From Escherichia coli (GTDB lineage Bacteria; Pseudomonadota; Gammaproteobacteria; Enterobacterales; Enterobacteriaceae): a stretch of 64,000 nucleotides of DNA. Where the stretch lies: assembly GCF_022846255.1 (NCBI RefSeq), contig NZ_AP025682.1; one strand, 5' to 3'. How positions within the stretch are numbered: the stretch's first letter is position 1; each line of letters starts with the position of its first letter. Position numbers and translations under genes: made by a program. Shown piece by piece: positions 1-64,000 of this stretch. The notes beneath the pieces are model-generated. The model was given only the letters and a program-made list of their open reading frames with translations. It was not told where the DNA came from and searched no databases.

Positions 1-134
1 GATGGTACTGGCAACGTTGCCGGGCTAAATATCTCTGTTGCAACCGGCGTTTTGCTTGGTGAATGGTGGCGTCAGAATAAAGCCTGATAAATCAGCCGGG
101 TGGCAACGCTGCCATCCGGCGTTTTCCTGCAAAT

Positions 135-824
135 TTACTCACTTTCTGCCGGTAATACTGGCATCCAGTCAATCGGTTTCTCGCCACGTTGTTCCAGCCA
201 CTGATTTGCCAGCACAAAATGGTTGCAGCCAAAGAACCCACGATGCGCAGAAAGCGGTGATGGATGCGGCGCTTTCAGTATGTGATGGCGTTGCTTATCA
301 ATAATCGCCCCTTTCTTTTGCGCATGTGAGCCCCACAACAAAAACACCACGCCTTCGCGGTGCTGGTTAATCAGGCTGATTACTTTATCGGTGAAGGTCT
401 CCCAGCCGAGGCTGGCGTGGGAATGCGCCTGACCTGCGCGTACCGTCAACACAGTATTGAGTAGCAGAACGCCCTGACGCGCCCAGCTTTCAAGATAACC
501 ATGATTAGGGCGGGTGAAACCGGGAATAGTATTTTCCAGCTCTTTATACATATTCAGCAGTGACGGCGGTGTCGCAATGCCGGGGCGAACGGAAAATGCC
601 AGACCATGCGCCTGTCCCGGTCCGTGATAAGGATCCTGGCCGAGAATCACCACTTTAACGTCACCCAACTCTGTAAAGCGGAACGCGTTAAAGACATCTT
701 TTTGTGGCGGATAGATAGTGACGCCGGACTGCCGCTCGCTGGCGACGGTCTGTAGGGTATTAAGAAAATAGGGTTGCTGCTTCTCTTCAGCCAGCACATC
801 ATGCCAGGTTAATTCGTTAGCCAT
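135..824 (-). CDS. ung: uracil-DNA glycosylase
   Basis: 229-aa ORF starting [20 protein letters not shown], recognised as E. coli Ung; conserved K-12 neighbourhood. Confidence 0.95.
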
Positions 825-954
825 CTCGCTCTCCTGCGAATCTTCAATCCGCCTAGCTTAACTGCTTCTTTCTACAGAACAAAATCATGCTCATTTTATA
901 GACAAAAAGACATGCAAAAAAATGTAAATTGGTAAAATTTCACACCTGCATAAG

Positions 955-968
955 TTGATGTAAAACAA
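955..968. promoter_or_regulatory. distal FNR-like site TTGAT-N4-AACAA upstream of grcA
   Basis: One mismatch to the FNR consensus; centre exactly 53 bp upstream of the proximal site, matching the known two-site grcA (yfiD) promoter layout. Confidence 0.5.
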
Positions 969-1007
969 TAAAATCCATTTGTGACCACATTCGATATGTG
1001 GTATTTA

Positions 1008-1021
1008 TTGATTTAAATCAA
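1008..1021. promoter_or_regulatory. proximal FNR site TTGAT-TTAA-ATCAA upstream of grcA
   Basis: Perfect FNR consensus palindrome about 115 bp upstream of the grcA ATG. Confidence 0.65.
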
Positions 1022-1128
1022 AGAATCAAGGGTGTTTGAGGAGTATATATACACTCAAGCAACAATGGTTTTACCAATTGGCCGCGACAGGCTGAACAAA
1101 TCAAATAATTTTGCCGGGGAGGCATCAC

Positions 1129-1512
1129 ATGATTACAGGTATCCAGATTACTAAAGCCGCTAATGACGATCTGCTGAACTCTTTCTGGCTGCTGGACAGC
1201 GAAAAAGGCGAAGCGCGTTGCATCGTTGCGAAAGCAGGTTTTGCAGAAGACGAAGTGGTTGCAGTAAGCAAACTGGGTGACATTGAGTACCGTGAAGTTC
1301 CAGTAGAAGTGAAACCAGAAGTTCGCGTTGAAGGTGGTCAACACCTGAACGTAAACGTTCTGCGTCGTGAAACTCTGGAGGATGCAGTTAAGCATCCGGA
1401 AAAATATCCGCAGCTGACCATCCGTGTATCCGGTTATGCAGTTCGCTTTAACTCTCTGACTCCGGAACAGCAGCGCGACGTTATCGCTCGTACCTTTACT
1501 GAAAGCCTGTAA
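1129..1512 (+). CDS. grcA: autonomous glycyl radical cofactor GrcA (YfiD)
   Basis: 127 aa from the internal ATG ([16 protein letters not shown]...[29 protein letters not shown]); GGGAGG Shine-Dalgarno 7 nt upstream; the ORF track start at 1111 is TTG. Confidence 0.95.
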
Positions 1513-1533
1513 GGCTTAAGTAGCAAGTTACTA

Positions 1534-1564
1534 AGCGGAAGAGGGCGACCTCTTCCGCTTTTTT
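1534..1564 (+). terminator. rho-independent terminator after grcA
   Basis: Stem AGCGGAAGAGG / CCTCTTCCGCT, loop GCGA, followed by T5. Confidence 0.65.
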
Positions 1565-1566
1565 CA

Positions 1567-2154
1567 TTAATAGAAAATGCGTACCGCGCAATAGACCAGC
1601 AGCAGCGCGAGCACGATATTTAACTGGCGACCATACTGGCGAAACAATCGCTGAAACAGGTGCCCCGCCAGCGCCCAGCACACATTGCCAAACGTCCCAA
1701 TCATCGCCAGCAAAACGCTGACGCCAATTATCCAGCTTAGCGCCTGCGTTTGCGGCAGGACAAACGTCGACAGTGCTGTAATGCCATACAAAATGATTTT
1801 GACGTTCACAAACTGCAAAGCAAAGCTGGCCCAAAAACTGATTGGTTTTGTCTGAAGCCCATCTTCCTTTGTTGGACTGGTAGCGATTTTCCACGCCAGC
1901 CAGACAATATATGCCGCCCCCGCCCAACTCAACAGATGCACTGCTGCCGGGTCGATAACAGCCAGTGAAAACGAAATTCCCGCGCATAGCAACATGACGA
2001 TTAAAAATCCCAGACTCATCCCTGCCAGCACGCGAGTACTCTGACGAAATCCGTGCGTTGTAGCTGAGCTAAGGGCGAGAATATTGTTCGGTCCTGGCGT
2101 CATGGCGGTAATCAGGGTGTAAGTCCAAAAAGCACTTAAAAGGGTCGGTGTCAC
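1567..2154 (-). CDS. eamB: cysteine/O-acetylserine exporter (LysE/RhtB family)
   Basis: 195-aa hydrophobic ORF at the conserved position between grcA and yfiE. Confidence 0.9.
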   Translation of the reverse strand: MTPTLLSAFWTYTLITAMTPGPNNILALSSATTHGFRQSTRVLAGMSLGFLIVMLLCAGISFSLAVIDPAAVHLLSWAGAAYIVWLAWKIATSPTKEDGLQTKPISFWASFALQFVNVKIILYGITALSTFVLPQTQALSWIIGVSVLLAMIGTFGNVCWALAGHLFQRLFRQYGRQLNIVLALLLVYCAVRIFY

Positions 2155-2256
2155 TTGTTATCTCCTCTGTTTTGGTAGACAGTACCCGACACGGAACATT
2201 TAAAAAAATGAATGTTTTTACATTCTAAATTCGATATTTTCGATAGGTTTGGGGTT

Positions 2257-3138
2257 ATGGATCTGCGCCGTTTTATTACACTTAAAACCGTGGTGGAAGA
2301 GGGTTCCTTTTTGCGAGCTTCGCAAAAATTGTGCTGTACACAATCGACGGTGACTTTTCATATTCAGCAGCTTGAGCAGGAGTTCTCGGTACAATTGTTT
2401 GAGAAAATTGGTCGACGAATGTGCCTTACCCGCGAAGGAAAAAAGTTGCTGCCGCACATCTATGAACTTACCCGAGTGATGGATACGCTTCGTGAGGCTG
2501 CGAAAAAAGAGTCGGATCCGGACGGGGAACTACGCGTTGTTTCAGGCGAAACGTTGCTCTCTTACCGAATGCCGCAGGTGTTGCAGCGTTTTCGGCAACG
2601 CGCTCCAAAAGTGCGTTTATCGTTGCAGTCGCTGAACTGTTACGTGATCCGTGATGCGCTACTGAATGATGAGGCCGATGTCGGGGTTTTTTATCGCGTA
2701 GGGAATGATAATGCTCTGAACCGGCGAGAGTTGGGTGAACAATCGCTGGTGCTGGTGGCTTCACCGCAAATTGCAGATGTCGATTTTACTGAGCCGGGAA
2801 GACATAACGCCTGTAGTTTTATTATCAATGAACCGCAATGTGTCTTCCGCCAGATATTTGAGAGCACGCTGCGCCAGCGACGGATCACGGTGGAAAACAC
2901 CATTGAGCTTATAAGTATCGAAAGCATCAAGCGTTGTGTCGCGGCAAATATCGGGGTCAGTTACCTGCCGCGCTTTACAGTGGTAAATGAACTTGCGAGT
3001 GGCGAATTAATCGAATTGCCTTTTGGCGAACAGTCGCAGACGATTACGGCAATGTGCGCTCACCATGCCGGAAAAGCGGTTAGCCCGGCGATGCACATTT
3101 TTATTCAGTGTGTTGAAGAGTGTTTTTTGCCGGGATAA
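2257..3138 (+). CDS. yfiE: LysR-family transcriptional regulator
   Basis: 293 aa from the internal ATG (MDLRRFITLKTVVEEGSF...), N-terminal helix-turn-helix; conserved synteny. Confidence 0.85.
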   Translation: MDLRRFITLKTVVEEGSFLRASQKLCCTQSTVTFHIQQLEQEFSVQLFEKIGRRMCLTREGKKLLPHIYELTRVMDTLREAAKKESDPDGELRVVSGETLLSYRMPQVLQRFRQRAPKVRLSLQSLNCYVIRDALLNDEADVGVFYRVGNDNALNRRELGEQSLVLVASPQIADVDFTEPGRHNACSFIINEPQCVFRQIFESTLRQRRITVENTIELISIESIKRCVAANIGVSYLPRFTVVNELASGELIELPFGEQSQTITAMCAHHAGKAVSPAMHIFIQCVEECFLPG

Positions 3139-3170
3139 AAATAATGCCGGGCTTAAACCCGGCATTGAGA

Positions 3171-4505
3171 TTACTCTTCTGTCGTTTGCGGTGGCACGCC
3201 CGTTCCGCTCGGTTTACGGCGCTTACCAATATTTTTGGTGTCGCGATGGCGTTTTTTCACCCGCGGCTTATCTTTCTCTTTAGCTTTTTTCTTCTCGGCG
3301 CGTTTAGCCAGTACTTTCTTCGATGGCTTGCCGGTCTGCTTCTCGCTTGGCGCACGCGTTTTCGGGCGTAACTCATCAATTACACGAGCTTTAATTGGCT
3401 CTTCAATATAGCGACCAACTTTGCCCAGCAGCAGATGGTCATGGGCTTCTACCAGCGAAATTGCGGTGCCTTTACGACCGGCGCGCGCGGTACGTCCGAT
3501 ACGGTGCAAATAAGTATCGCCACTGCGCGGCATATCGAAGTTAAAGACGTGGCTGACGTCAGGAATGTCGATACCGCGCGCGGCAACATCGGTTGCAACC
3601 AGTACGTTTACGCGACCTTCGGTCAAACGCTTGATCGCTTCGTTACGCTTGCCCTGTACCATCTCACCTTCGAGATAGCAGTTGTTGATGCCCGCTTCGC
3701 GCAGCCAGTTTGCCAGCTCATGCACACGCTCACGCTTACGCACAAACACAATTGAGCGGGTCGCTTCCGGCTGTTTTAACAGGTGCACCAGCAATGCGGT
3801 TTTATGTTCCAGGTCATCGGCGCGGTAATACCACTGATGAATTTTTTTGCGCTCACGGGTGGACGGATTGGCAGAAACCTCCACCGGATCTTCCAGCAGA
3901 CGCTCGGCAAAGTCCTGAATCGCATCGCCTTCCAGCGTTGCCGAAAAGAGCAGGGTCTGTTTACGCCAGCGCGTTTCGCCAGCAATATGTTCGATATCCT
4001 GAGCGAAGCCCATATCCAGCATACGGTCTGCTTCGTCGAGGATCAGCGTTTCAACCGCGCGGCAATCGAAGTTCTCTTCTTTTATGTATTGCAGCAGACG
4101 TCCGGTCGTGGCGACCACAATGTCCTGGTTTTCGCTGAACACTTCTGCGTGGTTCATATAGGCCACGCCGCCGGTGATGGTGGCGATATCCAGATGCGTA
4201 TGTTTCGCCAGTTCGCGGGCATGATCGGCCACCTGCATCGCCAGCTCGCGAGTTGGGGTGAGGATCAAAATACGCGGCGGACCGGATTTCTTACGTGGGA
4301 AATCGAGCAGGTGCTGCAACGCTGGCAGCAGATACGCCGCCGTTTTACCGGTGCCTGTCGGCGCAGAACCGAGTACATCACGGCCATCGAGCGCAGGCGG
4401 AATGGCGGCAGCCTGAATGGCGGTCGGGCGAGTGAAACCTTTATCCTGGAGGGCTTCCAGCAGGCTTTCGTCGAGTTCAAGTTCGGAAAAAGTCGTTACA
4501 GTCAT
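3171..4505 (-). CDS. srmB: ATP-dependent DEAD-box RNA helicase SrmB
   Basis: 444 aa; APTGTGKT Walker A, DEAD box ([14 protein letters not shown]), basic C-terminal tail. Confidence 0.95.
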
Positions 4506-4636
4506 GTTCTACCTCTGTGTGGGGCGCTGATTATAGACGTTACGGCTGCAATCTTCATCTGTTTGTATGGATATCGCTTCTCGGGTATTGTTCTCACCCG
4601 GTGCTATCGCCGTTTTTCCTGCAAGGTTTTATTTTC

Positions 4637-7005
<2,369 letters not shown>

Positions 7006-7278
7006 TGGTTTGGTCAGCATAGCATCATGTTGTGCGAATAAACACCTGCTATTTTAATATTTGTTACAGTTGCTAAACACGCTGACGCAGGGCGGCGAGA
7101 AAAAGAGAAGTTACTGGCTGGTGGAGGATTAGGTGGTGAAATAAAAAGGCCGTTGGGTTACTCTTCAGGCAGTTAAATGGGCATTTCTACACAGATAATG
7201 CGATGTTCAGATTCTGTAGACTTATAATGATAGATAATGATCCGTCTACAGCATGACAAACAAAAACAGATGCGTTAC

Positions 7279-7306
7279 GGAACTTTACAAAAACGAGACA
7301 CTCTAA
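7279..7306 (+). promoter_or_regulatory. sigma-E-type promoter upstream of rpoE (rpoE P2-like)
   Basis: GGAACTT, 16-nt spacer, TCTAA; about 83 bp upstream of the rpoE ATG. Confidence 0.7.
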
Positions 7307-7388
7307 CCCTTTGCTTGCTCAAATTGCAGCTAATGGAGTGGCGTTTCGATAGCGCGTGGAAATTTGGTTTGGGGAGACTTTACCTCGG

Positions 7389-7964
7389 ATGAGCGAGCAG
7401 TTAACGGACCAGGTCCTGGTTGAACGGGTCCAGAAGGGAGATCAGAAAGCCTTTAACTTACTGGTAGTGCGCTATCAGCATAAAGTGGCGAGTCTGGTTT
7501 CCCGCTATGTGCCGTCGGGTGATGTTCCCGATGTGGTACAAGAAGCTTTTATTAAAGCCTATCGTGCGCTGGATTCGTTCCGGGGAGATAGCGCTTTTTA
7601 TACATGGCTGTATCGGATTGCTGTAAATACAGCGAAAAATTACCTGGTTGCTCAGGGGCGTCGTCCACCTTCCAGTGATGTGGATGCCATTGAAGCTGAA
7701 AACTTCGAAAGTGGCGGCGCGTTGAAAGAAATTTCGAACCCTGAGAACTTAATGTTGTCAGAAGAACTGAGACAGATAGTTTTCCGAACTATTGAGTCCC
7801 TCCCGGAAGATTTACGCATGGCAATAACCTTGCGGGAGCTGGATGGCCTGAGCTATGAAGAGATAGCCGCTATCATGGATTGTCCGGTAGGTACGGTGCG
7901 TTCACGTATCTTCCGAGCGAGGGAAGCTATTGATAACAAAGTTCAACCGCTTATCAGGCGTTGA
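7389..7964 (+). CDS. rpoE: RNA polymerase sigma-E factor
   Basis: 191 aa from the internal ATG (MSEQLTDQVLVERVQKGDQKAF...). Confidence 0.95.
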   Translation: MSEQLTDQVLVERVQKGDQKAFNLLVVRYQHKVASLVSRYVPSGDVPDVVQEAFIKAYRALDSFRGDSAFYTWLYRIAVNTAKNYLVAQGRRPPSSDVDAIEAENFESGGALKEISNPENLMLSEELRQIVFRTIESLPEDLRMAITLRELDGLSYEEIAAIMDCPVGTVRSRIFRAREAIDNKVQPLIRR

Positions 7965-7996
7965 CGATAGCGGGATACTGGATAAGGGTATTAGGC

Positions 7997-8647
7997 ATGC
8001 AGAAAGAACAACTTTCCGCTTTAATGGATGGCGAAACGCTGGATAGTGAGCTGCTTAACGAACTGGCTCATAACCCAGAAATGCAGAAAACCTGGGAAAA
8101 CTATCACTTAATCCGTGACTCAATGCGGGGTGATACTCCCGAGGTGCTCCATTTCGATATCTCTTCACGCGTGATGGCCGCCATTGAAGAAGAGCCAGTA
8201 CGTCAACCGGCGACATTGATCCCGGAAGCCCAGCCTGCGCCGCATCAATGGCAGAAAATGCCATTCTGGCAGAAAGTACGTCCGTGGGCGGCACAGCTTA
8301 CCCAAATGGGCGTAGCCGCATGCGTATCGCTTGCAGTTATCGTTGGTGTCCAGCACTATAATGGACAATCTGAAACGTCCCAGCAGCCCGAAACGCCGGT
8401 ATTTAATACACTGCCGATGATGGGTAAAGCCAGCCCGGTAAGCCTGGGAGTACCTTCTGAAGCGACCGCAAACAATGGTCAACAGCAGCAGGTACAGGAG
8501 CAGCGTCGTCGCATTAATGCAATGTTGCAGGATTACGAACTGCAACGCCGACTCCACTCTGAACAGCTTCAGTTTGAGCAGGCGCAAACCCAGCAAGCCG
8601 CTGTACAGGTGCCAGGAATTCAAACTTTAGGAACGCAATCGCAGTAA
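7997..8647 (+). CDS. rseA: anti-sigma-E factor RseA
   Basis: 216 aa from the internal ATG (MQKEQLSALMDGETLDSELLNELAHNPEMQKTWENYHLIRD...). Confidence 0.9.
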   Translation: MQKEQLSALMDGETLDSELLNELAHNPEMQKTWENYHLIRDSMRGDTPEVLHFDISSRVMAAIEEEPVRQPATLIPEAQPAPHQWQKMPFWQKVRPWAAQLTQMGVAACVSLAVIVGVQHYNGQSETSQQPETPVFNTLPMMGKASPVSLGVPSEATANNGQQQQVQEQRRRINAMLQDYELQRRLHSEQLQFEQAQTQQAAVQVPGIQTLGTQSQ

Positions 8648-9603
8648 TGAAGCAACTTTGGTTTGCCATGTCATTAGTGACAGGTAGCCTGTTATTCTCT
8701 GCTAACGCCTCGGCCACTCCCGCGTCCGGGGCGTTATTACAGCAGATGAACCTGGCCAGTCAGTCACTGAATTACGAGCTGTCATTCATCAGCATCAATA
8801 AACAGGGTGTTGAGTCTCTGCGTTATCGACATGCACGCCTCGATAACCGTCCTCTTGCACAATTGTTGCAAATGGATGGCCCGCGCCGGGAAGTGGTACA
8901 GCGCGGCAATGAGATCAGCTATTTTGAACCGGGACTTGAACCGTTCACGCTTAATGGCGATTACATTGTTGATTCTCTGCCATCGCTCATCTATACCGAT
9001 TTCAAACGCCTTTCTCCTTACTACGACTTTATCTCCGTCGGGCGCACGCGTATTGCTGATCGTCTTTGCGAAGTTATTCGCGTGGTTGCCCGAGATGGTA
9101 CACGCTACAGCTACATCGTGTGGATGGACACCGAATCGAAATTACCGATGAGGGTTGATCTCCTTGATCGCGATGGTGAAACGCTGGAACAATTTCGCGT
9201 GATTGCTTTTAATGTCAATCAGGATATCAGCAGCAGTATGCAGACGCTGGCGAAGGCAAATTTGCCGCCGTTGCTTTCTGTTCCTGTAGGTGAAAAAGCC
9301 AAATTCAACTGGACTCCAACCTGGTTGCCACAGGGTTTTAGCGAAGTTTCCAGTAGTCGACGTCCGCTACCGACGATGGACAACATGCCTATTGAATCAC
9401 GTCTCTATTCCGACGGATTATTCAGCTTCTCGGTAAACGTTAACCGCGCTACGCCATCGAGCACCGATCAGATGTTGCGCACCGGACGCAGAACCGTCAG
9501 TACAAGCGTACGTGATAACGCCGAAATCACCATTGTCGGTGAACTGCCGCCGCAAACGGCGAAACGCATTGCCGAGAATATTAAGTTCGGGGCAGCGCAA
9601 TGA
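8647..9603 (+). CDS. rseB: sigma-E regulatory protein RseB
   Basis: 318 aa with signal peptide; start overlaps the rseA stop. Confidence 0.95.
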   Translation: MKQLWFAMSLVTGSLLFSANASATPASGALLQQMNLASQSLNYELSFISINKQGVESLRYRHARLDNRPLAQLLQMDGPRREVVQRGNEISYFEPGLEPFTLNGDYIVDSLPSLIYTDFKRLSPYYDFISVGRTRIADRLCEVIRVVARDGTRYSYIVWMDTESKLPMRVDLLDRDGETLEQFRVIAFNVNQDISSSMQTLAKANLPPLLSVPVGEKAKFNWTPTWLPQGFSEVSSSRRPLPTMDNMPIESRLYSDGLFSFSVNVNRATPSSTDQMLRTGRRTVSTSVRDNAEITIVGELPPQTAKRIAENIKFGAAQ

Positions 9604-10079
9604 TCAAAGAGTGGGCTACCGTCGTCTCCTGGGAAAACGGGCAGGCGCTGGTTAGTTGTGATGTTAAAGCCTCATGCAGCAGCTGCGCTTCACGCGCCGG
9701 TTGCGGTAGCCGCGTGTTGAATAAACTTGGCCCGCAAACCACGCATACCATTGTCGTACCCTGTGATGAACAGTTAGTGCCGGGGCAAAAAGTAGAATTA
9801 GGAATCGCCGAAGGCAGCCTGCTTAGCTCCGCATTACTGGTTTATATGTCGCCGTTGGTGGGACTATTCCTCATCGCTTCACTATTTCAGCTACTCTTTG
9901 CTTCAGATATTGCAGCATTATGCGGTGCGATTCTCGGTGGCGTTGGTGGATTCCTGATTGCACGTGGCTGCTCTCGAAAGTTTGCTGCCCGGTCTGAATG
10001 GCAACCGATCATCTTAAGCGTGGCCTTGCCGCCTGGCCTTGTGCGATTTGAAACATCTTCGGAAGACGCGAGCCAGTGA
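9600..10079 (+). CDS. rseC: sigma-E regulatory protein RseC
   Basis: 159 aa with cysteine-rich N-terminus and C-terminal membrane segments; overlaps the rseB stop. Confidence 0.93.
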   Translation: MIKEWATVVSWENGQALVSCDVKASCSSCASRAGCGSRVLNKLGPQTTHTIVVPCDEQLVPGQKVELGIAEGSLLSSALLVYMSPLVGLFLIASLFQLLFASDIAALCGAILGGVGGFLIARGCSRKFAARSEWQPIILSVALPPGLVRFETSSEDASQ

Positions 10080-10276
10080 TTTCACTGGCTTTGTTGCATT
10101 TTGCATAACAAATGCGAGGACGTTTCCAGATACCACAATCCATACGGTATGAACATTTCCTCGCCTCAATGTTGTAGTGTAGAATGCGGCGTTTCTATTA
10201 ATACAGACGTTAAGCTCAGAACAGCGACTTCTAAAAGCCTGGTTAACCGGGCATTAAGGCACAATAATCATACTTT

Positions 10277-12076
<1,800 letters not shown>

Positions 12077-12091
12077 CCCTTAGGAGTTGGC

Positions 12092-13066
12092 ATGGCGAAT
12101 ATGTTTGCCCTGATTCTGGTGATTGCCACACTGGTGACGGGCATTTTATGGTGCGTGGATAAATTCTTTTTCGCACCTAAACGGCGGGAACGTCAGGCAG
12201 CGGCGCAGGCGGCTGCCGGTGACTCACTGGATAAAGCAACACTGAAAAAGGTTGCGCCGAAGCCTGGCTGGCTGGAAACCGGTGCTTCTGTTTTTCCGGT
12301 GCTGGCTATCGTATTGATTGTGCGTTCGTTTATTTATGAACCGTTCCAGATCCCGTCAGGTTCGATGATGCCGACTCTGTTAATCGGTGATTTTATTCTG
12401 GTAGAGAAGTTTGCTTATGGCATTAAAGATCCTATCTACCAGAAAACGCTGATCGAAACCGGTCATCCGAAACGCGGCGATATCGTGGTCTTTAAATATC
12501 CGGAAGATCCAAAGCTTGATTACATCAAGCGCGCGGTGGGTTTACCGGGCGATAAAGTCACTTATGATCCGGTCTCGAAAGAGCTGACGATTCAACCGGG
12601 ATGCAGTTCCGGCCAGGTATGTGAAAACGCGCTGCCGGTCACCTACTCCAACGTGGAACCGAGCGATTTCGTTCAGACCTTCTCACGCCGTAATGGTGGG
12701 GAAGCGACCAGCGGATTCTTTGAAGTGCCGAAAAACGAAACCAAAGAAAATGGAATTCGTCTTTCCGAGCGTAAAGAGACACTGGGTGATGTGACGCATC
12801 GTATTCTGACAGTGCCGATTGCGCAGGACCAGGTGGGGATGTATTACCAGCAGCCAGGGCAACAACTGGCAACCTGGATTGTTCCGCCGGGACAATACTT
12901 CATGATGGGTGACAACCGCGACAACAGCGCGGACAGCCGTTACTGGGGCTTTGTGCCGGAAGCGAATCTGGTCGGTCGGGCAACGGCTATCTGGATGAGC
13001 TTCGATAAGCAAGAAGGCGAATGGCCGACAGGTGTGCGCTTAAGCCGCATTGGCGGCATCCATTAA
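12092..13066 (+). CDS. lepB: signal peptidase I
   Basis: 324 aa; catalytic SGSMMPTL motif. Confidence 0.97.
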   Translation: MANMFALILVIATLVTGILWCVDKFFFAPKRRERQAAAQAAAGDSLDKATLKKVAPKPGWLETGASVFPVLAIVLIVRSFIYEPFQIPSGSMMPTLLIGDFILVEKFAYGIKDPIYQKTLIETGHPKRGDIVVFKYPEDPKLDYIKRAVGLPGDKVTYDPVSKELTIQPGCSSGQVCENALPVTYSNVEPSDFVQTFSRRNGGEATSGFFEVPKNETKENGIRLSERKETLGDVTHRILTVPIAQDQVGMYYQQPGQQLATWIVPPGQYFMMGDNRDNSADSRYWGFVPEANLVGRATAIWMSFDKQEGEWPTGVRLSRIGGIH

Positions 13067-13081
13067 TAGCCCATCTTCGTT

Positions 13082-13110
13082 CACGTTGTCGCCGTTATGG
13101 CGACAACGTG
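13082..13110 (+). terminator. hairpin after lepB (probable terminator)
   Basis: 12-bp perfect stem CACGTTGTCGCC / GGCGACAACGTG with loop GTTAT; the downstream T-run is weak. Confidence 0.45.
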
Positions 13111-13211
13111 AATTATTTATGAGATAAATCTCCCGTGGCTAACGACATCCCCCGTCGTTGTGTATAGAATATTCCCCCGAAGTTTAAGGTTGGCACCTCC
13201 AGGTTGCCACG

Positions 13212-13305
13212 GCACACGAAACAGCGTTGGTCCCCATATACCGGTAAACTGAAACTGCAGCGAAGCAGTTAGCAGAGCCATGTATATCAGGTCTGTTTCG
13301 TGTGC
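13212..13305 (+). promoter_or_regulatory. rnc leader long-range stem (candidate RNase III autoregulatory site)
   Basis: 13-bp inverted repeat GCACACGAAACAG (13212..13224) / CTGTTTCGTGTGC (13293..13305) in the 5' UTR of rnc. Confidence 0.45.
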
Positions 13306-13308
13306 TGA

Positions 13309-14921
<1,613 letters not shown>

Positions 14922-14932
14922 GAGTAACTCCG

Positions 14933-15661
14933 ATGGAAGGCTGGCAGCGCGCATTTGTCCTGCATAGTCGCCCGTGGAGCGAAACCAGCTTGATGCTGGA
15001 CGTCTTCACGGAGGAATCGGGTCGCGTGCGTCTGGTTGCCAAAGGCGCACGCTCTAAACGCTCTACTCTGAAAGGTGCATTACAGCCTTTCACCCCTCTC
15101 TTGCTACGTTTCGGCGGGCGTGGCGAAGTAAAAACGCTGCGCAGTGCTGAAGCCGTCTCGCTGGCGCTGCCATTAAGCGGTATCACGCTTTACAGCGGTC
15201 TGTACATCAACGAACTTCTCTCCCGCGTACTGGAATACGAGACGCGCTTCTCTGAACTCTTTTTCGATTACTTGCACTGCATTCAGTCACTTGCAGGTGC
15301 CACTGGTACGCCAGAACCCGCGCTGCGCCGCTTTGAACTGGCACTGCTCGGGCATCTGGGCTATGGCGTCAATTTTACCCATTGTGCGGGTAGCGGCGAG
15401 CCGGTAGATGACACCATGACGTATCGTTATCGCGAAGAAAAAGGGTTTATCGCAAGCGTCGTTATCGACAATAAAACGTTCACCGGAAGGCAGTTAAAAG
15501 CGTTAAACGCGCGGGAATTTCCTGACGCAGACACACTGCGCGCCGCGAAACGCTTTACCCGCATGGCGCTTAAGCCGTATCTTGGCGGTAAACCATTAAA
15601 GAGCAGGGAACTGTTCCGGCAGTTTATGCCTAAGCGAACGGTGAAAACACATTATGAATGA
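14933..15661 (+). CDS. recO: DNA repair protein RecO
   Basis: 242 aa; conserved operon position. Confidence 0.95.
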
Positions 15662-15672
15662 TGAGGATTGTC

Positions 15673-16404
15673 ATGGCTGAATTACTGTTAGGCGTCAACA
15701 TTGACCATATTGCAACGCTGCGTAACGCACGCGGTACTGCTTACCCGGATCCGGTGCAGGCGGCGTTTATTGCCGAGCAGGCGGGAGCAGACGGCATTAC
15801 CGTGCATTTACGTGAAGATCGCCGCCACATTACCGACCGCGATGTGCGCATCCTGCGTCAGACGCTGGATACCCGCATGAATCTGGAGATGGCGGTGACC
15901 GAAGAGATGCTGGCGATCGCCGTTGAGACGAAGCCACATTTTTGCTGTCTGGTACCGGAAAAGCGTCAGGAAGTAACAACCGAAGGCGGCCTGGACGTCG
16001 CTGGACAGCGTGAAAAAATGCGCGATGCCTGCAAACGTCTGGCGGAGGCCGGGATCCAGGTTTCTCTGTTTATCGACGCCGATGAAGAGCAGATCAAAGC
16101 TGCGGCAGAGGTTGGCGCACCGTTTATCGAGATCCACACAGGTTGCTATGCTGATGCCAAAACTGACGCCGAACAGGCGCAAGAGCTGGCGCGTATCGCC
16201 AAAGCCGCGACCTTTGCCGCCAGTCTCGGTCTGAAAGTTAACGCTGGTCACGGTCTGACCTATCACAACGTGAAAGCCATTGCCGCCATTCCTGAGATGC
16301 ACGAACTGAATATCGGTCATGCCATTATTGGTCGTGCAGTGATGACCGGACTGAAAGATGCGGTGGCAGAAATGAAGCGTCTGATGCTGGAAGTGCGTGG
16401 CTAA
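15673..16404 (+). CDS. pdxJ: pyridoxine 5'-phosphate synthase
   Basis: 243 aa from the internal ATG ([21 protein letters not shown]...). Confidence 0.93.
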
Positions 16405-16784
16405 TGGCAATATTAGGTTTAGGTACGGATATTGTGGAGATCGCTCGCATAGAAGCGGTGATCGCCCGATCCGGTGAACGCCTGGCACGCCGCGTATTAA
16501 GCGATAACGAATGGGCAATCTGGAAAACGCACCACCAGCCGGTGCGTTTTCTGGCGAAGCGTTTTGCTGTGAAAGAAGCGGCGGCAAAAGCGTTTGGCAC
16601 CGGGATCCGCAATGGTCTGGCGTTTAATCAATTTGAAGTATTCAATGATGAGCTCGGCAAACCACGGCTACGGCTATGGGGTGAGGCATTAAAACTGGCG
16701 GAAAAGCTCGGCGTTGTAAATATGCATGTAACGCTGGCAGATGAACGCCACTATGCTTGTGCCACGGTAATTATTGAAAGTTAA
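16404..16784 (+). CDS. acpS: holo-ACP synthase
   Basis: 126 aa ([20 protein letters not shown]...); start overlaps the pdxJ stop. Confidence 0.95.
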
Positions 16785-16805
16785 AAAATACCGTTCTCTT
16801 TATAA

Positions 16806-16890
16806 AGTAAAACCCCCGAACTGGTAAGGAACGGGGGTTTTCAGTTTACAACTTTAATTTTGTGCAGCACACGATTCCAACGGAAATAAT
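16806..16890 (-). ncRNA. ohsC: candidate OhsC-like antisense sRNA; approximate bounds
   Basis: Inferred from the K-12 locus. A minus-strand transcript over 16862..16880 would be complementary (18 of 19) to 17111..17129 in the shoB 5' UTR and could end at the hairpin at 16813..16841. Confidence 0.3.
16813..16841. terminator. rho-independent terminator after acpS, possibly bidirectional
   Basis: Stem CCCCCG / CGGGGG with a 13-nt loop and T4 on the + strand; U-rich on the opposite strand as well. Confidence 0.6.
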
Positions 16891-17204
16891 TATGGATCAA
16901 TTTCGTTGACCTGTACAAGCAACTTGCAATCTCTGACATAAAAAACGCGAGCCTTTACGAAGAAATCGACATTGATGAAAAGATTAACGTGACCGCTTTT
17001 TGATAAGTACATTAAAATCGGTTTCATTATTGGCAATTTTGCTGTGCTTTACACCATGCCACTGAATTCCCCCATTGAAACGAGTGGTGTCGTCAAAGCT
17101 CTGGTGTGGAGTGCAGCACTCGATTCCAATAACTCGCACGTTCAGTTTTGGGGAGATGTAAGGGCTAATCTGAACGGCTGCATTCCTTGTTTAAGGAAAA
17201 ACGA

Positions 17205-17285
17205 ATGACTGATTGCCGATACCTGATTAAACGGGTTATCAAAATCATCATTGCTGTTTTACAGCTGATCCTTCTGTTCTTATAA
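17205..17285 (+). CDS. shoB: small toxic membrane peptide ShoB (type I toxin)
   Basis: 26-codon ORF MTDCRYLIKRVIKIIIAVLQLILLFL, below the ORF-track size cutoff and found by eye. Confidence 0.8.
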   Translation: MTDCRYLIKRVIKIIIAVLQLILLFL

Positions 17286-17307
17286 CACAAGGAAACGTAC
17301 TTAAGGT

Positions 17308-17337
17308 GCGTCCGGTGAACCAGTCGGACGCGCCTTT
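17308..17337 (+). terminator. hairpin after shoB
   Basis: Stem GCGTCCG / CGGACGC with a 10-nt loop, short T-run. Confidence 0.4.
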
Positions 17338-17478
17338 AATAACTATAAATAAGTGTCTGGGCAGATACTATATAAATTAACTTAGTGAATGATTATGCTA
17401 ATGTCATCATTTAAATAAATATAATAGCGTTAAGATTTTTCTATAAAATAATTAACACTCTACTTCCAGAGCAGAATA

Positions 17479-17748
<270 letters not shown>

Positions 17749-17954
17749 TTACCGTTAAATCATTTTAAAAATCAGTAAGTTGTATCGAGTTTGTATGCTT
17801 TACTGTCATTAACTTACTGTATGTTGATCCAGTGTATTTAACCTTGATAAACTCAGTCCAGTAACACAAAGCCGCAACACATTGCATTTTGTCCCGTAGA
17901 AAAGACTTGTATGTGTGTGCTTGTTTTCTGCGCCTACGCAGATAAGGATTGAGA

Positions 17955-19352
17955 ATGCCGCGCACTGTAACACATAATCCGGATAGCCCCAATAATGACG
18001 ATGTTTTAGCCGCATCTGAAAAATGGGACGCCTGTAAACCCCCCTATACCAGCGCACACATGAAAATCTGTGTTGCTGCCGCCAAAATCATCCTCGCTGC
18101 TTCCGGCGTGGCTCGCCGTTCCAAATACGAAAAAGAGAACTATCTCCGTATCGATTTCAGCAAAGCCGGTAAGGTTACATTTTACGCCGAGTTTCCAAAA
18201 AAGATGGGCCTCAAAGGTAAAAAGCTCGGCGAGTGGCCGGAGCTCGCTATCCAGCTGGCGCGCGAAAAAGCGCTAGGTATGGCTGACGGTGGCCTGCGGG
18301 CAGAGTCCGTACATGCAGCGCTGGAAATGTACCGGGATGACCTCAAAGCCAAAGTCGCCCGGCAGAAGCTGAGCCCGGACAGTTTCACAACCTACGGGGT
18401 GCGTATCGACCGGATTAAAGCAACGTTCGGCGAGCGCGAGGTGTTCAGCGACGTAACATACAATCGGCTGGTGGAAGTGCTGGACGAGTGGATCGCTACT
18501 CGCTCGAACAATAACGCCCTGGAGTTGTTTGCCGAGCTCCGTCGGTTCTGGAAGTTCTGCGCACCTACTCTTTGCAACGGCCGCAATGTTGCCGCCAGTC
18601 TGCCAGATGATTATGTTTCCTCCCGCGTACAGAAACCTACCCCCACACGGCTTTTTACCGATATTGAATCAATCGCCCGACTCTGGCTCAATGTTGCTGC
18701 CTGCACCTCTGTACACCAGAAGAATGCTGTTCGCTTCATGATCATCACTGGTGTTCGTCCGATTAATGTCCATAACCTGCGCTGGGACTACGTTCACGAG
18801 GAGGCTGGTGAAATTGTTTATCCGGAAGGGGTTATCGGCATGCGAGGGGCTATGAAAACACAAAAGGCTTTCCGCCTGCCGATAACCCCTGAGATCCGGC
18901 GGATTATCGACGAGCAGAAAGCCTGGCGTGATTCAGTTCCTGAGTGCAACAGGGATTATGTATTTTTGCAGCCACGTGATCCAATGCAGCCATTTTCAAA
19001 ACGATCACTGGATAAGCTGGTGAAAACATACAGCCCGGACGGGGCTGTAAAAGGAATAAAACATGATGGGACTGTTAAAGGGAAAGACGGTGCATTTAAT
19101 ACGATGTGCCGTAAATTCCTTAAGAGCAATGTTATTGCCTTGATGAAGGAAAGAGGCTATTCCCGCTCAGACCGAAGGGAAATCAGCCTCCTTTGCCTTC
19201 ACCACTCCAGCAAGTCAGATGACCCGATGGCAGAACATTACGACTTTTCTGATGAGATTTTACAGGAAGAGATTGCGTTGAAGCGCGAAGCTTTCGAGGC
19301 TCACGAGCGGAGCATACTTGCGCAGGTGGCATTGCTACGGCGGCGAGGTTAA
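17955..19352 (+). CDS. phage integrase (divergent tyrosine-recombinase-like)
   Basis: 465 aa from the internal ATG with AAGGA Shine-Dalgarno (ORF-track start 17949 is TTG); position beside attL; candidate catalytic R/H/Y residues in the C-terminal half. Confidence 0.65.
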   Translation: MPRTVTHNPDSPNNDDVLAASEKWDACKPPYTSAHMKICVAAAKIILAASGVARRSKYEKENYLRIDFSKAGKVTFYAEFPKKMGLKGKKLGEWPELAIQLAREKALGMADGGLRAESVHAALEMYRDDLKAKVARQKLSPDSFTTYGVRIDRIKATFGEREVFSDVTYNRLVEVLDEWIATRSNNNALELFAELRRFWKFCAPTLCNGRNVAASLPDDYVSSRVQKPTPTRLFTDIESIARLWLNVAACTSVHQKNAVRFMIITGVRPINVHNLRWDYVHEEAGEIVYPEGVIGMRGAMKTQKAFRLPITPEIRRIIDEQKAWRDSVPECNRDYVFLQPRDPMQPFSKRSLDKLVKTYSPDGAVKGIKHDGTVKGKDGAFNTMCRKFLKSNVIALMKERGYSRSDRREISLLCLHHSSKSDDPMAEHYDFSDEILQEEIALKREAFEAHERSILAQVALLRRRG

Positions 19353-19549
19353 TACTGGCTGCGACATTTTTGAATAAAAGCGTCGATATTTCGGCGCTCA
19401 TAACGAACTACTTTTGCACTGAAACGAATTGGTGCCAGGATAGCCCGATGACGATGCTTAATATTCCACTCACATAGCGTTTTCTGTGTAATACCTAACT
19501 TTTGGCATACTTCATCCGGGGTGAGTAAATCGTCGGGTTTCTCGCTCAT
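19349..19549 (-). CDS. AlpA-like excisionase / DNA-binding protein
   Basis: 66 aa (LLTPDEVCQKLGITQKTLCEWNIKH...); convergent with and 4 bp overlapping the integrase 3' end. Confidence 0.6.
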   Translation of the reverse strand: MSEKPDDLLTPDEVCQKLGITQKTLCEWNIKHRHRAILAPIRFSAKVVRYERRNIDAFIQKCRSQY

Positions 19550-20940
19550 GCTATACCTCTCTTTTTCATGGCATCGAGCAGGATGTCCTGCACTGTTCGT
19601 TTTGAGTTGCGCCGCTCCATCACCATTTCATCCATAGTGTCGGCAGCAATAATGTGGTGAATAAATACCGGACGATTGTGTCCGGCCTGTATCTGCCTGG
19701 TGGGGCCGATACGTTCAATAATTTGCTGATATTGCTCCAGGTCCCACCAGTGTGAGAAAAATACCAGTATATTTCCGCCGTCCTGCATGTTCAGGCCGTG
19801 GCCCGCGCTGGCTGGGTGTGCAAAGAGAACAGGAATCTTTCCGGAATTCCAGTCGCGCAGTGTCTGTGGATCCTGGTCGAGGTGACGACCGCGAGGGAAT
19901 GCTTTAAGCAAGCGTTCAAGATCGTGTTTCCAGTGATAAGCAACCAGCACAGGTGCGCCAGCTGCTTCGGTCAGTATGCTGTCCAGCGCCTGTAGTTTGG
20001 TGTCATGCAGTTCTGACCAACTTCCGGTGTCATCTGTGTATACTGCGCCGCTGGCGATTTGCAGACACTTCAGTGTCTTTGCCGCGGCGTTCGGTGCTTC
20101 GATGCCTTCGCCATTCAGCTCGAGGAACATTTCCTTTTCCATTTCACGATACTGCTGACGGGCCTTCGGTGGCATATCCACGCGGATTACGTTATGGATG
20201 GGGTCTTTGATATCGAACCAGTCGGCCGCATCCAGCGAGAGGGTTACATCGGCTAACGCTCGCTGTATTTCACCCTGTGAGTGAGCAAAAGGCTCCAGTT
20301 TGGTCCAGCTCTGCCCCGGAAACTGTATCGAGTTGAACCAGCGTGAGGTAAACGCGCCGTAAGTGCGCCCGAGACGTTGCCCCTGGTCCACAAACCACGA
20401 TTGTCCCCACAAATCTACCAGGCCGTTCGGTGCTGGCGTACCGGTGAGATTTATCCAGCGCCGGACATACTTATGCGCCACTTTGCCCAGCGCCGCCGCG
20501 CGCTTACCACCACCGCGCAGCCGGAAGGATTTTAGCCGGGTGCTTTCATCTGGAATGACAGTACCGAACGGCCATCGTTCTCCCAATTCTTCAATCAGCC
20601 AGACAAGGTTATCGTAGTTGATGGTGAACACGCTTGCGTTGCTGTTCGTCAGCGCCATAGAGCGCGCTTTGGCATTACCAATAATTGGCTGCACCTCGAT
20701 ATTGCGCAAATGTCCCCACTTCAGTGCTTCATCCGGCCATGTGCTGGCAGCCACGCGCAGCGGCGCGAGGACCAGTGCGGGGCATGTTTCTGCCCCTGCC
20801 ATAAAGAGATCTTCCAGCGCAGTGAGCGTTGCCACGGTTTTACCCATTCCCATCCCCGCCCAGATGTTGCCGCGCAGGGTTTCGGTTTCGTGGTTGATAA
20901 TGAGATCTTGGTAGGGGCGAGGTATATATTTTGGGGGCAT
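19546..20940 (-). CDS. SNF2-family helicase-like protein
   Basis: 464 aa; GMGMGKT Walker A, DEAD-like VIPDESTRL, helicase C-terminal region. Confidence 0.7.
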   Translation of the reverse strand: MPPKYIPRPYQDLIINHETETLRGNIWAGMGMGKTVATLTALEDLFMAGAETCPALVLAPLRVAASTWPDEALKWGHLRNIEVQPIIGNAKARSMALTNSNASVFTINYDNLVWLIEELGERWPFGTVIPDESTRLKSFRLRGGGKRAAALGKVAHKYVRRWINLTGTPAPNGLVDLWGQSWFVDQGQRLGRTYGAFTSRWFNSIQFPGQSWTKLEPFAHSQGEIQRALADVTLSLDAADWFDIKDPIHNVIRVDMPPKARQQYREMEKEMFLELNGEGIEAPNAAAKTLKCLQIASGAVYTDDTGSWSELHDTKLQALDSILTEAAGAPVLVAYHWKHDLERLLKAFPRGRHLDQDPQTLRDWNSGKIPVLFAHPASAGHGLNMQDGGNILVFFSHWWDLEQYQQIIERIGPTRQIQAGHNRPVFIHHIIAADTMDEMVMERRNSKRTVQDILLDAMKKRGIA

Positions 20941-20955
20941 ATAATATGGCTCCTA

Positions 20956-20989
20956 AACAACAAAAGGCCAATTTAGGCCTTTTGTTGTT
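20956..20989 (-). terminator. 14-bp perfect hairpin between the 305-aa cargo gene and the helicase gene
   Basis: AACAACAAAAGGCC / GGCCTTTTGTTGTT with loop AATTTA; 3' arm is U-rich on the minus-strand transcript. Confidence 0.45.
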
Positions 20990-21002
20990 TTAAAAATGTT
21001 AT

Positions 21003-21920
21003 TTATAATAGTGCTGTTACTATTGCATCTTTAAAAATATTTTCTTCTTCATTTATTAAAGGTGATGACAGATGAATAATTACTTCTTTTCCTGTCAATA
21101 CTATTTGCTCGACTTGAAATCCTGCGTTGTGTAGTCTTTGGCGTAACTTTTCTAGTGCTGATTTTGATATACTAAATCCTTCACTCCTTATAGTATAACT
21201 GGCAACTCCATTTTTAATAATATCTACAGAGTTGTCAATTTCCTGCTGCGAGTAATTTTTCGGTGAGTCGAAAAATCTGGATTTTGTCGTTGCTGTTGCC
21301 CTAAGAGATATCAATAATGATTTGATATCTTTAATCTCAGATGCCAGATACTCAGTTTCTGATACTTCTTTCTGGTCTAGTTGTGCAACTTTGAAAGTGC
21401 CAAAATGTTTGAGGAATGTTGTGTATTCAGGATCAGTTACTGACTTTAAATATGTTTCTTTTATCTTGCTCGCAAGTCTTTCTTTGAATAAATTGATTGA
21501 TTGGTATCTTAAATCCGAAGGGTACTCTAAATGTTCAATTGATGAAATGTCAAAGCTATAAGGAGTGCGCTCGTCCTTAATAATTACGGTCGGTTTGTCA
21601 AATGCGAGACGCATTCCTAATTCAAACATTACATTAGCGTTTCGAGCACTTATATCGCAAACAACTATGGGGTTTTCATAAAGATTTTGAACAATTCGTT
21701 TTTGTATTACTGCAACATCATCATCTGAACTTACCAAATTTGCCTTGAATCCGGCATCATTTGATGCTTCACAAATAATGTCATGAACATTTCTCCAATG
21801 TCCAGTGGGATAACCTTCTATGTCCGCAATTGGCATAATAATGCCGCATATATGAGGTGGCATATTTTTGTTGTCTTTTACATCATCTTGGTTTATTTCT
21901 TTCGTTTGTTGCTTAGCCAT
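21003..21920 (-). CDS. hypothetical cargo protein with N-terminal TIR-like/NDT-like domain
   Basis: 305 aa; motifs ICGIIMPI, PIVVCDIS and RNANVMFELGMRLAFDKPTVII resemble the beta-strand and NV-x-FELG core of the 253-aa protein; AT-rich by eye. Confidence 0.35.
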   Translation of the reverse strand: MAKQQTKEINQDDVKDNKNMPPHICGIIMPIADIEGYPTGHWRNVHDIICEASNDAGFKANLVSSDDDVAVIQKRIVQNLYENPIVVCDISARNANVMFELGMRLAFDKPTVIIKDERTPYSFDISSIEHLEYPSDLRYQSINLFKERLASKIKETYLKSVTDPEYTTFLKHFGTFKVAQLDQKEVSETEYLASEIKDIKSLLISLRATATTKSRFFDSPKNYSQQEIDNSVDIIKNGVASYTIRSEGFSISKSALEKLRQRLHNAGFQVEQIVLTGKEVIIHLSSPLINEEENIFKDAIVTALL

Positions 21921-21935
21921 AGCTTACACAGACTC

Positions 21936-22220
21936 CTATTGTAATTTTTTGCCTAATATACATGAAAGCTCCTTACTATCCAGTACTACCACGGTAAAGC
22001 CCAGTTTTCGCAGACGTTCATGCTCGCGCAACTGATCAGGTCGTGGTGGTTTGCCTGGTGCTTTGCATTCGACAAAGACGATGCGACCGCCGGGTAGCAG
22101 AACAATGCGATCTGGTACCGAGCGGAGACCGGGAGATACGAACTTAAAGGCAACCCCGCCAGCCTTTTTTACTTCAGCGACGAGGTGCTTTTCGATTAGG
22201 TTTTCACGTTCATAGGCCAT
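21936..22220 (-). CDS. VRR-NUC domain nuclease
   Basis: 94 aa (GFKFVSPGLRSVPDRIVLLPGGRIVFVECKAPGKPPRPDQ). Confidence 0.65.
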   Translation of the reverse strand: MAYERENLIEKHLVAEVKKAGGVAFKFVSPGLRSVPDRIVLLPGGRIVFVECKAPGKPPRPDQLREHERLRKLGFTVVVLDSKELSCILGKKLQ

Positions 22221-22414
22221 TAGCTTTCGCCTTCCTGCTTTTTGCGTTTCTTCATGCAGATAGCGCAGTTCTCAGGATGGTCATGCCATTCGTCAATCCT
22301 GATACCTGTGAACATCCATTTTCCGCATAGTGATATGGCTTCCCCCGAATTAAAGAAATGTGCTTTTTTCGACAGGGCGGGGAACCCCCAACCTTTATTA
22401 TCGATATTAGACAT
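22220..22414 (-). CDS. small cysteine-containing phage protein
   Basis: 64 aa with C..C and CxxC spacing (SLCGKW...ENCAICM). Confidence 0.4.
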   Translation of the reverse strand: MSNIDNKGWGFPALSKKAHFFNSGEAISLCGKWMFTGIRIDEWHDHPENCAICMKKRKKQEGES

Positions 22415-22604
22415 CGTCCACCTCCTTACGCTTTTCGCGCATGTTCTGCATCAGACAAAAATCAAACCGACGTTCGCTTTGGCCCAGACCTGCATCGCCC
22501 GGTCGTACCCGCTGGACTGTTCAAGGCGCAAAGCCTCCCGCGCAGTCCGGTAATAAAGCGGACTGTCCCGGTATTTAAATGACATAGGGTTTTTATTCCC
22601 AAAT

Positions 22605-22625
22605 AAAAAACCCCGCAATGCAGGG
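22605..22625 (-). terminator. hairpin with U6 after the 253-aa cargo gene
   Basis: Minus-strand CCCTGC / GCGGGG stem with one G-U pair and a 3-nt loop, followed by U6. Confidence 0.4.
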
Positions 22626-22649
22626 TTGTAATCAACAATAAGGGGGTAA

Positions 22650-23411
22650 TTACGAGGAAGCGTTAGCTATTTGAGCTTGTGTAAATTCGAAACCAGAATT
22701 TTGTAACCGTTGCACTAGACGAGGAACTGTTTCACGTACATGGTCGTTGAAATTCAGATACAAAATCCCGTTAGCATCAGAAGGCTGTTCTAGGTGCTGT
22801 TTCTGAAGGATTGCTACATTGCTGCGCCCTAAGGACGAAAGAAGCATACCCATCTCGAGTACAACGTTCTGTCTTGCGCGGGGTTGGATTTCTGCTTCAC
22901 CGGCGCGCTTTGAGTATCCCATATCATCAGGTGTCAAAAGAACAATCCCGAAACGGGTAGCAGTTTGTCCTTGCCCAATTTCACGTTCAAGCTCTTCAAT
23001 AATGGTGAGTCCAGTCCCTCCCGTATTCTGCAAAATGAAATGGTCTGGTAATCCAAGTTTATGAAGGATTAGCTCAAGTTGTTCCTTTGCAGTATGGTCA
23101 TGGCCGTGAACAATGAATATCTTTTTGGGAAGCTCAGATGGCTGTTCTACGGCTAGTGGTGTTGCCGTGGGGGGCGTTCCTAAATGGGACATTATTGCAG
23201 TTTCAACATTGGGACGTTCTTGAGGGTTACCTTGAAACTGAATGGTCCGGGTGGTGTAAAGGTTAACAATTACGCCATTCGTTAAACGATAGCAGTCATA
23301 AGTCTCACGCTGTTCGTGGGAAAAATTGGTGAACCCACACTCCCTCAAAAAGTCAGGAAAAGATTCTCTCGGGTATGGATAGGTGATCGGCATTTCAGTT
23401 AGTTCCTGCAT
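22650..23411 (-). CDS. hypothetical cargo protein with C-terminal TIR-like domain
   Basis: 253 aa; KKIFIVHGHDHTAKEQLELILHKLGL and RARQNVVLEMGMLLSSLGRSNVAILQK resemble the COG4271-type TIR-like nucleotide-binding fold (from memory of motifs); unrecognised ~100-aa N-terminal domain. Confidence 0.45.
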   Translation of the reverse strand: MQELTEMPITYPYPRESFPDFLRECGFTNFSHEQRETYDCYRLTNGVIVNLYTTRTIQFQGNPQERPNVETAIMSHLGTPPTATPLAVEQPSELPKKIFIVHGHDHTAKEQLELILHKLGLPDHFILQNTGGTGLTIIEELEREIGQGQTATRFGIVLLTPDDMGYSKRAGEAEIQPRARQNVVLEMGMLLSSLGRSNVAILQKQHLEQPSDANGILYLNFNDHVRETVPRLVQRLQNSGFEFTQAQIANASS

Positions 23412-23475
23412 AAGTATTGTTCCTTTAATTTACTCGAATTCAGCATGTCGCCATAGCTCGATAAGGTGAGTTATA

Positions 23476-25551
23476 TCAATCTTTTTTGTAGTGGTACGCC
23501 TCAAAGCCGCCAGCGTTCAGCGGAATATCGGGTGCCCATTCGGGGTTAGTGGAGAGAAGCGCGGAAAGCGCTTTATCGTTGAAATCTTCTGTGTCTGGTG
23601 CTTCGGTGATCACCTCGTCGTGTACCGTTAGCACAATGCTGTAACCGGCACCCTCGATCAGCGGCATGTTTCTGGCCAGAACGTCGCGGGCGGCCGCCTG
23701 GGTGACGTTCTCCACCAGCTTTCCGCCGTAGGTTTTGAGTCGTTGCCATTTACGCGAATAAGAGTTAACACCCATGTAGGTGATATTCCCTTGTTCGATA
23801 ACCGGAGACGGGTAGCATACAGCGCGTCCGGATGGTAGCTGTATGCGCAGCCACGCGCCATCACGTCGGATTTTAAGATAGCCGCAATACAATGTTTTTT
23901 GCGGTGTGGCGATTGCTGTGCGGACAGTGCGCTCCAGCTCGTACCAGAAATCGCAGGTCGCCGGGTGCGCCCTGCGCCACAGGCGCTTGAGCGAGTCACA
24001 TGCGATGAATACACGCTCGGACAGGCCAAAGGTCGACTTACGCTTAACCGATTCGTCGTACCAGCTTTTTGCCTCGCGGATAACATCGCGGGGAATGTTT
24101 GGCAGTGCGGCGTTCGCCAGCTCGTCGAGATCGAGACCGTAAACCAGAGCAAAAGTGATGAAAGCCGATACACCACCTCCATAACCCAGACCGAGTTCCA
24201 TGACTTTACCGATCTGACGCATGTGTTTATCAACATCATCTGGTGCAATATCGAAAGCTTTTGCATACGCCAGTTTATATAAGTCCGGACCCGTTCCAGC
24301 GTCATACTCTCTGAATGCATTCAGTTTCCATTCTTCTCCCGCCAGCCATGCCAGCATACGGCCTTCAATGTTTGACAAGTCACTTACCACTAGTTTTTTG
24401 CCTGTTGGCGCGATAATGCAGCCACGTAACGCTGAACTGGTTAGTTCCATGATATTGTCAAACAGCAGGTCTGCACATCCGGCTTTCAGTGCTTCGATGC
24501 CTTCGTCTATTTGTTCCTGTTTTAGTGAAGGGCGGGGAAGGTTCTGGGGCTGGAATAGCCGTCCGGCCCAACGACCGGTACGTGACGCCCCGCAGAACTG
24601 TAGCGTACCGCGTAAGCGCCCGTCGTGGCTTACGCCTTTCATCAGTGCCTTGTATTTACTGGTGCTGGTAGTACTGGCTTGCAGGCGGATAGCCAGCAGT
24701 TCTTTCACGGCAGATGATAAATCGGGGTCGGCCATACGACGTTCCAGGGTACTGCGTTGCATGTCTGGTAGCTCCACACCGTAGGATTCAACGATGTGCT
24801 TAATCAACGCGTCCCGTTGTGTGGCTGCCTGCACTTCGCCATCAGTCATTTCCTGTGTACGCTTTGCTAGGCGCTTTTGCTCCTGGTCTACCGCTTCGAT
24901 CGCAGCGCGCGCGAGTTGCATGTCCATGCAGACGCCCCGGTCGTTGATCTGCTGATCACGATGCCAGAGCGCCAGCTCTGTCCCCTGATAATTCCACTTC
25001 GGCAGACGTTTATAGACTTCGCGCATTGCCTCGATATCCAGTCCGGCGTAAGCAACAAAGCGCCGCCATTCTTCCGGGTGGGTTTTGCTGGTGGCACGGC
25101 GCAGTTTGCTGTTTTTCGGGCGGGGCTTACAGAACAGCTGGATCAGCGCTTTACCTTCTTTGTCCTTCGCTTTGTCTTGCGGGACGCCGAGTATTTCGCA
25201 GAGTTCCCCCAGAGACCCCGGGAGACCGTGCGCCAGCGCCTGCACCATTGTGTCTCGCCAGCGTTTGGCGCTACCTGCAACAACGCATTGGGGAGTGTGC
25301 AGCAATGCATGGCGCAACATGGTGCGATCGAAATGGCTGTTGTGTGCATATATTAGTACGCTCTCATCGCTGAGAGCTGTCAGTAGTCGTGTCGGCAAGT
25401 TATAGTCTGTGGTTAAATCGTGTACGCTGACGGGGTCTTCGTCGATTGCCCATGCGAATAACATGATTTCGACTCCTTCTGCATAGACATGGGTGCCGTT
25501 TTTTATTGGGATTTCGCTGAAAGTTTCGAGGTCTAACCAAAGTTTTTGCAT
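23476..25551 (-). CDS. family A DNA polymerase (PolA-like, exonuclease + polymerase)
   Basis: 691 aa from the first ATG ([13 protein letters not shown]... exonuclease-like); the ORF-track start at 25593 is TTG and lies inside the upstream hairpin. Confidence 0.8.
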
Positions 25552-25580
25552 CAAGTAAGGACCCGTTGGATTTAATAAAT

Positions 25581-25607
25581 AAAAAGCCGCCAAAATGGCG
25601 GCTTTTT
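25581..25607 (-). terminator. rho-independent terminator directly after the SIR2-like gene
   Basis: GCCGCC / GGCGGC stem with a 5-nt loop, flanked by A5 and T5 (bidirectional shape). Confidence 0.6.
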
Positions 25608-25627
25608 ATAACCGAAGTTAAGAATGC

Positions 25628-27130
25628 TTAATATGATAAATAATCATACAAGCATAAAAGTCGCCTGTATTGGGTATCAATTTTATGCCCTGGTTTTGTT
25701 AAATAATCTCGTAGTTGTTTCAATGAAATAGTATCGTTTAGTACGCAATACATAATCGTGTTAGCAACTTTATACTCTTTCGTTTCTTTTAGTATTTCAT
25801 CAATAGACACAGCCTCACTCTTACATGTTTTAATTCGAGAAAGGTTACCAATGATTTTATCTAGCTGCCGTTTTCTGTATGTCTCGGTATTTTCTAGTTC
25901 AGGGCAGATAGAACTAAAAGCGTATATTGGAAAGTGTTCGCTATTAGCTATGGTTTGCTTATTCAGTAATGCGATAAGCTGAGAGTTTGCTTCGTCAACT
26001 ATTTTAAAATAGTTCTGTATCATTTCAGATTTTGTTTGATAAACATATTGTACGGTTCTTTCTGAACCAACAGCAATGACCATTTCATCATTGCGAAGTT
26101 CATCTAAATTTTCTGTAATTTTAACCTTTATCTCACCACCACTTTTGATGGTACTCCAAACTTTTTGAACCTTTCTTATGTCCATTGCGGATACTGGCAA
26201 AACTAGTCCCGAGATGGCATCATATACAGCTTTGTAATTGTTTGTTTTTATTTTGTTTATTCTTATGATAGACATGCCTTCTATATCTATGTCATGCTCC
26301 GTAATTTCAGTTGACATGCTGTCTTTTTCGTATTCAACCAAAAGAAAATTATCTTTTATCCTTTTTGCAAGTTCGGTATTTAAGTCAACGTATGAGAATA
26401 TGGTTTTTAATAAGTACTTAATGTTTTTATCGCTAATACTATACCCTATAAATATGATAGGGTTGTGTATGAATATTGAGAGTAATTGAGCGCGAATTAA
26501 CTCATATTTATTGTCGAAGTTTGCGTAGTCTTCACCTGTGATAATTATGTTGTTAGGATCACTAACACAGCCATGTATTTTGTAAACTGAACCGTATGGG
26601 TTACTTAAAAGAATGTTATTACCAATCAGTGGGTTAAATTCGAAGATGTTCTCTACGAGTTGGTCGTAGTTTGTTGTAATGATGGAGCCTATGTTTTTTC
26701 TTGTTTTTATTAAGCTGTTTATTTCCTCCATCATTGACTCTTTTATCTTTAGGTCTTTAAGTATTGAAGTTAAATAAATTTTGAATCGACTTAGTTTTTT
26801 TCCTTTTTTCATGTGCTCATAGAAAACATCATTGATGTCTTTGAACTTACCGTTACGATCTTCTGCCAGCTTTTTATTAAAAATATCTTCAAGTTTTGTA
26901 GCTAAGATATCATATCGATAGTCGTCACCTTCTAGGCTTTCAGCTTTCAAATCGTAGTAAAACTCAGCATTACCGGTTAGTTCCATTGCGACACTCAAAA
27001 GAAGACCATCCCAGCTAAATGAGTTTTCTAGATACCGTAGGCTAAATCCTGTTCCAATGAATAGAACAGGGTGGTTTTTATAGTGACTTACAAACTCTTG
27101 GATTTCCATACCGATTCTCAAAGTTGACAC
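25628..27130 (-). CDS. SIR2-like domain protein (SIR2_2 / ThsA-type N-terminus, unknown C-terminal domain)
   Basis: 500 aa; LFIGTGFS, ITTNYDQLVE, KIHGCVSDPNNIIITGEDY and PIIFIGYSISDKN align by eye with the ThsA SIR2 motifs; GTG start with AGAGG Shine-Dalgarno (alternative ATG at 27109); AT-rich. Confidence 0.7.
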   Translation of the reverse strand: MSTLRIGMEIQEFVSHYKNHPVLFIGTGFSLRYLENSFSWDGLLLSVAMELTGNAEFYYDLKAESLEGDDYRYDILATKLEDIFNKKLAEDRNGKFKDINDVFYEHMKKGKKLSRFKIYLTSILKDLKIKESMMEEINSLIKTRKNIGSIITTNYDQLVENIFEFNPLIGNNILLSNPYGSVYKIHGCVSDPNNIIITGEDYANFDNKYELIRAQLLSIFIHNPIIFIGYSISDKNIKYLLKTIFSYVDLNTELAKRIKDNFLLVEYEKDSMSTEITEHDIDIEGMSIIRINKIKTNNYKAVYDAISGLVLPVSAMDIRKVQKVWSTIKSGGEIKVKITENLDELRNDEMVIAVGSERTVQYVYQTKSEMIQNYFKIVDEANSQLIALLNKQTIANSEHFPIYAFSSICPELENTETYRKRQLDKIIGNLSRIKTCKSEAVSIDEILKETKEYKVANTIMYCVLNDTISLKQLRDYLTKPGHKIDTQYRRLLCLYDYLSY

Positions 27131-27220
27131 GTAATACCTCTATAAAAACAAATAGCCGTAAAAATTCCAATAGCTTTTTGGATCTCGCCCGGTGTGTAAC
27201 CGGGCGTCTATGAAGAAGGG

Positions 27221-27769
27221 TTAAATCAGTGCTTCAGCATCAGCACCTTCGCTGATATCGTCGAAATCGTCAGCGCTTGCCACTCCGCCGCCAGCGAATG
27301 CATCGCCGTCTCGCAGGAACTGGACTCCGCCGAGTGAGGCATTAATGCGTTTACCGAAATTATTGTCCTGTGCCCAGATATCGATAACGGCGTTTACATA
27401 GCACCCTGCATAGGGACGTCCATCAGCCTGAATTAGTGGCGAACGATCGCGATCAAGAACAGCTGGGCGCGCTTTGTTAGCAGCGTTCAGGAAGAAATTG
27501 CCGGGAAAACCTTCATACTCTGCTTTTTCATCACCATCATGCAGGCACAGATTGAGTTTTTTCTCCAGCTGGTTATAAATGGACTCCCACTTCTCCCCCC
27601 ATTTTTCCTTCGCTACCTGCTTCATAGCTTTACGGATTTCTTCCAGTTGTGGGTGTTTGGGAGACATTAAAAATACTGCGGAGAAACGCGGATCGCCTTC
27701 GCCGTTTACAGTTTTAGCTTCAAACAGAGACGGGAAGGCCAGACGAACATTGTTCAACTTCAGTTTCAT
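27221..27769 (-). CDS. DUF2815-like phage protein (putative ssDNA-binding)
   Basis: 182 aa; MKLKLNNVRLAFPSLFEAK N-terminus typical of this family. Confidence 0.55.
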   Translation of the reverse strand: MKLKLNNVRLAFPSLFEAKTVNGEGDPRFSAVFLMSPKHPQLEEIRKAMKQVAKEKWGEKWESIYNQLEKKLNLCLHDGDEKAEYEGFPGNFFLNAANKARPAVLDRDRSPLIQADGRPYAGCYVNAVIDIWAQDNNFGKRINASLGGVQFLRDGDAFAGGGVASADDFDDISEGADAEALI

Positions 27770-27784
27770 GGGTATTTCCTTAAA

Positions 27785-29086
27785 TCAGATGAGGTCTGCG
27801 GTTAGCGTATCGTCGGATACGTCGTCGAAATCATTTACAGGGTTGATATTGAGTGCGGGGCGTGGGTCTGACTCGGGAACGACGGTGGGTTTACCATCAG
27901 CTCGTGTTATCAGTGCCTCGACTTTTGACCAACGGCGCGGACTGGCCTTTTTGATAAGTTTTTCGGCTTTTGTGGGACTAATAAGTTTAAAGTCGAATAC
28001 TTCTTCAGTTTTGTACCTGAACTGGTCCTTCAGAAGTGCGCGAGCTGCCTCTTCATCACTCCAGGCCCGGTTACCTTGTTTTCCTGTTACCAGTTTAAAC
28101 CCCGGTACCGAATGTCCGGCATTGAGTTCATTGTGAACCCGGTCCCGTACTTCCTTTAGCCAGGATTCAATAAAGTCGGCCTGGCTATAGATCTCCGCAA
28201 GCTGCTCAATGGTTAACAGAGGTACACGTGCGCTGGCATTGGTGATTATTTCGCTGACAGGCTTTGTCAGATCTTCAAAGTCGCTGGCCGCTGTTTGTAA
28301 ATGCTGCATTTTCTGGGCAGTGCAAATAGCTTTTGCTTTACAGAAGCGGCACTGTTTTTCTCCAGGTATGAATTTTTCCAGCGGTAGTGTCTCAATGCCT
28401 TCGCATTCAGCAATATTGAGAACAAGCATCGCACTGGTTGCGGCCTCCTGTGCCCGTTCACCGAAAGACTGAAGTTCCTGCACGGTTAACGACCATTCTG
28501 AAACGTGGTTGAGCCTTGGCTGGTGAATAAATAATCTTACAGTCTCAAAGTCATACAGCATGCTGAATTGTTCGAGCGCACCCAGAGCATACAGTTGTAG
28601 TTGCTCATTTTGTTCTGCATCAATGCGGACGCCTTTGCCATATTTCAGGTCGTGGATTTGTAATTCGTTACCAGCGATGATTATGCCGTCGGCAGTTCCG
28701 AAAGATTCTTCCACACCCGTTATATGTGAGAAATCAACACGTTGTTCAACCAATAGTTCATTATTCTTTGCAAGAGTCCAGACCGTATCAACATACCGGC
28801 CGACGGCTTCGACCATTTCATCATCCACCTGTGGGCCAGATGTATCATCAGGATTTTCGCGAAGGGGGTATGAGCCGAGAAACATAGAAACATTGCATCC
28901 GGCGTAGTGTTCCGGGTGGCTTTGCCTGTTTCGTAGAACTTTTTCAGCAAGCGCGTGCGCTGCAGTGCCCTCGATTGCAAAAGTTGTTTCTTTATCCGGT
29001 TGTGTGGCCTCCAGCGCCAGACTTCCTGGGCAGCGCATCCATCGATGCGCTGATGATGGAGAAAGTTGTGCATGAACGTCTGGCAT
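27785..29086 (-). CDS. DUF2800-like PD-(D/E)XK nuclease with C-terminal cysteine cluster
   Basis: 433 aa; [15 protein letters not shown]-terminus and C-terminal [10 protein letters not shown] cluster. Confidence 0.55.
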
Positions 29087-29088
29087 GA

Positions 29089-29991
29089 TTAACCCTCCAG
29101 TGCTTTTTCAGCCAGGGTGATTACTTCAGCGAGATTTTCATCCGTTACTTCACCAAGTTTCCTGGCTCCCTGTTTTTCCAGAATTGCAATAGCTTCTGCC
29201 CGGTAACCCCCTTTTGCTAACTGGAGGATCAACCCTTCAGCTTGTTTGCGTAGTGCCGCGAAATCAATTGTATGGTCATCTTTGGCGTCATTATTCTGGC
29301 TGGAATTTGCTGCGTCTCTGCGTGCAAATTCTTCCTGCAGCTGAAGGTACTCAACACGGTTGATCTCGATATGGCCTTTTTTCAGCATCTCGTTCAACTT
29401 GCGTAAGGTGTGGAGTTCACTGGCTGCTGTGCCGGATACATTTTTGACGTAAAACGGCCCCGTGCGTTCTCCATCTTTGTTACTGGCCTTTTTCGGCTTA
29501 ACTTCATCACGCCCATCCGCAGGTGCATCAAGTAGCTGCTCGGCAAAAGCACGTCGCTCGCCGATGGTTGGCAGGTCGTCCCAGAACTTAAGGATGTTAC
29601 GGGACAGGTCCAGGAGAGCAGGTTTAAGCAGCGCCCTGGCTCGTTTGACGCCCTGCAATGCGCTGTCGAGAGCATCAATCTGAACTACTCGTTTATCGCC
29701 TTCAGCATCACGGTAGGCAACAGCACGTTGCAGCATGTCTTCTGTGATAGGGGTGGCTACCGGGTAGAAACCCGCCAGTGCGATAACGTCGCTGAACTCC
29801 AGATCATCCAGTGTCATTGCCGCTGACATATTTTCAGTTTCAGTTGCTGTATCCCGACATTCCTGCACTCGTGAAATCGTGTCAGGATGCATAACAATGC
29901 CTGATGCCATTGTGCGGATAAGACGTTCAAGCAGCGCATTATGTTGTGCCAGAAGTTGATTATTAAGTTCTAGACTGGTTTCTAAACTCAT
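29089..29991 (-). CDS. hypothetical phage early protein
   Basis: 300-aa ORF translationally coupled to its neighbours. Confidence 0.5.
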
Positions 29992-30158
29992 ACTGTGGTC
30001 CTCGCTACAAGGAGAATGAAAGTGATGATCAGACCGAGCGCAGTGGCAACGGCCAGACCGGTCATCAAATCGAAGTTTTTACGGCGATAACGGAGAACAT
30101 CGCGCCCCGTCAGTCGATGGATGTGTTCAGGTTTCATCGGTTGTATTCCTTTTTTCAT
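29988..30158 (-). CDS. small membrane protein (hypothetical)
   Basis: About 56 aa from the internal ATG, C-terminal hydrophobic helix; start uncertain. Confidence 0.3.
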   Translation of the reverse strand: MKKGIQPMKPEHIHRLTGRDVLRYRRKNFDLMTGLAVATALGLIITFILLVARTTV

Positions 30159-30253
30159 ATCGGGGAGCACGCTGTTGCGAGTGCGCTTTCAGACATAAAA
30201 AAGCCCGTCACTTGAGGCGGGCAAAGACTACACACAGCAATTACATGGATGAT

Positions 30254-30448
30254 TCAGTTGGTATTGTGCGTACGTGGTACCACAAGGTTGAAGCGGACAC
30301 GCCAGTGCGTTGCAATGGTATGCAGGAAAGCACCACATCCAGGGCAGTGCTCATAACATTCGTTGATTTGGTATCGTTTTGGCTTTGGTGTCAGAAGCTG
30401 TGTTTGGCAAGCAGGGCATTCACCTTTGAGCGGTTTATACGTTTTCAC
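30254..30448 (-). CDS. zinc-ribbon protein (hypothetical)
   Basis: 64 aa with CPAC...CPGC; GTG start with GAGGA Shine-Dalgarno. Confidence 0.4.
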   Translation of the reverse strand: MKTYKPLKGECPACQTQLLTPKPKRYQINECYEHCPGCGAFLHTIATHWRVRFNLVVPRTHNTN

Positions 30449-30720
30449 GCCGTTTCCTCATTCAGTTCACTTTGGTGGTTCGGCGGCTTCGACTTGTATC
30501 AGTAGACAGTGCTTCGCCGCACCCCAAAGGGAACTTACTGACCCGTATTGCCGACATCCTGTCCCGCCACGGTCCCGACGCATGGTTTAGAGTCGCGCCG
30601 TTCGACTTGTGGTTTAAATATCTGTGTATAGATATCTTAACTTTACGCGTATAGTTAAGACTTCTAAACTCACAAAGTCAAGTGTTGAGGTTAAGAAAAG
30701 TGAACTTTTTCGGATAGGTA

Positions 30721-30746
30721 AAGAAAAGCCCGCTTAGGAAGCGGGC
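30721..30746 (-). terminator. rho-independent terminator after the repressor gene
   Basis: GCCCGCTT / AAGCGGGC stem with loop AGG, followed on the minus strand by UUUUCUU. Confidence 0.55.
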
Positions 30747-30770
30747 ATGTGGTATAGAGTGAATTTACGC

Positions 30771-31463
30771 TCAGAGCAGAACGGAGTACCAAAATACTTG
30801 GCCTATAATCCTGATTTTATTAGCCTCTTGATTAAAATACTCTTCGTCTGCGTATTCATCCCTATTGAAAGAGCGTATCCGGAGTCCGCTTGGGAGACGG
30901 TACAATAGTTTGACACGAAGTAATCCGTCTTGGTCTATGGCGTACATTTGACCATCTTTTACACCTGTTTTTGATGTATCTATGCCGACGACAGCGCCAT
31001 CCGGTAATACCGGTTCCATGCTGTTGCCGTGGATGCTGACACAAGCCGCACAATTTACGTCAACACCTGCTTTGCGCAACGTTGAACGGGCGAATCTTAA
31101 CTTACATCCCATTCGATCTATATCAACATAAGTACCATTACCGGCAGATAGCTCAATTTCCTGATAGAACGGTATTTCCACTTCATCATCCTCTAATGGC
31201 GTTGATGAGTCCCATACAGAAAACCCTCCCTCAACTTGTGCATTAGAATGTATTTCTTTGGTATCGCTTGTTTTGCCTGAAAGTAGCCACTCTGGAGAAA
31301 CGTTCAATGCTTCGGCCAGATTTATAAGATTTTTCCCGTTAGGTGTGGTGTTTCCGGATTCCCATTGTGAAATCGTGGCTTTAGTTAGACCAATACGTTT
31401 AGCAAGCGCATCCTGCGTTAGGTGGACATTGCGACGAGCCTCGCGAATACGATCATTAATCAT
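30771..31463 (-). CDS. CI-like repressor (HTH plus S24 LexA-like peptidase)
   Basis: 230 aa; N-terminal helix-turn-helix (LTQDALAKRIGLTKATISQWESG) and C-terminal S24 fold; divergent from a cro-like gene. Confidence 0.85.
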   Translation of the reverse strand: MINDRIREARRNVHLTQDALAKRIGLTKATISQWESGNTTPNGKNLINLAEALNVSPEWLLSGKTSDTKEIHSNAQVEGGFSVWDSSTPLEDDEVEIPFYQEIELSAGNGTYVDIDRMGCKLRFARSTLRKAGVDVNCAACVSIHGNSMEPVLPDGAVVGIDTSKTGVKDGQMYAIDQDGLLRVKLLYRLPSGLRIRSFNRDEYADEEYFNQEANKIRIIGQVFWYSVLL

Positions 31464-31471
31464 GGTTTTAC

Positions 31472-31553
31472 CCTCATATAGTTTAGTTAGCTTAACTTAA
31501 TCAGGGTATCGCTTTCTTGACTTGTTGGTTTAGTTTTCTTAACCTCATATAAC
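31472..31553. promoter_or_regulatory. immunity-region operator/promoter segment
   Basis: Repeated CCTCATATA, GTTTAGTT and CTTAAC motifs in two mirrored arrays; candidate rightward promoter TTGGTT (31525..31530), 17 bp, TATAAC (31548..31553). Confidence 0.4.
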
Positions 31554-31576
31554 CATATATTTCCTGGGTAACGGTT

Positions 31577-31762
31577 ATGAAAAAAGCAGAAGCAATTGAG
31601 CTTGCAGGAAGTAAAGCGAAACTAGCGAGACTATTGAAGGTTTCCAAAGGAGCCGTATCTCAATGGGGGGAGGAAATCCCAGAGTTAAGAGCTCTTCAAC
31701 TTGAAAAGATTTTGGAGCAAAAAAATGTAGTCAAACAAAAAGGCTTAACCCATGTCCGATAG
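31577..31762 (+). CDS. Cro-like helix-turn-helix regulator
   Basis: 61 aa; LAGSKAKLARLLKVSKGAVSQW helix-turn-helix. Confidence 0.65.
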   Translation: MKKAEAIELAGSKAKLARLLKVSKGAVSQWGEEIPELRALQLEKILEQKNVVKQKGLTHVR

Positions 31763-33938
31763 CAAACCATGGGGAGCTACGCCTGATGAGTGGTTTCATT
31801 TTGACCTGGTATTGGGGAGAACTGATCATCTTCTGCCAGTTGTATGTAACCCCGGTGCGACCATATCCCCTGATAGTAAACTGAAAGCGTTGGGTAAGAC
31901 GCCGAGTCGCTATAACCGGGACCGCCAGGTCACCGGTATTGCTCAATGGACCGGGCATGTTGTTACTGAGCATGATTTTGCCCGCTGGTCGAATGAACCG
32001 GATTATGGCATCTGCGTGCGTACAGGCCATGGCTGGCTGGCGCTGGACTGTGATAGCGAAGATGAAGACATTCAGGCAGATATTCGTAAAACGCTTGTGC
32101 AACTTCTGGGTGAGTTGCCGCCGCGACGCTGGCGAGCAAACAGTAATAAGTGTCTGTATCTGCTGGCCGTTGATGGTGATTTCCGTAAGCGTATCCATCG
32201 CCTGGCGGGGGATATGGGCATTATCGAGTTGCTGGCGAACGGGCAGCAGTTCGTTGCCTGCGGTACGCACAGCAGCGGCGCGCGTATTGAATGGGACGGC
32301 GGTTTGCCGGATGAACCTCCGGCTATTACTGGTGAGCAGCTTGAAACGCTGTGGCAGCGCCTGGCTGAACAACTCCCTGTGTCGGTAACCACCGAAGCGG
32401 GCAACACGAAGATGCGCGACCGATCAGCATTCACGCCCGGCGCGACGGATGATACAGCTGAATATCTTGATGCCAATGGCTGGACGCTGCTGGATGGCGC
32501 AAATGGTGAACGATATATCCGCTGTCCGTTTGAAGACGGCCACAGTAGCGGGGGCGATCCAACAAGCACAGTTTATTTTCCTGCGGGAACCGCGGGCTTT
32601 GAGCAGGGGCATTTTAAATGCCTGCATGCCAGTTGTGCGCATCGTGATGACGGAGATTTCCTTAATGCCATCGGGATCCGCAACGACGATTTCGAAGATC
32701 TGACCAGCACCGAAGTGGCGGAACCTTTACCGCTGCCTGCTTTCGAGCGTGATAAATGGGGGCGTATCGAGGCAACCATCAGCAACGCAGCAAAAGCAGT
32801 AGTACGCCCTGATTTTGTGGACATCGATATTCGCTTTGACCAGTTCCGCGACGAAATCATGTTTGCCCCTGCAGGATCCGGACAATGGCGGGCATTCACC
32901 GATGCGGATTATGCGCGCCTGCGCATCACGATGGAAAAGCGGGGATTTAAACCTGTTGGTCGTGAACTTATTCGCGATGTGGTGTTACTTGCAGCCGATG
33001 AACAACCATTCGATTCAGCGATCACCTGGCTGAACGGACTGGAGTGGGATGGCGTGCCGCGCATCGAATGTTTCTACCATACGCACTTCGGTACAGCCGA
33101 CACGCCTTATACCCGTGCGGTGTCTATGTACATGTGGACCGCGTTGGCGGGGCGAGTACTGGAGCCAGGCATCAAAGCGGATATGGTGCCGATCCTCGTT
33201 GGTCCGCAGGGCTGCGGTAAGTCTTCCGGAGTAGAGGCACTGAGCCCTGATCCTGCGTTTTTTACTGAAATCTCTTTTGCCGAAAAAGACGATGATCTCG
33301 CTCGAAAAATGCGTGGTCGGCTGGTGGCAGAGATTGGTGAACTGCGCGGACTTAATACCAAAGAGCTGGAGTCAATCAAAGCGTTTGTGACGCGTACTCA
33401 CGAAAACTGGATCCCGAAATACCGGGAGTTCGCCACCCAGTTTCCTCGTCGCCTGGTGTTCGTTGGTACCACCAATGAGGACGAATTCCTTGCGGACAAG
33501 ACTGGTAACCGTCGCTGGCTCCCCGTGGAAGTGTCGAAAGTCGACGTGAAAGCGATAAAAAGAGATCTCCTTTTACTTTGGGCTGAGGCTCGTGAGGTGT
33601 TTCAGCGTCTGGGGGGTATCCAGTTCCGTGAGGCTGAACAACTGGCAGCGAGTGTCCATGAACAGTACACCATCAAGGATGCTTGGCTTGAAACGGTAGA
33701 GAAATGGCTCGACACGCCAGACCTGATGACTAATGAACTTCCGCGAAATTGCGAATTTTTACGCGCAAGTGATGTTTTGCGTGATGCGATTGGGCTAAAT
33801 CCTGACCGCATCGGAAAACGCGAAGAAATGCGAATTAGTAATGTTTTGCAAAATTGCGGGTATAAGCGTGCCCAAAGGCGAATTGGGGGGAAAAAATGCA
33901 AGGTTTGGGAACCGCTGGAACCACGCGGAACCACCTAA
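31752..33938 (+). CDS. primase / replicative NTPase (bifunctional primase-polymerase N-terminus, P4/VirE-type C-terminus)
   Basis: 728 aa; Walker A GPQGCGKSSG in the C-terminal half. Confidence 0.75.
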   Translation: MSDSKPWGATPDEWFHFDLVLGRTDHLLPVVCNPGATISPDSKLKALGKTPSRYNRDRQVTGIAQWTGHVVTEHDFARWSNEPDYGICVRTGHGWLALDCDSEDEDIQADIRKTLVQLLGELPPRRWRANSNKCLYLLAVDGDFRKRIHRLAGDMGIIELLANGQQFVACGTHSSGARIEWDGGLPDEPPAITGEQLETLWQRLAEQLPVSVTTEAGNTKMRDRSAFTPGATDDTAEYLDANGWTLLDGANGERYIRCPFEDGHSSGGDPTSTVYFPAGTAGFEQGHFKCLHASCAHRDDGDFLNAIGIRNDDFEDLTSTEVAEPLPLPAFERDKWGRIEATISNAAKAVVRPDFVDIDIRFDQFRDEIMFAPAGSGQWRAFTDADYARLRITMEKRGFKPVGRELIRDVVLLAADEQPFDSAITWLNGLEWDGVPRIECFYHTHFGTADTPYTRAVSMYMWTALAGRVLEPGIKADMVPILVGPQGCGKSSGVEALSPDPAFFTEISFAEKDDDLARKMRGRLVAEIGELRGLNTKELESIKAFVTRTHENWIPKYREFATQFPRRLVFVGTTNEDEFLADKTGNRRWLPVEVSKVDVKAIKRDLLLLWAEAREVFQRLGGIQFREAEQLAASVHEQYTIKDAWLETVEKWLDTPDLMTNELPRNCEFLRASDVLRDAIGLNPDRIGKREEMRISNVLQNCGYKRAQRRIGGKKCKVWEPLEPRGTT

Positions 33939-34086
33939 AAGAGAAGGTGGTTCCACCTTGCAGACCTTGTGGCAAGCGGGGCGGAACCACTGGAACCACC
34001 TTTCTACTAGAAACCCCATATATATATATAAGTCGATTGAGGGAAAGGTTAGGAAAAGGTGGTTCCAGGTGGGGGCAGGTGGTTCC
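33908..34086. repeat. iteron cluster with central (AT)6 tract; candidate replication origin
   Basis: GGAACC(A/G)C direct copies at 33908, 33917, 33927, 33983, 33992; inverted GGTGGTTCC at 33946, 34058, 34078; ATATATATATATA at 34018..34030. Confidence 0.55.
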
Positions 34087-34217
34087 ACTCCGCATTAGCA
34101 ACTTTTTGCATGTTGATACATGCAATATGCGAATCGGAACTGCGTTATCCACACCCACGGATAAACAGACGTGGTTCTCAGAAAATTTTTTCGTAGCAAA
34201 ACGTAGAGGTCAGAGCT

Positions 34218-34640
34218 ATGCGTAATATTCAACAGGTTTTAGAGCGCTGGGGTGGCTGGGCAGCGAGTGAAGGTGGTAGCGTCTACTTTCCTCCTGTTGC
34301 AGCCGGGTTTAAGAATCTGCTACCCGCGACGCAGTCTGGAAGGCTGAAATGCAGTGACAATGACGGTCTTATCATCAACTCCGCTATGAGCTGCCTGAAG
34401 AAAAAAGATCCGTATCTGTGCACGCTCCTTGAGTGGCATTACGTCCAGGCCATGCCCGTGCGGGCGATGGGTGAGAAGCTCGGCGTATCTCACACCCACG
34501 TTCTGAAGAGGCTTCAGGCGGCAGAGGGATTTATTGACGGTTGCTTAGCCATGCTGGATGTGGTGCTCGAAATGGATCAGTCGGTTCAGTCAAAGCCTCA
34601 GGCGATCAGGACTTTGCGTAGGAGCTGCTCGGCGGCATAA
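34218..34640 (+). CDS. late-gene antiterminator Q (QuuQ-like)
   Basis: 140 aa; MRNIQQVLERWGGWAA... resembles lambdoid Q as recalled; lies upstream of the lysis cassette. Confidence 0.75.
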   Translation: MRNIQQVLERWGGWAASEGGSVYFPPVAAGFKNLLPATQSGRLKCSDNDGLIINSAMSCLKKKDPYLCTLLEWHYVQAMPVRAMGEKLGVSHTHVLKRLQAAEGFIDGCLAMLDVVLEMDQSVQSKPQAIRTLRRSCSAA

Positions 34641-34671
34641 TATCCAGCAATCAATCACGTAAGGGAACCAG

Positions 34672-35013
34672 ATGGCTCTGATCAGCGTTCGCAACAGATT
34701 TGAAAGCTTCATGGAACAGAGGTACCCAGACCTGTCGTTGCAGGTCAAAGGTAATATTAGCGCATCAATGAAGGCTCAACTTGGCATCAGGATTGAACGA
34801 GAATTGTACAGTGAAGATGTTACTTACTGTGATTCAGCAGTTCAGTTGATGTGGACACTCTTTCAGGCAGGTGTTCTGGCCGAACGAAGAGCTACCAGCG
34901 TTACGCTTCCTGCGCTGAAGGCAAAGCCGGATAGCTTATACGATGCGGGTTATAACGAAGGTATTCAGGACTGTCGTAAACATCTGACGGCATCAGGCAT
35001 CAAGGTAAGATAA
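34672..35013 (+). CDS. hypothetical protein between Q and the lysis cassette
   Basis: 113-aa ORF followed by a terminator at 35080..35104. Confidence 0.45.
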   Translation: MALISVRNRFESFMEQRYPDLSLQVKGNISASMKAQLGIRIERELYSEDVTYCDSAVQLMWTLFQAGVLAERRATSVTLPALKAKPDSLYDAGYNEGIQDCRKHLTASGIKVR

Positions 35014-35079
35014 AAAATAGTTGTGGAATTCCAAAAAGCCGATTAGCCTGATATCCGTTGAAAACAGTTCATCACGAAG

Positions 35080-35104
35080 AGGCTTCCGCAAGGGGGCCTT
35101 TTTT
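35080..35104 (+). terminator. rho-independent terminator
   Basis: AGGCTTCC / GGGGGCCT stem with two G-U pairs and a GCAA tetraloop, then T5. Confidence 0.55.
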
Positions 35105-35334
35105 ATTGCCCCATTCTGGGGAAAAGTTAATAAAACAGGGCTTTCGCTGCGAAAAAACGCTATGCAGTTTTTGCCCTTTTTTATGCACCTTTTATTCACT
35201 CGAATTTCGTCATTCTGGACCACTTAAGTTGATTAAATAGGCCTTTCATCGCAAATCTATTGCGAGCGGGGATCGTGTGGTTCCTATAACGTACATTATG
35301 TTAAATCACCTTCTTTTTTAACAAATTTAACAAG

Positions 35335-35357
35335 GTTCGCTATGGCGAACTTTTTTT
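35335..35357 (+). terminator. rho-independent terminator upstream of the holin (candidate tR')
   Basis: Perfect GTTCGC / GCGAAC stem with loop TATG followed by T7; position analogous to the lambda 6S RNA terminator. Confidence 0.6.
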
Positions 35358-35458
35358 GTATTCAGGGCCCACCGAAGGACGGCTCATAACCCAATCCTAC
35401 GGGCGTATACGCAGGGCCCGCCTTTCAACAACACCCCGTAATGGCGGAGGTGGGAAGT

Positions 35459-35800
35459 ATGAAAATGCACAATGCTCCTCATTCCTGGCCTGACTTACTG
35501 GAACTCTTACAAAGTTGGTGGCGTGGAGATACGCCGTTGGGCGCAGTGGTTATGTCAATTGTTATGGCTGGTTTGCGCATTGCCTATTTTGGCGGTGGCG
35601 GCGGCTGGAAACGAAAAACGCTTGAGATTTTGCTCTGTGGTGCTCTGACGCTGACCTTTGCATCCGCTCTTGAGTATGTTGGATGGCCTAAATCGCTTTC
35701 TGTTGCCATTGGTGGCGGCGTTGGGCTGATCGGTGTCGATGCTATTCGTGGGGCTGCAATGCGAGTAATCGGTAACAAATTTGGTAGCTCGAAGGAGTAA
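35459..35800 (+). CDS. holin
   Basis: 113 aa from MKMHN... with dual-start M-K-M motif, GGAGG Shine-Dalgarno and hydrophobic segments; precedes the endolysin. Confidence 0.7.
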   Translation: MKMHNAPHSWPDLLELLQSWWRGDTPLGAVVMSIVMAGLRIAYFGGGGGWKRKTLEILLCGALTLTFASALEYVGWPKSLSVAIGGGVGLIGVDAIRGAAMRVIGNKFGSSKE

Positions 35801-35803
35801 TTT

Positions 35804-36280
35804 ATGCAGGAACTAAATCCCCAGCGTAAAGCTTTCCTGGATATGTTGGCCTGGTCAGAAGGAACGGATAACGGGCGACAACCGACACGTAATCACGGTT
35901 ATGACGTTATCGTCGGAGGTGAGTTGTTCACTGATTACTCCGATCACCCTCGCAAACTTGTCACGCTAAACCCGAAGCTTAAATCAACAGCTGCAGGCCG
36001 GTATCAACTTCTTTCACGCTGGTGGGATGCCTACCGCAAGCAGCTTGGCCTGAAAGATTTTTCGCCAGAAAGTCAGGACGCTGTGGCGCTGCAGCAGATT
36101 AAAGAGCGTGGCGCTTTACCGATGATTGACCGTGGCGATATTCGTCAGGCAATCGACCGTTGCAGCAATATCTGGGCGTCGTTACCTGGTGCAGGTTACG
36201 GTCAGTATGAACATAAAATCGGTGACCTGATTTCCAGGTTTAAAGATGCTGGTGGGGTGGTAAATGAAGCTGACTTATAA
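35804..36280 (+). CDS. endolysin (lambda R-like lytic transglycosylase)
   Basis: 158 aa; near-identical by eye to lambda R over NQRKAFLDMLAWSEGTDNGRQ...HGYDVIVGGELFTDYSDHPRKLVT. Confidence 0.9.
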   Translation: MQELNPQRKAFLDMLAWSEGTDNGRQPTRNHGYDVIVGGELFTDYSDHPRKLVTLNPKLKSTAAGRYQLLSRWWDAYRKQLGLKDFSPESQDAVALQQIKERGALPMIDRGDIRQAIDRCSNIWASLPGAGYGQYEHKIGDLISRFKDAGGVVNEADL

Positions 36281-36788
36281 GATTGTCATCGCGGCATTTT
36301 TCTTCTCTGTCTTTGGGGCGCTCGTCTGGTCTGCAAACCATTACCACAGCAAGTATCAGGCAGAAAAGTTGCGGGCTGATAAAGCGGAAGGTGAAGCTGA
36401 ATATCAAGGGAAAGTGATAGCTAATCAGGCATTAAACTTCAATCGTTTTAACCAGATAGCAGAAAACGCAAGCCGATTAAATTCTCTGGTCGACATCGGT
36501 CACGAGAAGACAGTCATCAAATACCGTGAGGTTCTGCTCCGTGAAAAGAACTGTGATTTCCCTGTTCCTGTTGATATTGCTGTCGGGTTGCTCAACTACG
36601 CGAACCGTTTACGTGCCAGCGCATTGCACGCCGATTCCGGGGACATTGACTCAGCCGGTGATCGTGCCACTACCACCAGAACGTTGACATATTGCCAGGC
36701 TGTTCTGTGGATTAACCCACTGTTGGCAGCCATCGAGAAGGCGAATAACCAGTTGGCTGGTGTCCGACAAATAGAACAGTCCCGGTAA
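36264..36788 (+). CDS. i-spanin (Rz-like)
   Basis: 174 aa; N-terminal membrane helix and coiled-coil; directly follows the endolysin. Confidence 0.75.
   Translation: MKLTYKIVIAAFFFSVFGALVWSANHYHSKYQAEKLRADKAEGEAEYQGKVIANQALNFNRFNQIAENASRLNSLVDIGHEKTVIKYREVLLREKNCDFPVPVDIAVGLLNYANRLRASALHADSGDIDSAGDRATTTRTLTYCQAVLWINPLLAAIEKANNQLAGVRQIEQSR
36541..36687 (+). CDS. o-spanin (Rz1-like lipoprotein) embedded in Rz in the +1 frame
   Basis: 48 codons, GTG start with GAGG Shine-Dalgarno; MKRTVISLFLLILLSGC lipobox followed by a proline-rich mature region; below the ORF-track cutoff. Confidence 0.6.
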   Translation: MKRTVISLFLLILLSGCSTTRTVYVPAHCTPIPGTLTQPVIVPLPPER

Positions 36789-36849
36789 TAGCATTACAGA
36801 AGCTCTTCCAGGAGGGGCTTCGATAATGACCTGATAACTGGAAAATAAA

Positions 36850-37422
36850 ATGACTAAGAAGCTGAAAGCAAAACACGAGGTGTTTTGTCGCGAGTTTCTT
36901 GTCGATCTGAATGCTACACAAGCAGCTATTCGCGCAGGCTACGTCTCCAGGCGAGCACATGTTACGGGGGCTGAACTATACGGTAAACCTGAGATACGCG
37001 CCCGTATTAACGAGCTAAAGCAGGAGCGTATTGATCAACTGGGCATTGATGCGAATTATGTGCTGATACGACTGGTTGAGATCGACAGGCTCGATGTGGC
37101 TGACATCCTGGAGGACGATTTAAGTATTAAGCCTCTGTCTGCGTGGCCGGAATCGTGGCGTCGGTACCTGAGTGGATTTAACCTCGCTGAAATGTTTGAG
37201 GGGCGAGGAGATGACAGAGAAATGGTCGGGATCCTTAAAAAGATTAAGTGGCCTGATAAGGTTAAAAACCTTGAGTTGCTTGGGCGTCATGTTTCTGTTC
37301 AGGCGTTTAAAGACAACGTCAAAAATGAAGTGACTGGCGCTGATGGAGGACCCGTCAGAACAGAAATTACCAACTTAACGCCGGAGCAGGCTGCAGAGGC
37401 GTATAGAAAAATGATGGGCTAA
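36850..37422 (+). CDS. terminase small subunit
   Basis: 190 aa; [12 protein letters not shown] helix-turn-helix-like N-terminus; immediately precedes the large subunit. Confidence 0.65.
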
Positions 37423-37424
37423 GT

Positions 37425-39047
37425 ATGCCGTTACCATTCCCCTTCGATTTTAAACATCCTGATTACCAGATGGTTTTTGAATGGCGGATGGAACGCCTGC
37501 AGCGCATTCGCCAGAATCCTGAAATATTGCCTGCACTAAAACAGTTTTACCGAACTAATCCGGCTCAGTTCATCATCGACTGGGGCATGACAACGGACCC
37601 GCGTAATATTGATTATGGCCTGCCGGTGACCATTCCGTTTTTACTCTTCCCTAAGCAGGAGGAGTGGATCCACTGGATTATGGAACGCTGGGGCAATCGG
37701 GAGAATGGTATTACCGAAAAATCCCGTGAAATGGGGCTCAGTTGGACCGCGATCGGACTGGCATGTTCGCTTTGTCTCTTCAACAAAGAAATGGTTATCG
37801 GTTTCGGCTCCCGTAAAGAGGAATACGTCGACAGCACCGGTGACCCGAAAGCATTGTTCTGGAAGGCGCGCAAGTTCGTGGAAACACTGCCTGTAGAGTT
37901 TCGCGGTTCGTGGAGCGAGAAGAAGCACGCGCCATATATGCGTGTTGAGTTTCCTGAAACTGGTGCCGTTATCAAAGGCGAGGCTGGCGATAATATTGGT
38001 CGTGGTGACCGTACCACGCTTTATCTGGTTGATGAGGCTGCATTCCTTCAGCGTCCTCTGCTGATTGATGCGGCGTTGTCACAAACGACGCGTTGCCGTA
38101 TCGACCTGAGTTCAGTTAACGGCATGGCGAACCCGTTCGCTCAGAAGCGTCATGGCGGGAAGATACCAGTATTCACATTCCACTGGCGGGATGATCCTCG
38201 CAAGGATGAAGAGTGGTATCGCAGGGAATGCGAGAAAATCGATAATCCGGTGGTGGTGGCACAGGAACTTGATCTGAACTACAGCGCATCAGCGGAAGGC
38301 GTCCTGATTCCATCCGAATGGGTACAGGCTGCCGTTGATGCGCATATCAAACTGGGTATCCAGCCAACAGGCAAACGACTTGGCGCGATGGATGTCGCCG
38401 ACGAAGGCAGGGACAAAAATGCCTTTTCCACCCGTCATGGCTTCCTCCTGGAAAATGTGCGGGAATGGTCCGGTGTGGGCAGCGACATTTATCAGTCCGT
38501 CGAGAAGGTTTTCGGCTTTTGCGAACAGGATAACCTCGAAGAGTTTCGCTTTGACGAGGACGGGCTGGGCGCTGGCGTTCGCGGCGATGCACGCGCTATC
38601 AACGAACTGCGTAACGCTGCGCGTCGACCGTCAATACTCGCCACACCGTTTCGAGGTAGTGGCGCGGTATTTGATCCGGATGATGAAGCTGTTCGCGGGG
38701 ACAACGGGCAAGCCGCACGTCTGAACAAGGACTTCTTCGCTAACGCCAAAGCCCAAAGCTGGTGGCGGTTACGTAAACTTTTTCAGAATACCTGGCGCGC
38801 CGTGGTTGAAGGTATGGCTTACAACCCGGACGAAATCATCTCAATCAGCAGTAGCATGGCACTCAAAGATAAACTCATCATCGAGCTTTCGCAGCCGACC
38901 TATTCCATTAATGGTGTGGGAAAAATCGTTATTGATAAACAGCCTGATGGGACCCGGTCGCCAAATCTTGCCGACTCGGTGATGATCAACTATGCCCCAA
39001 TGAATTCAGCCCTGAACATCTGGGAGTTGCTAGGGAGACAGGCCTGA
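37425..39047 (+). CDS. terminase large subunit
   Basis: 540 aa; position and size; acidic [10 protein letters not shown] Walker-B-like motif. Confidence 0.65.
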
Positions 39048-40513
39048 TGGCACGAAACAAACAAGCCCTGCGGCGAACTGCGCAGGCCACAGCTGATGGT
39101 TATGAGAATTTTATCGCCCGCGTAGGGATGCAGACACCTAACCAGCACTCAGCATCCACCTACCGGGCTAATTTCACCAGTCGTAACCGCATGCTGGTGG
39201 AATGGTCCTATCGTTCTTCCTGGATCATCGGCGAAGCAGTCGATGCTATCCCGGATGATATGACCCGCAAAGGCATTCGCATCACTTCGGAAATTGATGC
39301 AAAAGATCGTGGCATTCTCGAATCACAACTGGATGAGTTGCAAATCTGGGATGCGCTGAATGACGTGCTGAAATGGTCGCGCCTCTACGGCGGCGCGGTG
39401 GGTTTCATCATGATTGAGGGGCAGGCACCAATGACCCCGCTGCGACCCGAAACCATCGGTAAGGGCAAGTTTAAGGGGATTCTCCCGCTCGACCGCTGGA
39501 TGATTGACCCGGTACTGACCCGCCGCATTAAAGATATGGGGCCGGACCTGGGTAAACCTGAGTTTTATGATGTGGTGACCACAGCAACGGGAATTCCTGC
39601 CTGGCGCATTCATCACAGTCGCCTGATTCGCTTTGATGGCGTCACGCTGCCATTTCAGCAGAAGATGACCGAGAACGAATGGGGAATGTCGGTTGTAGAG
39701 CGTATCTGGGATCGTCTTACCGCGTTCGACAGCGCTACTGTCGGTGCGGCGCAGCTGGTCTACAAGGCGCATTTGCGTACCTACAGCGTGGAGAAGCTAC
39801 GCGAGCTTATCGCACTTGGTGGTCCTGCGTATGAAGCGTTGCTGAAGAATATTGACCTGATTCGACAGTTCCAGAGCAATGAAGGCATGACTCTCATGGA
39901 CTCGCGGGATAAGTTTGAAACCCATCAGTACAGCTTCAGTGGTCTGGATGACATCCTTTCACAGTTTGCAGAACAGATTAGTGGCGCTGTTGGTATCCCA
40001 CTGGTGCGGTTGTTCGGACAGTCCCCGAAGGGATTTTCTACCGGCGATGCAGACCTTGCCAACTATTACGACCGGGTAAGTTCGTTGCAGGAGAGGCGTT
40101 TACGTCTTCCGGTGCGGCGGATACTGGACATCATGCATCGTTCGGAACTTGGCAAGCCGCTCCCGGATGATTTTACATTTGAGTTTAACCCGCTCTGGCA
40201 AATGTCTGATGTCGATCGTTCAACGGTGGCATTAAATACCACCAACGCAATCAGTACAGCGCTGGGTGATGGTCTGATGACACTGAAAGCTGCTATGACT
40301 GATTTGCGCGAAAATTCTGACGTAACCGGCATCGGGGCATCCATTACCGACGAGGACATCGAGAATGCCGAAGACGAAGCGCCGCCCGGCATCGGCGAAC
40401 CTGATGACGAACCGCAGGAACCGTCAGGCGGAAATCCGCTATCGAACCAGCCTACGCAGGATAGCGCGGGCGGTCGGGGACATCGTAAATGGTCGCTACG
40501 ATGGTTCAAATGA
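39047..40513 (+). CDS. portal protein
   Basis: 488 aa; start overlaps the terminase stop (ATGA); acidic C-terminus. Confidence 0.6.
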   Translation: MARNKQALRRTAQATADGYENFIARVGMQTPNQHSASTYRANFTSRNRMLVEWSYRSSWIIGEAVDAIPDDMTRKGIRITSEIDAKDRGILESQLDELQIWDALNDVLKWSRLYGGAVGFIMIEGQAPMTPLRPETIGKGKFKGILPLDRWMIDPVLTRRIKDMGPDLGKPEFYDVVTTATGIPAWRIHHSRLIRFDGVTLPFQQKMTENEWGMSVVERIWDRLTAFDSATVGAAQLVYKAHLRTYSVEKLRELIALGGPAYEALLKNIDLIRQFQSNEGMTLMDSRDKFETHQYSFSGLDDILSQFAEQISGAVGIPLVRLFGQSPKGFSTGDADLANYYDRVSSLQERRLRLPVRRILDIMHRSELGKPLPDDFTFEFNPLWQMSDVDRSTVALNTTNAISTALGDGLMTLKAAMTDLRENSDVTGIGASITDEDIENAEDEAPPGIGEPDDEPQEPSGGNPLSNQPTQDSAGGRGHRKWSLRWFK

Positions 40514-41138
40514 CAGTATCACGGAAATTATTGAGGCGCTGGAACGCTACAGTGAAATCATAACCCCCTGGGCGACAAAGGTCGCGGAAAACTTTACCGC
40601 CGACATTGTGCGCAAGAATGATGAGCAGTGGCGTAAACACAGCAAAACCATCAGCCGTGAGCTACGCAATCTGGTAAACAGTGCCCCTCCAGGGCAGGTG
40701 ATGAAATCCATCGTTGCTGAACAGGTTAAGTACATCAAATCGCTACCCCTCGAGGCGGCTGACAGGGTGTACGACATCCAGAATCGGGCGATAGAAGCTG
40801 TTGTTACCGGTGGGAGAGCGGAACATTTTGCTAAAGAAATAGCAGCATCGGGTGATATAGCAAAGTCCAGAGCTGACCTGATTGCCTGTACTGAACTTGG
40901 ACGTGCAACCGGCGCGCTGGATCAGGCGCGTGCGCTGTCAATTGGTTCGAATGGTTATATCTGGCGTACAGCCGAAGATGGTGATGTCAGGCATTCTCAT
41001 CGGGAAATGGAAGGTAAATTTGTCGAATGGGGCAAACCTCCAACGCTTGACGGCATGACAGGTCACGCTGGCGAGCTCCCGAATTGTCGCTGTAATAAAG
41101 AAATTGTTTTTCCCACCTCCCATTCTTACCCCGCCTGA
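40365..41138 (+). CDS. head morphogenesis protein (Mu F / SPP1 gp7-like)
   Basis: C-terminal HSHREMEGKF...GELPNCRCN motif typical of this family; 5' end overlaps the portal gene by about 110-150 nt, start uncertain. Confidence 0.55.
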   Translation: MPKTKRRPASANLMTNRRNRQAEIRYRTSLRRIARAVGDIVNGRYDGSNDSITEIIEALERYSEIITPWATKVAENFTADIVRKNDEQWRKHSKTISRELRNLVNSAPPGQVMKSIVAEQVKYIKSLPLEAADRVYDIQNRAIEAVVTGGRAEHFAKEIAASGDIAKSRADLIACTELGRATGALDQARALSIGSNGYIWRTAEDGDVRHSHREMEGKFVEWGKPPTLDGMTGHAGELPNCRCNKEIVFPTSHSYPA

Positions 41139-41152
41139 ATCGCAGGTAACAC

Positions 41153-42373
41153 ATGAAATATTTTTTCAATACCCGGCTGGGGGAAACCCGCTATCAGCTG
41201 GCTGACGGCTCGTTGCTGTGCAGAGACGTGCCGATAGGACGAACAGGTAAGCAGCTCTATGGTGCTGATGACCTGCCAAAACTGAAACCCGATAAGTTCG
41301 GTGAAATAGTCGTCACGCGTTCTCCTGAGCAGGTATTCCATCCCGCCACGCTTGCCTCATTCGAAGGAATGAGTATCACGGTGTTGCATCCCGAGGATGA
41401 AAACGGGGATGTGCGGCTGGTGAATCCAGAGAACTGGAAAGAGCTCGCGGTCGGGCATCTTCAGAATGTCCGGCGCGGGGCGGGTGTGCAGTCTGATTTG
41501 ATGCTGGCTGACCTTATCGTCAAAGACGAAAACGCCATTCAGCTGATCGAAGATGGCCTGCGCGAAGTGTCGTGTGGCTATGACGCGGAATATAAACAGG
41601 CTGAGCCGGGTAAGGCTCAGCAGGTCGATATTACCGGAAACCATGTGGCTCTTGTCCCTAAAGGCAGAGCCGGAAATCGTTGTGCAATTGGAGACAGAGA
41701 CACAATGGCAAATCAAAAGAAAAGCTGGTGGACCCGCATGCGCACGGCCATCAAAACGGGTGACGCTGACACCATGAACGAACTGGTGGAGTCGGCTCCC
41801 GCATCGGTTACAGGAGATGAGGGGGATTTGCCGCAGGGCGTTAATCTCAACATCAACCTGTCCCCGCAGCAACCGCTACCGGACAAAGCACCAGAGATGG
41901 GCGGAGGTCCAACCGGCGACAGTGATGATGACCTCAAAACATTACTGAAAGCCCTGCTGGCTAAGCTGGAAGGAAATGCGACGGGCGATAACGACAATAA
42001 GCCTGACGATAATCCGACCGGTGACGGCGAGGACGATGAAGAGGAAACCACGATTACTGGTGACTCAGCCTGGCGTGCCGAAGTTATCGTTCCGGGTATC
42101 GATCTGAGCCGTAAGATGAAACCGACCGCGTTCAAACGTGAGGTTCTGGCTTCTGCTGACAAAACGCTGGTTCGCCAGATAGTCGGTGATGCGGATATCC
42201 GCAAATTACCGAAACAATCGGTCGACATGGCGTTTAATGCCGTGTCTGAGATTGCCAAAGGGCGAAACACCCGCGCCACCACCGGCGATGCACAGCGCCC
42301 AAACATGGGCATGACCAGTATCGCTTCCCTGAACAAACAAAACGCTGAATTCTGGGCAAACCGTAAAGGGTAA
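41153..42373 (+). CDS. putative head protease/scaffold protein
   Basis: 406 aa with a long acidic low-complexity segment; position between morphogenesis and capsid genes. Confidence 0.4.
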   Translation: MKYFFNTRLGETRYQLADGSLLCRDVPIGRTGKQLYGADDLPKLKPDKFGEIVVTRSPEQVFHPATLASFEGMSITVLHPEDENGDVRLVNPENWKELAVGHLQNVRRGAGVQSDLMLADLIVKDENAIQLIEDGLREVSCGYDAEYKQAEPGKAQQVDITGNHVALVPKGRAGNRCAIGDRDTMANQKKSWWTRMRTAIKTGDADTMNELVESAPASVTGDEGDLPQGVNLNINLSPQQPLPDKAPEMGGGPTGDSDDDLKTLLKALLAKLEGNATGDNDNKPDDNPTGDGEDDEEETTITGDSAWRAEVIVPGIDLSRKMKPTAFKREVLASADKTLVRQIVGDADIRKLPKQSVDMAFNAVSEIAKGRNTRATTGDAQRPNMGMTSIASLNKQNAEFWANRKG

Positions 42374-42376
42374 AAA

Positions 42377-42883
42377 ATGAATAATGTATTTCTGTACCGG
42401 ATGCCTGTTGGCATTGCCGGGGCCGTCTCTCGCCCGCAGGACTTAACCGTCGAACCGGTGGTCCTTAAATCCGATAACGCCTTCGCTGCCTATGGCCTGG
42501 CTGGTAAATACGATGATGACGGTTTTTTCGTGCCGCTGGCAGATGGTGATACCGCAGACAAGGTGAAGGGGATCTACGTGCGCCCTTATCCGACCACTTC
42601 GCAGCCGGACATGGTTCGCCAGGTGGGGACTGGCAAGAACTTCCCGGGCGACGCCATGAAGCGTGGCTACGTGACCGTTAATCTCGGTTCTGATTTTGAT
42701 GCCAGCACCATCAAAAAAGGCGACCCGGTATACGTTGTCGTCTCCACTGATGAATCCATCAAAGTGCCGCTGGGTGGATTCATGGCCACGTCAGTCAGTG
42801 GCAAAAACGTGGTGCTGACCAACGCTGAATTCACAGGTGCCGGTGATGCTGACGGCAATGCAGAAATTTCCTGGAAGATTTAA
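42377..42883 (+). CDS. putative head decoration/structural protein
   Basis: 168 aa; position just before the major capsid gene. Confidence 0.35.
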   Translation: MNNVFLYRMPVGIAGAVSRPQDLTVEPVVLKSDNAFAAYGLAGKYDDDGFFVPLADGDTADKVKGIYVRPYPTTSQPDMVRQVGTGKNFPGDAMKRGYVTVNLGSDFDASTIKKGDPVYVVVSTDESIKVPLGGFMATSVSGKNVVLTNAEFTGAGDADGNAEISWKI

Positions 42884-42894
42884 GGAACAGACGA

Positions 42895-43836
42895 ATGATT
42901 ACTTTTGATCAGGCAACCGTTGACAGCTCTGGTGCCTTTCTCATCGGGGAGCTGGAGCGACTCGACCAGACGCTGAACCTGCCACTGGTGGGGTACACCT
43001 GGACCCGCGATATTCAGTTGCGTGAAGATGTCTCCATCGCAGATGACATTTCCAGCTGGACGAATACCAGCTTCGCCGCTGCGGGTACTGGTGCAAATCC
43101 GAATGGCAAAAACTGGGTAGGCAAAGACTCAACCGCTATTGCTGGCGTGAACGTGGATATCGGCAAATCCGGTAACCCGCTGAACTTGTGGGGGATGGAA
43201 CTTGGCTGGACGGTCATAGAATTGCAGGCTGCTCAGCAGATCGGACGCCCGATTGATACGCAGAAGTATGACGGGATGCAACTGAAATGGCAGATGGATA
43301 ACGATGAACAGGTATATGTTGGCGATTCCGCATTAAACCTGAAAGGTCTTGTTACCCTGGACGGCGTGCCTGTCAACAACGCTGCCAAAACGTGGGCAAC
43401 CTCAACACCGGACGAAATCCGCGCAAGCATTAACCAGGTGCTGTCTGATGCGTGGGCCGCTTCCGGTTACTCTGTGGTTCCGCGTGATTTGCTGATCCCG
43501 CCTGAGCAGTTTGCTCTGTTGTCCAGCATCATCGTTTCATCTGCGGGTAACCAGTCCCTGTTGACGTACCTTCAGACCAACACCATCAGCTATCACCAGA
43601 ACGGTGTTCCGCTGAATATCCGCGCGGTTAAATGGCTGAAAGGCCGTGGTGTGGGGAATAAGGATCGCATGGTTGCGTACACCAACGATAAAAAATACGT
43701 CCGCTACCCGCTGGTTCCGCTTCAGAGCGTGCCGGTGCAGTATCGCGGTCTGTATCAGATCGTCACTTACTACGGCAAGCTGGGTGCAGTCGAGCCAGTG
43801 TACAAAGAAACCATTTCGTACGTTGATGGCATTTAA
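42895..43836 (+). CDS. major capsid protein (putative)
   Basis: 313 aa; size and position in the head module. Confidence 0.55.
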   Translation: MITFDQATVDSSGAFLIGELERLDQTLNLPLVGYTWTRDIQLREDVSIADDISSWTNTSFAAAGTGANPNGKNWVGKDSTAIAGVNVDIGKSGNPLNLWGMELGWTVIELQAAQQIGRPIDTQKYDGMQLKWQMDNDEQVYVGDSALNLKGLVTLDGVPVNNAAKTWATSTPDEIRASINQVLSDAWAASGYSVVPRDLLIPPEQFALLSSIIVSSAGNQSLLTYLQTNTISYHQNGVPLNIRAVKWLKGRGVGNKDRMVAYTNDKKYVRYPLVPLQSVPVQYRGLYQIVTYYGKLGAVEPVYKETISYVDGI

Positions 43837-43877
43837 CAGCCACATGGCCCCCTGGCGGGGCCATTAAGGATGACCCG

Positions 43878-44099
43878 ATGGCAAAAAATAATGCAGTAAT
43901 ACACGTACATACCCCGTTTGTGCTCACGCTTCCCGACGGTTCACGGCGCGAGTTTGTTAAAGGCCGTCATGCTGTGGAGGAAGACGTTGCCACGCACTGG
44001 TTCACTCGTGCGCACGCGGAAGTATCCGTTGGCAAAGCCACAGACGCGCGTAACGAGGTAAAAAATGCCAAAGAATCAAAGTCTGCCAGCGGTAAGTGA
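43878..44099 (+). CDS. hypothetical head-module protein
   Basis: 73-aa ORF in the co-oriented late block. Confidence 0.3.
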
Positions 44100-44472
44100 T
44101 TTTCGCCGCGACTTCCCGCAGTTTGCTGACCCTGCCAAATATCCCGAAGCGCAAATCCAGTTTCGTCTGAATCTGGCCGATGAACTGCTGAGCGAAAACG
44201 TCACCGGCAAAAAGTTGTTTCCGTACTTTGCCGGGTTGTTCGTTGCGCACTACATGACGCTCTGGGCGGCAGACAGCCGGGCGATGCTGGCTGGCGGGCC
44301 GGGCGGTTCAACCAATGGTGTTCAGTCCTCAAAGTCCGTGGATAAGGTAAGCGTCAGTTATGACACCAGCGCGACGCTGAATCCTGATGCAGGTTTCTGG
44401 AATAACACCCGATATGGCGCTGAATTTTATCAGTTGATCACGATGTTCGGTGCAGGTGGTCGCCAGCTATGA
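44065..44472 (+). CDS. head-tail connector/completion protein (putative)
   Basis: 135-aa ORF, translationally coupled. Confidence 0.35.
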
Positions 44473-45023
44473 GTTTCAAAAGCGGTGTAACAACGAGGGT
44501 GGATAACGCTAAGGCTATTCTGGATGCGCTCAGGTCGTTAACCAAAAAAGATGTGCTGGTCGGCATCCCTTCGGAAGACAGCGAGCGGGATGATGTTCCG
44601 TTTGGTAATGCGGGCATCGGTTACCTCAACGAATACGGCTCACCAGAGCAGAACATCCCGCCACGACCTCACCTGGTCCCCGGCGTTAAATCGGCAGAAG
44701 AGCAGACGGTGCCGCAGCTCAAAGCCGCGGCGCAGGCTGCACTTGATGGTAATGCTGCGGGAGCAGAAAGCGTACTCAACCGTGCCGGAACACTGGCCGC
44801 TAATGGCGTCAGGCGTTACATGACCATTACCGGCTTTACGCCGCTTGCTGACAGTACTGTTGAAGCCCGGGCTCGTCGGGGGCGCAAGGGGGCAACACTG
44901 GAACTTGCCCGGCGTGCTGCTGGCGAATCCCCGGGAACCGAACTGGCGAAACCATTAATTGACACCGGGCAATATCGCAGAGCGATTACCCATGTTGTGA
45001 GGGATAAAAATGCCGACTCTTGA
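44469..45023 (+). CDS. head-tail joining protein (putative)
   Basis: 184-aa ORF, overlapping start/stop with neighbours. Confidence 0.35.
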
Positions 45024-45399
45024 TGTAACAGATGTGCTTTTTGACCCCGATTTTTGCGATTTCAATTTGTGGGTAACACGCCGTGTGCAAACGGTGGATG
45101 AGGACGGGATCGGCAGCGACAGCGAAGTTAAAAAGCAGTTTGCCGGAGTCGTAACTGTTGATCGCTCTCTGGAAAACCGTCGTATGCAGGCCGGGCAGGT
45201 AGTCAGTGGTGCAATTCTGATTGTGACGACTGAGCGACTGACGCAGGGACAGACTGGCCGTGATGCCGATATCGTGACGTATCAGGGCCGTGATTATCGT
45301 GTGACTTTCGTCGACCCGTATACAGCGTATGGTGCCGGATTCGTTCAGGCGCATTGTGAGTTGCTGCCGTTTGATGGGGGAATTCCGGTTGAGCAATAA
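45010..45399 (+). CDS. hypothetical virion protein
   Basis: 129-aa ORF in the late block. Confidence 0.35.
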   Translation: MPTLDVTDVLFDPDFCDFNLWVTRRVQTVDEDGIGSDSEVKKQFAGVVTVDRSLENRRMQAGQVVSGAILIVTTERLTQGQTGRDADIVTYQGRDYRVTFVDPYTAYGAGFVQAHCELLPFDGGIPVEQ

Positions 45400-45937
45400 C
45401 ACCAGCACAGAGCGCGGATGGCTGATACCAACCAGTGGCGATCCGGATTATGACGAAGCGCTCGACAGGCTGTTAAGCCAGTGGATGCGTAACGTTTCCG
45501 GTCTGTCTGCCGGGATGGTTCGCCCGCGCTGGCAGAAAGAGCAGCCGCCACTGCTACCGGCTGAAACGAACTGGTGTGCGTTTGGGGTTATCGGATGGTC
45601 AGGTGATGACAGTCCGGCATTCACCAGACAGACTGATGATGGCTCTCAGCTCTGGCGGCATGAAACGATTGAGTGTATGGCTTCGTTTTATGGTCCGGCG
45701 GGGATGGTGTATGCGTCCCGGTTTCGTGACGGTATATCTGTACCGCAGAACAACGCAGCACTGAATGTGCTGGGGCTGTCTCTTGGCGATTACACAGGTC
45801 TGACTCCCTTCCCTGAACTTATTAATCAGCAATGGGTCCGCCGCTACGATATGACGGTGCGTCTGCGCCGGAAGGTTGTGCGCGAGTACGGTATTAAATC
45901 GCTGGTGGAAGCACCAGTCATCTTTTTCGGAGATTAA
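45329..45937 (+). CDS. hypothetical virion protein
   Basis: 202-aa ORF in the late block; start uncertain. Confidence 0.3.
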   Translation: MVPDSFRRIVSCCRLMGEFRLSNNTSTERGWLIPTSGDPDYDEALDRLLSQWMRNVSGLSAGMVRPRWQKEQPPLLPAETNWCAFGVIGWSGDDSPAFTRQTDDGSQLWRHETIECMASFYGPAGMVYASRFRDGISVPQNNAALNVLGLSLGDYTGLTPFPELINQQWVRRYDMTVRLRRKVVREYGIKSLVEAPVIFFGD

Positions 45938-45940
45938 GCT

Positions 45941-47086
45941 ATGGCACAGGGCTTGCCTGTATCAAACGTTGTTAATGTTGATGTGATCATGTCGCCACGT
46001 GCAGCATCAGGGCGAAATTTTGGTGCATTACTCATTCTCGGCCCGTCCACAATCATTCCGGTAAGTGAGCGCATTCGCCGTTATTCTGCCGCGGAAGATA
46101 TTGGAAAAGATTTTGGCGTGGAATCACCAGAATATAAGGCTGCGCAGGTGTTTTTCTCTCAATCACCGAAACCTCAGGAGGTTTTTGTTGGTCGTTGGGT
46201 GAAAACGAAGGGAGACAGCGAACAGGCCACGCCTGAGACGCTGGAGCAGGCTGTGAATGCCATGCTCGATTATACTTCATGGTATGGGCTGGGGATTGCA
46301 GACGATGCAGATATTCCGGATGCAGACTGGCTGAAAGTGGCTGCGGCGATCGAATCCTCTTCTGTAAGCCGTATTCTGGCGATTACGACAAGCGATGAGA
46401 AATGCCTGCAGACTGCATCCAGCGATGATTTGGCATCAAAACTGAAAACCGCCGGATATTCACGCAGTTTTATTCAGTATTCATCGGGTAATAAATACGC
46501 TGCGTTATCTGCATTTGGCCGGGCATTCACGGTTAATTTCAATGGCAGTAATACCGCGATTACGCTCAAGTTTAAGCAGGAGCCGGGCGTCGGGTATGAA
46601 ACACTGACAGTCAGCCAGGCATCGGCACTTGATGCAAAAAACTGCAATGTATTCGTGTACTACCAGAATGATACGGCTATCCTCCAGCAGGGAGTGATGG
46701 CTAACGGCGATTTCTTTGATGAACGCCACGGCCTGGACTGGTTACAGAATTATGTGCAGACCAACCTCTATAACCTGCTTTATACCAGCGCCACGAAAGT
46801 ACCCCAGACTGAAGCCGGTATTACCAGACTGTTATCAAGTGTTGAAAAATCACTGGATCAGGCCGTTCAGAATGGACTGATTGCTCCGGGCGTATGGAAC
46901 GGTGGCGACCTGGGTCAGTTGTCATCAGGTGACACGCTGCCCAAAGGTTATTACGTATACGCCCAGCCACTGGATGAACAGGCACAATCAGAACGTGAAG
47001 CCCGTAAGGCTCCGGTGATTCAGGCTGCAATAAAACTTGCAGGCGCGGTTCATTACGCTGACGTACAGATTAACGTTGTTCGCTAA
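45941..47086 (+). CDS. tail sheath-like protein (putative)
   Basis: 381 aa; position before the tube and tape-measure genes. Confidence 0.4.
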
Positions 47087-47096
47087 GGGGAAGTGA

Positions 47097-47537
47097 ATGT
47101 CTACCTATTCTTTTATGGATGTCACTGCGACGCTGACCGGGCCGACCGGTTCGATTGACCTCGGGTACGGTTCGGCAAGTTCTGAAGAGGGGATTGTGGT
47201 TGCGATGGGCGGTCCTAAAAACACCATGACCATCGGTGCTGATGGCGAAGTGATGCACAGTCTCCATGCAGATAAAAGCGGGACGATTACCGTTAACCTT
47301 CTGAAGACATCACCGACAAATAAAAAATTGTCGCTGGCGTATAACGCACAGAGCCAGTCTTCTGCCACATGGGGGAATAACGTTATCGTGATCCGCAACA
47401 AGGTCAGCGGCGACATCATCACGGCACGCAGTGTTGCGTTCCAGAAACAACCGGATAACGCCAACGCTAAAACCGGTAATACGATGCCGTGGGTGTTTGA
47501 CTGCGGCAAGATTGACCAGGTTCTCGGGGAGTTTTAA
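47097..47537 (+). CDS. tail tube protein (putative)
   Basis: 146 aa; position. Confidence 0.4.
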   Translation: MSTYSFMDVTATLTGPTGSIDLGYGSASSEEGIVVAMGGPKNTMTIGADGEVMHSLHADKSGTITVNLLKTSPTNKKLSLAYNAQSQSSATWGNNVIVIRNKVSGDIITARSVAFQKQPDNANAKTGNTMPWVFDCGKIDQVLGEF

Positions 47538-47540
47538 TAC

Positions 47541-47993
47541 ATGGAATTCGAAATCAAAGGCGTGAAATATCGCGTGGTAAAACTCAGCGTTTTTGACCAA
47601 CTGAAAGTGACCCGCAAACTTCTGCCGGTGCTGGCAGGAATGATGTCAGATTTCGGGAGCATTCGCTCCCGTTTGCCTGCTGATGGCAAAATCGACACCG
47701 TGAAATTCGAGCAGTTAAAACCGGTGTTTGAAACCATGCTCCCGCGTATCGCTGAGGAACTGTCTTCCCTGACCGAAGATGACACCAGTGCGATTATTCA
47801 TCCCTGTCTTGCGGTGGTATCGCGGCGTCATATGGACGGATGGGTTCCGGTATTTACCCAGGGCGAACTGATGTTTGATGATATTGACTTGCTGGTCATG
47901 CTGCAGCTGGTGGCGCGGGTGGTCGCCGATTCGCTGGGAAATTTTTTGCCTACACCCCTTACCAGCACGACGCAGAGCCTGCAACAGGGCTGA
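47541..47993 (+). CDS. tail assembly chaperone (putative)
   Basis: 150 aa; position before the tape-measure gene. Confidence 0.35.
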   Translation: MEFEIKGVKYRVVKLSVFDQLKVTRKLLPVLAGMMSDFGSIRSRLPADGKIDTVKFEQLKPVFETMLPRIAEELSSLTEDDTSAIIHPCLAVVSRRHMDGWVPVFTQGELMFDDIDLLVMLQLVARVVADSLGNFLPTPLTSTTQSLQQG

Positions 47994-48149
47994 CGTTTAA
48001 CAGCCTGCCGGACGGGCTGTCCTACCTTCTCAATCCGGTTGACGCCGGGTTAATTCCTTATACAGCACTTAAAGATGGCTCTGTCGATTTGTACGATATT
48101 GCTCTTTTGAATGACCATCTGGCGGTAAAAGCGGATAACCAGCGGCGCA

Positions 48150-50159
48150 TTGAGAAATGGAGAGAGGATAATGAACGCTGAAACTATTAAAGATTTCCTC
48201 GTCTCGCTTGGCTTCAGTGTGGATGATGCAGGAGCGAAAAAGTTCGGTTCTGTCCTCGCCGGTACAACTGCAAATGTCATCAAAATGGGGCTGGCCGTTG
48301 AAGGAGCCGCGCTGTCCGTGGTGGCCTTCACGGCTAAGATCGCCTCCGGTCTGGATAATCTTTACTGGGCGTCACAGCGCACTGGAGCGACAGTCCAGGG
48401 AATTCAGTCTATTGGCTATGCGGTTTCGCAGGTTGGCGGCAGCGTGGACGCTGCGCGATCTTCTCTGGAAAGCCTCTCCCGGTTTATTCGTAATAATCCC
48501 GGTGCAGAGGGATTTCTGAATCGCCTGGGGGTACAGACACGGGATGCCAGCGGTAACATGCGTGACATGGCCGCTATTTTTACAGGTGTAGGCCAGAAGC
48601 TCAGCGGCATGCCGTATTACCGGGCTAACCAGTATGCGCAGATGCTGGGCATTGACGAAAATACCCTTATGGCGATGCGTCGGGGTGTGGGTGGTTTCTC
48701 CGGGCAGTACAGCGCAATGGCGAAAGCTATCGGCTTCAATGCTGACGAGGCGGCCAGAAGCTCCAACAAATTTATGACCTCCCTGCGTGAGTTTAGCGCG
48801 ATGGCAGGCATGGCCCGTGACAAAATCGGCTCTAATCTTGCGGGTGGACTTGCGGGGTCGCTGGACACCCTGCGCCGCCATATCCTGGACAACTTCCCGC
48901 GCATCGAGCAGACTCTGACGAAAGCCATAAAAGGCATTCTGGCGCTCGGGGATATTATCGGGCGGCTGTTCTTCAGACTGATTGAGGGGACATCAGGCCT
49001 TATCACCTGGTGGCAATCGCTGGATAAGCAAACGCGGGAGTTGATCTCGCTGTTTGGCGCACTGACGATTGCGCTGCGCATTCTGAACAGTACGTTCTGG
49101 ATGTCGCCGATTGGCCTCATTACCGCGCTGGCGGCGGGGATTGCCCTCCTGTGGGAGGACTATCAGACCTGGAAGGAAGGCGGCGACAGCCTGATTGACT
49201 GGGGCAAGTGGAAACCGGAGGTCGATGCCGCGCTGAAGATGGTTCGTGACCTTAAAACGACCGTTAACGACCTGGCGAAAGCGCTGGCGAAACTACTCAA
49301 TATTGACCCCAAATCATGGTCCCTGAAGTGGGATTTCAGCAACTTCATCGACCAGATGGGCGAATTCAGCAAAATGCTGAACATGATCGCCGACCTGCTC
49401 AACGCTATCAAAGATGGCCGCTGGGCTGATGCCGTCAGCATCGGCAAACAGATACTTAATCAGGGCAGCGAAAATCCGTCAGCGATGCCGATGGTTACAG
49501 ACAGCGCTAACAGTACTGCCGACTGGATTAAAGAGCACTGGGGATTCGATCCCCGCAGTGTGGGCCGAACGGTACGCGGCTGGTTTGGTGATGATGAGCC
49601 GGAACAACATGCACAGGCTACGAAACGAGGAGAACGGAATAACAATCCGGGAAACCTTAATTTTGCTGGTCAGGCGGGGGCTTCTCTTGAACGCCCGGGC
49701 GGGCGATTTGCCAGATTCGAAACTGCCTTTGATGGATTACGGGCTCTTGCTCGTCAGTTAATGTTGTACGCCGGACGTGGAATAAACAGCGTGGAGAAAA
49801 TTATCTCTACCTGGGCGCCTGCGTCTGATAATAACAACACAACTGCGTATATCAGGGCTGTATCGCAACGACTGGGAGTGGATCCCCGGGCTGCCCTGAA
49901 TATGAGCGATCCGCAAACCATGTCAGCATTGATGAGCAGCATTATCCAGCATGAAAATGGAAGAAATATCTATTCTCAAGAGCTGATTAATAAGGCTGCC
50001 GTGGCGGGAATTAGTGGCAAAGTGACAGAGGTTAACCAGCAAAATACCTACCACATTTACGGTGGCGGAGATCCGCACGTTGTCGGTAATGAGGTTGCAC
50101 GTCGGCAACAGTCTGCAAATGCTCAGGTCATGCGAAGTAATCAGGTGAGGGTGAGTTAG
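48150..50159 (+). CDS. tail tape-measure protein
   Basis: 669 aa, helical with hydrophobic segments; largest tail-module gene. Confidence 0.6.
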   Translation: MRNGERIMNAETIKDFLVSLGFSVDDAGAKKFGSVLAGTTANVIKMGLAVEGAALSVVAFTAKIASGLDNLYWASQRTGATVQGIQSIGYAVSQVGGSVDAARSSLESLSRFIRNNPGAEGFLNRLGVQTRDASGNMRDMAAIFTGVGQKLSGMPYYRANQYAQMLGIDENTLMAMRRGVGGFSGQYSAMAKAIGFNADEAARSSNKFMTSLREFSAMAGMARDKIGSNLAGGLAGSLDTLRRHILDNFPRIEQTLTKAIKGILALGDIIGRLFFRLIEGTSGLITWWQSLDKQTRELISLFGALTIALRILNSTFWMSPIGLITALAAGIALLWEDYQTWKEGGDSLIDWGKWKPEVDAALKMVRDLKTTVNDLAKALAKLLNIDPKSWSLKWDFSNFIDQMGEFSKMLNMIADLLNAIKDGRWADAVSIGKQILNQGSENPSAMPMVTDSANSTADWIKEHWGFDPRSVGRTVRGWFGDDEPEQHAQATKRGERNNNPGNLNFAGQAGASLERPGGRFARFETAFDGLRALARQLMLYAGRGINSVEKIISTWAPASDNNNTTAYIRAVSQRLGVDPRAALNMSDPQTMSALMSSIIQHENGRNIYSQELINKAAVAGISGKVTEVNQQNTYHIYGGGDPHVVGNEVARRQQSANAQVMRSNQVRVS

Positions 50160-50746
50160 TGGATATTCTCTCTACACTTTTTCATCAGCAGAGCAGAAAA
50201 ATAGGAATGATTGTTCCCAGTGTTGTTATTTCAGAGAAGCATACAGATATGCTTGAAATAACCGAGCATCCGGTAGAAGTCGGGGCCGCTGTCGCTGATC
50301 ATGCCTATAAAAAACCGTCAGAAGTGGTGATGGAGGTTGGTTTCGCCGGTGGCGGCGCATTGCTGGATTTTGCCAGTAATCTGACGGCTACCAGCCTGCT
50401 CGGCCTGAGTCCTCAGCAGACGTATCAGGAGCTACTGGATCTGCAGGAAAGCCGTATCCCCTTCGATGTGGTAACCGGTAAACGACTGTACAGCAACATG
50501 TTGATCCGGGCGCTGGAAGTGACGACGGACAAGACAACCGAAAACGTCCTGTCCGCCGTTCTTACCCTGAGGGAGGTCCTTATCTCCCGGACACAGCAGA
50601 TTACCGTCGCGGATAAAACCAATATGAAGGAAGGGGCCAGCACCTCGGCGGTACAGAACAGCGGCAACAAAACCACAAAACCTCCAGATACTTCACTGCT
50701 GAAAAGCATCACGGGTAACGTGGCGTCATTACTGGGGGGCGGCTAA
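50159..50746 (+). CDS. tail/baseplate assembly protein (putative)
   Basis: 195 aa; start overlaps the tape-measure stop. Confidence 0.4.
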   Translation: MDILSTLFHQQSRKIGMIVPSVVISEKHTDMLEITEHPVEVGAAVADHAYKKPSEVVMEVGFAGGGALLDFASNLTATSLLGLSPQQTYQELLDLQESRIPFDVVTGKRLYSNMLIRALEVTTDKTTENVLSAVLTLREVLISRTQQITVADKTNMKEGASTSAVQNSGNKTTKPPDTSLLKSITGNVASLLGGG

Positions 50747-51048
50747 TGACAATTCAGGAAATTCCGCTGACAGCGGACAACCAGCAGTTCAGCATCGTCC
50801 TGGGTGGTGTCACCTGGCGGATTAGCATCATATGGCGCGATCTTTACTGGATTATGGACCTGCTGAATGACAGAGGGGAGCCGGTAATCTCCGGTATTCC
50901 TCTCGTCACTGGCGCTGATCTGCTGGCGCAGTACGCCTGTATGGGACTTGGTTTTAAGCTGTTGGTGGTCTGCGATGACAACACACAGGATTATCCCACG
51001 AAAACTGACTTGGGCGGGCGCAGTCATTTACTGGTATTAACGGAGTAA
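50746..51048 (+). CDS. tail protein (putative)
   Basis: 100 aa; coupled. Confidence 0.35.
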   Translation: MTIQEIPLTADNQQFSIVLGGVTWRISIIWRDLYWIMDLLNDRGEPVISGIPLVTGADLLAQYACMGLGFKLLVVCDDNTQDYPTKTDLGGRSHLLVLTE

Positions 51049-51050
51049 GC

Positions 51051-52112
51051 ATGTCACAGAACTGGATGAGACATTTCGAGCTGCAGCTTGTGGACGGGAA
51101 CGGTCAGGGAATTGAGCTAAGTGATTTCAAAGTCACCTTTACGATCGACTGGTTCAACATCAGCAGCGCGTCCCGGGTAGGGACTATCAAAATTTATAAC
51201 CTTTCGGCAGATACTGTGAACCGAATTACCGGGCAGGAGTTTTCGAAAGTGCGTCTGATTGCGGGTTACGACGGTATCGCGCCGGAGGTGTCGGCAAGCG
51301 ACGTCGGGACAGTGCGGGAAGTTGACGCGGCGGACGTGGGCCAGAGTGATGGTCGCAACTACGGACTGATTTTCAGCGGTGAAATTCGCTACTCGGTCAC
51401 AGGAAAAGACAGTCCGGTTGATTCCTACGTCCTGATTCAGGCAGCAGATACTGATCTGGCTTTTGCCACCAGTATAACCTCACAGACGCTGGCTGCCGGT
51501 TACACGGTCGCTGATGTGAACCGTGCGCTGATGAAAGACTTCGAAGCCAAAGGTGTGACCGAAGGCCTGACGCCTGAAATGCCTGCTACTGTATTCCCCC
51601 GGGGGCGGGTGCTCTTTGGCATGACGCGGCATCTAATGGATAACGTAGCCGGGCAATGTGGCGCAACATGGCAATTCGTGGACGGTCAGCGCCAGATGGT
51701 GGCGACTAATGAATATGTTCACGAAGCGATTGTGCTCAACAGTGCTACCGGGCTTATTGGCATGCCGCAGCAGACCATCGGCAACGGCGTAAACGTCCGC
51801 GCTCTTATTAATCCGAACATCCGGGTTAACGGGCTCATTCAGCTGGATCAGGCTTCCGTCTATCGTACCGCGTTGTCGAACAACGATATTGCGATGGCTG
51901 GTGGTCAGATCACCGACCAGAACACGGACGGAAATATCACGCTCAGCGGCACCACATCGCAGCCTGCCAGCATCGCAACGGATGGAGTTTATATTGTGCG
52001 CGGGATTATGTACAGTGGCGATACAAGGGGCCAGGCGTGGTACATGGATATGATGTGCGAAGCGCGTGGCGCGGCGGATCTGTATACGCAATCGGCTTTG
52101 CAAAGGGGATGA
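51051..52112 (+). CDS. baseplate/tail protein (putative)
   Basis: 353 aa; position. Confidence 0.4.
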   Translation: MSQNWMRHFELQLVDGNGQGIELSDFKVTFTIDWFNISSASRVGTIKIYNLSADTVNRITGQEFSKVRLIAGYDGIAPEVSASDVGTVREVDAADVGQSDGRNYGLIFSGEIRYSVTGKDSPVDSYVLIQAADTDLAFATSITSQTLAAGYTVADVNRALMKDFEAKGVTEGLTPEMPATVFPRGRVLFGMTRHLMDNVAGQCGATWQFVDGQRQMVATNEYVHEAIVLNSATGLIGMPQQTIGNGVNVRALINPNIRVNGLIQLDQASVYRTALSNNDIAMAGGQITDQNTDGNITLSGTTSQPASIATDGVYIVRGIMYSGDTRGQAWYMDMMCEARGAADLYTQSALQRG

Positions 52113-52115
52113 GCA

Positions 52116-52457
52116 ATGAGGGGTATTATTTTTCTGTTAGCTGTCTTTTCTGCGTGCAGCGCGTGGGCGGATGGCTTCACGGTTAAATGCGGTGGCTACA
52201 CTATGGTTGCAAACCAGGGCGAGTTATCGACAATCAACGGTGAAAGAGTTACCTCTCAAAAAATCACCGAACTGGGTACCAATGGTTTGAAAGTAGACAT
52301 GGGGCTTATGCCTGCCAAAGACGGTAACAACTACGGCTTTGAATACATTCGTCGCCCTGGTACCGAAACGCGATTCCTGAATGTCCAACTGCTGCAGAAC
52401 AGCATGGATGCGCCGAAAATCATCGGTTCCTTTCCATGCAAAAAGATTGTTGATTAA
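52116..52457 (+). CDS. secreted small protein / possible lipoprotein (cargo)
   Basis: 113 aa; N-terminal signal sequence MRGIIFLLAVFSACSAWA; inserted between baseplate genes. Confidence 0.45.
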   Translation: MRGIIFLLAVFSACSAWADGFTVKCGGYTMVANQGELSTINGERVTSQKITELGTNGLKVDMGLMPAKDGNNYGFEYIRRPGTETRFLNVQLLQNSMDAPKIIGSFPCKKIVD

Positions 52458-52474
52458 TCACTCGTAATTATAAT
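52447..52474 (+). promoter_or_regulatory. candidate sigma-70 promoter for the 79-aa membrane-protein gene
   Basis: TTGTTG, 16 bp, perfect TATAAT; about 37 bp upstream of the ATG at 52511. Confidence 0.45.
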
Positions 52475-52510
52475 GTGGTACTTCTACTTTCACGATAAGG
52501 AATTTGTCGC

Positions 52511-52750
52511 ATGTTCGGATTTGATAAATTAATAACTCCAAAAATCATCAACGTTCTGTATGGCATCACAATGTTACTTCTGGTTGTTGCCGCCATTATA
52601 ACGTTTGTTAATGGGAAGGCTGCTGGCGCTTTAGTGCTTTTGTTATGTGCTGTATTTTGCCGAATATTCTTTGAGTGCATCATGGTTTCATTTAAAAACA
52701 ATGAGTATCTTCGCCGAATAGCTGAAGCGTTAGAAGCAAACAAGCAGTAA
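52511..52750 (+). CDS. small two-helix membrane protein (cargo cassette)
   Basis: 79 aa with two hydrophobic helices; own promoter and terminator; AT-rich. Confidence 0.5.
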   Translation: MFGFDKLITPKIINVLYGITMLLLVVAAIITFVNGKAAGALVLLLCAVFCRIFFECIMVSFKNNEYLRRIAEALEANKQ

Positions 52751-52766
52751 TGAAACTTCAATAATG

Positions 52767-52790
52767 AACCCGCCACCCGGCGGGTTTTTT
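52767..52790 (+). terminator. rho-independent terminator after the membrane-protein gene
   Basis: CCCGCC / GGCGGG stem with loop ACCC followed by T6. Confidence 0.65.
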
Positions 52791-52809
52791 GCTTTCTGGA
52801 GCCTACTAA

Positions 52810-53562
52810 ATGGCAGTATCTGACCAGACCCGCAGCGGCGACCTTGCCGAAACATTCAAATCTGAACGGGAAACAACAAAGAACCAGATCCGTGTCGCCT
52901 TGCCTGGCATTGTTCAGTCATTCGATCCCGACGCGGTGACGGCGGTTGTGCAGCCAGCTATCCGTTCGGTTGAAAAGGATAACGACGGTAACCGCATTAC
53001 CAAAAATTACCCGTTGCTGGTGGATGTGCCAGTGGTATTTCCGCGCGGCGGAGGCTGTACGTTGACTTTTCCGGTTAAAGCCGGGGATGAGTGTCTTGTC
53101 GTTTTTGCCGATCGTTGTATTGATTTCTGGTGGCAGAGCGGTGGGATACAGGAGCCGGTCGATGACAGAATGCATGATTTATCGGATGCGTTTTGTATTG
53201 CCGGTCCCCAGTCGCAGGCGAGGAAGATTAGCGGTATTAATACCAGTGCCACACAGTTGCGTAGTGACGACGGCAGCACCTATTTTGAGCTTAATCCTGA
53301 TACCCGGAAAATTAAAATTGTCGCCCCGGGTGGTCTTGATGTGGTTGCCCCTCTGGCTGATTTTTCTGAGAAAGTAACCATTCATGGCCTATTAACCTGG
53401 ATGGGGGGCATGGTGGGGTCTGTTGTTTCTGGTGTGGCTTCAAAAATCACTGGTGCTGTTGAGTTCTTGGGGAGCGTTAAGGCTAACGGCAAGCCAATCG
53501 ATGATACGCACACTCATGGCGGTGTTCAGCGCGGTGGAAGCAATACCGATGGGGTAAACTGA
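52810..53562 (+). CDS. baseplate central spike protein (gpV-like)
   Basis: 250 aa; C-terminal HTHGGVQRGG motif typical of V-type spikes. Confidence 0.55.
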   Translation: MAVSDQTRSGDLAETFKSERETTKNQIRVALPGIVQSFDPDAVTAVVQPAIRSVEKDNDGNRITKNYPLLVDVPVVFPRGGGCTLTFPVKAGDECLVVFADRCIDFWWQSGGIQEPVDDRMHDLSDAFCIAGPQSQARKISGINTSATQLRSDDGSTYFELNPDTRKIKIVAPGGLDVVAPLADFSEKVTIHGLLTWMGGMVGSVVSGVASKITGAVEFLGSVKANGKPIDDTHTHGGVQRGGSNTDGVN

Positions 53563-53915
53563 TGCGATACAGACGTGAAGACGCCGATGGCGATTACACC
53601 TTTGGCAGCGGTGATGACACCTGGCTGATTAACTCACCGGAGGCCGTGGCGCAGGCGGTAAAAACGCGATTCGAATTGTGGTATGGGCAATGGTTTCTCG
53701 ACACCACCGAGGGGACTCCGTGGATCCAGTCCGTGCTGGGCAGGCAAAAACCGGAAACTTACAACCTGGCGATCAGAAAACGCATTCTGGAAACGCGGGG
53801 CGTTAAATCAATCCTCTCTTTCAATACGACGGTGGATACCACGACCCGACGTGTCATGTTTTCCGCTGAAATCGACACTCTCTATGGAATAACGACTGTT
53901 ACATCGGAGGCGTAA
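53562..53915 (+). CDS. baseplate protein (gpW / Mu gp46-like)
   Basis: 117 aa; coupled between spike and J-like genes. Confidence 0.45.
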   Translation: MRYRREDADGDYTFGSGDDTWLINSPEAVAQAVKTRFELWYGQWFLDTTEGTPWIQSVLGRQKPETYNLAIRKRILETRGVKSILSFNTTVDTTTRRVMFSAEIDTLYGITTVTSEA

Positions 53916-55114
53916 TGGCTCTGAACCTTGATTCTCTCGGTTTATCTGCAAAGGTAACCGCGGAGGGGATCAGTGCGCCTGATTATCAGACGATACTCAG
54001 CACCCTGATTAGCTATTTTCAGCAGATTTATGGCAGTGATGCCTACCTCGAACCGGACAGCAAAGACGGCCAGATGGTGGCTCTGACGGCGCTGGCGATT
54101 CATGATGCCAATAATATGGCGATAACTGTCTACAACTGTTTTTCACCGGCAACCGGCTATGGGGCTGCACTGACCAGTAACGTGAAAATAAATGGTATTT
54201 CACGTAAAGGCGCGACGAACTCTACGGTTGATTTGCTTCTTACAGGAACTGCCGGAACAACCATCATTAATGGCAGCGTGAAAGACAGTAATAATGTGAT
54301 ATGGCGTTTGCCTGCTTCAGTGGTGGTCGGCGTGGATGGTACAGTGATGGCGACCGCAACATGTTCCGTCAGTGGTGCAGTGGCGGCGCTGGCTGGAACT
54401 ATCACTGAAATTAATACGCCAACCCGTGGCTGGGTTTCGGTAACTAATCCTGCTGCGGCTACTGTTGGCTCTCCGGCAGAAACTGATGCTGAGTTACGTA
54501 TCCGCCAGTCGCAAAGTGTTGCGTTGCCATCAATAACCCCATTTGAAGCACTGGATGGTGCTGTTTCTAATGTTACCGGTGTAACCCGCCACAAACTCTA
54601 TGAAAACGATACTGGTTCGGAGGACGGTAACGGGTTACCGCCACACTCTGTTGCTGTAATTGTGGATGGCGGTGATGTGACGGATATTGCTCAGGCTATC
54701 AGAGGGAATAAAGGCCAGGGGACAGCCACTCACGGTACAACATCCGTTACGGTTCCGGATAAATACGGCAATCCCCATGTAATCAAATTCTCGCGTTCCA
54801 GTGATGTGCCTGTTTATGCCCGGATTAAATTAAAAGTTTTTACGGGTTATACCTCACAGATAGGGCAGCAGATCCAGCAGGCTATTTCCGACTATATCAA
54901 TAGTTTGACGATTGGTGATTCGGTCCTTTTAAGTCGCATTTACTCACCGGCGAATCTTGGCGTGGTGAGTGGCGGGAATGCACGCTATTACGATATTCAG
55001 GAACTGACGATTGGGAAATCCCCGGGGGCTTTGTCGTCATCAAACATTGATATCAGATACAACGAATCTGCGTCCTGTACCCCGGAAAATATCGTTATAA
55101 CGGTGGAGTCATGA
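53915..55114 (+). CDS. baseplate J-like protein
   Basis: 399 aa; position and size. Confidence 0.55.
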   Translation: MALNLDSLGLSAKVTAEGISAPDYQTILSTLISYFQQIYGSDAYLEPDSKDGQMVALTALAIHDANNMAITVYNCFSPATGYGAALTSNVKINGISRKGATNSTVDLLLTGTAGTTIINGSVKDSNNVIWRLPASVVVGVDGTVMATATCSVSGAVAALAGTITEINTPTRGWVSVTNPAAATVGSPAETDAELRIRQSQSVALPSITPFEALDGAVSNVTGVTRHKLYENDTGSEDGNGLPPHSVAVIVDGGDVTDIAQAIRGNKGQGTATHGTTSVTVPDKYGNPHVIKFSRSSDVPVYARIKLKVFTGYTSQIGQQIQQAISDYINSLTIGDSVLLSRIYSPANLGVVSGGNARYYDIQELTIGKSPGALSSSNIDIRYNESASCTPENIVITVES

Positions 55115-55791
55115 GCAAATACACCGAACTAATCACGAACTACCACGCCACCAAACCTAAATTTCTTGCGCATGTTGATCTGATGACCCGGCCGCTTATT
55201 GATGCTGCGGCGGCCACCAGAGGGCTGATTACTGCATTTGATATTGACTCTGCGGTTGGTGTGCAACTTGACATTCTGGGATTGTGGATCGGACGTAGCC
55301 GTGTTGTCAGCCAGCCTATCTCAGGTGTCTATTTCAGCTGGGATACCGACGGGCTTGGATATGATCAGGGGGTATGGCAGGGACCATACGATCCTGATTC
55401 CGGATACATGTACCTCAGCGATGAAACTTATCGTGTCATTCTTAAAGCGAAGATTGCGATTAATAACTGGGATGGACGGAATGATTCGCTTCCGGCAATT
55501 CTTGACGCTGCAACAGCAGGATCCGGGCTGCGAATGCAGATAGTCGATAACCAGGACATGACGATATCGGTCTGGGTCTTTCCTGATACTGATATTTCAG
55601 ATGTATCGCGTGAGTTAATTGCGGCAATTAAACAGGGGTATCTCACAGTAAAAGCCGCCGGGGTATGGGCGGGTGGCATTGAAACACCTTCGGTGGAAAC
55701 CCCATCGGAAGGCTCAAAATTTTTTGGTTTTGATATGGATAACGAATTCATCAGTGGTTTTGATGTAGGAGCATGGGGAGTATTACTCTGA
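55111..55791 (+). CDS. baseplate/tail-fibre-associated protein (Mu gp48-like)
   Basis: 226 aa; between the J-like and fibre genes. Confidence 0.45.
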
Positions 55792-56609
55792 TGGCGAAAA
55801 ATGACTTTAAAGCGTTTGCAACGGATCGAAATGCCAATGTTATATCGCAGGAGGAATGGGAAGCGTTGCCCGCGCTTGTATCCGGATTTACAGCAGGGAA
55901 AGCCTCCAGTGCGCAAGTCAATAAGGTTATTCGGCAGGCCAGCTTTATTGCTGCAGCTCTGGCCCAGTTTGTAAGTGATAAAACGCAACGGGATGTGCTT
56001 GATAATGGTGATCTGCCCGGTTTTGTTGAATTGCTGGGATCGGGGTTTGCTGTTGAATACCTGAGCCGCAAGAATCCGTTTGGTGATATCAAATCGGATG
56101 GCACGGTGAAAACGGCTCTCGAAAACCTTGGTTTGGGAGAAGGCTCTGCATTACCTGTTGGTGTGCCTGTTCCGTGGCCCTCCGCAACCCCGCCAACGGG
56201 CTGGCTGAAATGCAACGGCGCTGCCTTTGATAAGGTGAAATATTCCCATCTTGCTACAGCATATCCATCAGGGAAACTACCTGATCTCCGTGGTGAGTTT
56301 ATTCGTGGATGGGATGACGGGCGTGGTATTGATGCAGGACGTGCTTTATTGAGCATTCAGACTGGGATGCTGGAAAAACACCGCCATATTGTTGTTGCCA
56401 ACGATGGGTATGATTCAAAAGAGGAATGGGAACTGGCGACAATCTTCAGAAGAGCATATACGCAAGGCCGGGGGCTTGATGCTGCCGATGCCGGAGGAAC
56501 TCTGATTCCATCACCAACGCTACATACACGAGGGAGTATTGGTAACACAGGTGGGAGCGAAACCCGTCCACGAAATATTGCATTTAACTATATCGTGAGA
56601 GCTGCATAA
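55773..56609 (+). CDS. tail fibre protein (constant N-terminus plus invertible variable C-terminus)
   Basis: 278 aa; crossover site lies within codons 117-124 (ENLGLGEG). Confidence 0.7.
56128..56142. repeat. left crossover site of the invertible segment (gix/hix-like)
   Basis: TTGGTTTGGGAGAAG, inverted repeat of 58069..58083; contains the AAACC-TT-GGTTT core typical of Gin/Hin sites. Confidence 0.6.
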
Positions 56610-57211
56610 TGGATAAAGCCGTATTAAATAGCGAACTTATTGCCACGAAGGCGGGGAATATTACCGTCTATAACTATGATGGTGAAACACGGGAATATAT
56701 TTCCACTTCAAATGAATATCTTGCCGTTGGTGTCGGTATCCCGGCATATTCCTGTTTAGATGCTCCTGGCACATATAAGGCTGGTTATGCAATCTGCCGT
56801 TCAGTAGATTTAAACTCATGGGAATATATGCCAGACCATCGCGGTGAAATTATCTATAGCACCGAAACAGGAGAAGCAAAAGAAATCACAGCTCCGGGTG
56901 ATTACCCTGAAAATACAACCACTATCGTCCCGTTAACGCCATATGATAAATGGGATGGTGAGAAATGGGTGACAGATTCTGAGGCACAACACGGTGCCGC
57001 AGTAGAAGCGGCAGAAGCACAGCGCCAGTCACTGATTGATGCAGCAATGGCTTCCATCGGTCTGATTCAGCTGAAATTACAGGCCGGACGGAAGCTGATG
57101 CAGGCAGAAACAACCCGGCTTAACGCTGTGCTGGATTACATTGACGCGGTGACGGCAACAAATACCAGCACAGCGCCGGATGTCATCTGGCCTGAACTGC
57201 CGGAGGCGTAG
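56609..57211 (+). CDS. tail fibre assembly protein (U-like)
   Basis: 200 aa; C-terminal TSTAPDVIWPELPEA-type motif. Confidence 0.65.
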   Translation: MDKAVLNSELIATKAGNITVYNYDGETREYISTSNEYLAVGVGIPAYSCLDAPGTYKAGYAICRSVDLNSWEYMPDHRGEIIYSTETGEAKEITAPGDYPENTTTIVPLTPYDKWDGEKWVTDSEAQHGAAVEAAEAQRQSLIDAAMASIGLIQLKLQAGRKLMQAETTRLNAVLDYIDAVTATNTSTAPDVIWPELPEA

Positions 57212-57626
57212 GCCATTCAATATCTGGCGCACAGGAAGTATCGACCAGTTCCAGTGCGTCCAGATAATCCAGCCATAAATTATATTGCTCCAGCTCGTTA
57301 CCTTTCAGACGACCAATAGCAGCTTTGCCAGGCCACTGATGGGTATTGATGTAAGTATTGGCTTCTGAAACCAAAGATATTTTTTTCATTTCAGCCATCA
57401 ACACCTCATCCTCTTTTGAAGGCGGTGGGGAATTAATCCATATTGGCCGTCCTGAACTGTCAGCGCCAATTTCTTTCCCTTCTGGATGCAGCCCAAGAAA
57501 TTGCTCATATGTTTCTCGGGTAATTTCAATAACATCATCTGGAAGCGTTCCCGCATCCTCATATTCTGGAAACAATTCTTGTAGATAAAAACTTTTACTT
57601 CCGGGTGAAAAGAATACTGAGTTCAT
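57183..57626 (-). CDS. alternative tail fibre assembly protein (U'-like)
   Basis: 147 aa on the opposite strand; C-terminus TSCAPDIEWPTPPAVQAR paralogous to the plus-strand gene. Confidence 0.6.
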   Translation of the reverse strand: MNSVFFSPGSKSFYLQELFPEYEDAGTLPDDVIEITRETYEQFLGLHPEGKEIGADSSGRPIWINSPPPSKEDEVLMAEMKKISLVSEANTYINTHQWPGKAAIGRLKGNELEQYNLWLDYLDALELVDTSCAPDIEWPTPPAVQAR

Positions 57627-57628
57627 TA

Positions 57629-58123
57629 TTACCGTCCAATGATTAACGCTGAGACGCTGGTATCTGAAGGAAAGGCTGCATTCAGTGGTTTGTCGACTTT
57701 GAACACAATCGTATTATTCCCCCTGACAGCGGCAAAAGAACAAACCGCAGTCGCGTATGAACCTGTAATATTACTGGATACACCACCATAAGCTGTTGTT
57801 GATACCAGAGGGATAACGCCCAGCACCTTATTAGGAAATACAAAGGGCAATGTGGCTGTGGCAATATAAGACTTATTAGAGCCTGTGATGGCATAAGCAT
57901 TATCAGTCATTCCATTCATCGCCACCGGGCCGCTTATACTTACAGTAACCATCTGAATGATTAGCCCGTCAGGTTGACGAATCACAAAATTTCCATTGCC
58001 ACCAGTAACCGTCCAGAAAGACATATCAGGGATTTGGTTTTCCCCGTTGCCCACATTCCGTTTTGCCGCTTCTCCCAAACCAACGTTTATGAAAATGCAG
58101 AAATAACGAGCAAATGGCATCAT
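57629..58123 (-). CDS. alternative tail fibre variable C-terminal segment (Sv'-like)
   Basis: Minus-strand ORF whose 5' end (..INVGLGEAAK) spans the right crossover site; expressed only after inversion fuses it to the constant fibre N-terminus. Confidence 0.55.
   Translation of the reverse strand: MMPFARYFCIFINVGLGEAAKRNVGNGENQIPDMSFWTVTGGNGNFVIRQPDGLIIQMVTVSISGPVAMNGMTDNAYAITGSNKSYIATATLPFVFPNKVLGVIPLVSTTAYGGVSSNITGSYATAVCSFAAVRGNNTIVFKVDKPLNAAFPSDTSVSALIIGR
58069..58083. repeat. right crossover site of the invertible segment
   Basis: CTTCTCCCAAACCAA, reverse complement of 56128..56142; about 67 bp upstream of the invertase start. Confidence 0.6.
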
Positions 58124-58149
58124 TCCTGCTTTTGTCAGGGAGATCTACC

Positions 58150-58704
58150 ATGCTTATTGGCTATGTACGCGTATCAACAAATGACCAGAATACCGATCTA
58201 CAACGTAATGCGTTGAACTGTGCAGGATGCGAGCTGATTTTTGAAGACAAGATAAGCGGTACAAAGTCCGAAAGGCCGGGACTGAAAAAACTGCTCAGGA
58301 CATTATCGGCAGGTGACACTCTGGTTGTCTGGAAGCTGGATCGGCTGGGGCGTAGTATGCGGCATCTGGTCATTCTGGTTGAGGAGTTGCGCGAACGTGG
58401 CGTTAATTTTCGCAGCCTGACGGATGCTATTGATACCAGCACACCGATGGGGCGTTTTTTCTTTCATGTGATGGGGGCCCTGGCTGAAATGGAACGAGAA
58501 CTGATTGTTGAACGAACAAAAGCTGGACTGGAAGCTGCTCGCGCACAGGGACGAATTGGTGGACGTCGTCCCAAACTTACACCAGAACAATGGGCGCAGG
58601 CCGGGCGACTAATTGCATCAGGAGTTCCTCGCCAGAAGGTGGCGATCATTTATGATGTTGGCGTATCGACTTTGTATAAGAAGTTTCCGGTCGGAGATAA
58701 ATGA
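58150..58704 (+). CDS. serine DNA invertase (Gin/Pin/Hin family)
   Basis: 184 aa from MLIGYVRVSTNDQNTDLQRNAL...; closely resembles Mu Gin as recalled; the ORF-track start at 58114 is an upstream in-frame ATG. Confidence 0.85.
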   Translation: MLIGYVRVSTNDQNTDLQRNALNCAGCELIFEDKISGTKSERPGLKKLLRTLSAGDTLVVWKLDRLGRSMRHLVILVEELRERGVNFRSLTDAIDTSTPMGRFFFHVMGALAEMERELIVERTKAGLEAARAQGRIGGRRPKLTPEQWAQAGRLIASGVPRQKVAIIYDVGVSTLYKKFPVGDK

Positions 58705-58784
58705 AACCGTAGCACGTCGTATGCAAGAACGTGCCACGGCTGGCTGATAAGCTTGTAAAAATATTGAACAGGGAGTGGAGCATT

Positions 58785-59432
58785 CTATGAAGCTAATTTG
58801 TTTAATTTCATTTGTAGTGACTTTACTTCTTGGTCGATAATGTCGAATCCCTTATTGACAGCATCTCTTAGCTCTGCATCAATATTTTTTATCCCTTGAG
58901 CATAATCTACCATTACATTTATTTTTGCATCATGTAATCTCTTATACATGGTTTTATCTTTGTTATTGTCTGCCATGCCAATAAGGATTTTTTCATAATC
59001 CTCAATGAGTTTGTTGTTTCCTTTAAATGATTGTATTAATGAGCGTGAATATGTGTATATGTTAATTATTGAGTCTCTAGCAGAATCATTTAGTTTTGCA
59101 ATGACATTCGCATTTTGCTCATAGAATGTGAAATTATCATCCCCTACAGGGAATGTGAGAATCAACATTTGTCCCGGTTTTATATTATCAATGTGTGTTT
59201 TCATCCTTTTATTATATAAATTGATTAGGGTGAAAACTTCTCCCTTAACTCCTTTTAATACTGAAAGTTGTAATTCAAGGGATTCTCTTTCTGTCTCTAC
59301 TTTAGACAGCTTAGCTTGTTGGGTAACTCCTTTTAGGGTAAACCATCCGCCAATAAGAGTACCAACTAGAGCTGTGAGGGAGGAGGATAACCATCCAGGT
59401 ATGCTATTTAAAAGATTACTAAATTCACTCAT
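58785..59432 (-). CDS. membrane-anchored coiled-coil protein (cargo, unknown function)
   Basis: 215 aa; N-terminal membrane helix (SSLTALVGTLIGGWFTL), coiled-coil, C-terminal domain; very AT-rich. Confidence 0.45.
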   Translation of the reverse strand: MSEFSNLLNSIPGWLSSSLTALVGTLIGGWFTLKGVTQQAKLSKVETERESLELQLSVLKGVKGEVFTLINLYNKRMKTHIDNIKPGQMLILTFPVGDDNFTFYEQNANVIAKLNDSARDSIINIYTYSRSLIQSFKGNNKLIEDYEKILIGMADNNKDKTMYKRLHDAKINVMVDYAQGIKNIDAELRDAVNKGFDIIDQEVKSLQMKLNKLAS

Positions 59433-59490
59433 TATAAGTACTCGCTAATATTGAACGATATATATATCAAATTATTATAAAACTCGTCAG

Positions 59491-59769
59491 CTACTGGAGC
59501 AGGCTACCTGAACTTCGATCTATTCCTGCATCCATATAGTTGATGGTCTTCTGGAGCTCTTCGATTAGGGCAACAGCTTTTGCTCGAGAAATGCATATTA
59601 GTTGATCCGGAAATTCTTGTAAGGGCCAGTTTGGTATACAGGCCATGTTATCAGTGAAGGATGCAGACAAGTAAACTTCATTGGTAACCAGAGAATAGCT
59701 TACCTCAAAATTGGTGAGTTCCGGCAAACTGCTAACGTTTGACTCTTTTCTGCGCATAATATTATCCAT
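59491..59769 (-). CDS. small hypothetical protein (cargo, upstream partner of the membrane protein)
   Basis: 92 aa from the internal ATG (MDNIMRRKES...); the ORF track extends to 59919 through the G10/C10 tract; AT-rich. Confidence 0.4.
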   Translation of the reverse strand: MDNIMRRKESNVSSLPELTNFEVSYSLVTNEVYLSASFTDNMACIPNWPLQEFPDQLICISRAKAVALIEELQKTINYMDAGIDRSSGSLLQ

Positions 59770-59851
59770 GACTGTAATTATGTACAGGTGATGGTCTTCA
59801 ATTTCGAAGAGGGAGTCAAGGGGGAGTCTCAAATGAACCGTTATAGAAAAA

Positions 59852-59861
59852 GGGGGGGGGG
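59852..59861. repeat. G10 homopolymeric tract
   Basis: Ten consecutive G upstream of, or within an N-terminal extension of, the 59491..59769 gene. Confidence 0.5.
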
Positions 59862-59970
59862 ATCTTTGTGTTGCTGAACTTATGCAAAATTTTTTTGCAC
59901 CATAAATCCAACAACACATTCAATAACACATTGCTGTATCACTATGAAAATAAATGTGTTTTTATTTGAT

Positions 59971-59988
59971 TTCACACATATCACAATT
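59971..59988. repeat. attR core, 18-bp direct repeat TTCACACATATCACAATT
   Basis: Identical to 17692..17709. Confidence 0.7.
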
Positions 59989-60018
59989 GATGCATTTTTT
60001 AGTGATTAACAGCGCCAT
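59971..60018 (-). pseudogene. yfhL: displaced original 5' fragment of yfhL (16 codons)
   Basis: Minus strand reads ATG GCG CTG TTA ATC ACT AAA AAA TGC ATC AAT TGT GAT ATG TGT GAA ([16 protein letters not shown]); 19 of 30 bp identical to the phage-borne yfhL 5' end outside the core. Confidence 0.6.
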
Positions 60019-60073
60019 AAGGAAACTCTCAAAACAACACAAACCGGGCGGGCATTATACGCGCATTCTTTAC

Positions 60074-60922
60074 TCAGACCAGTTTTTTCACCAGCGCTTC
60101 GCTATGACGAATACGTTCTGGTGCCAGTTCCAGATCCTGCTGAATCAGCGCAATGAACAGCAAATCCGTTAACATTCCCTGCGCGTGACAAGCAGAGATT
60201 GAAGCACTGTTTGTCGCTTGTTCTTCGGCAATGGTATACAGGCAATGAGAAGCACGCTGTTGCAGGGCATTGGGAGTAAAGCCGGTAATAGCCAGCACTT
60301 TTCCGCCCACTCGCAGCATCTCATCTGCCGCCAGGTTTAACTCGCGTCGTACACCGGTGTAGGAAATGGCTAATAACAGATCGTCAGGGGACGACGCCTG
60401 TACTGTAGCGAGTAGCGCATGCATATCGCGCACTGCGGCAGCATTGAAGCCAATCTTCATCAGCTTCCAGGCAAAGTTTTGCGCCACCAGACCCGAAGCG
60501 CCAATACCGGTCAGAATTATCCGCCGCGCAGAGCGCAACATTGCCACGCATTCATGCAGTTTCTCTTCACTATTAACGTTTAACGTTGCGTACATAGCGG
60601 CAGTATTTTCTTTAATCAGTTTTTCGCCGACCAGCCGTAACGGATCATCACCGCGGATTTGGTTATGAATGGGCACGGAGGGAGATTCCGGCTGGCTTGC
60701 CAGCGCTTCACTCAACGCCAACTTTAGTGCCGGAAAACCTTTATAGCCGAGTTTTTGCGCGAACTTCACGACGCTGGATTGACTGACTCCGGCTTCGTTG
60801 GCCAGTTGCTGAGAGCTTAAATGGCGCGCCGTATCAGGTTGTAGCAGCAGATAATCCGCCAGTTTTTTATCACTCTGGGCAAGCCCCTGGTAACGCTGAC
60901 GGATACGAAGTAAGCCGTTCAT
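60074..60922 (-). CDS. yfhH: RpiR-family transcriptional regulator (HTH plus SIS domain)
   Basis: 282 aa from the internal ATG (MNGLLRIRQRYQGLAQSDKKLADYLL...). Confidence 0.8.
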   Translation of the reverse strand: MNGLLRIRQRYQGLAQSDKKLADYLLLQPDTARHLSSQQLANEAGVSQSSVVKFAQKLGYKGFPALKLALSEALASQPESPSVPIHNQIRGDDPLRLVGEKLIKENTAAMYATLNVNSEEKLHECVAMLRSARRIILTGIGASGLVAQNFAWKLMKIGFNAAAVRDMHALLATVQASSPDDLLLAISYTGVRRELNLAADEMLRVGGKVLAITGFTPNALQQRASHCLYTIAEEQATNSASISACHAQGMLTDLLFIALIQQDLELAPERIRHSEALVKKLV

Positions 60923-61130
60923 ATCTTTCCTCGCGATGAAATAATGGCGACAACAGGCAATATGAGACAAACGCGAGTGAATTTTATATTCCATTGCCGC
61001 TAATTGCCATGAATTAAAAATTCCAGTTAGCCATGATGCGGTCGATTGTTGCCGGAAAAGTGATGATCTATCTGTTAGGCTATGTAGTAGCGAAAATTAA
61101 TCAGGATGTTTCAGTCCAGAGGAGTATGGT

Positions 61131-61766
61131 TTGGCAACTCACGAGCGTCGTGTGGTGTTTTTTGACTTAGATGGAACATTGCATCAGCAGGATATGTTCG
61201 GCAGTTTTTTGCGTTATTTACTGCGTCGCCAACCGCTGAATGCGTTACTTGTTCTGCCGTTGTTGCCGATCATAGCCATTGCGTTATTGATAAAAGGTCG
61301 TGCGGCACGCTGGCCGATGAGTCTGCTTCTGTGGGGATGCACTTTTGGTCACAATGAAGCGCGTTTGCAGGCGTTGCAGGCCGATTTCGTACGCTGGTTT
61401 CGTGACAATGTTACCGCCTTTCCGCTGGTTCAGGAGCGATTAACCACCTACCTGTTAAGTTCCGATGCTGATATCTGGTTGATTACCGGCTCTCCGCAGC
61501 CGCTGGTTGAAGCGGTTTATTTCGATACGCCCTGGCTGCCGCGGGTTAATCTTATCGCCAGTCAGATTCAGCGTGGCTATGGTGGTTGGGTATTGACGAT
61601 GCGTTGTCTGGGACATGAAAAGGTCGCGCAACTGGAGCGCAAAATCGGCACGCCGCTGCGGCTGTACAGTGGCTATAGCGACAGTAATCAGGACAACCCG
61701 CTGCTTTATTTCTGTCAGCATCGTTGGCGAGTAACTCCGCGCGGTGAACTCCAGCAACTGGAATAG
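61131..61766 (+). CDS. pgpC: phosphatidylglycerophosphatase C (HAD family)
   Basis: 211 aa; HAD motif VVFFDLDGTL. Confidence 0.9.
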   Translation: MATHERRVVFFDLDGTLHQQDMFGSFLRYLLRRQPLNALLVLPLLPIIAIALLIKGRAARWPMSLLLWGCTFGHNEARLQALQADFVRWFRDNVTAFPLVQERLTTYLLSSDADIWLITGSPQPLVEAVYFDTPWLPRVNLIASQIQRGYGGWVLTMRCLGHEKVAQLERKIGTPLRLYSGYSDSNQDNPLLYFCQHRWRVTPRGELQQLE

Positions 61767-61778
61767 AGTAAAGCATAG

Positions 61779-63880
<2,102 letters not shown>

Positions 63881-64000
63881 TTAGTTAATTCTCTGTGTCG
63901 TGCGCGTCCCAGCTTGAAAAAACGTAATAATAGTGAAAGGTTTACTCATAAATGAGCGGCATTTTGCGTAAACCTGCGCCAGTTGGCAACTTATTACAGC

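Follow-up and report, generated by a model that had tools for sequence, protein, structure and literature searches.

Among the described immune systems that contain a SIR2 domain, the one closest by sequence to the SIR2 domain of the protein reported here is type I Thoeris, whose effector ThsA has a SIR2-SLOG architecture (PADLOC E = 4e-18; PDB entries 6lhx, 8bto, and 7uxt). The two proteins share their catalytic Asn and His and are similar in length overall. However, the gcADPR-binding C-terminal SLOG (STALD) domain of ThsA is absent from our protein, on which the ThsA profile aligns only over 85–270 of 478, and no adjacent, co-inherited thsB is found, the nearby TIR gene lying 2.2 kb off, across the PolA gene. 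On the other hand, the defence-associated sirtuins DSR1 and DSR2, whose C-terminus senses phage proteins, are encoded by a single gene with no partner, and combine an N-terminal SIR2 NADase fold with a helical C-terminal region, as the prophage protein does, so they offer the best analogy for how it may work. In contrast to its 500 aa, these proteins are of about 1000–1250 aa, and their MID and alpha-solenoid C-terminal domain (CTD) are absent here, which places the protein outside DSR2 as defined (~1000 aa, with an alpha-solenoid CTD that binds the tail tube protein). The PADLOC Dsr1 profile matches weakly and over the SIR2 core only (E = 4e-5), DSR2 chains also match this core only (profile positions 135–239), and the query-normalised Foldseek TM-score to DSR2 (0.35–0.38) is no better than that to isolated SIR2 domains.

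Other systems couple SIR2 to a second component. KomC of Kongming, a SIR2-only protein of 264 aa, has KomA and KomB as its partners and contains bound dITP in the solved structures, whereas those partners are absent here; Avs5 carries a STAND NTPase beside its SIR2 domain, whereas our protein has no NTPase domain; and SIR2-HerA (Nezha) and SIR2-pAgo have a HerA ATPase or a short pAgo as neighbour, in contrast to the DUF2815 and PolA genes that flank the prophage gene, and none of the contexts examined had a HerA or Argonaute gene nearby. The structures of KomC, BcThsA, Avs5, and FAM118B are helical filaments. The prophage protein is best described as an immune SIR2 with a different C-terminal module, resembling the known single-protein SIR2 systems.

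The candidate family PDC-S25 matches the protein over practically its full length (PADLOC profile PDLC04968, E = 4.1e-158, residues 4–500 against profile positions 4–514 of 517), and the prophage gene is a member of it, with nothing that differs. The PDC systems are 145 candidates derived from genes embedded in BREX, DISARM, and type I RM loci (bioRxiv 10.1101/2024.01.29.577857). In addition, the protein matches phrog_2695 (E = 1e-154), a PHROGs entry without function, is labelled "SIR2 family protein" at NCBI, and is 100% identical to an NCBI E. coli protein cluster. A homologue with 84% identity, WP_021514374, resides in the P2 gpA/gpQ cargo hotspot and is listed there as a single-gene SIR2_2 arrangement (Rousset 2022, Table S5A). 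The same work included a P4-hotspot SIR2 (pFR88), cloned under its native promoter, and a panel of eight coliphages plus P2-like phages; the list of additional tested systems is the only one in which this SIR2 appears, and the validated systems do not include it (Rousset 2022). It is 33% identical to the prophage SIR2, over the SIR2 domain. A search of open-access and bioRxiv text retrieved no functional or structural study of the PDC-S25 family, and its only mention there was in a strain inventory. The gene is not an undescribed find, as the family was already present in PADLOC, PHROGs, and Table S5A of Rousset 2022; as a member of a catalogued candidate family, the gene is a reasonable lead rather than a surprise.

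The gene (25628..27130, minus strand) is an intact ORF of 500 aa with a GTG start, within the 64,000-nucleotide stretch of E. coli DNA analysed here (the window). The four SIR2 motifs quoted in the original prediction are all present, at residues 23, 151, 184, and 224. Residues 1–310 (26201..27130, minus strand) form a SIR2 NADase-type domain with GxG at residues 26–28 and with N154 (26669–26671), D156, and H186 (26573–26575) as predicted catalytic residues, thus showing the GxG, the catalytic Asn, and the His of a Rossmann-type SIR2 fold. Pfam SIR2_2 matches residues 149–246 (E = 1e-20), and the PDB sequence matches were to ThsA, KomC, DSR2, FAM118B, and SIR2-HerA proteins, all of them restricted to the SIR2 part. 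N154 aligns with N112 of ThsA, and N154, D156, and H186 are invariant in 119 sequences. The CxxC zinc-ribbon module, of which canonical sirtuin deacylases have two pairs, was sought in the protein and not found. Taken together, the SIR2_2 and PDB matches, the three invariant residues, and the lack of CxxC pairs establish a SIR2 fold of the immune-NADase branch. Our results show that residues 1–310 constitute an NAD-cleaving SIR2 fold of the ThsA/KomC/DSR2/Avs5 branch with its catalytic Asn and His intact, and the SIR2_2/ThsA-like NADase fold that had been predicted is thereby borne out by both the Pfam match and the alignment with ThsA N112.

Beyond the SIR2 domain, a connecting segment (residues 311–365, LPVSAMDIRKVQ...GG..., 26036..26200, minus strand) contains many residues that are invariant in the close family. 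In the structure model, it starts with a helix (residues 315–329) followed by a low-confidence stretch, and the pLDDT in ten-residue blocks over residues 311–360 ranges from 49 to 83, with the lowest values around 330–360, so that this is the least confident part of the protein. It is followed by an all-helical C-terminal domain (residues 366–500, 25631..26035, minus strand), confidently modelled and of unassigned fold family, which includes the most variable stretch in the close family, residues 421–480 (25691–25870). No strands are found in residues 311–500 of the model, of pLDDT 90, and thus the C-terminus cannot be a SLOG domain, as had been anticipated; this agrees with the ThsA profile, which aligns with the SIR2 part only. 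The C-terminal region gave no Pfam or PDB match. The region that matches nothing is therefore real, but it had been put at ~270 aa and measures ~190 aa, as the SIR2 fold reaches approximately residue 310. The C-terminal domain was not found in any other domain architecture, and thus does not have the modular distribution that sensors typically show. Consequently, of the undescribed sensor domain that had been proposed, the unmatched C-terminus stands, whereas the sensor role is conjectural for a domain seen in no other architecture, and the family was already catalogued.

Regarding the start of the protein, the distant homologues begin at a position equivalent to ATG 27109 (M8). However, the N-terminal extension is conserved among the copies that reside in the same genomic slot (see below), as MSTLRIGM in most of them and with variants at two or three positions, and these copies support the start chosen here, as they have an ATG there together with a ribosome-binding stretch rich in purines. 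The gene has a GC content of 0.332 (33.2%) and a GC3 of 32%, compared with 0.538 for PolA, 0.490 for DUF2815, and 48.6% for DUF2800, so the predicted AT-richness relative to the flanking genes was clear (33% against 49–54%). Sampled copies from E. coli, Klebsiella, Vibrio, Aeromonas, and a Firmicutes contig all keep a GC content of 33–37%, whatever that of their host. These data support the view of the gene as foreign, AT-rich cargo inside the replication module of a prophage, and the observation that prompted this analysis holds as a whole.

The window is an E. coli prophage, and the same element adjoins yfhL in strain ECONIH2. Its genes include those for an integrase, an SNF2 helicase, a VRR-NUC protein, PolA, DUF2815, DUF2800, a LexA-like repressor, VapE, a Q antiterminator, and lysis proteins. 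The SIR2 gene lies between two backbone genes of the same strand: upstream, that of the DUF2815/Gp2.5-like ssDNA-binding protein (27221..27769, minus strand; phrog_112, E = 2e-56; RefSeq), and downstream, that of the family A DNA polymerase PolA (23476..25551, minus strand; phrog_17, E = 6e-124; 691 aa in RefSeq). Homology to phage vB_EcoM-606R2 and to the prophage of ETEC H10407 ends at 25533 and restarts at 27187, which delimits an exchangeable cargo cassette at 25534..27186, without homology to the sibling prophages, that takes in the ribosome-binding site and the first 6 codons of PolA. PolA has different N-termini in different cassettes, the point of exchange falling within its first codons, with no direct repeats or transposon ends found flanking the cassette.

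This DUF2815 backbone occurs in 155 complete E. coli genomes. The SIR2 gene was present in 4 of them, one of these copies having an IS1 at its 5' end, whereas a 209-aa hypothetical protein encoded on the opposite strand fills the slot in 67. Other cargoes in the sampled genomes were Nmad5 with a small hypothetical ORF, a 166-aa hypothetical protein, and a BRO-N protein, so that at least four other cargoes occupy the DUF2815/PolA slot. The presence or absence of the gene in related phages, a check that the original prediction had called for, thus identifies it as an accessory gene and not as a core one. In IMG/VR, 13 viral contigs carry SIR2 genes of 68–100% identity in the same slot, the DUF2815 flank falling to 55–59% identity in some of them. 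In addition, Klebsiella prophage remnants near sbcB hold in this slot an intact SIR2 gene of 71% identity, while their DUF2800 and VapE genes are truncated. This arrangement resembles that of lambdoid morons and of the P2 and P4 hotspots, in which an AT-rich foreign gene with its own terminator sits between conserved phage genes and alternates with other cargoes, but differs from them in that the slot is inside the replication module and the swap junction in the first codons of PolA.

The family extends well beyond this slot: clustering at 90% identity gives over 1,731 clusters, distributed among Enterobacteria, Vibrio, Aeromonas, Methylobacter, and Firmicutes, and a library clustered at 50% identity contains 228 representatives that score below E = 1e-30. 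In E. coli, 73 of 5,426 complete genomes have a member. Of 38 viral contigs with relatives, 13 are those with the gene in the PolA slot and 5 have it beside homologues of P2 gpA and/or gpQ (for two of the latter, the evidence is limited). The P2-like prophage that was inspected has its SIR2 gene in the cos-proximal cargo hotspot, encoded in the opposite direction to the replication gene gpA. Other copies were found in an island with type I RM, GmrSD, and nuclease genes, in an ssrA island that also houses an ABC-3C system, beside the gene of a 993-aa reverse transcriptase in Firmicutes, and alone amid housekeeping genes in Vibrio and Aeromonas, whereas more distant relatives are carried by the temperate Firmicutes phages BK5-T, phBC6A51, Javan227, and IPP23. 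No neighbour was conserved across the contexts examined that could act as a partner gene. These distributions show that the SIR2 gene is accessory and horizontally mobile, without need of a conserved neighbour. Moreover, its residence in the P2 hotspot and in restriction-modification islands, together with its membership of PADLOC PDC-S25, makes its guilt-by-association with defence loci strong.

As dN/dS was not computable because synonymous sites were saturated, it was replaced by a comparison against independent codon draws. Between copies whose proteins are 84–88% identical, synonymous sites were as different as such independent draws, and the combination of synonymous saturation with this amino acid identity indicates strong purifying selection.

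From this evidence, the reading that we favour, as somewhat more probable than all its alternatives taken together, is that the protein is a stand-alone, single-protein defence enzyme carried as exchangeable prophage cargo, a predicted NADase triggered by infection that aborts it. The SIR2 enzyme would be kept inactive until another phage infects the lysogen, and the family-specific C-terminal region, especially its variable helical patch at residues 421–480, could then respond to a phage product or to another cue of infection. Such a response would switch on the SIR2 domain, probably through assembly into an oligomer or filament, as in its closest structural relatives; the destruction of NAD+ would then abort the infection, protecting the lysogen population and, with it, the prophage. 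The triggering, the sensing or regulation by the C-terminus, the activation through oligomers or filaments, and the depletion of NAD+ are thus inferred, the activation by analogy with KomC, ThsA, Avs5, and FAM118B. As a candidate for superinfection immunity, the gene had been well chosen in that its fold, its status as cargo, and its presence in defence loci make a defence interpretation reasonable, but the claim is weakened by the 33% identical SIR2 of pFR88, which is not among the validated systems. A more ambitious version, which we put forward tentatively and hold to be rather doubtful, is that the C-terminal region (residues 311–365 and 366–500, with the patch at 421–480) could be a new infection sensor or regulator that directly recognises a phage protein or a cue induced by infection and drives SIR2 filament assembly, in a compact NADase system of ~500 aa present in Proteobacteria and Firmicutes and in at least two unrelated hotspots of temperate phages.

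A first alternative keeps the defensive role and changes the chemistry, so that the enzyme would ADP-ribosylate a protein or nucleic acid of the invader or of the host instead of depleting bulk NAD+. Some proteins with a sirtuin fold are ADP-ribosyltransferases, modification of macromolecules has been proposed for sirtuins of phages or of defence systems (PMC9503650), and NADase activity and ADP-ribosyl transfer are chemistries that sequence cannot separate; even so, we consider this reading unlikely.

The second alternative concerns how the gene is transcribed. Its cassette-specific upstream region (27131..27186, minus strand) contains a ribosome-binding site (GAGGT), the conserved CTATTGGAATTTT, and a weak promoter-like match, TTGGAA-N17-TTTTAT, that would leave almost no leader. 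A sigma-70 scan of 27131–27220 gave nothing at or above 9 of 12 positions, and the alignment of nine slot copies showed conservation of the start region and ribosome-binding site with no clear −35/−10 pair. Just past the DUF2815 stop there is a backbone hairpin (CGCCCGG..CCGGGCG, 27186..27206, minus strand) without a T-run in this copy; a hairpin is found at this place in 9 of 9 aligned copies, with different sequences, and takes the form of a canonical terminator in the Klebsiella-type copies. The latter would imply a promoter in the 60 nt between this terminator and the gene, where the consensus promoter scan of the Klebsiella copy found none. Therefore, given a hairpin that lacks a T-run and the absence of a promoter in these scans, the SIR2 gene may depend on read-through from the early operon and, as this is repressed, stay silent in the lysogen; in other words, it may be transcribed only with that operon, unlike a classic moron, for which an own promoter would be expected.

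These features, a gene inside the early-left operon, on its same strand, with no evident promoter of its own and an upstream hairpin without a T-run, would fit a gene that serves the lytic cycle of the phage rather than the protection of the lysogen, for instance by taking over the host or in counter-defence, and that shares the transcription of the early replication genes. However, close relatives occur outside phages, as chromosomal genes in defence islands or at solitary sites, the gene is dispensable in 151 of 155 sibling prophages, the P2-like prophage carries it in its cos-proximal hotspot in opposite orientation to gpA, and the Klebsiella remnants keep it intact despite their truncated replication genes. 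Thus, a lytic role is improbable, and we return to defence carried as cargo as the preferred explanation.

We assign a similarly low probability to the absence of any anti-phage role, with the protein acting as a regulatory deacylase or the gene being a selfish passenger. The failure of its distant relative pFR88 to appear among validated systems and the IS1 at the 5' end of one copy would fit this; however, the zinc module of deacylase sirtuins is missing, scores are far better against immune NADases, and the protein is strongly conserved in spite of saturated synonymous sites and repeatedly present in defence hotspots. Finally, the gene could encode the effector half of a split, Thoeris-like system receiving its signal from the TIR protein encoded at 22650..23411, 2.2 kb away in the same replication module, as it is ThsA that the SIR2 domain matches best by sequence. 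This very improbable arrangement with the nearby TIR gene was rejected on the absence of SLOG (or Macro) ligand-binding domains from a protein with an all-helical C-terminus and on the independent inheritance of the two genes. The TIR protein is of the CAP12/Pycsar effector type (Pfam; PADLOC PDC-S35), and PolA separates both genes. The TIR allele occurs in 36 E. coli genomes, 0 of them with SIR2, and phage 606R2 has the TIR gene without SIR2, while the Klebsiella copies and 11 of the 13 viral slot copies of SIR2 have no detectable TIR, and solitary SIR2 copies exist elsewhere.

If the preferred reading as an infection-triggered defence enzyme is right, the protein would be among the smallest self-contained SIR2 immune proteins, belonging to an abundant and unusually conserved family whose trigger would add a sensing module to the NAD+-depletion branch of bacterial immunity. 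The DUF2815/PolA junction would then be established as a cargo hotspot comparable to those of P2 and P4 that could be mined for further systems. Prophage genes of this sort affect the host range in phage therapy, for both E. coli and Klebsiella. An inactive protein, on the other hand, would be an ordinary annotated "SIR2 family protein".

At the downstream end of the cassette, a hairpin resembling an intrinsic terminator, with a flanking A-run and T-run (25579..25609), is located 19 nt after the SIR2 stop and ~28 nt before the PolA ATG. Its arms (25579–25592 and 25596–25609) are of 14 nt each and 100% complementary, with a loop of 3 nt, and its folding energy is −20.1 kcal/mol (z = −4.3), with none of 200 shuffled sequences folding as well. 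These two runs give the hairpin the look of a bidirectional terminator. It was missing from the output of the consensus terminator scan, probably because pairing between the A-run and the T-run makes the latter count as part of the stem, and Rfam produced only sub-threshold matches, every one of them driven by this hairpin. The original prediction of a clean hairpin terminator stands as to the perfect 14-bp hairpin with its T-run, but not as to its overlap with the start of PolA: as the orthologous PolA of ECONIH2 has 691 aa (RefSeq), the start of PolA in the window corresponds to ATG 25551, which leaves the hairpin 28–58 nt upstream of the coding sequence, and the overlap arises only in the mechanically extended ORF of PolA that begins at a TTG. 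The Klebsiella copy of the SIR2 gene is also trailed by a hairpin of the same design and different sequence.

One boundary of the exchangeable SIR2 cassette lies inside the neighbouring polymerase gene, with a swap junction at 25534..25551 of the window and at 5978..5998 of L003, the locus representing phage vB_EcoM-606R2 (606R2). The cassette includes the PolA ribosome-binding site and its first six codons or so, and for this reason PolA N-termini differ, the window protein starting with an 11-residue sequence and that of 606R2 with MSNILWGDLETY. Other copies of the slot between the DUF2815 and PolA genes were occupied by different genes: a frameshifted gene of the Nmad5 nucleotide-modification family together with an 89-aa ORF (L016, 3475..4464), a 166-aa hypothetical protein (L017, 3983..4483), a BRO-N protein (L018, 3434..4336), and a 209-aa hypothetical protein encoded on the opposite strand (L002, 8353..8982) and present in 67 genomes, for which a search against PADLOC gave no match.

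Hairpins were found at both ends of the cassette. A strong terminator, bidirectional in appearance, lies within 25551..25609 and precedes the PolA start codon by about 28 nt, and the Klebsiella copy has the same layout, with a terminator before PolA but a different hairpin sequence. This terminator sits within what is expected to be a single early operon; PolA and the downstream replication genes lie beyond it, and antitermination and re-initiation are candidate routes past it. At the other end, the alignment of slot copies (L023–L036 and L004) revealed a hairpin directly 3′ of the DUF2815 stop codon (27186..27206 in the window), detected in all lineages with unrelated stem sequences. The Klebsiella-type hairpins have a T-run and are canonical terminators; in the E. 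coli copy, the T-run is missing.

The GC content of the SIR2 gene was around 33% throughout, both in the window and in the copies at L019, L020, L004, L013, and L008, against a local host GC of 40% to 55%. Among copies sharing 84–88% protein identity, synonymous sites were fully saturated; constraint of this strength is unusual for a gene with a putative role in defence. Four E. coli genomes carry this exact gene, and in one of them (23CRST009, L022), an IS1 element inserted at its 5′ end (4405..5102) cuts it off from its upstream region. A widespread Klebsiella prophage remnant near sbcB/dacD (L004–L007) has truncated DUF2800, DUF2815, and VapE genes and retains, in the same slot, an intact SIR2 gene with a 71%-identical product, a protein for which the assembly collection has 668 indexed blocks. 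This retention looks like domestication of the cargo. Finally, a 55%-identical homologue was found in Firmicutes (Eubacterium/Anaerotruncus; L008–L011, 1720..6126), approximately 1.9 kb downstream of genes for a HATPase_c_4 protein and a reverse transcriptase of 993 aa. The island also contains fragments of serine-recombinase genes and may be a defence island of the DRT type.

The replication module housing the SIR2 gene carries a second cargo gene (22650..23411, minus strand), encoding a 253-aa protein with a TIR domain of the CAP12/Pycsar-effector type (Pfam, E = 4.5e-31) after 96 N-terminal residues of unknown nature. The protein matched the PADLOC phage defence candidate PDC-S35 (E = 1e-108), and its gene was present at ≥99% identity in 36 E. 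coli genomes, as well as in phage 606R2. A third AT-rich cargo gene (21003..21920, minus strand; GC 0.344, GC3 0.26), flanked by those for VRR-NUC and the SNF2 helicase, encodes a 305-aa protein matching phrog_3634, a family of unknown function. Its likeness to TIR and nucleoside 2-deoxyribosyltransferase folds is only faint (PADLOC CBASS TIR effector, E = 1e-6; Pfam, E about 0.2). Sibling prophages have DUF6338 or a cytosine methyltransferase in this VRR-NUC/SNF2 helicase slot instead.

Follow-up and report, generated by a model that had tools for sequence, protein, structure and literature searches.

The window analysed here is a stretch of 64,000 nucleotides of Escherichia coli DNA (GCF_022846255.1, NZ_AP025682.1), and all positions are counted from its first letter. 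Two divergently oriented genes, one for a CI-like repressor and one for a small cro-like protein, are separated by a spacer of 113 bp (31464-31576). The repressor combines an N-terminal helix-turn-helix (HTH) domain with a C-terminal LexA/S24 self-cleavage domain, and the GNSM and RVKL motifs as well as an Ala-Gly are present in its translation. A VapE-type primase gene lies 3' of cro and directly overlaps its end (31752 versus 31762). A divergent pair of an HTH and S24 repressor and a small Cro is the arrangement by which a lambdoid immunity region is recognized, and it is found here. The preliminary description, which had placed the operator region in the spacer between these two genes, is in agreement with their domain content (HTH_3 and Peptidase_S24 on one side, P22_Cro on the other). 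Between 31577 and 33938, a cII/c1-like establishment gene is absent after cro, and the VapE primase is found there instead. As cro is not followed by such a gene, neither the lambda nor the P22 model makes the route to lysogeny in this phage group obvious.

On the other side of the repressor gene, an intrinsic terminator is followed by a group of sites around a candidate leftward promoter (PL). A Zn-ribbon-like ORF is the first gene downstream of this predicted promoter, after a leader of ~200 nt. Rfam and tRNA scans gave no match in the immunity region. Conservation was judged from 26 IMG/VR loci that encode relatives of the repressor, and the spacer alignment comprises 15 sequences. The features are collected in Table 1.

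Table 1. Features of the immunity region, ordered by position in the window (OR and OL, right and left operator; PR and PL, rightward and leftward promoter).
Feature	Position	Strand	Sequence or elements	Evidence
Exchangeable immunity cassette	30251..31737 (L029 3252-5313)		Zn-ribbon ORF, PL/OL, terminator, cI, OR, cro	
Zn-ribbon-like ORF	30254-30448	-	64 aa	Weak Pfam matches zf-IS66 (below gathering cut-off) and Zn_ribbon_TFIIB
OL downstream site	30626..30641	+	GTATAGATATCTTAAC	Perfect GTWWAG-N4-CTWWAC; same place in most relatives
Candidate PL	30652..30681	-	-35 TTGACT 30681..30676, 18-bp spacer, -10 TAACTA 30657..30652	
OL core site	30654..30669	-	GTTTAGAAGTCTTAAC	Perfect match; half-sites invariant in 13 relatives
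OL upstream site	30690..30705	-	GTTCACTTTTCTTAAC	2 mismatches; GTTAAGA and 3 more columns invariant in relatives
Intrinsic terminator after cI	30720..30746	-	GCCCGCTTCCTAAGCGGGC then TTTTCTTT	Stem conserved in relatives
CI-like repressor gene	30771..31463	-	230 aa	Pfam HTH_3 2.4e-18, Peptidase_S24 2.8e-17
cI Shine-Dalgarno	31471..31475	-	GAGGG	Direct reading; C31472 invariant, C31473 at least 90% in relatives
9-mer, copy 1	31472..31480	+	CCTCATATA	cI Shine-Dalgarno and variable spacer; 1/9 columns invariant, one more at least 90%
OR site A (OR3 position)	31481..31496 (18-mer 31480-31497)	+	GTTTAGTTAGCTTAAC	15/16 columns invariant, 15 relatives
OR site B (OR2 position, candidate weak)	31506..31521	+	GTATCGCTTTCTTGAC	2 mismatches to GTWWAG-N4-CTWWAC
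Candidate PR	31517..31545	+	-35 TTGACT 31517-22, 17-bp spacer, -10 TAACCT 31540-45	
OR site C (OR1 position)	31528..31543 (18-mer 31527-31544)	+	GTTTAGTTTTCTTAAC	14/16 columns invariant, other 2 at least 90%
9-mer, copy 2	31543..31551	+	CCTCATATA	Last base of site C, -10 end and variable cro leader; 2/9 columns invariant, one more at least 90%
cro-like gene	31577..31762	+	61 aa	Pfam P22_Cro 59.7 bits (cut-off 30.2), 2.3e-16

Three short words each occur twice in the spacer, as had been pointed out before and as both direct reading and a repeat search confirm: the 9-mer CCTCATATA, GTTTAGTT (31481-31488 and 31528-31535) and CTTAAC (31491-31496 and 31538-31543). Their order, described earlier as mirrored, is not. 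The first copy reads CCTCATATA followed by GTTTAGTT-AG-CTTAAC, and the second reads GTTTAGTT-TT-CTTAAC followed by (C)CTCATATA. The segment GTTTAGTTnnCTTAAC is a direct repeat, with 14 of its 16 positions identical and 47 bp from start to start, and only the 9-mer switches side. Between the two copies, the 13-mer TTAMCCTCATATA is identical at 12 of 13 positions. The 16-bp unit GTTTAG-N4-CTTAAC is itself a near-palindrome (GTTTAG versus GTTAAG, the reverse complement of CTTAAC). Instead of two mirrored arrays, the candidate operators are thus direct repeats of one site of 16-18 bp with an internal dyad symmetry.

The chance level of these repeats was determined with 2000 dinucleotide-preserving shuffles of the 113-bp spacer. 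A pair of 16-mers identical at 14 or more of 16 positions appeared in seven of the 2000, and an exact repeat of at least nine bases in 88, which places the 16-mer repeat beyond chance by itself and makes the 9-mer only marginal. Over the entire 64-kb window, the 16-mer pattern has six matches with up to two mismatches, against 0.41 expected, five of them flanking cI. Perfect matches to the degenerate form GTWWAG-N4-CTWWAC number four (0.04 expected), all within 920 bp flanking cI, a count that was reached by none of 100 shuffles. At two mismatches, this degenerate form is at noise level, with 24 matches in the window versus 17 expected, and the case for the weaker sites (31506-21 and 30690-705) is therefore drawn solely from their position and conservation. 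The 9-mer CCTCATATA has three exact matches in the window (0.24 expected), the third at the unrelated position 21849, and is absent from the OL cluster.

Two perfect matches and one with two mismatches are found in OR, in a P22-like spacing, and the same numbers are found in OL. In OR, 17 bp separate site A from the cI ATG and 5 bp separate it from the cI Shine-Dalgarno sequence. Site C fills the spacer of PR, and the TAAC of the -10 hexamer is provided by its right half. The overlap with a rightward promoter that had been proposed from the first reading is thus found for one operator, site C, which is located inside TTGACT-17-TAACCT. The -35 hexamer of PR is invariant in six of six columns and the -10 in five of six (TAACAT in L026), with a constant spacing in the relatives. 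A consensus promoter scan of 31300-31800 and 30400-30900 at a threshold of 9/12 gave no promoter. PR was missed because its score of 8/12 is below this threshold, its -10 being weak. The proposed promoters are based on conservation and not on the scan. The 47 bp between A and C correspond to ~4.5 helical turns and place the two sites on opposite faces of the DNA, so that direct pairwise cooperativity between them is not favoured.

The middle site, B, is weaker in sequence. Its right end overlaps the PR -35. G1, T2, G6 and the right half are invariant in the relatives, and the inner bases vary in distant ones (TATC, TAAT, TTAT). This conservation is partly explained by the overlap of the right half with the invariant -35 hexamer. 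In L020, a separate middle site with a perfect GTTAAG half is present 25 bp from the first site and clear of the -35. The balance tips slightly towards site B being a weak operator, probably dependent on cooperativity.

The three words had been taken as operator half-sites. For GTTTAG and CTTAAC, this assignment very probably stands. It does not for CCTCATATA, which is not conserved and is not an operator element. Its CATATA part has no invariant column out of six in either copy among the 15 aligned relatives. The conserved C's of copy 1 are accounted for by the cI Shine-Dalgarno sequence, and the conserved CCT of copy 2 by the end of site C and of the -10 hexamer. By this pattern of conservation, the 9-mer repeat is a lineage-specific coincidence superimposed on two constrained elements.

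Some other elements of the spacer were considered and set aside. Hand placement of the cI maintenance promoter (PRM) on the minus strand gave no location. Two candidate hexamers, TACCCT (31508..31503, minus strand, with a poor -35 TAAACC at 18 bp) and TAAACT (minus strand, inside site A), are not kept in all relatives. Positions 31469-31508 form an imperfect palindrome of 40 bp centred on site A, in which 14 of 18 arm positions are complementary and the outer arms TACCCT/AGGGTA are perfect. It was rejected as an extended operator, as the left spacing differs by 1 nt among relatives and the left arm coincides with the cI Shine-Dalgarno sequence. The reading frame of a small upstream ORF (ATGAGGGTAAAACCATGA) is not kept in relatives.

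The operator set is not confined to the spacer between cI and cro, as the preliminary description had it; a cluster past the end of cI had been missed, along with the probable weak middle site. In this OL cluster, the same motif recurs around the leftward early promoter at three sites, which are conserved in relatives. The core site falls within the PL spacer, shares bases with the -10 and, in all relatives but L020, is found ~100-110 bp beyond the cI stop. The upstream site is found 8 bp upstream of the PL -35 and 36 bp from the core site, and the downstream site just downstream of the predicted PL start point. GTCAAG, the reverse complement of CTTGAC that forms the PL -35, is invariant in the OL alignment. 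The corresponding PL elements read TTGACA-17-TAACTT in L023 and TTGACA-17-TAATAT in L026, which speaks for TTGACT-18-TAACTA as the PL elements of the window.

The half-site consensus is GTTAAG, in a 6-4-6 layout. Across the sites of the window, the outer 6+6 positions are conserved and the A/T-rich centre varies (TTAG, TTTT, ACTT, ATAT, AAAA). The four central bases are highly conserved within each orthologous site, and their variability appears only between different sites. In five of the six sites, one half is a perfect GTTAAG (CTTAAC as written) and the other is imperfect (GTTTAG, GTATAG or GTTCAC), and the halves of the weak site B are GTCAAG and GTATCG. None of the six has the fully symmetric form GTTAAG-N4-CTTAAC, an asymmetry that is conserved across the relatives. 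At both PR and PL, it is the perfect half that supplies the TAAC of the -10.

A few near-matches elsewhere were not retained as operators. Two sequences with one mismatch each, at 25617-25632 and 25736-25751, occur 120 bp from each other at the 3' end of a SIR2-like gene rich in A+T, by a hairpin terminator at 25581-25607, and probably reflect a composition effect. The near-match at 31684-99, inside cro, is probably accounted for by the coding of the conserved PELRALQLE.

Sites A and C are kept over a wide range of repressor divergence. In relatives with 52-100% CI identity, site A begins at -33/-34 (or -35) from the cI start and site C at -80/-81 (or -82), with the 47-bp spacing between them retained. 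The exception is L020 (CI 60%), where the two sites are found at -17 and -75, and where OL-type sites lie ~1 kb beyond the cI stop. In other relatives, the motif is found past the cI stop at ~70 bp (some loci), 105 bp and 133 bp. The flanking spacers and the cro leader vary while A and C stay near-invariant. Every locus with the motif encodes the recognition helix TKATISQWE unchanged; in L024, L025 and L029 the helix is a different one, and the motif is absent. Of 5,426 complete E. coli genomes, 17 contain the immunity region, with ~99% identity. A blastn search of 50,697 phage records with this region gave nothing beyond a match of 61 nt where cro and the primase gene join, and the top-ranking phage CI by tblastn is 49% identical.

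The deposited phage closest to the surrounding genome is Escherichia phage vB_EcoM-606R2 (ON470579). Its early-left genes are 98.8% identical up to 30250, and homology comes back at 31738, in the last codons of cro, and extends into the primase gene. The segment in between is swapped, and it holds every copy of the motif along with cI and cro. The organisation of vB_EcoM-606R2 is the same (OL, repressor, OR, cro), but its repressor and Cro are unrelated and GTTTAG-N4-CTTAAC is absent. It has a repeat of its own instead, TTATGCG(T/G)TATCG, which occupies the OR position as well as the OL position. This phage is consequently predicted to be heteroimmune to the one described here, and the loss of the motif together with the cassette is the behaviour expected of operators in an exchangeable immunity cassette.

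Among known systems, the closest resemblance is to phage P22, whose OR and OL sequences were read from Salmonella phage 25 (Lederbergvirus P22). The N-terminal domain of the c2 repressor is the best PDB match (1ADR/2R1J and 3JXB; E 5.2e-14 for 1ADR), with ~44% identity over 68 amino acids (residues 2-69), and the cro-like protein, which falls in the Pfam family P22_Cro, shares 37% identity with the Cro of P22 type. In the P22 repressor site, which spans 18 bp, the protein contacts positions 2-7 and 12-17 but not 8-11 (PMC4267663). As a pattern, this 18-bp 6-4-6 layout is matched by the sites of the window, which also share the TTAAG core. Counted from the repressor start, the P22-type OR sites begin at 4, 29 and 52 (25/23 spacing), and A, B and C begin at 20, 45 and 67 (25/22). 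P22 OR3 (AGTTAAGTCATCTTAAAT) abuts the c2 ATG, just as AGTTTAGACATCTTAACT abuts the repressor ATG in L020. At the P22 PL, the core operator is placed between the -35 and -10, and a half-site gives the -10 TAAATT, a design that is repeated here at PL (TAACTA) and at PR (TAACCT). The second OL site is located upstream of the core site in both, at 34 bp in P22 (OL1 to OL2) and at 36 bp here.

The differences from P22 concern specificity as well as layout. The half-site is (A/T)TTAAG/CTAAAG in P22 and GTT(A/T)AG here, and the recognition helix reads SNVAISQWE in P22 and TKATISQWE here. The operator triplet is 16 bp further from the repressor ATG, which leaves room for a Shine-Dalgarno sequence. 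As PR is also displaced by ~15 bp rightward relative to the triplet, the site at the OR1 position fills its spacer and -10, and the start point is left uncovered. The middle OR site is degenerate here, and the third OL site is downstream of PL, whereas it is upstream in P22. Finally, the VapE primase follows cro, with no c1/cII-like gene. From these half-sites and helices, the immunity specificity should differ from that of P22, and the phage would be heteroimmune to it.

The likeness to lambda is one of organisation: a divergent repressor (HTH and S24-type) and cro, operators on both sides of cI over PR and PL, and an exchangeable cassette. Lambda CI was not among the PDB matches of the repressor at E ≤ 0.001. 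In lambda, the operators are 17 bp long and unrelated in sequence, the cI transcript made from PRM is leaderless, and Cro is of another fold family. Among solved homologues of the N-terminal domain, the 434 repressor ranks second (1PER/2OR1, E 2.5e-7). It binds a dyad site, a 14-bp operator of the form ACAA-N6-TTGT, in which the non-contacted A/T-rich centre tunes affinity.

Most probably, then, the 113-bp spacer is the OR of a P22-type c2/cro immunity cassette, and GTTTAG-N4-CTTAAC is the operator of its repressor and Cro. A dimer of the CI-like repressor would recognise the pseudo-palindrome of 16-18 bp by its HTH domain, with TKATISQWE as recognition helix, and the small Cro-like protein would compete for the same sites. 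Repressor bound to site C (and B) would block PR and keep cro and the VapE primase operon silent; located in the PR spacer and over the -10, it would exclude RNA polymerase. Site A adjoins the cI ribosome-binding site, and Cro, or CI in excess, bound there would lower the transcription of cI. On the left, occupation of the three OL sites would block PL and silence the early-left operon (recombination and replication). RecA-stimulated self-cleavage of the S24 domain would lead to induction of the prophage, and the whole would act as a bistable switch of the P22/lambda type. Binding as such, the preference among sites and the order of their occupation, cooperativity and the position of PRM are inferred here from sequence, as is a possible long-range interaction between the OL and OR clusters, which are ~870 bp apart.

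Other readings of the spacer were weighed against this one. The proposal that CCTCATATA, GTTTAGTT and CTTAAC are three kinds of half-site in two mirrored arrays draws on the presence of every word in two copies, on the 13-mer with its single difference and on the scarcity of exact 9-mer repeats among the shuffles. It is highly improbable, as the word order is a cyclic permutation and not a mirror, and as the 9-mer is missing from OL and varies in its CATATA part where the operators are kept. That the repeats are due to chance, or are a functionless neutral remnant of a local duplication, might be argued from the A+T-rich region and the shortness of the words. This is practically refuted by conservation, the sites being invariant across CI proteins down to 52% identity, and the shuffles (7/2000 for the 16-mer pair, 0/100 with four perfect matches) also speak against it. 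It is very unlikely, too, that the motif is bound by another factor, either Cro alone or, as iterons of a replication origin, a factor acting for the VapE primase-helicase. The primase gene is directly downstream, which would fit iterons, but dyad sites over the -35 and -10 hexamers of both divergent early promoters form an operator pattern, and they travel with the cI-cro cassette, while the primase gene is retained by the heteroimmune sibling. The Cro helix (SKGAVSQW) is related to that of the repressor and equally conserved in all loci that bear the motif, so that the sequence by itself cannot separate CI from Cro. Against Cro as the sole ligand, both proteins use the same sites in P22, the homologous system.

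The number of operators in OR is less settled. It is possible, if somewhat doubtful, that only A and C are operators and that the block 31503-31522 (AGGGTATCG..CTTGAC) combines the PR -35 with the leftward -10-like hexamer TACCCT of cI. The similarity of site B to the motif is indeed at noise level, and its right half is the invariant -35. In the closer relatives, TACCCT, TACTCT and TACATT keep the form TAnnnT, and a start ~7 nt past this hexamer would centre site C near -40, a position from which lambda-type repressors activate. However, TAnnnT is lost in the distant L019 and L026 (TACAGC, AACATC), in which the operator-like GTWWnG is kept. The 25/22 spacing also matches the three-site geometry of P22, and the perfect GTTAAG half of the L020 middle site, clear of the -35, argues in the same direction. 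A further step would be a switch wired unlike those of P22 and lambda, as a reduced-site variant of the classic three-site switch. The conserved asymmetry of the halves, the use of the perfect half as the TAAC of the -10, the shift of ~15 bp and the location of site C near -40 of a putative cI promoter suggest that one site could both repress PR and activate cI; autoregulation would then be provided by a degenerate middle site and a site 47 bp away on the opposite face. Such a wiring is unlikely. The three-site OR of P22 type, with a weak site B, is retained as the preferred reading.

The prophage that carries this immunity region has an integrase gene at 17949-19352, starting at 17949. The host flank (9564-16881) has Rfam matches to AsrC (the antisense RNA of rseC), rncO and ohsC. 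The tRNA scan gave no tRNA gene in the window, so integration was not into a tRNA within it. The SIR2-like protein (25628-27130, minus strand) is 500 aa long, is encoded by an A+T-rich gene, matches Pfam SIR2_2 (1.7e-22) and PADLOC PDC-S25 (4e-158), and is ThsA-like. A TIR-domain protein of 253 aa (22650-23411, minus strand) matches CAP12/Pycsar TIR (2.9e-31) and PADLOC PDC-S35 (1e-108), and an ORF of 305 aa (21003-21920, minus strand) has a weak match to a TIR effector. The SIR2 and TIR genes of the early-left operon are candidate anti-phage defence genes. A near-identical prophage in E. coli STEFF_1 has, by annotation, no SIR2 or TIR gene at these places.

A literature search with the four operator 16-mers found no paper in the library that was searched, and the specific assignment therefore appears to be unpublished. 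The immunity system itself appears to be of the ordinary P22/lambdoid type with a new sequence specificity, which is unsurprising, and the understanding of such switches is unchanged by this result. What the analysis provides is an operator sequence and a promoter map for an immunity group that is present in the 17 E. coli genomes mentioned above (of 5,426 complete ones) and in a dozen or more diverged prophages of enterobacteria. These prophages belong to the APSE/YeP4-like group of mosaic phages, and the one studied here carries SIR2 and TIR candidate defence genes. The repressor/operator pair would be orthogonal to those of P22, 434 and lambda, and could serve as a genetic part. For the prophages of this group, the map predicts which would be homoimmune and which heteroimmune.

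What the first reader, a model, noticed from the sequence alone, without database searches (positions are those of the whole stretch)
33908..34086. Iteron cluster with a central (AT)6 tract: candidate phage replication origin
Five direct GGAACC(A/G)C copies and three inverted GGTGGTTCC copies surround ATATATATATATA (34018..34030). The first copies overlap the last codons of the primase/helicase gene and the rest fill the gap before Q. Iterons beside an AT-rich unwinding element and the initiator gene are the hallmark of an origin. The six-frame ORFs called here (33841..34098, 33896..34225 and others) are probably artefacts of the repeats.
Basis: seen in the sequence. Interest (0 to 1): 0.55.

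Follow-up and report, generated by a model that had tools for sequence, protein, structure and literature searches.

The report
Phage replication origin with swappable repeats
A cluster of short repeats around an easily melted AT tract, just after a prophage's primase-helicase gene, is very probably the phage's replication origin; it is of the type known from staphylococcal pathogenicity islands, and in relatives the repeats and the tip of the protein predicted to bind DNA change together.

Summary
Eight of the eleven GGAACCRC matches in the 64-kb window lie in 33908..34086, and no other 200-bp stretch comes close.

The origin interpretation is strongly supported by comparison, not by experiment. 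In 87 related loci and four distant phages (APSE-1, Caulobacter Jess A, Acidovorax ACF1, Kosakonia Kc259) the same layout follows the stop codon of the same gene. The repeated word differs between them, with at least 11 classes.

The word does not track the primase body, cro or Q. It tracks only the last ~20 residues of the primase. These residues model as the beta-hairpin wing of a C-terminal winged-helix domain. The ~55-bp centre with (AT)6 is nearly invariant across nine classes, and no left/right chimeric origins occur.

The helicase core is homologous to SaPI1 Rep1 (PDB 7PDS, E = 8e-34). Published SaPI origins have this same layout.

- The DNA-binding domain is predicted to be C-terminal; the N-terminus is a prim-pol catalytic domain.
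- There is a ninth, degenerate copy.
- The repeats fill only about half of the gap before Q.

Verdict: a new member of a known kind, the SaPI/PICI-type Rep-ori, here in a complete temperate phage. Interest is moderate.

The parts
31752..33938 (+). Initiator gene, 728 aa. It has an N-terminal prim-pol (AEP) domain (aa 1-~320), a VapE/SF3 helicase core (aa 427-639) and a C-terminal domain (aa 590-728).
   Evidence: ORF. Pfam VapE-like 427-639, E = 3.4e-60. PDB 7pds_A (SaPI1 Rep1), E = 8.2e-34 over aa 393-657. PHROG 256 (helicase) and 1156 (primase). The N-terminal AF2 model (pLDDT 92) matches the prim-pols of pRN1 ORF904 and phage NrS-1.
33519..33935 (+). C-terminal domain (aa 590-728): a helical bundle followed by a winged helix. 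The predicted recognition helix is aa 689-701 (33816..33854).
33861..33914 (+). Wing beta-hairpin (aa 704-721, YKRAQRRIGGKKCKVWEP). This is the hypervariable segment that co-varies with the repeat word, and it is the predicted specificity determinant.
   Evidence: Primases 95-99% identical over ~707 aa diverge only here. Each of 21 wing classes maps to one word, with one exception that has mixed arrays of two related words.
33908..33954 (.). Repeat cluster A: three direct copies (33908, 33917, 33927) overlapping the last codons and the stop, plus one inverted copy (33947-54). The last direct copy and the inverted copy form a 10-bp palindrome with an 8-nt spacer.
   Evidence: I9. As RNA it folds as a hairpin of -19.2 kcal/mol with no U-run in this class. 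The same pair is present in relatives, built from their own word.
33983..34000 (+). Repeat cluster B: two direct copies (33983, 33992) pointing towards the AT tract. Close relatives have three.
   Evidence: L002 has a third 9-bp unit. Copy number varies from 7 to 10 among near-identical relatives.
34001..34057 (.). Conserved central core (68% A+T by my count), containing (AT)6A at 34018..34030. This is the predicted DNA-unwinding element.
   Evidence: It is nearly invariant across nine repeat-word classes while the flanking repeats all change. The longest (AT)n run is 13 nt in 63 of 87 relatives and 11 nt in 12.
34058..34087 (-). Repeat cluster C: three tandem 10-mers in inverted orientation (GGTGGTTCCA, degenerate GGTGGGGGCA, GGTGGTTCCA), pointing back towards the AT tract.
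   Evidence: I1-I3. All relatives have the same three-unit array built from their own word.
34218..34640 (+). Antiterminator Q gene, the next gene downstream. It is not part of the origin, but it must be transcribed through it.
   Evidence: PHROG 79, E = 1.5e-38. No sigma-70-like promoter is found in 33600..34700. The Q cluster does not track the repeat word.

Best explanation
33908..34087 is the prophage's origin of replication, of the SaPI/PICI Rep-ori type.

Proposed mechanism:
1. The 728-aa protein encoded just upstream is the initiator. It is a single chain with a prim-pol primase, an SF3 (VapE-like) helicase and a C-terminal winged-helix domain.
2. The winged helix reads the 8-10-bp words, TGGAACCAC(C) in this phage. 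The conserved recognition helix probably contacts the 3' ACC part that is shared by most classes. The hypervariable beta-hairpin wing probably contacts the variable 5' part.
3. Arrays B and C point towards each other across a conserved 57-bp core. Protein bound at these arrays nucleates one helicase hexamer on each side.
4. The (AT)6 tract melts and the hexamers self-load.
5. The prim-pol domain primes. The phage's own family-A-like DNA polymerase (23476..25593) or the host polymerase then extends.
6. Array A, at the stop codon, is an auxiliary binding site.

Shown: the anatomy, its conservation, the co-variation with the wing, the homology to SaPI Rep1, and the predicted folds.

Inferred: binding, melting, loading, priming, and the division of labour between helix and wing.
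For: (1) Extreme, unique clustering of the word.

(2) The layout matches published SaPI and PICI origins: 6-12 iterons immediately downstream of rep, a central AT-rich region, and at least two iterons per side in opposite orientation (PMC9371898; PMC6092414). The latter paper shows that the EcCICFT073 pri-ori segment supports plasmid maintenance.

(4) The same grammar with at least 11 different words follows the stop codon of the same gene in 87 loci. It also does so in APSE-1, Jess A, ACF1 and Kc259.

(5) The word tracks only the wing.
- One primase-body cluster (>=97% identical) carries nine words.
- One cro cluster and one Q cluster co-occur with most words.
- 359 locus pairs have >=97% identical bodies but different words.
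- 125 pairs have <92% identical bodies but the same word.

(6) All dispersed copies, in both orientations, change in concert while the central core between them stays invariant. No left/right chimeras between unrelated word classes occur: 81 of 86 loci carry the same word on both sides, and the five mismatches are mixed or degenerate variants of related words or a splitting artefact.

(7) Copy number and (AT)n length vary among near-identical relatives, as expected of tandem iterons.

(8) There is no competing repeat cluster in the window.
Against: - There is no experimental evidence of replication or binding for this phage group.
- The wing codons lie 0-75 bp from the first repeats, so part of the co-variation could be physical linkage. 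The invariant core and the absence of chimeras argue against this but do not exclude it.
- The AT tract is short (13 bp in a 57-bp, 68% A+T core). At 100-bp resolution the region is not conspicuously AT-rich (GC 0.46-0.58).
- Cumulative GC skew shows no inflection here. Because all the local genes are on one strand, this test is uninformative.
- The words are 8-10 bp, against 5-6 bp in SaPIs. There are also three arrays rather than two.
Confidence: 0.85

Rival explanations
1. The repeats are mainly a transcriptional element between the early operon and Q. On this view they are a terminator or roadblock built from a palindrome, and the true origin lies elsewhere.
For: - Array A forms a stable hairpin directly after the stop codon.
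- In sister classes this hairpin is followed by TTTT(T)AAC and is flagged as terminator-like.
- A perfect stem of at least 8 bp is present in 67 of 87 loci.
- No promoter is found in the gap, so Q depends on read-through.
- P4 has a terminator between alpha and crr.
Against: - A terminator needs only one hairpin. It does not explain arrays B and C, their opposed orientation around a conserved AT core, or the co-variation with the primase wing.
- The T-rich tail is present in only 32 of 87 loci, and in 4 of 30 of the window's own class.
- There is no other origin-like cluster in the window.
- A secondary terminator role for array A remains possible.
Confidence: 0.05
2. It is an auxiliary cis element like P4 crr. 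The initiator binds it and it is needed for replication, but initiation happens at a second site elsewhere in the phage.
For: P4 crr lies immediately 3' of the alpha gene and carries type-1 repeats in both orientations, while P4 ori is 4.5 kb away (annotation).
Against: - The window holds no second cluster of the word, only singletons at 32586, 35277 and 43474.
- The protein has no detectable similarity to P4 alpha (E = 0.7).
- The cluster contains its own conserved AT core, as SaPI/PICI origins do.
Confidence: 0.05
3. The repeats are binding sites for a different protein: a packaging (pac) site, a partition centromere, or operators for cI, Cro or Q.
For: Short repeats in both orientations are also typical of centromeres and operators. 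In Caulobacter phage Jess A the terminase genes lie about 650 bp downstream.
Against: - The word is independent of the cro and Q clusters.
- It always follows the primase stop codon, whatever gene lies downstream: Q, non-Q genes or terminase.
- In the window the terminase is 2.8 kb away.
- I noticed no partition-like gene among the ORFs I examined, but I did not search for one.
- The only protein segment that changes with the word is the primase wing.
Confidence: 0.03
4. The repeats are non-functional slippage-prone repeats, or a recombination scar at a mosaic boundary.
For: The locus is a mosaic junction, and copy number varies among relatives.
Against: The grammar is conserved in phages of Gamma-, Beta- and Alphaproteobacteria whose primases are only 35-50% identical. 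Dispersed copies in both orientations change in concert around an invariant core.
Confidence: 0.01

Closest known systems
SaPI Rep-ori replicon (Staphylococcus aureus pathogenicity islands; Rep1 of SaPI1, PDB 7PDS; PriRep5 of SaPI5)
   Same: - The initiator is a self-loading SF3 helicase, homologous to the protein here (E = 8.2e-34).
- A C-terminal winged helix reads the iterons.
- The origin lies immediately 3' of the gene.
- Two opposed iteron sets flank an AT-rich centre, with 6-12 copies in all (PMC9371898).
- In SaPI5 the primase and Rep are fused, as they are here.
   Different: - The words are 8-10 bp, against 5-6 bp in SaPIs.
- A third array overlaps the stop codon.
- The host is a complete temperate phage of Enterobacteria with its own DNA polymerase, not a helper-dependent satellite.
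- The primase part here has a prim-pol (AEP) fold. I did not compare it with the SaPI primases.
Gram-negative PICI origin (EcCICFT073 pri-rep-ori)
   Same: - It is also from E. coli.
- The origin lies 3' of pri-rep, with two iteron sets flanking an AT-rich region.
- It was shown functional by plasmid maintenance (PMC6092414).
- Read directly, it has TGTCTACC words in arrangements with opposed orientations.
   Different: - The Pri-Rep protein has no detectable sequence similarity to the protein here (BLASTP E = 3.4).
[quoted passage not shown]
Satellite phage P4: alpha protein with ori and crr
   Same: - One polypeptide combines primase, helicase and a C-terminal origin-binding domain.
- Octamer (type-1) repeats occur in both orientations.
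- A repeat element (crr) lies directly 3' of the gene.
   Different: - There is no sequence similarity (E = 0.7).
- P4 needs two separated cis sites, while the window has one cluster.
- From my own knowledge, not tested here: the P4 primase is of a different type from a prim-pol.
Lambda O / ori-lambda and the lambdoid specificity types
   Same: An iteron array lies next to an AT-rich region. Iterons overlap the initiator's own coding sequence. Initiator-origin specificity is swapped modularly among otherwise similar phages (the last two points are established knowledge, not tested here).
   Different: In lambda the iterons lie inside O and are read by its N-terminal domain, and the host DnaB is recruited through P. 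Here most iterons lie outside the gene, are read by a C-terminal domain, and the initiator is itself the helicase and primase.
Archaeal plasmid pRN1 ORF904
   Same: It has a prim-pol domain (top structural match) plus an SF3 helicase. A sequence downstream of the gene is essential for the minimal replicon: 166 bp in pRN1 (abstract of PMC4234260).
   Different: It is an archaeal plasmid. I did not examine whether its origin has iterons around an AT tract.

Membership tests
SaPI/PICI-type Rep-ori replicon | The origin lies immediately 3' of the initiator gene. | tested here: met
   The repeats begin 31 nt before the stop codon and end 149 nt after it. The same holds in 87 relatives and four distant phages.
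SaPI/PICI-type Rep-ori replicon | Two sets of iterons flank an AT-rich region, with at least two on each side pointing in opposite directions. | tested here: met
   Two direct copies (33983, 33992) lie left of the (AT)6 core and three inverted 10-mers (34058..34087) lie right of it. The definition is taken from PMC9371898.
SaPI/PICI-type Rep-ori replicon | The initiator is a Rep-type SF3 helicase. | tested here: met
   7pds_A (SaPI1 Rep1), E = 8.2e-34 over aa 393-657. Pfam VapE-like, E = 3.4e-60.
SaPI/PICI-type Rep-ori replicon | A C-terminal winged-helix domain determines iteron specificity. | tested here: inconclusive
SaPI/PICI-type Rep-ori replicon | Iterons are penta- or hexanucleotides, 6-12 copies. 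| tested here: not met
   The copy number fits (8 perfect copies plus 1 degenerate). The conserved word is 8-10 bp, TGGAACCAC(C).
SaPI/PICI-type Rep-ori replicon | The Rep-ori segment drives autonomous replication. | not testable with these tools
   This needs cloning into an ori-less vector with the initiator supplied in trans.
PICI (the element, not the origin type) | A helper-dependent satellite that lacks its own full set of virion genes. | tested here: not met
   The window encodes terminase, portal, head protease, tape measure, baseplate, lysis genes and a DNA polymerase. YeP4 is deposited as a complete phage genome, and its paper reports inducing prophages from Y. enterocolitica (abstract of PMC6548840).
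P4 alpha / ori-crr system | An initiator homologous to P4 alpha. | tested here: not met
   BLASTP best E = 0.70.
P4 alpha / ori-crr system | Two separated cis-acting repeat elements (ori and crr). | tested here: not met
   There is only one cluster in the 64-kb window. The other matches are singletons.
Lambda-type O/P origin | Iterons inside an O-like initiator gene, plus a P-like helicase loader. | tested here: not met
   The initiator is a prim-pol/VapE protein. Pfam and PHROGs gave only helicase and primase families for it. The only reading frame between cro and Q is this one gene, so there is no room for a P-like gene. Only 3 of 9 sites overlap the coding sequence.
Iteron plasmid origin (Rep_3/RepA type with DnaA boxes) | A Rep_3-type initiator and conserved DnaA boxes. 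| tested here: not met
   Pfam finds no Rep_3 domain in the 728-aa protein. One perfect TTATCCACA is at 34145, but it is not enriched (1 found, 1.8 expected) and is kept in only 25 of 87 relatives.

The most novel reading that the evidence does not exclude
Array A is bifunctional. The initiator-binding palindrome at the stop codon would also be the stem of the hairpin or terminator that separates the early operon from Q. Occupancy by the initiator would then gate read-through into Q, coupling late-gene expression to origin firing. The late genes include the toxin cassettes that follow Q in the Stx2b and APSE relatives. The many wing/word classes would then reflect selection to keep replication and late-gene control private to each phage, against co-resident prophages or satellites.
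Probability: 0.15. Interest if true: 0.65.

Novelty: new member of a known kind. Interest (0 to 1): 0.45.

Why it matters
It assigns a replication origin and an initiator-origin recognition mechanism to a widespread group of temperate phages. Close copies are in 95-139 of 5426 complete E. coli genomes. The group includes an Stx2b-converting prophage, the Yersinia YeP4-6 phages and the toxin-carrying APSE phages of aphid symbionts. I found no origin described for this group in the searchable literature.

It also shows that the origin organisation described as exclusive to PICIs occurs in helper-independent phages. This bears on where satellite replicons came from.

The at least 11 natural wing/word pairs sit on nearly identical protein and DNA backgrounds. 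They form a ready-made data set for working out how a winged-helix wing reads DNA, and for building mutually orthogonal replicons.

Annotators can stop calling ORFs on these repeats; the APSE-1 'P4' CDS is one example.

Tried and rejected
- **GC skew and composition**. There is no inflection at the locus. All local genes are on one strand, so the test is uninformative.
- **Promoter/terminator scan of the gap**. It found no promoter and only a minus-strand terminator-like match on the palindrome, so this gives no transcriptional explanation for the window's class.
- **PDB sequence search with the CTD profile**. No hits.
- **NCBIfam**. No family for the primase.
- **P4 alpha and EcCICFT073 Pri-Rep as homologues**. 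Both rejected; there is no detectable similarity.
- **DnaA-box involvement.** There is a single perfect box at 34145, but it is not enriched and is poorly conserved. I recorded it as a passing observation, not as part of the origin.
- **Confound that the word tracks immunity type.** Searches suggested this. The 87-locus table rejected it.
- **Primary SaPI origin papers** (Ubeda 2007 and 2012). These were not held in the library, so I cite their content through PMC9371898.
Full report
**Observation.** The sequence is as described. GGAACCRC occurs 11 times in the 64-kb window on both strands, against 3.96 +/- 2.09 expected, and no shuffle reaches 11. Eight of the matches lie within 33908..34086. 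An unbiased scan for the most repeated 8-mer in any 200-bp stretch puts this locus alone at the top with 7 copies. The next best locus has 3, and shuffled sequence gives 2-4.

**Anatomy.** There are three arrays.
- Array A (33908..33954) has three direct copies spaced 9 and 10 bp apart. They overlap codons W719-T728 and the TAA stop of a 728-aa ORF (31752..33938). One inverted copy follows, and together with the last direct copy it makes 10-nt perfect arms 8 nt apart (I9).
- Array B (33983..34000) has two direct copies.
- A 57-bp core follows (34001..34057; 68% A+T by my count). It contains ATATATATATATA at 34018..34030.
- Array C (34058..34087) is three tandem 10-mers in inverted orientation. 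The middle one is degenerate (GGTGGGGGCA).

B and C therefore point at each other across the AT tract (I3: 14-nt perfect arms with 51 nt between them). Q starts at 34218, so the repeats fill about half of the 279-bp gap.

**The neighbouring gene.**
- Pfam finds a VapE-like helicase core at aa 427-639 (E = 3.4e-60).
- PHROGs calls the protein a DNA helicase/primase.
- The only solved relative by sequence is 7pds_A (E = 8.2e-34, aa 393-657). This is the SaPI1 Rep1-DNA complex (PMC9371898).
- An AlphaFold model of aa 1-340 (pLDDT 92) matches the prim-pol domains of pRN1 ORF904 and phage NrS-1 (probability 1.00, E = 8e-6 to 7e-4).
- A model of aa 590-728 (pLDDT 91.2, 50-sequence MSA) is a helical bundle followed by helix-helix-beta-hairpin, which is winged-helix topology.

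The protein is thus prim-pol + SF3 helicase + C-terminal winged helix.

The surrounding genes are a cI-like repressor, a cro-like gene, Q, lysis genes, terminase, portal, tape measure and baseplate. There is also a family-A-like DNA polymerase and an exonuclease. This is a complete temperate phage, not a satellite.

**Same grammar, different words.** The 700-bp region has close relatives in 139 of 5426 complete E. coli genomes. RefSeq annotates no CDS between the VapE gene and Q in six of them. Laid side by side, the relatives keep the layout but change the word:
- GGAACCAC in the window, O103:H2 12009 and an Stx2b prophage;
- GTACCAAC;
- GTTACCAC;
- AGACAACC in Yersinia phage YeP4.

Eighty further loci from IMG/VR raise this to at least 11 classes found de novo. 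Most are 10-mers that share a 3' ACC: tGGAACCACC, TGTACCAACC, TGTCCCAACC, TGTTACCACC, TGTAACCACC, TGTATCCACC, TAGACAACC, TAGACCACC, TACTCAACC. Primases only ~50% identical (L085-L087) keep the grammar too. So do APSE-1 (CGTAACAACC), Caulobacter phage Jess A, Acidovorax phage ACF1 and Kosakonia phage Kc259.

**What the word tracks.** Primases with different words are 95-99% identical for ~707 residues and then diverge abruptly. In the CTD model the divergent residues are the two wing strands, aa 704-711 and 714-721.

Searches suggested that the repressor and cro also differ between classes, so I tabulated all 87 loci.
- One primase-body cluster (>=97% identical over aa 1-690) carries nine words.
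- One cro cluster and one Q cluster co-occur with most words.
- Every one of 21 wing classes maps to a single word. The exception is VLKVW, whose origins contain mixed GTAACCAC/GTATCCAC arrays.
- 359 locus pairs have >=97% identical bodies but different words; their mean wing identity is 0.59.
- 125 pairs have <92% identical bodies but the same word; their mean wing identity is 0.81.

**Controls against mere linkage.** The wing codons abut the repeats, so hitch-hiking is a fair objection. Three observations weigh against it.
- In an alignment of nine classes the central ~55 bp (TTACTAAGAACCCCATATATATATATAAGTCG..GGGAAAGGTTAGAAA) is almost invariant. Every repeat copy on both sides, in both orientations, differs by class.
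- That conserved core is an obvious recombination substrate, yet no locus combines unrelated word classes on its two sides: 81 of 86 loci carry the same word left and right, and the five mismatches are mixed or degenerate variants of related words or a splitting artefact.
- The first wing strand is shuffled relative to the second. AQRRIGGK occurs with both KCKVW and MTRIF, and VQRRVDGK occurs with five different second strands. The word follows the second strand.

The last residues of the protein (EPLEPRGTT here, SQPVPTSK in the GTACCAAC class) are simply the translation of the iterons. They have lower model confidence. They also change length when a copy is lost, as in L017 and L067.

**Mechanism.** The shown parts are the anatomy, the conservation, the co-variation, the homology to Rep1 and the predicted folds. 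The rest is inferred by analogy with SaPI Reps. [quoted passage not shown]

The proposed sequence is as follows:
1. The winged helix binds the words. The conserved helix (KREEMRISNVLQN) probably reads the shared ACC, and the wing probably reads the variable 5' part.
2. Opposed arrays B and C nucleate two hexamers.
3. The (AT)6 tract opens.
4. The prim-pol domain primes.
5. The phage DNA polymerase or the host polymerase extends.

**Comparison with known systems.** The locus works like, and is related to, the SaPI Rep-ori replicon. It also works like the E. coli PICI origin validated in EcCICFT073 (PMC6092414). I read that origin directly: it has TGTCTACC words in opposed arrays around AT-rich DNA. 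Its Pri-Rep protein, however, has no detectable similarity to the one here. P4 alpha is likewise unrelated in sequence, and P4 uses two separated cis sites, whereas the window has one. The differences from SaPIs are longer words, a third array on the stop codon, and a complete phage as host.

**Rivals.**
- A pure terminator or roadblock role explains array A at best. The hairpin is present in 67 of 87 loci, but a T-rich tail follows it in only 32, and in 4 of 30 of the window's class.
- A crr-like auxiliary role is unlikely without a second cluster.
- Pac, centromere or operator roles are contradicted because the word is independent of cro, Q and the downstream context.

**Novelty.** The origin type is known. 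I found no description of an origin for this phage group. The APSE papers used a skew tool or list P3 as 'ATPase'. The PICI paper states that this organisation is found in no other known bacterial replicon. I therefore rate the finding a new member of a known kind, with a useful natural series of wing/word pairs.

**Limits.** Nothing here demonstrates replication, binding or melting. The structural similarity to Rep1's CTD is modest. Linkage cannot be fully excluded as a contributor to the co-variation.

Noticed in passing
window 34145..34153: TTATCCACA, a perfect DnaA-box consensus, lies about 60 bp right of the last inverted repeat. It is the only TTATNCACA in the window (1.8 expected). It is kept in 25 of 87 relatives and replaced by TTACCCACG, TTATTCACG or TTACCTATG in others. 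It appears to belong to the Q-upstream segment rather than to a repeat class (seen in only 2 of 11 classes, and not in all members of those).
   Followed up: partly
window 34106..34125: TTGCATGT-TGAT-ACATGCAA is a perfect 8-bp inverted repeat between the origin and Q. It is not conserved in the GTACCAAC or GTTACCAC classes. Its function is unknown.
   Followed up: no
window 33925..33957; L003 3327..3366: The first direct and inverted repeat pair forms a strong RNA hairpin directly after the stop codon. In most sister classes it is followed by TTTT(T)AAC and is flagged as terminator-like. In the window's class the T-run is missing. Array A may double as an early-operon terminator upstream of Q.
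   Followed up: partly
window 23476..25593 (-) and 27785..29086 (-): The prophage encodes its own family-A-like DNA polymerase (PHROG 17) and an exonuclease (PHROG 69), transcribed leftwards from the repressor. Replication may therefore be largely independent of the host replisome.
   Followed up: partly
L007 4386..5621 (E. coli STEC1590): A near-identical relative of this replication/Q module carries stx2b (A and B subunits) and a tRNA-Arg just downstream of Q. This origin type therefore drives at least one Shiga-toxin-converting prophage.
   Followed up: no
L088 3445..3666 (APSE-1, NC_000935): The annotated hypothetical protein 'P4' of APSE-1 lies on the iteron arrays and AT tract downstream of helicase P3. 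It is probably a spurious ORF. APSE-1 also has an extra direct/inverted pair beyond array C.
   Followed up: partly
L085 and L086 (IMG/VR), about 90-150 nt after the primase stop: In the most distant relatives the central tract is an alternating purine-pyrimidine run rich in GC (TTTGCGCGCGCAAG; CGCGTGCGCGCGCACGCATGTATG) instead of (AT)n. The conserved property may be alternation or structural instability rather than AT content alone.
   Followed up: no
L040, L041, L048, L055 and YeP4 (L001 ~4040..4075): Relatives with a non-Q gene downstream of the origin share an alternating CGCGCGTGCGCGCG-like tract just before that gene's start. Its function is unknown.
   Followed up: no
L017 and L067 (IMG/VR): Loss of one iteron unit at the stop codon extends the primase reading frame through array A, giving the tail ...EPLEPPKREGGSTLQAL. 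This shows that the extreme C-terminal tail is tolerant of change and is shaped by the iterons.
   Followed up: partly

What the first reader, a model, noticed from the sequence alone, without database searches (positions are those of the whole stretch)
34672..35104. Terminator-capped unknown gene between Q and the lysis cassette
A 113-aa ORF with no recognisable features sits directly after Q and ends in a GCAA-tetraloop terminator (35080..35104), upstream of a second terminator (35335..35357) and the holin. The Q-to-S interval is a classic cargo site in lambdoid phages (for example where Shiga toxin genes sit), so this may be a conversion or accessory gene rather than part of the lysis programme.
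Basis: inference. Interest (0 to 1): 0.45.

Follow-up and report, generated by a model that had tools for sequence, protein, structure and literature searches.

The report
Small accessory gene locked beside Q
The 113-codon gene is a real, conserved but dispensable phage gene of unknown function that always sits just after the late-gene switch protein Q, and the hairpin "capping" it is most likely the regulated terminator of the phage's late promoter, not a private terminator of a cargo gene.

Summary
ORF 34672-35013 (113 aa) lies 31 nt after a Q21-family antiterminator gene. A GCAA-loop terminator (T1, 35076-35105) and a second terminator (T2, 35332-35360) follow, then a lambda-type holin.

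The gene is real: dN/dS is 0.07-0.12 and homologs reach 31-50% identity in other Enterobacterales. It does have recognisable features: Pfam PF26207 (phiTE_015 family) and PHROG 343, both of unknown function.

It is accessory. Among complete E. coli genomes, 61 carry it intact, 32 keep only a 57-bp remnant of a 286-bp deletion, and prophages with other Q alleles lack it.

It is probably not stx-like cargo. T1 is present in relatives without the gene. The 66 bp between the stop codon and T1 are almost invariant. They hold a promoter-like element (TTGTGG-17-TAGCCT) whose palindrome co-varies with the Q helix-turn-helix. I read this as pR'/QBE, with T1 as tR', so the gene is the last early gene, made with Q.

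In all 38 IMG/VR loci and all 10 other sequence contexts examined, homologs lie downstream of a Q gene of one of four types. No fold or sequence match gives a function. Interest is modest.

The parts
34218..34640 (+). Antiterminator Q gene (140 aa, Q21 family), with helix-turn-helix GEKLGVSHTHVLKRLQAAEGF
   Evidence: PF06530 E 5e-42 and PHROG 79. The HTH is invariant in window, L017, L007 and L006 but differs in the IAI1 and RMDEC465 alleles.
34641..34671 (+). 31-nt Q-ORF spacer with a Shine-Dalgarno (AAGGGA); no hairpin and no scan-level promoter
   Evidence: Sequence and scan. The SD-proximal part is conserved and the distal part variable in L017/L019.
34672..35013 (+). ORF113: soluble 12.7-kDa protein, PF26207 (phiTE_015 family) / PHROG 343
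   Evidence: dN/dS is 0.07-0.12. pI 8.6, no hydrophobic segment. The AF2 model has pLDDT 76 and three long helices.
34675..34960 (.). 286-bp segment deleted in 611R5-type phages and 32 E. coli genomes; the deletion is frame-shifting and leaves the ATG plus the last 57 nt
35014..35079 (+). Ultra-conserved 66-nt spacer, the candidate late promoter pR' with its Q-binding element. -35 TTGTGG at 35021-35026; palindrome TGGAATTCCA at 35024-35033; A tract to 35037; -10-like TAGCCT at 35044-35049; second hexamer TGaTATCCG at 35049-35057.
   Evidence: Only 1-2 differences in 66 nt against L017/L019, where 61% of synonymous sites differ. The exact 15-mer TTGTGGAATTCCAAA follows the ORF in L006, L007 and L009 (ORF identity to the window protein 44-51%) and in 26 IMG/VR loci. 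Other Q alleles have a different palindrome at the equivalent place.
35076..35105 (+). T1: intrinsic terminator with GCAA tetraloop; proposed tR' (Q-regulated), also the end of the early operon
   Evidence: Fold. The structure is kept with different stem sequences in six relatives with or without the ORF. The mosaic boundary lies in its T run.
35105..35331 (.). Late-leader block that is near-identical across Q alleles. It contains hairpin 35137-35183, flanked by A and T runs, and a minus-strand promoter-like TTGTTA-18-CATAAT (35324..35295).
35332..35360 (+). T2: second intrinsic terminator in the late leader
   Evidence: It is absent in L017/L019, where a cargo gene starts at that place.
35441..35800 (+). 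Lambda-family holin (RefSeq start 35459, MKM dual-start motif), the first gene of the lysis cassette
   Evidence: PF05106 and PHROG 126; annotation in L002.

Best explanation
ORF113 is a genuine, non-essential accessory gene of a SEN34-like temperate myovirus integrated in E. coli. It belongs to the small Enterobacterales phage family PF26207 / PHROG 343.

In this phage it is the last gene of the early rightward operon (cro, VapE primase, Q, ORF113). It is translated from its own ribosome-binding site 31 nt after Q, so it is made together with Q during lytic growth, at the early-to-late switch, and not from the repressed prophage (inferred).

The 66 bp between its stop codon and the hairpin are the late promoter region. 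They hold a weak sigma-70 promoter (TTGTGG-17-TAGCCT) whose -35/spacer carries the palindrome TGGAATTCCA, the likely binding element of this Q allele. Hairpin T1 is therefore the terminator that Q-modified RNA polymerase must read through (tR'). Without Q the promoter would give only a roughly 45-50-nt RNA. T2 is a second barrier in the same leader.

Because the gene is sandwiched between Q and Q's own DNA site, which must be inherited together, it travels with the Q module. It can be lost only by internal deletion, as in the 286-bp deletion variants.

The product is a soluble 12.7-kDa protein with three long helices. Its invariant residues are E11, Q58, W61, D91, G93 and N95. It most likely acts by binding a host or phage macromolecule or small ligand during late lytic development. 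Which partner it binds is not known.

Shown: the gene is real, it is under purifying selection, it is dispensable in genomes, it is strictly adjacent to Q, the spacer and T1 are conserved, and the palindrome co-varies with the Q HTH.

Inferred: the promoter/QBE assignment, T1 as tR', the timing of expression, and a binding mode of action.
For: Gene reality:
- dN/dS 0.07-0.12 at dS 0.6-1.3.
- Homologs at 31-51% identity in at least 8 genera.

Dispensability:
- 61 E. coli genomes have the intact gene and 32 have only the 3' remnant.
- The 286-bp out-of-frame deletion occurs in four deposited phage genomes.
- Prophages with other Q alleles have Q followed directly by T1.

Operon position:
- The gap to Q is 31 nt and holds only a Shine-Dalgarno.
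- In L007 the Q stop overlaps the ORF start.
- No plus-strand promoter appears at scan thresholds.

pR'/QBE:
- The spacer 35014-35079 differs at 1-2 of 66 positions from L017/L019, against 61% of synonymous sites (P about 5e-24).
- The exact 15-mer TTGTGGAATTCCAAA, with a TAnnCT hexamer (17-bp spacing in five of the six aligned loci, 18 bp in L009), follows the ORF in Rahnella, Kluyvera and other loci whose ORF is only 44-51% identical to the window protein.
- It is present in all 26 IMG/VR loci with the window-type Q.
- Those Q proteins share an invariant HTH. The IAI1 and RMDEC465 Q alleles have other HTH sequences and other palindromes (TGCG-cta-CGCA, TGTGCGCACA) in the same position relative to an A tract, -10-like hexamers and T1.

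T1 as regulated terminator:
- The hairpin is kept by different or compensatory stems in all relatives.
- Everything from its T run to the holin is about 100% identical among phages whose Q proteins are 28-45% identical, so Q specificity must lie upstream of it.
- Insertions (tRNA-Gly, gene blocks, IS66) lie after it.
- In phage 21 the QBE lies between -35 and -10 (PMC6606751).
- pR' promoters are constitutively active and terminated just downstream (PMC7547250 abstract).

Protein:
- No TM segment or signal peptide.
- Model pLDDT 76.
Against: - No transcription data were available; the promoter, start site and antitermination are all inferred.
- The proposed -35 and -10 are weak (3/6 each) and were not picked up by the consensus scan.
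- No convincing sigma-dependent pause element (TAnnnT) is seen in the initial transcribed region.
- The site is a palindrome, whereas phage 21 QBE is a direct repeat.
- A weak TTGCGT-16-CATAAT overlapping the Q stop codon (TTTGCA-17-CATAAT in L017) could drive the ORF independently.
- In other lineages (Xenorhabdus, Proteus, Providencia) the homolog lies after a terminator that follows Q, so the family is not tied to the early operon.
Confidence: 0.55

Rival explanations
1. Lysogenic-conversion or 'moron' cargo. ORF113 would be an independently expressed cassette with its own promoter (TTGCGT-16-CATAAT over the Q stop codon) and its own terminator T1. It would be made in the lysogen and benefit the host, for example by superinfection exclusion or a fitness trait.
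For: - Presence/absence polymorphism among near-identical prophages.
- GC is lower than in Q (46.8% against 54.1%).
- A promoter-like TTTGCA-17-CATAAT is scored in L017 at the Q stop.
- Every homolog examined is followed by an intrinsic terminator.
- The Q-to-lysis interval is a known cargo site (PMC6266700).
Against: - The window sequence fails the promoter scan.
- The putative promoter is not conserved in L006/L007, and its -10 is forced by the Q stop codon.
- T1 exists without the gene.
- GC equals that of the neighbouring lysis genes.
- The protein is cytoplasmic with no toxin, membrane or secretion features.
- The family is never seen away from a Q gene. This fits module hitch-hiking or a lytic role better than free-moving cargo.
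Confidence: 0.12
2. A component or modulator of the late switch or of lysis timing. PF26207 proteins would work with the transcription machinery that Q acts on (RNA polymerase exit channel, NusA, sigma-70), or would tune terminator read-through or the onset of lysis. That would explain why they always sit beside Q whatever its family.
For: - Q is upstream in 38 of 38 IMG/VR loci and in all 10 other sequence contexts examined (the window and nine fetched from other databases). The Q genes are of four types: PF06530, DUF1133-like, PF03589 and PF06323.
- The homolog is either the last gene before pR' or the first gene after tR', in both cases made just as late transcription starts.
- Strong purifying selection.
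Against: - Frequent loss by deletion, and complete absence from sister prophages with other Q alleles that keep identical late and lysis regions.
- The Q families are structurally unrelated (bioRxiv 10.1101/651190), so a direct Q partner is unlikely.
- A fused Q-linker-ORF113 AlphaFold model gave no confident packing (pLDDT 50, pTM 0.42). With only 5 sequences this is uninformative rather than negative.
- Sandwiching between Q and its DNA site explains the class I linkage without any functional tie.
Confidence: 0.15
3. Different architecture. T1 is only the terminator of the early operon, and the late promoter lies in the conserved block between T1 and T2 (for example TTGCGA-19-TATAAC at 35267-35297), with T2 as tR'. 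The conserved 66-nt spacer would then be something else, such as a 3'-UTR element or an operator.
For: - Two terminators with about 230 nt between them recur in L007.
- The patch GATCGYGTGGTKCCKATAACGTACATTATGTTAAAT is conserved in L017/L019.
- -10-like hexamers follow it.
Against: - The block is essentially identical in phages whose Q proteins are 28-45% identical and have different recognition helices, which does not fit allele-specific Q binding.
- The 19-bp spacing is poor, and the -10 is GATAAC in L017/L019.
- No plus-strand promoter was scored there.
- The conserved hexamers fit a minus-strand promoter better.
- In L007 the equivalent interval holds a tRNA gene.
Confidence: 0.2
4. Anti-defence or host-takeover factor. 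It would be a small sponge- or inhibitor-type protein made during lytic growth that neutralises a host immune or stress pathway, and would be dispensable on hosts lacking that pathway.
For: - Small, soluble and helical, with an invariant polar/aromatic residue set.
- Patchy presence combined with strong purifying selection.
- Weak structural resemblance to uncharacterised small proteins of virulent Salmonella and Pseudomonas phages and to Ead/Ea22-like proteins.
- The remote family namesake phiTE_015 is in a virulent phage.
Against: - No match to any PADLOC model. That library covers defence systems, not anti-defence proteins.
- No match to any solved structure.
- No link to a particular host system could be tested.
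- This rival is compatible with, and a special case of, the best explanation.
Confidence: 0.25

Closest known systems
Pfam PF26207 (Phage_phiTE_015) / PGAP 'phiTE_015 family protein' / PHROG 343
   Same: The 99%-identical cluster representative carries PF26207. RefSeq names the identical gene 'phiTE_015 family protein'. PHROG 343 matches residues 5-112 at E 3e-18. The motifs are collinear with phiTE_015 itself (R..FE, EY, W..W, v.LP.K, I.DC..L..G).
   Different: The Enterobacterales prophage subgroup has its own signature (VQLMW..F.AG and KPD.FYDAGYNEGI.DC.K) and a fixed place beside Q. phiTE_015 lies in the early region of a virulent Vequintavirinae phage. The direct profile comparison is weak (E 0.008, probability 5%). 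No member has a known function.
Q-dependent late regulatory cassette of lambdoid phages (phage 21 Q21: Q gene, pR' with QBE, sigma-dependent pause, tR')
   Same: Q belongs to the Q21 family, PF06530. A promoter-like element with an allele-specific protein site in the -35/spacer region is followed within about 30 nt by an intrinsic terminator and then the lysis genes. As in Stx phages, it would yield a short terminated RNA (PMC7547250).
   Different: A protein-coding gene is interposed between Q and the proposed pR'. In lambda (my recollection, not checked here) and in this prophage's ORF-less sister alleles, the late promoter follows or overlaps the end of Q with no gene between. The candidate site is a 10-bp palindrome rather than the TGAGCA direct repeat of phage 21. 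No clear pause element is visible. The predicted terminated RNA is very short. None of this has been tested experimentally.
Cargo ('moron') genes of the Q-to-S interval, such as stx in 933W-like phages
   Same: It lies between Q and the holin, is optional among related prophages, and is followed by a terminator.
   Different: stx and its tRNAs lie downstream of pR'-tR' and depend on Q read-through (PMC6266700). ORF113 lies upstream of the proposed pR'/tR'. It shows no toxin, membrane or secretion feature and has no promoter of its own at scan level. Insertions in its relatives use the site after T1.
Ead/Ea22-like and other small helical 'FE..W' proteins of phage early regions
   Same: Weak Foldseek similarity (E 1e-4 to 0.1, TM about 0.4) to uncharacterised proteins of Salmonella phages Seszw_1 and VSt472 and to an Ead/Ea22-like protein. 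They share the N-terminal R..FE...W pattern.
   Different: The similarity is below what establishes homology. Those proteins are also of unknown function and are not tied to Q.

Membership tests
PF26207 / phiTE_015 family | Significant match to the family HMM | tested here: met
   PF26207.1 is precomputed for clusters 77-99% identical to the ORF, and is listed unmarked (E<=1e-5) for the L017/L019 orthologs. RefSeq uses the product name. The local Pfam and NCBIfam copies gave no hit, presumably because the model is newer than those copies.
PF26207 / phiTE_015 family | Detectable homology to the name-giving protein phiTE_015 | tested here: inconclusive
   hhalign of alignment A5 against phiTE_015 gave E 0.008, probability 5%, 79 collinear columns with shared motifs.
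PHROG 343 | Profile match over most of the protein | tested here: met
   E 3.2e-18 over residues 5-112; 22 of 23 family members match. The co-hit PHROG 15831 ('head closure') covers only half of that profile, and I treat its label as unreliable.
Q21-type Q-dependent late cassette | Q protein of family PF06530 | tested here: met
   E 5e-42, full-length match.
Q21-type Q-dependent late cassette | Promoter carrying an allele-specific Q-binding element between -35 and -10 | tested here: inconclusive
   TTGTGG-17-TAGCCT with palindrome TGGAATTCCA. It co-varies with the Q HTH across three alleles and is invariant where the HTH is invariant. However, the hexamers are weak, the site is not a direct repeat, and no binding was tested.
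Q21-type Q-dependent late cassette | Sigma-dependent pause element (-10-like) in the initial transcribed region | tested here: inconclusive
   The hexamers TATCCG and TTGAAA follow the -10. RMDEC465 has TAGCAT/TAGAAT. None in the window has both A2 and T6.
Q21-type Q-dependent late cassette | Intrinsic terminator between promoter and late genes | tested here: met
   T1 lies 27 nt after the -10-like hexamer and is structurally conserved in all relatives. T2 lies further downstream.
Q21-type Q-dependent late cassette | Q-dependent read-through of the terminator | not testable with these tools
   Needs a reporter assay or in vitro transcription.
Moron / lysogenic-conversion cassette | Own promoter active in the lysogen | tested here: not met
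   No plus-strand promoter at scan thresholds in 33800-36000. The weak TTGCGT-16-CATAAT at the Q stop is not conserved in L006/L007. Expression itself was not measurable.
Moron / lysogenic-conversion cassette | Gene-specific terminator | tested here: not met
   T1 is present at the same place in IAI1-, RMDEC465- and CREC-544-type prophages that lack the gene.
Moron / lysogenic-conversion cassette | Presence/absence polymorphism among otherwise similar phages | tested here: met
   61 genomes intact, 32 with the remnant only, and the rest of the 146 related loci without it.
Moron / lysogenic-conversion cassette | Deviant base composition | tested here: inconclusive
   GC is 46.8% against 54.1% for Q, but 48-51% for the adjacent lysis genes and 49.8% for the window.
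Late-operon cargo at the stx-like site | Location downstream of pR' and tR' | tested here: not met
   In the window the ORF is upstream of T1 and of the conserved promoter-like element. Class II relatives (L013, L014, L045, L047, L049) do have the homolog after a terminator that follows Q.

The most novel reading that the evidence does not exclude
PF26207 proteins are an unrecognised, Q-family-independent part of the late-gene switch of temperate Enterobacterales phages. For example, they could act on RNA polymerase, NusA or sigma-70, or on terminator read-through or lysis timing. This would explain why they are found only next to Q genes of four different types, always bracketed by the late-operon terminators.
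Probability: 0.12. Interest if true: 0.7.

Novelty: new member of a known kind. Interest (0 to 1): 0.33.

Why it matters
If the reading is right, three things follow.

1. It corrects the annotation logic for this widespread E. coli prophage, present in about 2.7% of complete genomes. The hairpin after the gene is the regulated late terminator, and the real cargo site is downstream of it.

2. It offers a compact, testable set of three natural Q alleles, each with a matching palindrome, for studying how small Q21-family proteins choose their DNA site.

3. It flags a small protein family whose only known property is strict adjacency to antiterminator genes. That makes it a cheap candidate for a knock-out study of late-switch or host-interaction functions.

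If it proves to be ordinary accessory baggage, the value is mainly better annotation.

Tried and rejected
Searches that gave no functional lead:
- Sequence libraries: local Pfam, NCBIfam and PADLOC gave nothing for the ORF.
- PDB sequence search with the single protein and with the profile gave nothing.
- BFVD gave only uncharacterised proteins.
- The afdb50 library was not available.
- Literature: PF26207 and phiTE_015 are not mentioned in the held papers.
- Rfam: only sub-threshold hits that reflect the T1 hairpin.

Exploratory test:
- The fused Q-(GGGGS)6-ORF113 AlphaFold run with 5 paired sequences gave pLDDT 50 and pTM 0.42. It is uninformative.

Candidate promoters considered and set aside:
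- TTGCGA-19-TATAAC between T1 and T2. That block does not change with the Q allele, and its -10 degrades in L017/L019.
- TTGCGT-16-CATAAT over the Q stop codon. It is not conserved in L006/L007, which share the Q HTH.

Other points:
- In one search, MAFFT aligned the window's post-ORF spacer with the 3' ends of other Q genes. I first read this as misalignment, then as a shared layout (palindrome, A tract, two TA-hexamers, hairpin). It is analogy, not proven homology.
- The minus-strand ORF of 38 aa annotated in phage 611R5 (window 35072-35188) runs through two hairpins and is rejected as a gene.
- A candidate leftward sRNA (35288 to about 35130) folds no better than shuffles (z -1.7) and is left as a lead.
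Full report
**1. What is in the sequence**

The ORF runs from ATG 34672 to TAA 35013 and encodes 113 aa. AAGGGA lies 7 nt before the ATG.

The gene before it (34218-34640) is a full-length member of the Q21 antiterminator family, PF06530, at E 5e-42. The gap between the two genes is 31 nt and holds nothing but the ribosome-binding site.

After the ORF come:
- 66 nt of spacer;
- hairpin T1, with core stem 35080-35087/35092-35099, a GCAA loop and a T run (-17.1 kcal/mol, z -2.3);
- a 227-nt block;
- hairpin T2, 35332-35353 plus T run;
- a lambda-family holin, a GH24 endolysin, Rz/Rz1 and terminase.

**2. Context**

The window is an E. coli prophage. The 1.4-kb Q-to-holin stretch is found in 146 of 5426 complete E. 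coli genomes, always once and always on the chromosome.

The prophage has a cI/cro-like switch, a VapE primase, its own family-A DNA polymerase module and myovirus structural genes. A published table lists a 611R5-type relative as closest to Salmonella phage SEN34 (PMC12945033).

**3. The ORF is a real gene in a catalogued family**

Against orthologs in two other contigs (L017 from Escherichia sp., and L019; 84% and 81% protein identity), dS is 0.6-1.3 and dN/dS is 0.07-0.12. This is similar to Q itself, at 0.03-0.08.

Searches of 5.8 and 1.8 billion proteins found only about 30 clusters. All are from Enterobacterales: Escherichia, Rahnella, Yersinia, Kluyvera, Providencia, Proteus, Xenorhabdus and Limnobaculum.

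The conserved signature is R..FE, VQLMW..F.AG and LP..K.KPD.FYDAGYNEGI.DC.K.

The database's precomputed Pfam label is PF26207, Phage_phiTE_015. Newer RefSeq annotations call the identical gene 'phiTE_015 family protein'. PHROG 343 (unknown function) matches at E 3e-18. So 'no recognisable features' is not accurate, but no member has a known function.

phiTE_015 itself lies in a virulent Pectobacterium phage. It shares the motifs collinearly, but the profile comparison is weak.

**4. The gene is dispensable**

Four deposited E. coli phage genomes and 32 E. coli chromosomes carry a 286-bp out-of-frame deletion. It leaves the ATG and the last 57 nt of the ORF, with Q, the spacer and T1 intact.

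Sixty-one genomes have the gene intact. One further genome has a 341-bp, apparently frameshifted copy.

Sister prophages with other Q alleles have no trace of it; these are IAI1, RMDEC465 and CREC-544, whose Q proteins are 28-45% identical to the window's. In them, Q is followed within 22-48 nt by a T1-like hairpin.

**5. T1 is not the gene's private terminator**

In the five-way alignment, everything from the T run of T1 to the holin start is essentially identical. Everything upstream changes with the Q allele.

T1 itself is kept as a structure with different stems:
- AGGCTTCC/GGGGGCCT in the window;
- AGGCTCTC/GAGGGCCT in L017;
- AGCTCCAA/TTGGGGCT in IAI1;
- GGCTCCG/CGGAGCC in CREC-544.

The mosaic joint therefore lies in the T run of T1.

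**6. Where the late promoter most likely is**

Q proteins recognise a DNA element in their own late promoter. In phage 21 it lies between -35 and -10 (PMC6606751; bioRxiv 10.1101/651190). The element must therefore change with the Q allele, which places it upstream of the T1 T run.

*Evidence from conservation.* In the window lineage, the 66-nt spacer differs from L017/L019 at only 1-2 positions, while 61% of synonymous sites in the adjacent ORF differ. The exact 15-mer TTGTGGAATTCCAAA begins 5-9 nt after the stop codon of the ORF in Rahnella (L006) and an unidentified host (L007), and lies at the end of the fused ORF called in Kluyvera (L009). In these the encoded protein is only 44-51% identical to the window protein. 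It is also present in all 26 IMG/VR loci that have the window-type Q.

*The promoter-like element.* TTGTGG is followed at 17 bp by TAGCCT, TATTCT or TAATCT in five of the six aligned loci; the Kluyvera locus L009 has an 18-bp spacing. Then comes CTGnTA, and the hairpin follows 27-42 nt later.

*Co-variation with Q.* The Q proteins of the window, L017, L007 and L006 share an invariant helix-turn-helix (KLGxSHTxVLKRLQAAEGF). IAI1 and RMDEC465 have different recognition helices. They carry different palindromes at the equivalent place, inside the 3' end of their Q genes. RMDEC465 has TTG-TGTGCGCACA-AAAA, where the window has TTG-TGGAATTCCA-AAAA. IAI1 has TGCG-cta-CGCA. In each case an A tract, two TA-hexamers and the hairpin follow.

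*Reading.* I read this as pR' with an allele-specific Q-binding palindrome, and T1 as tR'. The predicted unextended transcript is about 45-50 nt. It would be analogous to lambda 6S RNA (my own recollection, not checked here) and to the StxS RNA of Stx phages (PMC7547250).

*Weak points.* The hexamers are poor and the scan did not report them. No clear sigma-dependent pause element is visible. The phage 21 site is a direct repeat, not a palindrome.

*Alternative promoters.* A promoter between T1 and T2 is disfavoured because that block ignores the Q allele. A promoter over the Q stop codon is disfavoured because it is not conserved where the Q HTH is.

**7. Consequence for the gene**

ORF113 is upstream of the regulated terminator and of the proposed late promoter. 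It is joined to Q with no signal in between; in L007 the Q stop even overlaps its start.

It is therefore best read as the last gene of the early operon, made together with Q. It is not in the stx position. In relatives, the things that have been inserted all lie after T1:
- a tRNA-Gly in L007;
- a three-gene block with a methyltransferase in L017/L019;
- an IS66-family element in L040.

**8. A family locked to Q**

The nine additional sequence contexts fetched from other databases all had a Q gene upstream. So did all 38 IMG/VR loci, on the same strand. Two layouts occur.

- **Class I:** window-type Q, a 31-47-nt gap, the ORF, the TTGTGGAATTCCAAA element, then T1.
- **Class II:** a DUF1133-like Q, a lambda-type Q (PF03589) or another Q21-family Q, followed by a 126-232-nt gap that holds a terminator. 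In L013 and L014 a good promoter precedes that terminator: TTGACT-16-TAATAT (L013) or TTGACT-16-TATAGT (L014), then TATATGCT. Then come the ORF and a second terminator.

Three further loci have one to three genes between Q and the ORF (L008, which has a Q82-type Q, and L051 and L058).

Either way the protein would appear as late transcription begins, and the ORF is always followed by an intrinsic terminator.

For class I there is a simple non-functional explanation of the linkage. A gene lying between Q and Q's own DNA site cannot be separated from them by recombination without destroying the switch, so it hitch-hikes and can be lost only by internal deletion. That is what is seen. Class II and the strong purifying selection show that the family is nevertheless kept for some benefit.

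**9. Function**

The protein is 12.7 kDa with pI 8.6 and no hydrophobic segment.

The AlphaFold model built on 23 sequences has mean pLDDT 76. It shows three long helices (6-17, 55-74, 89-107), short strands and a disordered loop at 28-45. The invariant residues are F10, E11, Q58, W61, G67, L79, P80, P86, D91, G93 and N95.

An exploratory fused Q-linker-ORF113 model was uninformative.

My best guess is a soluble binding protein acting on a host or phage partner during late lytic growth. Anti-defence or host-takeover is the most likely subclass, and a role in the late switch or lysis timing is less likely. This step is inference only.

**10. Verdict**

It is wrong on the cargo-site analogy and on the meaning of the terminator.

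The gene is a new member of a catalogued family of unknown function. The mildly novel points are two: a gene interposed between Q and its promoter with an allele-matched palindrome, and the strict adjacency of the family to Q genes of four types. Interest is modest.

Noticed in passing
window 33906-34093: At least eight copies of GGAACCAC/GTGGTTCC in both orientations flank an alternating AT tract (TATATATATA, 34019-34030). The array lies directly after the VapE primase gene and before Q. It is probably an iteron-type replication origin.
   Followed up: partly
window 35105-35331: This block between T1 and T2 is about 100% identical in prophages with very different Q alleles. It holds a minus-strand promoter-like TTGTTA-18-CATAAT (35324..35295) whose hexamers are invariant while the spacer varies in L017/L019. 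That promoter faces hairpin 35137-35183, which has an A run on one side and a T run on the other. This could be a roughly 150-nt leftward sRNA antisense to the late leader. The fold z is only -1.7 and there is no Rfam hit.
   Followed up: partly
window 35441-35800 and 36264-36788: The holin has a lambda-S-like Met-Lys-Met dual start at 35459, with a further in-frame ATG at 35441. An Rz1-like lipoprotein ORF (36526-36687, ...LLSGCSTT) is embedded in the +1 frame of Rz.
   Followed up: no
L007 4425-4500; L017/L019 3669-5676; L040 4697-7285: The insertion-tolerant site of this phage group lies downstream of T1. It holds a tRNA-Gly(UCC) in L007, a three-gene block (MptE-like, unknown, methyltransferase) in L017/L019, and an IS66-family element (TnpA/TnpB/TnpC) in L040.
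   Followed up: partly
L009 4001-4432 (Kluyvera sichuanensis): A 143-aa ORF fuses the C-terminal HTH part of a Q protein in frame to an ORF113 homolog. The TTGTGGAATTCCAAA element follows, and an integrase and a RES-domain gene are nearby. This looks like a decayed remnant of the Q-ORF-pR' module.
   Followed up: no
L013 3862-3979 and L014 3882-3987: The Xenorhabdus and Proteus-type prophages show a textbook-looking late cassette after a DUF1133-type Q: TTGACT-16-TAATAT (L013) or TTGACT-16-TATAGT (L014), a -10-like TATATGCT in the initial transcribed region, and a terminator about 50-70 nt downstream. The ORF113 homolog and another terminator follow.
   Followed up: partly
PHROG 15831 (hit to ORF113 residues 60-112): This PHROG is labelled 'head closure', but it matches only through the conserved C-terminal half of the ORF113 family (22 of 23 members). 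The label is probably a mis-transfer or reflects a chimeric member.
   Followed up: no
window 34675-34960 versus L001: The 286-bp deletion has the same end points in two sequence lineages of the remnant (98% and 89.5% identical to the window). This suggests either one old event spread by recombination or a recurrent deletion at a GG microhomology.
   Followed up: no

Follow-up and report, generated by a model that had tools for sequence, protein, structure and literature searches.

The leading survey of spanins found no family that spans both the embedded and the overlapped gene architecture, and the authors' conclusion was that each had evolved independently of the other (Kongari et al. 2018, PMC6139136). 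Among the embedded spanins described there is the HK225/ZF40/mEp237 family (Kongari et al. 2018, PMC6139136). This family also includes genes 55/56 of phage LLS and the Rz/Rz1 genes of Serratia phages OS31 and BZS1. The two other described systems relevant here are the embedded Rz/Rz1 pair of phage lambda and the overlapped spanins of the P2 LysB/LysC type (PF23793, NF038368, phrog_456/phrog_89).

The window analysed here is a stretch of 64,000 nucleotides from Escherichia coli (contig NZ_AP025682.1), for which an Rz1-like o-spanin hidden inside an Rz-like gene had been predicted from the sequence. The features of the locus are as follows.

35459..35800, + strand: holin of the lambda S family (TIGR01594, E 5e-40; PF05106, E 1e-27; phrog_126, holin/anti-holin)
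35804..36280, + strand: endolysin, a lytic transglycosylase of the lambda R type (158 aa aligned to lambda R with 89% identity; PDB 1am7, E 5e-96; phrog_90, endolysin)
36264..36788, + strand: i-spanin (Rz-like), 174 aa (phrog_214 'Rz-like spanin', E 5e-59, full profile length)
36264..36662, + strand: part of Rz homologous to the entire i-spanin of the overlapped (LysB-type) relatives, from partial phrog_214 matches
36528..36531, + strand: Shine-Dalgarno-like GAGG, 9 nt 5' of the Rz1 GTG
36541..36687, + strand: o-spanin (Rz1-like) gene, 147 nt, 48 sense codons and TGA, wholly inside Rz in the +1 frame
36541..36588, + strand: predicted signal peptide with lipobox, MKRTVISLFLLILLSG and then Cys17 (PROSITE-type rule)
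36589..36684, + strand: mature o-spanin, 32 aa, with a predicted lipidated Cys followed by Ser (+2), another Cys at mature position 13, seven prolines and the end PLPPER
36679..36687, + strand: frame-swap junction, where the Leu-Thr codons (TTG ACA) opening the conserved Rz tail contain the TGA stop of Rz1 (36685..36687)
36684..36785, + strand: C-terminal helix of Rz (the tail, LTYCQAVLWINPLLAAIEKANNQLAGVRQIEQSR), homologous to the C-terminal half of LysC-type o-spanins

The ORF starts with GTG and lies in the +1 frame of the Rz-like ORF, as (36541-36264) mod 3 = 1; it translates to MKRTVISLFLLILLSGC followed by STTRTVYVPAHCTPIPGTLTQPVIVPLPPER. The start codon, the frame and the GAGG were all found where the original prediction had placed them, and GGGAGA occurs at the matching Shine-Dalgarno site in HK225, mEp237, Flotzy, PHB10 and LLS. 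The proposed lipoprotein signal and proline-rich segment were likewise recovered: K2, R3 and a hydrophobic core precede the lipobox LLSG-C17, in agreement with the PROSITE-type rule, and proline makes up 22% of the mature protein (7/32 aa). The lipoprotein attachment site model PF08139 matched the 48-aa protein with an E of 0.003, under its cut-off. When the possible starts were compared, those at 36541 (Cys17) and 36526 (Cys22) passed the PROSITE-type rule, while those at 36553 and 36571 failed. The start at 36541 is therefore not certain, but the alternative at 36526 gives an identical mature protein. A GTG at -16 codons is kept in 9/14 sequences (13 relatives and the window), and the earlier GTG at 36526 is lineage-specific; together with a few substitutions it distinguishes the Rz1 of the window from the rest of the HK225/ZF40/mEp237 family. 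The ORF lister reports 36526..36687 (53 aa) from this earlier GTG, and since its default threshold is 60 aa, this accords with the earlier remark that the ORF had been missed by the ORF track.

The partner gene encodes an Rz-like protein that has a transmembrane helix at its N-terminus (hydrophobic stretch at about aa 7-22), a helical periplasmic region, a disordered linker (aa 122-140) and a C-terminal helix. The AlphaFold model, which was built from an alignment of 12 sequences and is of low confidence (mean pLDDT 61.5), was used for the secondary-structure layout only; it places helices at residues 3-73, 78-93, 103-121 and 143-173, with a pLDDT below 50 in the linker. Two cysteines, C97 and C144, are conserved. 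No Pfam or NCBIfam model covers this i-spanin family, and the NCBIfam search gave no informative match for Rz, Rz1 or their chimera. A frameshift or sequencing error in the window was considered and rejected, as the tail is read in the Rz frame in all 21 phage records and in the E. coli prophages.

On comparative grounds, the ORF 36541..36687 is judged to be a genuine gene. Of the two observations named in the original prediction as speaking against it, a missing lipobox cleavage and homologous phages without an ORF in this frame, neither was made: the lipobox passes the PROSITE-type rule, and the +1 ORF is present in 13/13 diverged phage relatives, whose hosts span Escherichia, Serratia, Hafnia, Pectobacterium, Providencia and others. 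Its stop is at the same position in all of them, and the distance from the lipobox Cys to the stop is 99 nt in 12/13 phages and 102 nt in ZF40. Within the mature segment, the mean amino acid identity across the 13 phages was 72% in the +1 frame versus 47% in the Rz frame. By Rz codon position, the variability was 0.465/0.193/0.167 in this segment, compared with values of 0.42/0.34/0.60 upstream of it and 0.22/0.14/0.58 downstream of it, which means that wobble here is that of the +1 frame; this periodicity and the difference in identity show purifying selection on the +1 frame. The rival view, that the frame is open by chance, resembles a lipoprotein signal and is not expressed, could draw on the GTG start, on the looseness of the lipoprotein rule, which by itself is passed by 15/2187 start sites in the window, and on the annotation of E. 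coli genomes. Among the genomes inspected (124 carry the module), PGAP calls the i-spanin a 'hypothetical protein' and omits the o-spanin. As a gene, it is thus a routine annotation gap; the equivalent protein P0001 of E. coli O103:H2 str. 12009 (96% identical) is annotated as 'lipoprotein Rz1 precursor', and the annotation of phage LLS includes an o-spanin of identical length. Synonymous recoding of Rz yielded an alternate-frame ORF satisfying the lipobox rule in only 115/20000 cases (0.6%), and the protein has significant profile matches to o-spanin families (phrog_456, and LysC-type proteins by hhalign). Conservation of the ORF in all 13 diverged phages excludes a chance origin; with the selection on the +1 frame, the comparative data have already refuted this view, to which we assign practically no probability.

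The window pair is a further member of the known HK225/ZF40/mEp237 family, and the gene itself is not new. Rz is 31-54% and Rz1 58-75% identical to the members, all of which are embedded in the +1 frame, and the window shares with them the phrog_214 i-spanin, the position of the o-spanin, the mature length of 32 aa and the stop position. The genomic context used to recognise o-spanins by Kongari et al. (2018) was also found, with the ORF inside the i-spanin gene downstream of the endolysin. The predicted o-spanin of the outer-membrane lipoprotein type, fully embedded in the i-spanin gene, is borne out by the conserved ORF, its lipobox and the matches to phrog_456 and LysC-type proteins. The lipobox Cys is invariant in the 13 phages, and position +2 is an invariant Ser in the family, not Asp. 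In the Lol sorting of E. coli lipoproteins, the rule that Asp at +2 decides between retention and transport to the outer membrane is well established.

The label 'Rz1-like' in the original prediction holds for function and architecture but not for sequence. Like lambda Rz/Rz1, the pair immediately follows S and R homologues and has the embedded +1 architecture, the o-spanin lying at about 0.5-0.8 of the i-spanin length; its mature lipoprotein is a short one, rich in proline (22% Pro versus 24% in lambda), with one internal Cys, and its i-spanin is arranged as TMD-helix-linker-helix and contains two periplasmic Cys. The suggested comparison with lambda Rz1, however, gave only 23% identity over 39 aa, and Rz was 24-30% identical to lambda Rz over 33-82 aa, mainly in the TMD region, which is not significant. 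PF06085 (lambda Rz1) did not hit the 48-aa protein at E<=1, while lambda Rz1 itself scores 72.2 bits; PF03245 (Phage_lysis) did not hit the window Rz at E<=1, while lambda Rz itself scores 183 bits. Moreover, the window Rz1 is without the penta-proline stretch of lambda, and its mature part is 32 aa long, compared with 41 aa in lambda by our count.

The deeper relationship lies with the overlapped spanins. The 48-aa protein matched phrog_456 with an E of 2e-7, at positions 11-53 of 102 only, that is, in the N-terminal half; P2 LysC matches the same profile with an E of 2e-31, which identifies it as the family of LysC. Against PF23793 it scored 18.6 bits versus the 27-bit gathering cut-off, at profile positions 1-33 of 69 only, while neither NF038368 nor any other NCBIfam model hit it. 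Rz1 therefore has no full-length single-frame LysC match by PF23793, NF038368 or phrog_456, and its homology to LysC is confined to the N-terminal half with the lipobox and the proline-rich segment. The C-terminal helix of LysC (T[YW]G...LL..L..CN.DK..IR) is absent from Rz1, and the homologous helix is found in frame 0, at Rz aa 141-174. The Rz tail alone matched positions 36-68 of the Pfam LysC profile (15.9 bits, E 0.013) and matched phrog_3001 with an E of 2e-8. In hhalign comparisons of the real, unspliced proteins, LysC-type o-spanins aligned with Rz1 through their N-terminal half (probability 98.8%, E 5e-17) and with Rz columns 137-181 through LysC-type columns 61-105 (probability 96.8%, E 2e-10), the two matches abutting at columns 61/62. 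The LysC-type alignment was drawn from hits to a chimera profile, and the Pfam and PHROG models, being independent of it, mitigate this selection bias.

The i-spanins gave the complementary picture. Those of four overlapped loci (L016-L019) match phrog_214 only at about positions 5-134 of 176 (E 9e-26, 1e-12, 6e-26 and 6e-23, respectively), P2 LysB matches positions 13-121 (E 2e-4), and the o-spanins of the same four loci match phrog_214 positions 137-175 (E 1e-5, 4e-7, 3e-3 and 2e-6). Shared with the P2 type are thus the N-terminal 125-135 residues or so of the i-spanin, the signal, lipobox and proline-rich N-terminal half of the o-spanin, and an o-spanin that starts in the +1 frame at an almost equal offset (277-298 nt); in the window as in L016, this start is at nt 277 of the i-spanin. 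The difference concerns the helix: in the LysC type it makes up the o-spanin's C-terminal half, ahead of which the i-spanin stops, whereas in the window it is read in the i-spanin frame and the o-spanin ends at the junction. A BLASTP alignment crosses the junction with 44% identity over 52 aa, and a specific motif, [L/M/F]T[Y/W]x..(L/V).(W/L)N..LL..(I/L)...N..(L/K)..IR.IE, is shared. Pairwise similarity of the window pair to P2 LysC or LysB is insignificant, and the link is seen only via profiles and the closer overlapped relatives.

Natural proteins that join both halves in one frame were found as well. The natural chimera P0002 matches the Pfam LysC profile over its full length and, with 36.6 bits, exceeds the gathering cut-off of 27 bits. 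Collinear chimeras used as queries in an exhaustive hmmsearch detected natural single-frame lipoproteins matching both halves, in about 45 clusters; the word-indexed homologue search with P0002 returned no natural bridging forms, but only sporadic pieces of the same Rz family, frameshifted or truncated. Three close single-frame forms, P0035, P0048 and P0120, have no contig on record, and P0035 is a candidate natural protein.

The tail starts exactly at the o-spanin stop in 13/13 phages, and the joint alignment has one 2-residue gap, located at the junction. A single-nucleotide indel interconverts the embedded and overlapped architectures in silico: insertion of 1 nt at 36670..36682 turns the window pair into an overlapped pair (Rz* of 150 aa and Rz1* of 82 aa), and an indel in L019 produces a mature o-spanin of 33 aa ending APPITR*, the window counterpart having 32 aa and ending LPPER*. 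These comparisons indicate that the window pair is related to the P2 LysB/LysC-type overlapped spanins by a frame swap. The embedded spanins of the HK225/ZF40/mEp237 type probably arose from such an overlapped pair by one net 1-nt change that moved the helix to the i-spanin and left both genes functional. In the overlapped relatives, the i-spanin stops near o-spanin codon 30-70 and the o-spanin carries the C-terminal helix. The net 1-nt frame change at the junction would then have ended the o-spanin at the TGA hidden in the Leu-Thr codons and fused the former o-spanin helix onto the i-spanin, giving the 'embedded', lambda-like domain layout.

The direction of the swap, from overlapped to embedded, is the one we infer. 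The reverse, in which the embedded form is ancestral and a 1-nt insertion handed the helix to the o-spanin of the LysC type, appears unlikely. It is in keeping with the in-silico conversion, which works both ways, with P0002, a natural mutant in which the change from embedded to overlapped took place in one E. coli genome, and with the diversity of the embedded family, which comprises at least 38 clusters at 50% identity; the overlapped forms, at about 45 clusters by the same measure, are diverse too. The LysC-type spanins (PF23793, phrog_456), however, range more widely, over P2-like phages, Mu-like prophages and Burkholderia phages. Moreover, the i-spanin stop varies among the overlapped forms (o-spanin codon ~28 to ~70) while the embedded junction is invariant, as would be expected of a single derived event, which argues weakly for the overlapped ancestor. 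That the Rz tail resembles the C-terminal half of LysC by mere convergence of amphipathic helices, the embedded family being independent of the overlapped one as the literature proposes, is highly improbable. Both segments are indeed helical and short (about 35 aa), the tail by itself has a marginal Pfam LysC score, and no family bridging the architectures was reported by Kongari et al. (2018, PMC6139136); against this, three collinear segments (the N-terminal part of the i-spanin, the N-terminal half of the o-spanin and the tail) match together in the same loci with the same nucleotide geometry, and convergence is further opposed by the hhalign E value of the tail, the alignment across the junction and the specific motif. 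We give equally little credence to a programmed -1 ribosomal frameshift near PLPP, from the Rz1 into the Rz frame, which would add an 80-aa, full-length LysC-like o-spanin. The spliced product would be a full-length LysC-family protein, and the conservation of the tail in frame 0 does not discriminate, as both products read the tail in the same frame. In none of the 13 phages, however, do the last 15 codons contain an X XXY YYZ slippery heptamer; the position of the Rz1 stop codon is strictly conserved, and frame 0 is open through the entire Rz in all relatives, so the tail is part of the i-spanin in any case.

Cysteine positions differ between the window pair and the LysC-type pairs. In LysC-type proteins, a Cys at TY[x] was found in 0/30 and the Cys of CN.DK in 26/30, while in the embedded family a Cys at or beside TYC is present in 44/48 and the Rz1 Cys in 13/13. 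The swap goes together with a rewired cysteine pattern, in which Rz1 has one Cys and the Rz tail begins with another. The pattern suggests, but does not show, that parts once in one chain are now joined by disulfides.

Taken as a whole, the locus is very probably explained best by 36541..36687 encoding the o-spanin of a two-component spanin in an E. coli prophage cassette of the lambdoid type, frame-swapped from the LysB/LysC type. By analogy with lambda Rz/Rz1, the 48-aa precursor would be exported, lipid-modified on Cys17 and cleaved by signal peptidase II. The mature o-spanin would be sorted to the outer membrane because residue +2 is Ser and not Asp, and its 32-aa proline-rich part would bind the periplasmic end of the inner-membrane-anchored Rz. 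After removal of the peptidoglycan by holin and endolysin, the Rz-Rz1 complex would fuse the inner membrane with the outer one and finish lysis.

The frame-swap link, drawn from sequence comparison, contradicts the published statement that no family extends across both architectures, and no report of such a swap was found in the open-access literature. If true, this would be the first documented family linking embedded and overlapped spanins, and it would mean that, in a pair of interacting subunits, a functional helix can do its work from either one. A further suggestion would be a general route leading from the P2 type to the lambda type (a TMD-helix-linker-helix i-spanin and a short proline-rich lipoprotein), possibly stabilised by a new Rz1-Rz disulfide. 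The model is testable both for the origin of embedded spanin genes and for the segments that mediate contact between i- and o-spanin, and the locus is a clean case of overlapping reading frames, with products that bind one another, exchanging a domain.

The genes upstream agree with the lambda-R-like endolysin and dual-start holin that the original prediction had named. The holin (TIGR01594, E 5e-40) starts with ATG AAA ATG at 35459..35467, a predicted Met-Lys-Met dual-start motif, with another in-frame ATG at 35441; in the close phage 606R2, the equivalent gene (342 nt) is annotated as holin/antiholin. The Pfam search of the endolysin returned no family, and its identity came from PDB and the comparison with lambda R. 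The holin (35459..35800) is followed by the endolysin (35804..36280) and the i-spanin (36264..36788) with the Rz1 ORF inside, the lambda-type S-R-Rz/Rz1 order with an embedded pair. The proposed 'lambda-type lysis cassette' is thus correct for the layout but not for the ancestry of the spanins, which fall in the HK225/ZF40/mEp237 family with the P2 LysB/LysC type as their nearest deeper kin, and the cassette is therefore a mosaic. HK225 itself pairs its spanins with an HK225-type lysozyme and holin, whereas in the prophage lineage of the window they are combined with an endolysin and holin of the lambda R/S type.

The reading frame of the Rz1 o-spanin lies in the +1 frame of the Rz i-spanin gene (36264..36788, plus strand, 174 aa) and was found exactly as originally predicted, including its GTG start and GAGG sequence. 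The elements of the embedded gene are the following:

36541..36687, plus strand: Rz1 o-spanin ORF of 147 nt (48 sense codons and TGA) with a GTG start
36528..36531, plus strand: Shine-Dalgarno sequence GAGG, 9 nt 5' of the Rz1 GTG

The translation reads MKRTVISLFLLILLSGC followed by STTRTVYVPAHCTPIPGTLTQPVIVPLPPER. The PROSITE-type lipoprotein rule (K/R within residues 1-7, a hydrophobic core free of charges, one of [AGS] immediately preceding the Cys, and Cys at 15-35) is satisfied from the start at 36541 (Cys17) and from an upstream in-frame GTG at 36526 (Cys22); two starts downstream of 36541 in this frame fail it. The GTG at 36526 is lineage-specific and has no Shine-Dalgarno sequence, and the mature lipoprotein is identical with either start. 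It consists of 32 aa with seven prolines, a Ser at +2 and one additional Cys. Under this rule the lipobox prediction, proposed earlier as a check, was thus positive at Cys17, and the expected outer-membrane lipoprotein signature with a proline-rich segment was recovered.

The lipoprotein rule on its own is loose, as 15 of the 2187 start sites in the window satisfy it; among 20000 synonymous recodings of Rz, only 0.6% acquire an alternate-frame ORF conforming to it. The comparative evidence outweighs these chance statistics. It comes from 13 diverged phage relatives (Rz DNA ~71-77% identical) and one phage that is nearly identical. Homologous phages without the +1-frame ORF, which would have spoken against the gene, were looked for, and the ORF was present in every relative fetched (13/13 diverged relatives), with an LLMGC lipobox in EKP1 and PSTCR3. 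The distance from the lipobox Cys to the end of the stop codon is exactly 99 nt in 12 of the 13 phages and 102 nt in ZF40. The GTG 16 codons ahead of the Cys is kept in 9/14 sequences, preceded by GGGAGA or GTGAGG, and the remaining ones have a TTG 24 codons ahead of the Cys instead.

In the regions coding for Rz only, the mean pairwise difference by Rz codon position is 0.42/0.34/0.60 upstream and 0.22/0.14/0.58 downstream, the third position being the most variable. Within the mature-Rz1 segment it is 0.465/0.193/0.167, a pattern in which wobble follows the codons of the +1 frame. Amino acid identity within this segment reaches 72% when read in the +1 frame, against 47% for the Rz frame and 46% for the third frame, where stops also occur. 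As both variability and identity follow the +1 frame, selection on this stretch is dominated by the embedded gene. These alignments show the Rz1 ORF to be a conserved gene under selection, predicted to encode a lipoprotein-type o-spanin.

As a gene Rz1 is already known: its sequence adds one more member to a catalogued family of embedded spanins. HK225, ZF40 and mEp237 are grouped by Kongari et al. 2018 (PMC6139136) as a family of three members, listed for the embedded i-spanins and for the embedded o-spanins alike. A 53-aa protein 96% identical to Rz1 is labelled 'putative lipoprotein Rz1 precursor' in E. coli O103:H2 str. 12009 (P0001), an embedded o-spanin of 147 nt is annotated in the record of phage LLS, and Rz1 is annotated in the Serratia phages OS31 and BZS1. 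In the latter two (1313..1636 in L003 and L004, respectively) the 'lipoprotein Rz1 precursor' has 107 aa and begins at a GTG 74 codons ahead of the lipobox Cys; such a start is much too early for a signal peptide, and a better candidate is the TTG that precedes the Cys by 24 codons. The gene in itself is therefore an ordinary finding, with value as an annotation fix, a near-identical protein being already annotated in at least one genome.

The window Rz1 and Rz gave no match to PF06085 and PF03245, against which the lambda proteins themselves score 72 and 183 bits, and the pairwise identity to lambda Rz1 and Rz is only about 23-24%. By these measures the pair is not homologous to lambda Rz1/Rz at any detectable level. 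The term 'Rz1-like' accordingly holds for an embedded lipoprotein-type o-spanin, and the comparison with lambda Rz1 did not extend to sequence homology.

The Pfam family LysC (PF23793) gave a split match: its N-terminal half (profile positions 1-33) is matched by the +1 ORF and its C-terminal half (positions 31-68) by the C-terminus of the Rz-frame protein, which also matches phrog_3001 (E 3e-7). The two matches join at ~36670-36687, exactly at the +1 ORF stop. A frameshift error in the window was ruled out as the cause, since all relatives keep the tail (the C-terminal helix of Rz) in the Rz frame. P2 LysC itself is a true PF23793 member (64.9 bits). P0002 (78 aa, found in one E. coli genome and named LysC by NCBI) arises from an indel fusing the Rz1 frame to the Rz frame; it matches PF23793 over the full length with 36.6 bits, above the 27-bit gathering cut-off. 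It thereby restores an overlapped, LysC-like o-spanin. Sporadic chimeras of the two frames, each from a single genome or contig, are P0002, P0016, P0017, P0031, P0032, P0034, P0036 and P0049, and they may be either real mutations or assembly errors.

P2 LysC belongs to phrog_456 (E 2e-31), to which Rz1 is similar over the N-terminal half only (E 2e-7); with P0002 this match runs on as far as profile position 90 and scores 45.6 instead of 31.6 bits. For an exhaustive hmmsearch against 1.84 billion representative proteins, collinear virtual chimeras were made from 12 phages by trimming the last 2 aa of Rz1 and fusing the remainder to the Rz tail, starting at [L/I/M]TYCQ. About 45 clusters of natural single-frame lipoproteins of 75-115 aa match both halves, with the consensus GC..TRTVYVPvP.vPlPa.LtaDC..P.iP.p[LFM]T[YW]G.S(L/V).(L/W)N..LL.aL..CN.DKaaIR.IE..R. 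The top of the list was occupied by P0030 (3655 aa, 43 short stretches) and P0033 (5013 aa, 8 stretches), whose repeated partial matches are probably repeat or low-complexity artefacts. In profile-profile comparisons of the real, unspliced proteins, LysC-type columns 20-62 matched Rz1 (probability 98.8%, E 5e-17) and columns 61-105 the Rz tail (probability 96.8%, E 2e-10), the two matches abutting on the LysC-type alignment.

The context of four LysC-type loci was checked (L016, a Mu-like prophage; L017; L018, a P2-like phage; L019), and all four have the overlapped architecture, in which the i-spanin gene ends inside the o-spanin gene, with a lysozyme upstream. Their i-spanins match phrog_214 only at positions ~5-134 (E 9e-26, 1e-12, 6e-26 and 6e-23, respectively), and their o-spanins match its tail, positions 137-175 (E 1e-5, 4e-7, 3e-3 and 2e-6). 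P2 LysB is collinear with phrog_214 over positions 13-121 of 176 (E 2e-4). The odd match of the Rz C-terminus to phrog_3001 is explained by the nature of that family, which consists of N-terminally truncated LysC-type o-spanins (aa 27-83 of the L016 o-spanin cover positions 1-57). The family phrog_952 behaves similarly, aa 36-96 of P2 LysC covering positions 2-62, and both probably reflect mis-called start codons retained as separate families.

At the level of sequence profiles, these comparisons show homology of Rz1 to the N-terminal half of LysC-type o-spanins, of the N-terminal ~135 residues of Rz to their i-spanin partners, and of the Rz tail to the C-terminal half of the same o-spanins. 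The three segments follow one another on the DNA in the same order in both types, but the last one is read in the other frame. The survey of Kongari et al. 2018 had found no family bridging the embedded and overlapped architectures and took the two to have evolved independently. The open-access full-text literature yielded no later account of the link, and a prior description elsewhere is possible. This cross-frame homology raises the interest of the finding: it offers a precise model, open to experiment, of how an embedded spanin pair could originate and how a functional helix could pass between two interacting subunits.

The embedded arrangement probably arose when an overlapped ancestor underwent one net 1-nt change close to its i-spanin stop, and the frame-0 linker, rich in Ala, Thr, Ser and Gly, would then be a by-product of proline codons read out of frame. 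The offset of the o-spanin start within the i-spanin is 277 nt both in the window and in L016, and 280 nt in P2. In 13/13 phages of the embedded family, the Rz1 stop marks the exact start of the tail; this stop is a TGA or TAA lying within the Leu/Ile/Met-Thr codons. No slippery heptamer was found at the junction, so programmed frameshifting is not indicated. In silico, removal of any single nucleotide from the final 13 nt of P2 lysB produces a LysB* of 189 aa that includes the LysC helix, with LysC* now embedded and 55 aa long, and a 1-nt insertion at 36670..36682 of the window turns the pair into an overlapped one (Rz* 150 aa, Rz1* 82 aa). Among the loci examined, L019 (1206..1824, Logan SRR5240346_199) offers the nearest natural counterpart to the presumed ancestral geometry, its i-spanin stop lying only two codons ahead of the o-spanin PLTFG tail. 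With 1 nt deleted there, the mature o-spanin has 33 aa and ends APPITR*, comparable to the 32 aa ending LPPER* in the window. As the i-spanin stop position varies among overlapped forms and the embedded junction is invariant, we infer that the swap went from overlapped to embedded; the opposite direction seems rather unlikely.

LysC-type proteins have a Cys at ..aDC, and at CN.DK in 26/30, with none at TY[x] (0/30). In the embedded family, one Cys lies in Rz1 (13/13) and one at or up to 5 residues upstream of TYC (44/48); in ZF40-like proteins the latter is shifted to GCRLTYA. The cysteine pattern thus changed along with the architecture, and is compatible with a disulfide now joining two chains and with lambda-like homodimers alike. 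By analogy with the lambda paradigm, Rz1 would be lipidated and sorted to the outer membrane, form a complex with Rz across the periplasm and drive membrane fusion once the peptidoglycan is degraded.

The surrounding genes agree with the lambda-type lysis cassette that had been proposed, which comprises a holin with the Met-Lys-Met start, an endolysin 89% identical to lambda R (PDB 1am7, E 5e-96) and the embedded spanin pair. Rz itself is an Rz-like i-spanin (phrog_214, E 5e-59) with a hydrophobic N-terminus. Its low-confidence AlphaFold model (mean pLDDT 61.5) has helices at 3-73, 78-93, 103-121 and 143-173 and a disordered linker at 122-141, which in this layout is the segment overlapped by mature Rz1. 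The other features of the window are:

start at 35459: holin of the lambda S family, beginning Met-Lys-Met (TIGR01594, E 5e-40)
35332..35353, plus strand: terminator-like hairpin (9-bp stem, then a T-run) in the non-coding gap from the Q-like antiterminator gene (34218..34640) to the holin
9564..10395, minus strand: AsrC (antisense of rseC), Rfam gathering-level match
13179..13393, plus strand: rncO, Rfam gathering-level match
16804..16881, minus strand: ohsC, Rfam gathering-level match

The hairpin sits where lambda has tR'. The three Rfam matches indicate that the left of the window is E. coli chromosome (rseC-rnc region), with the prophage to its right. The spanin module is present in 124 of 5426 complete E. 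coli genomes and is chromosomal in all of them. In every record among those listed of the 124, RefSeq/PGAP names Rz 'hypothetical protein' and leaves Rz1 unannotated; no Pfam or NCBIfam model covers the i-spanin family of Rz, only phrog_214 does.

The spanin DNA of EKP1 (L008) and BUCT708 (L009), with recorded hosts Elizabethkingia and Stenotrophomonas, is ~74% identical to that of enterobacterial phages, and their lipoboxes are of typical enterobacterial style; the host labels or provenance of these records look questionable. Within 35441..35467, a third in-frame holin ATG is located at 35441 (MAEVGS-MKM...), 5' of the Met-Lys-Met dual start, and overlaps GGAGGTG, the would-be Shine-Dalgarno sequence for the start at 35459. 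In the close phage 606R2 the holin start is annotated at the position equivalent to 35459.
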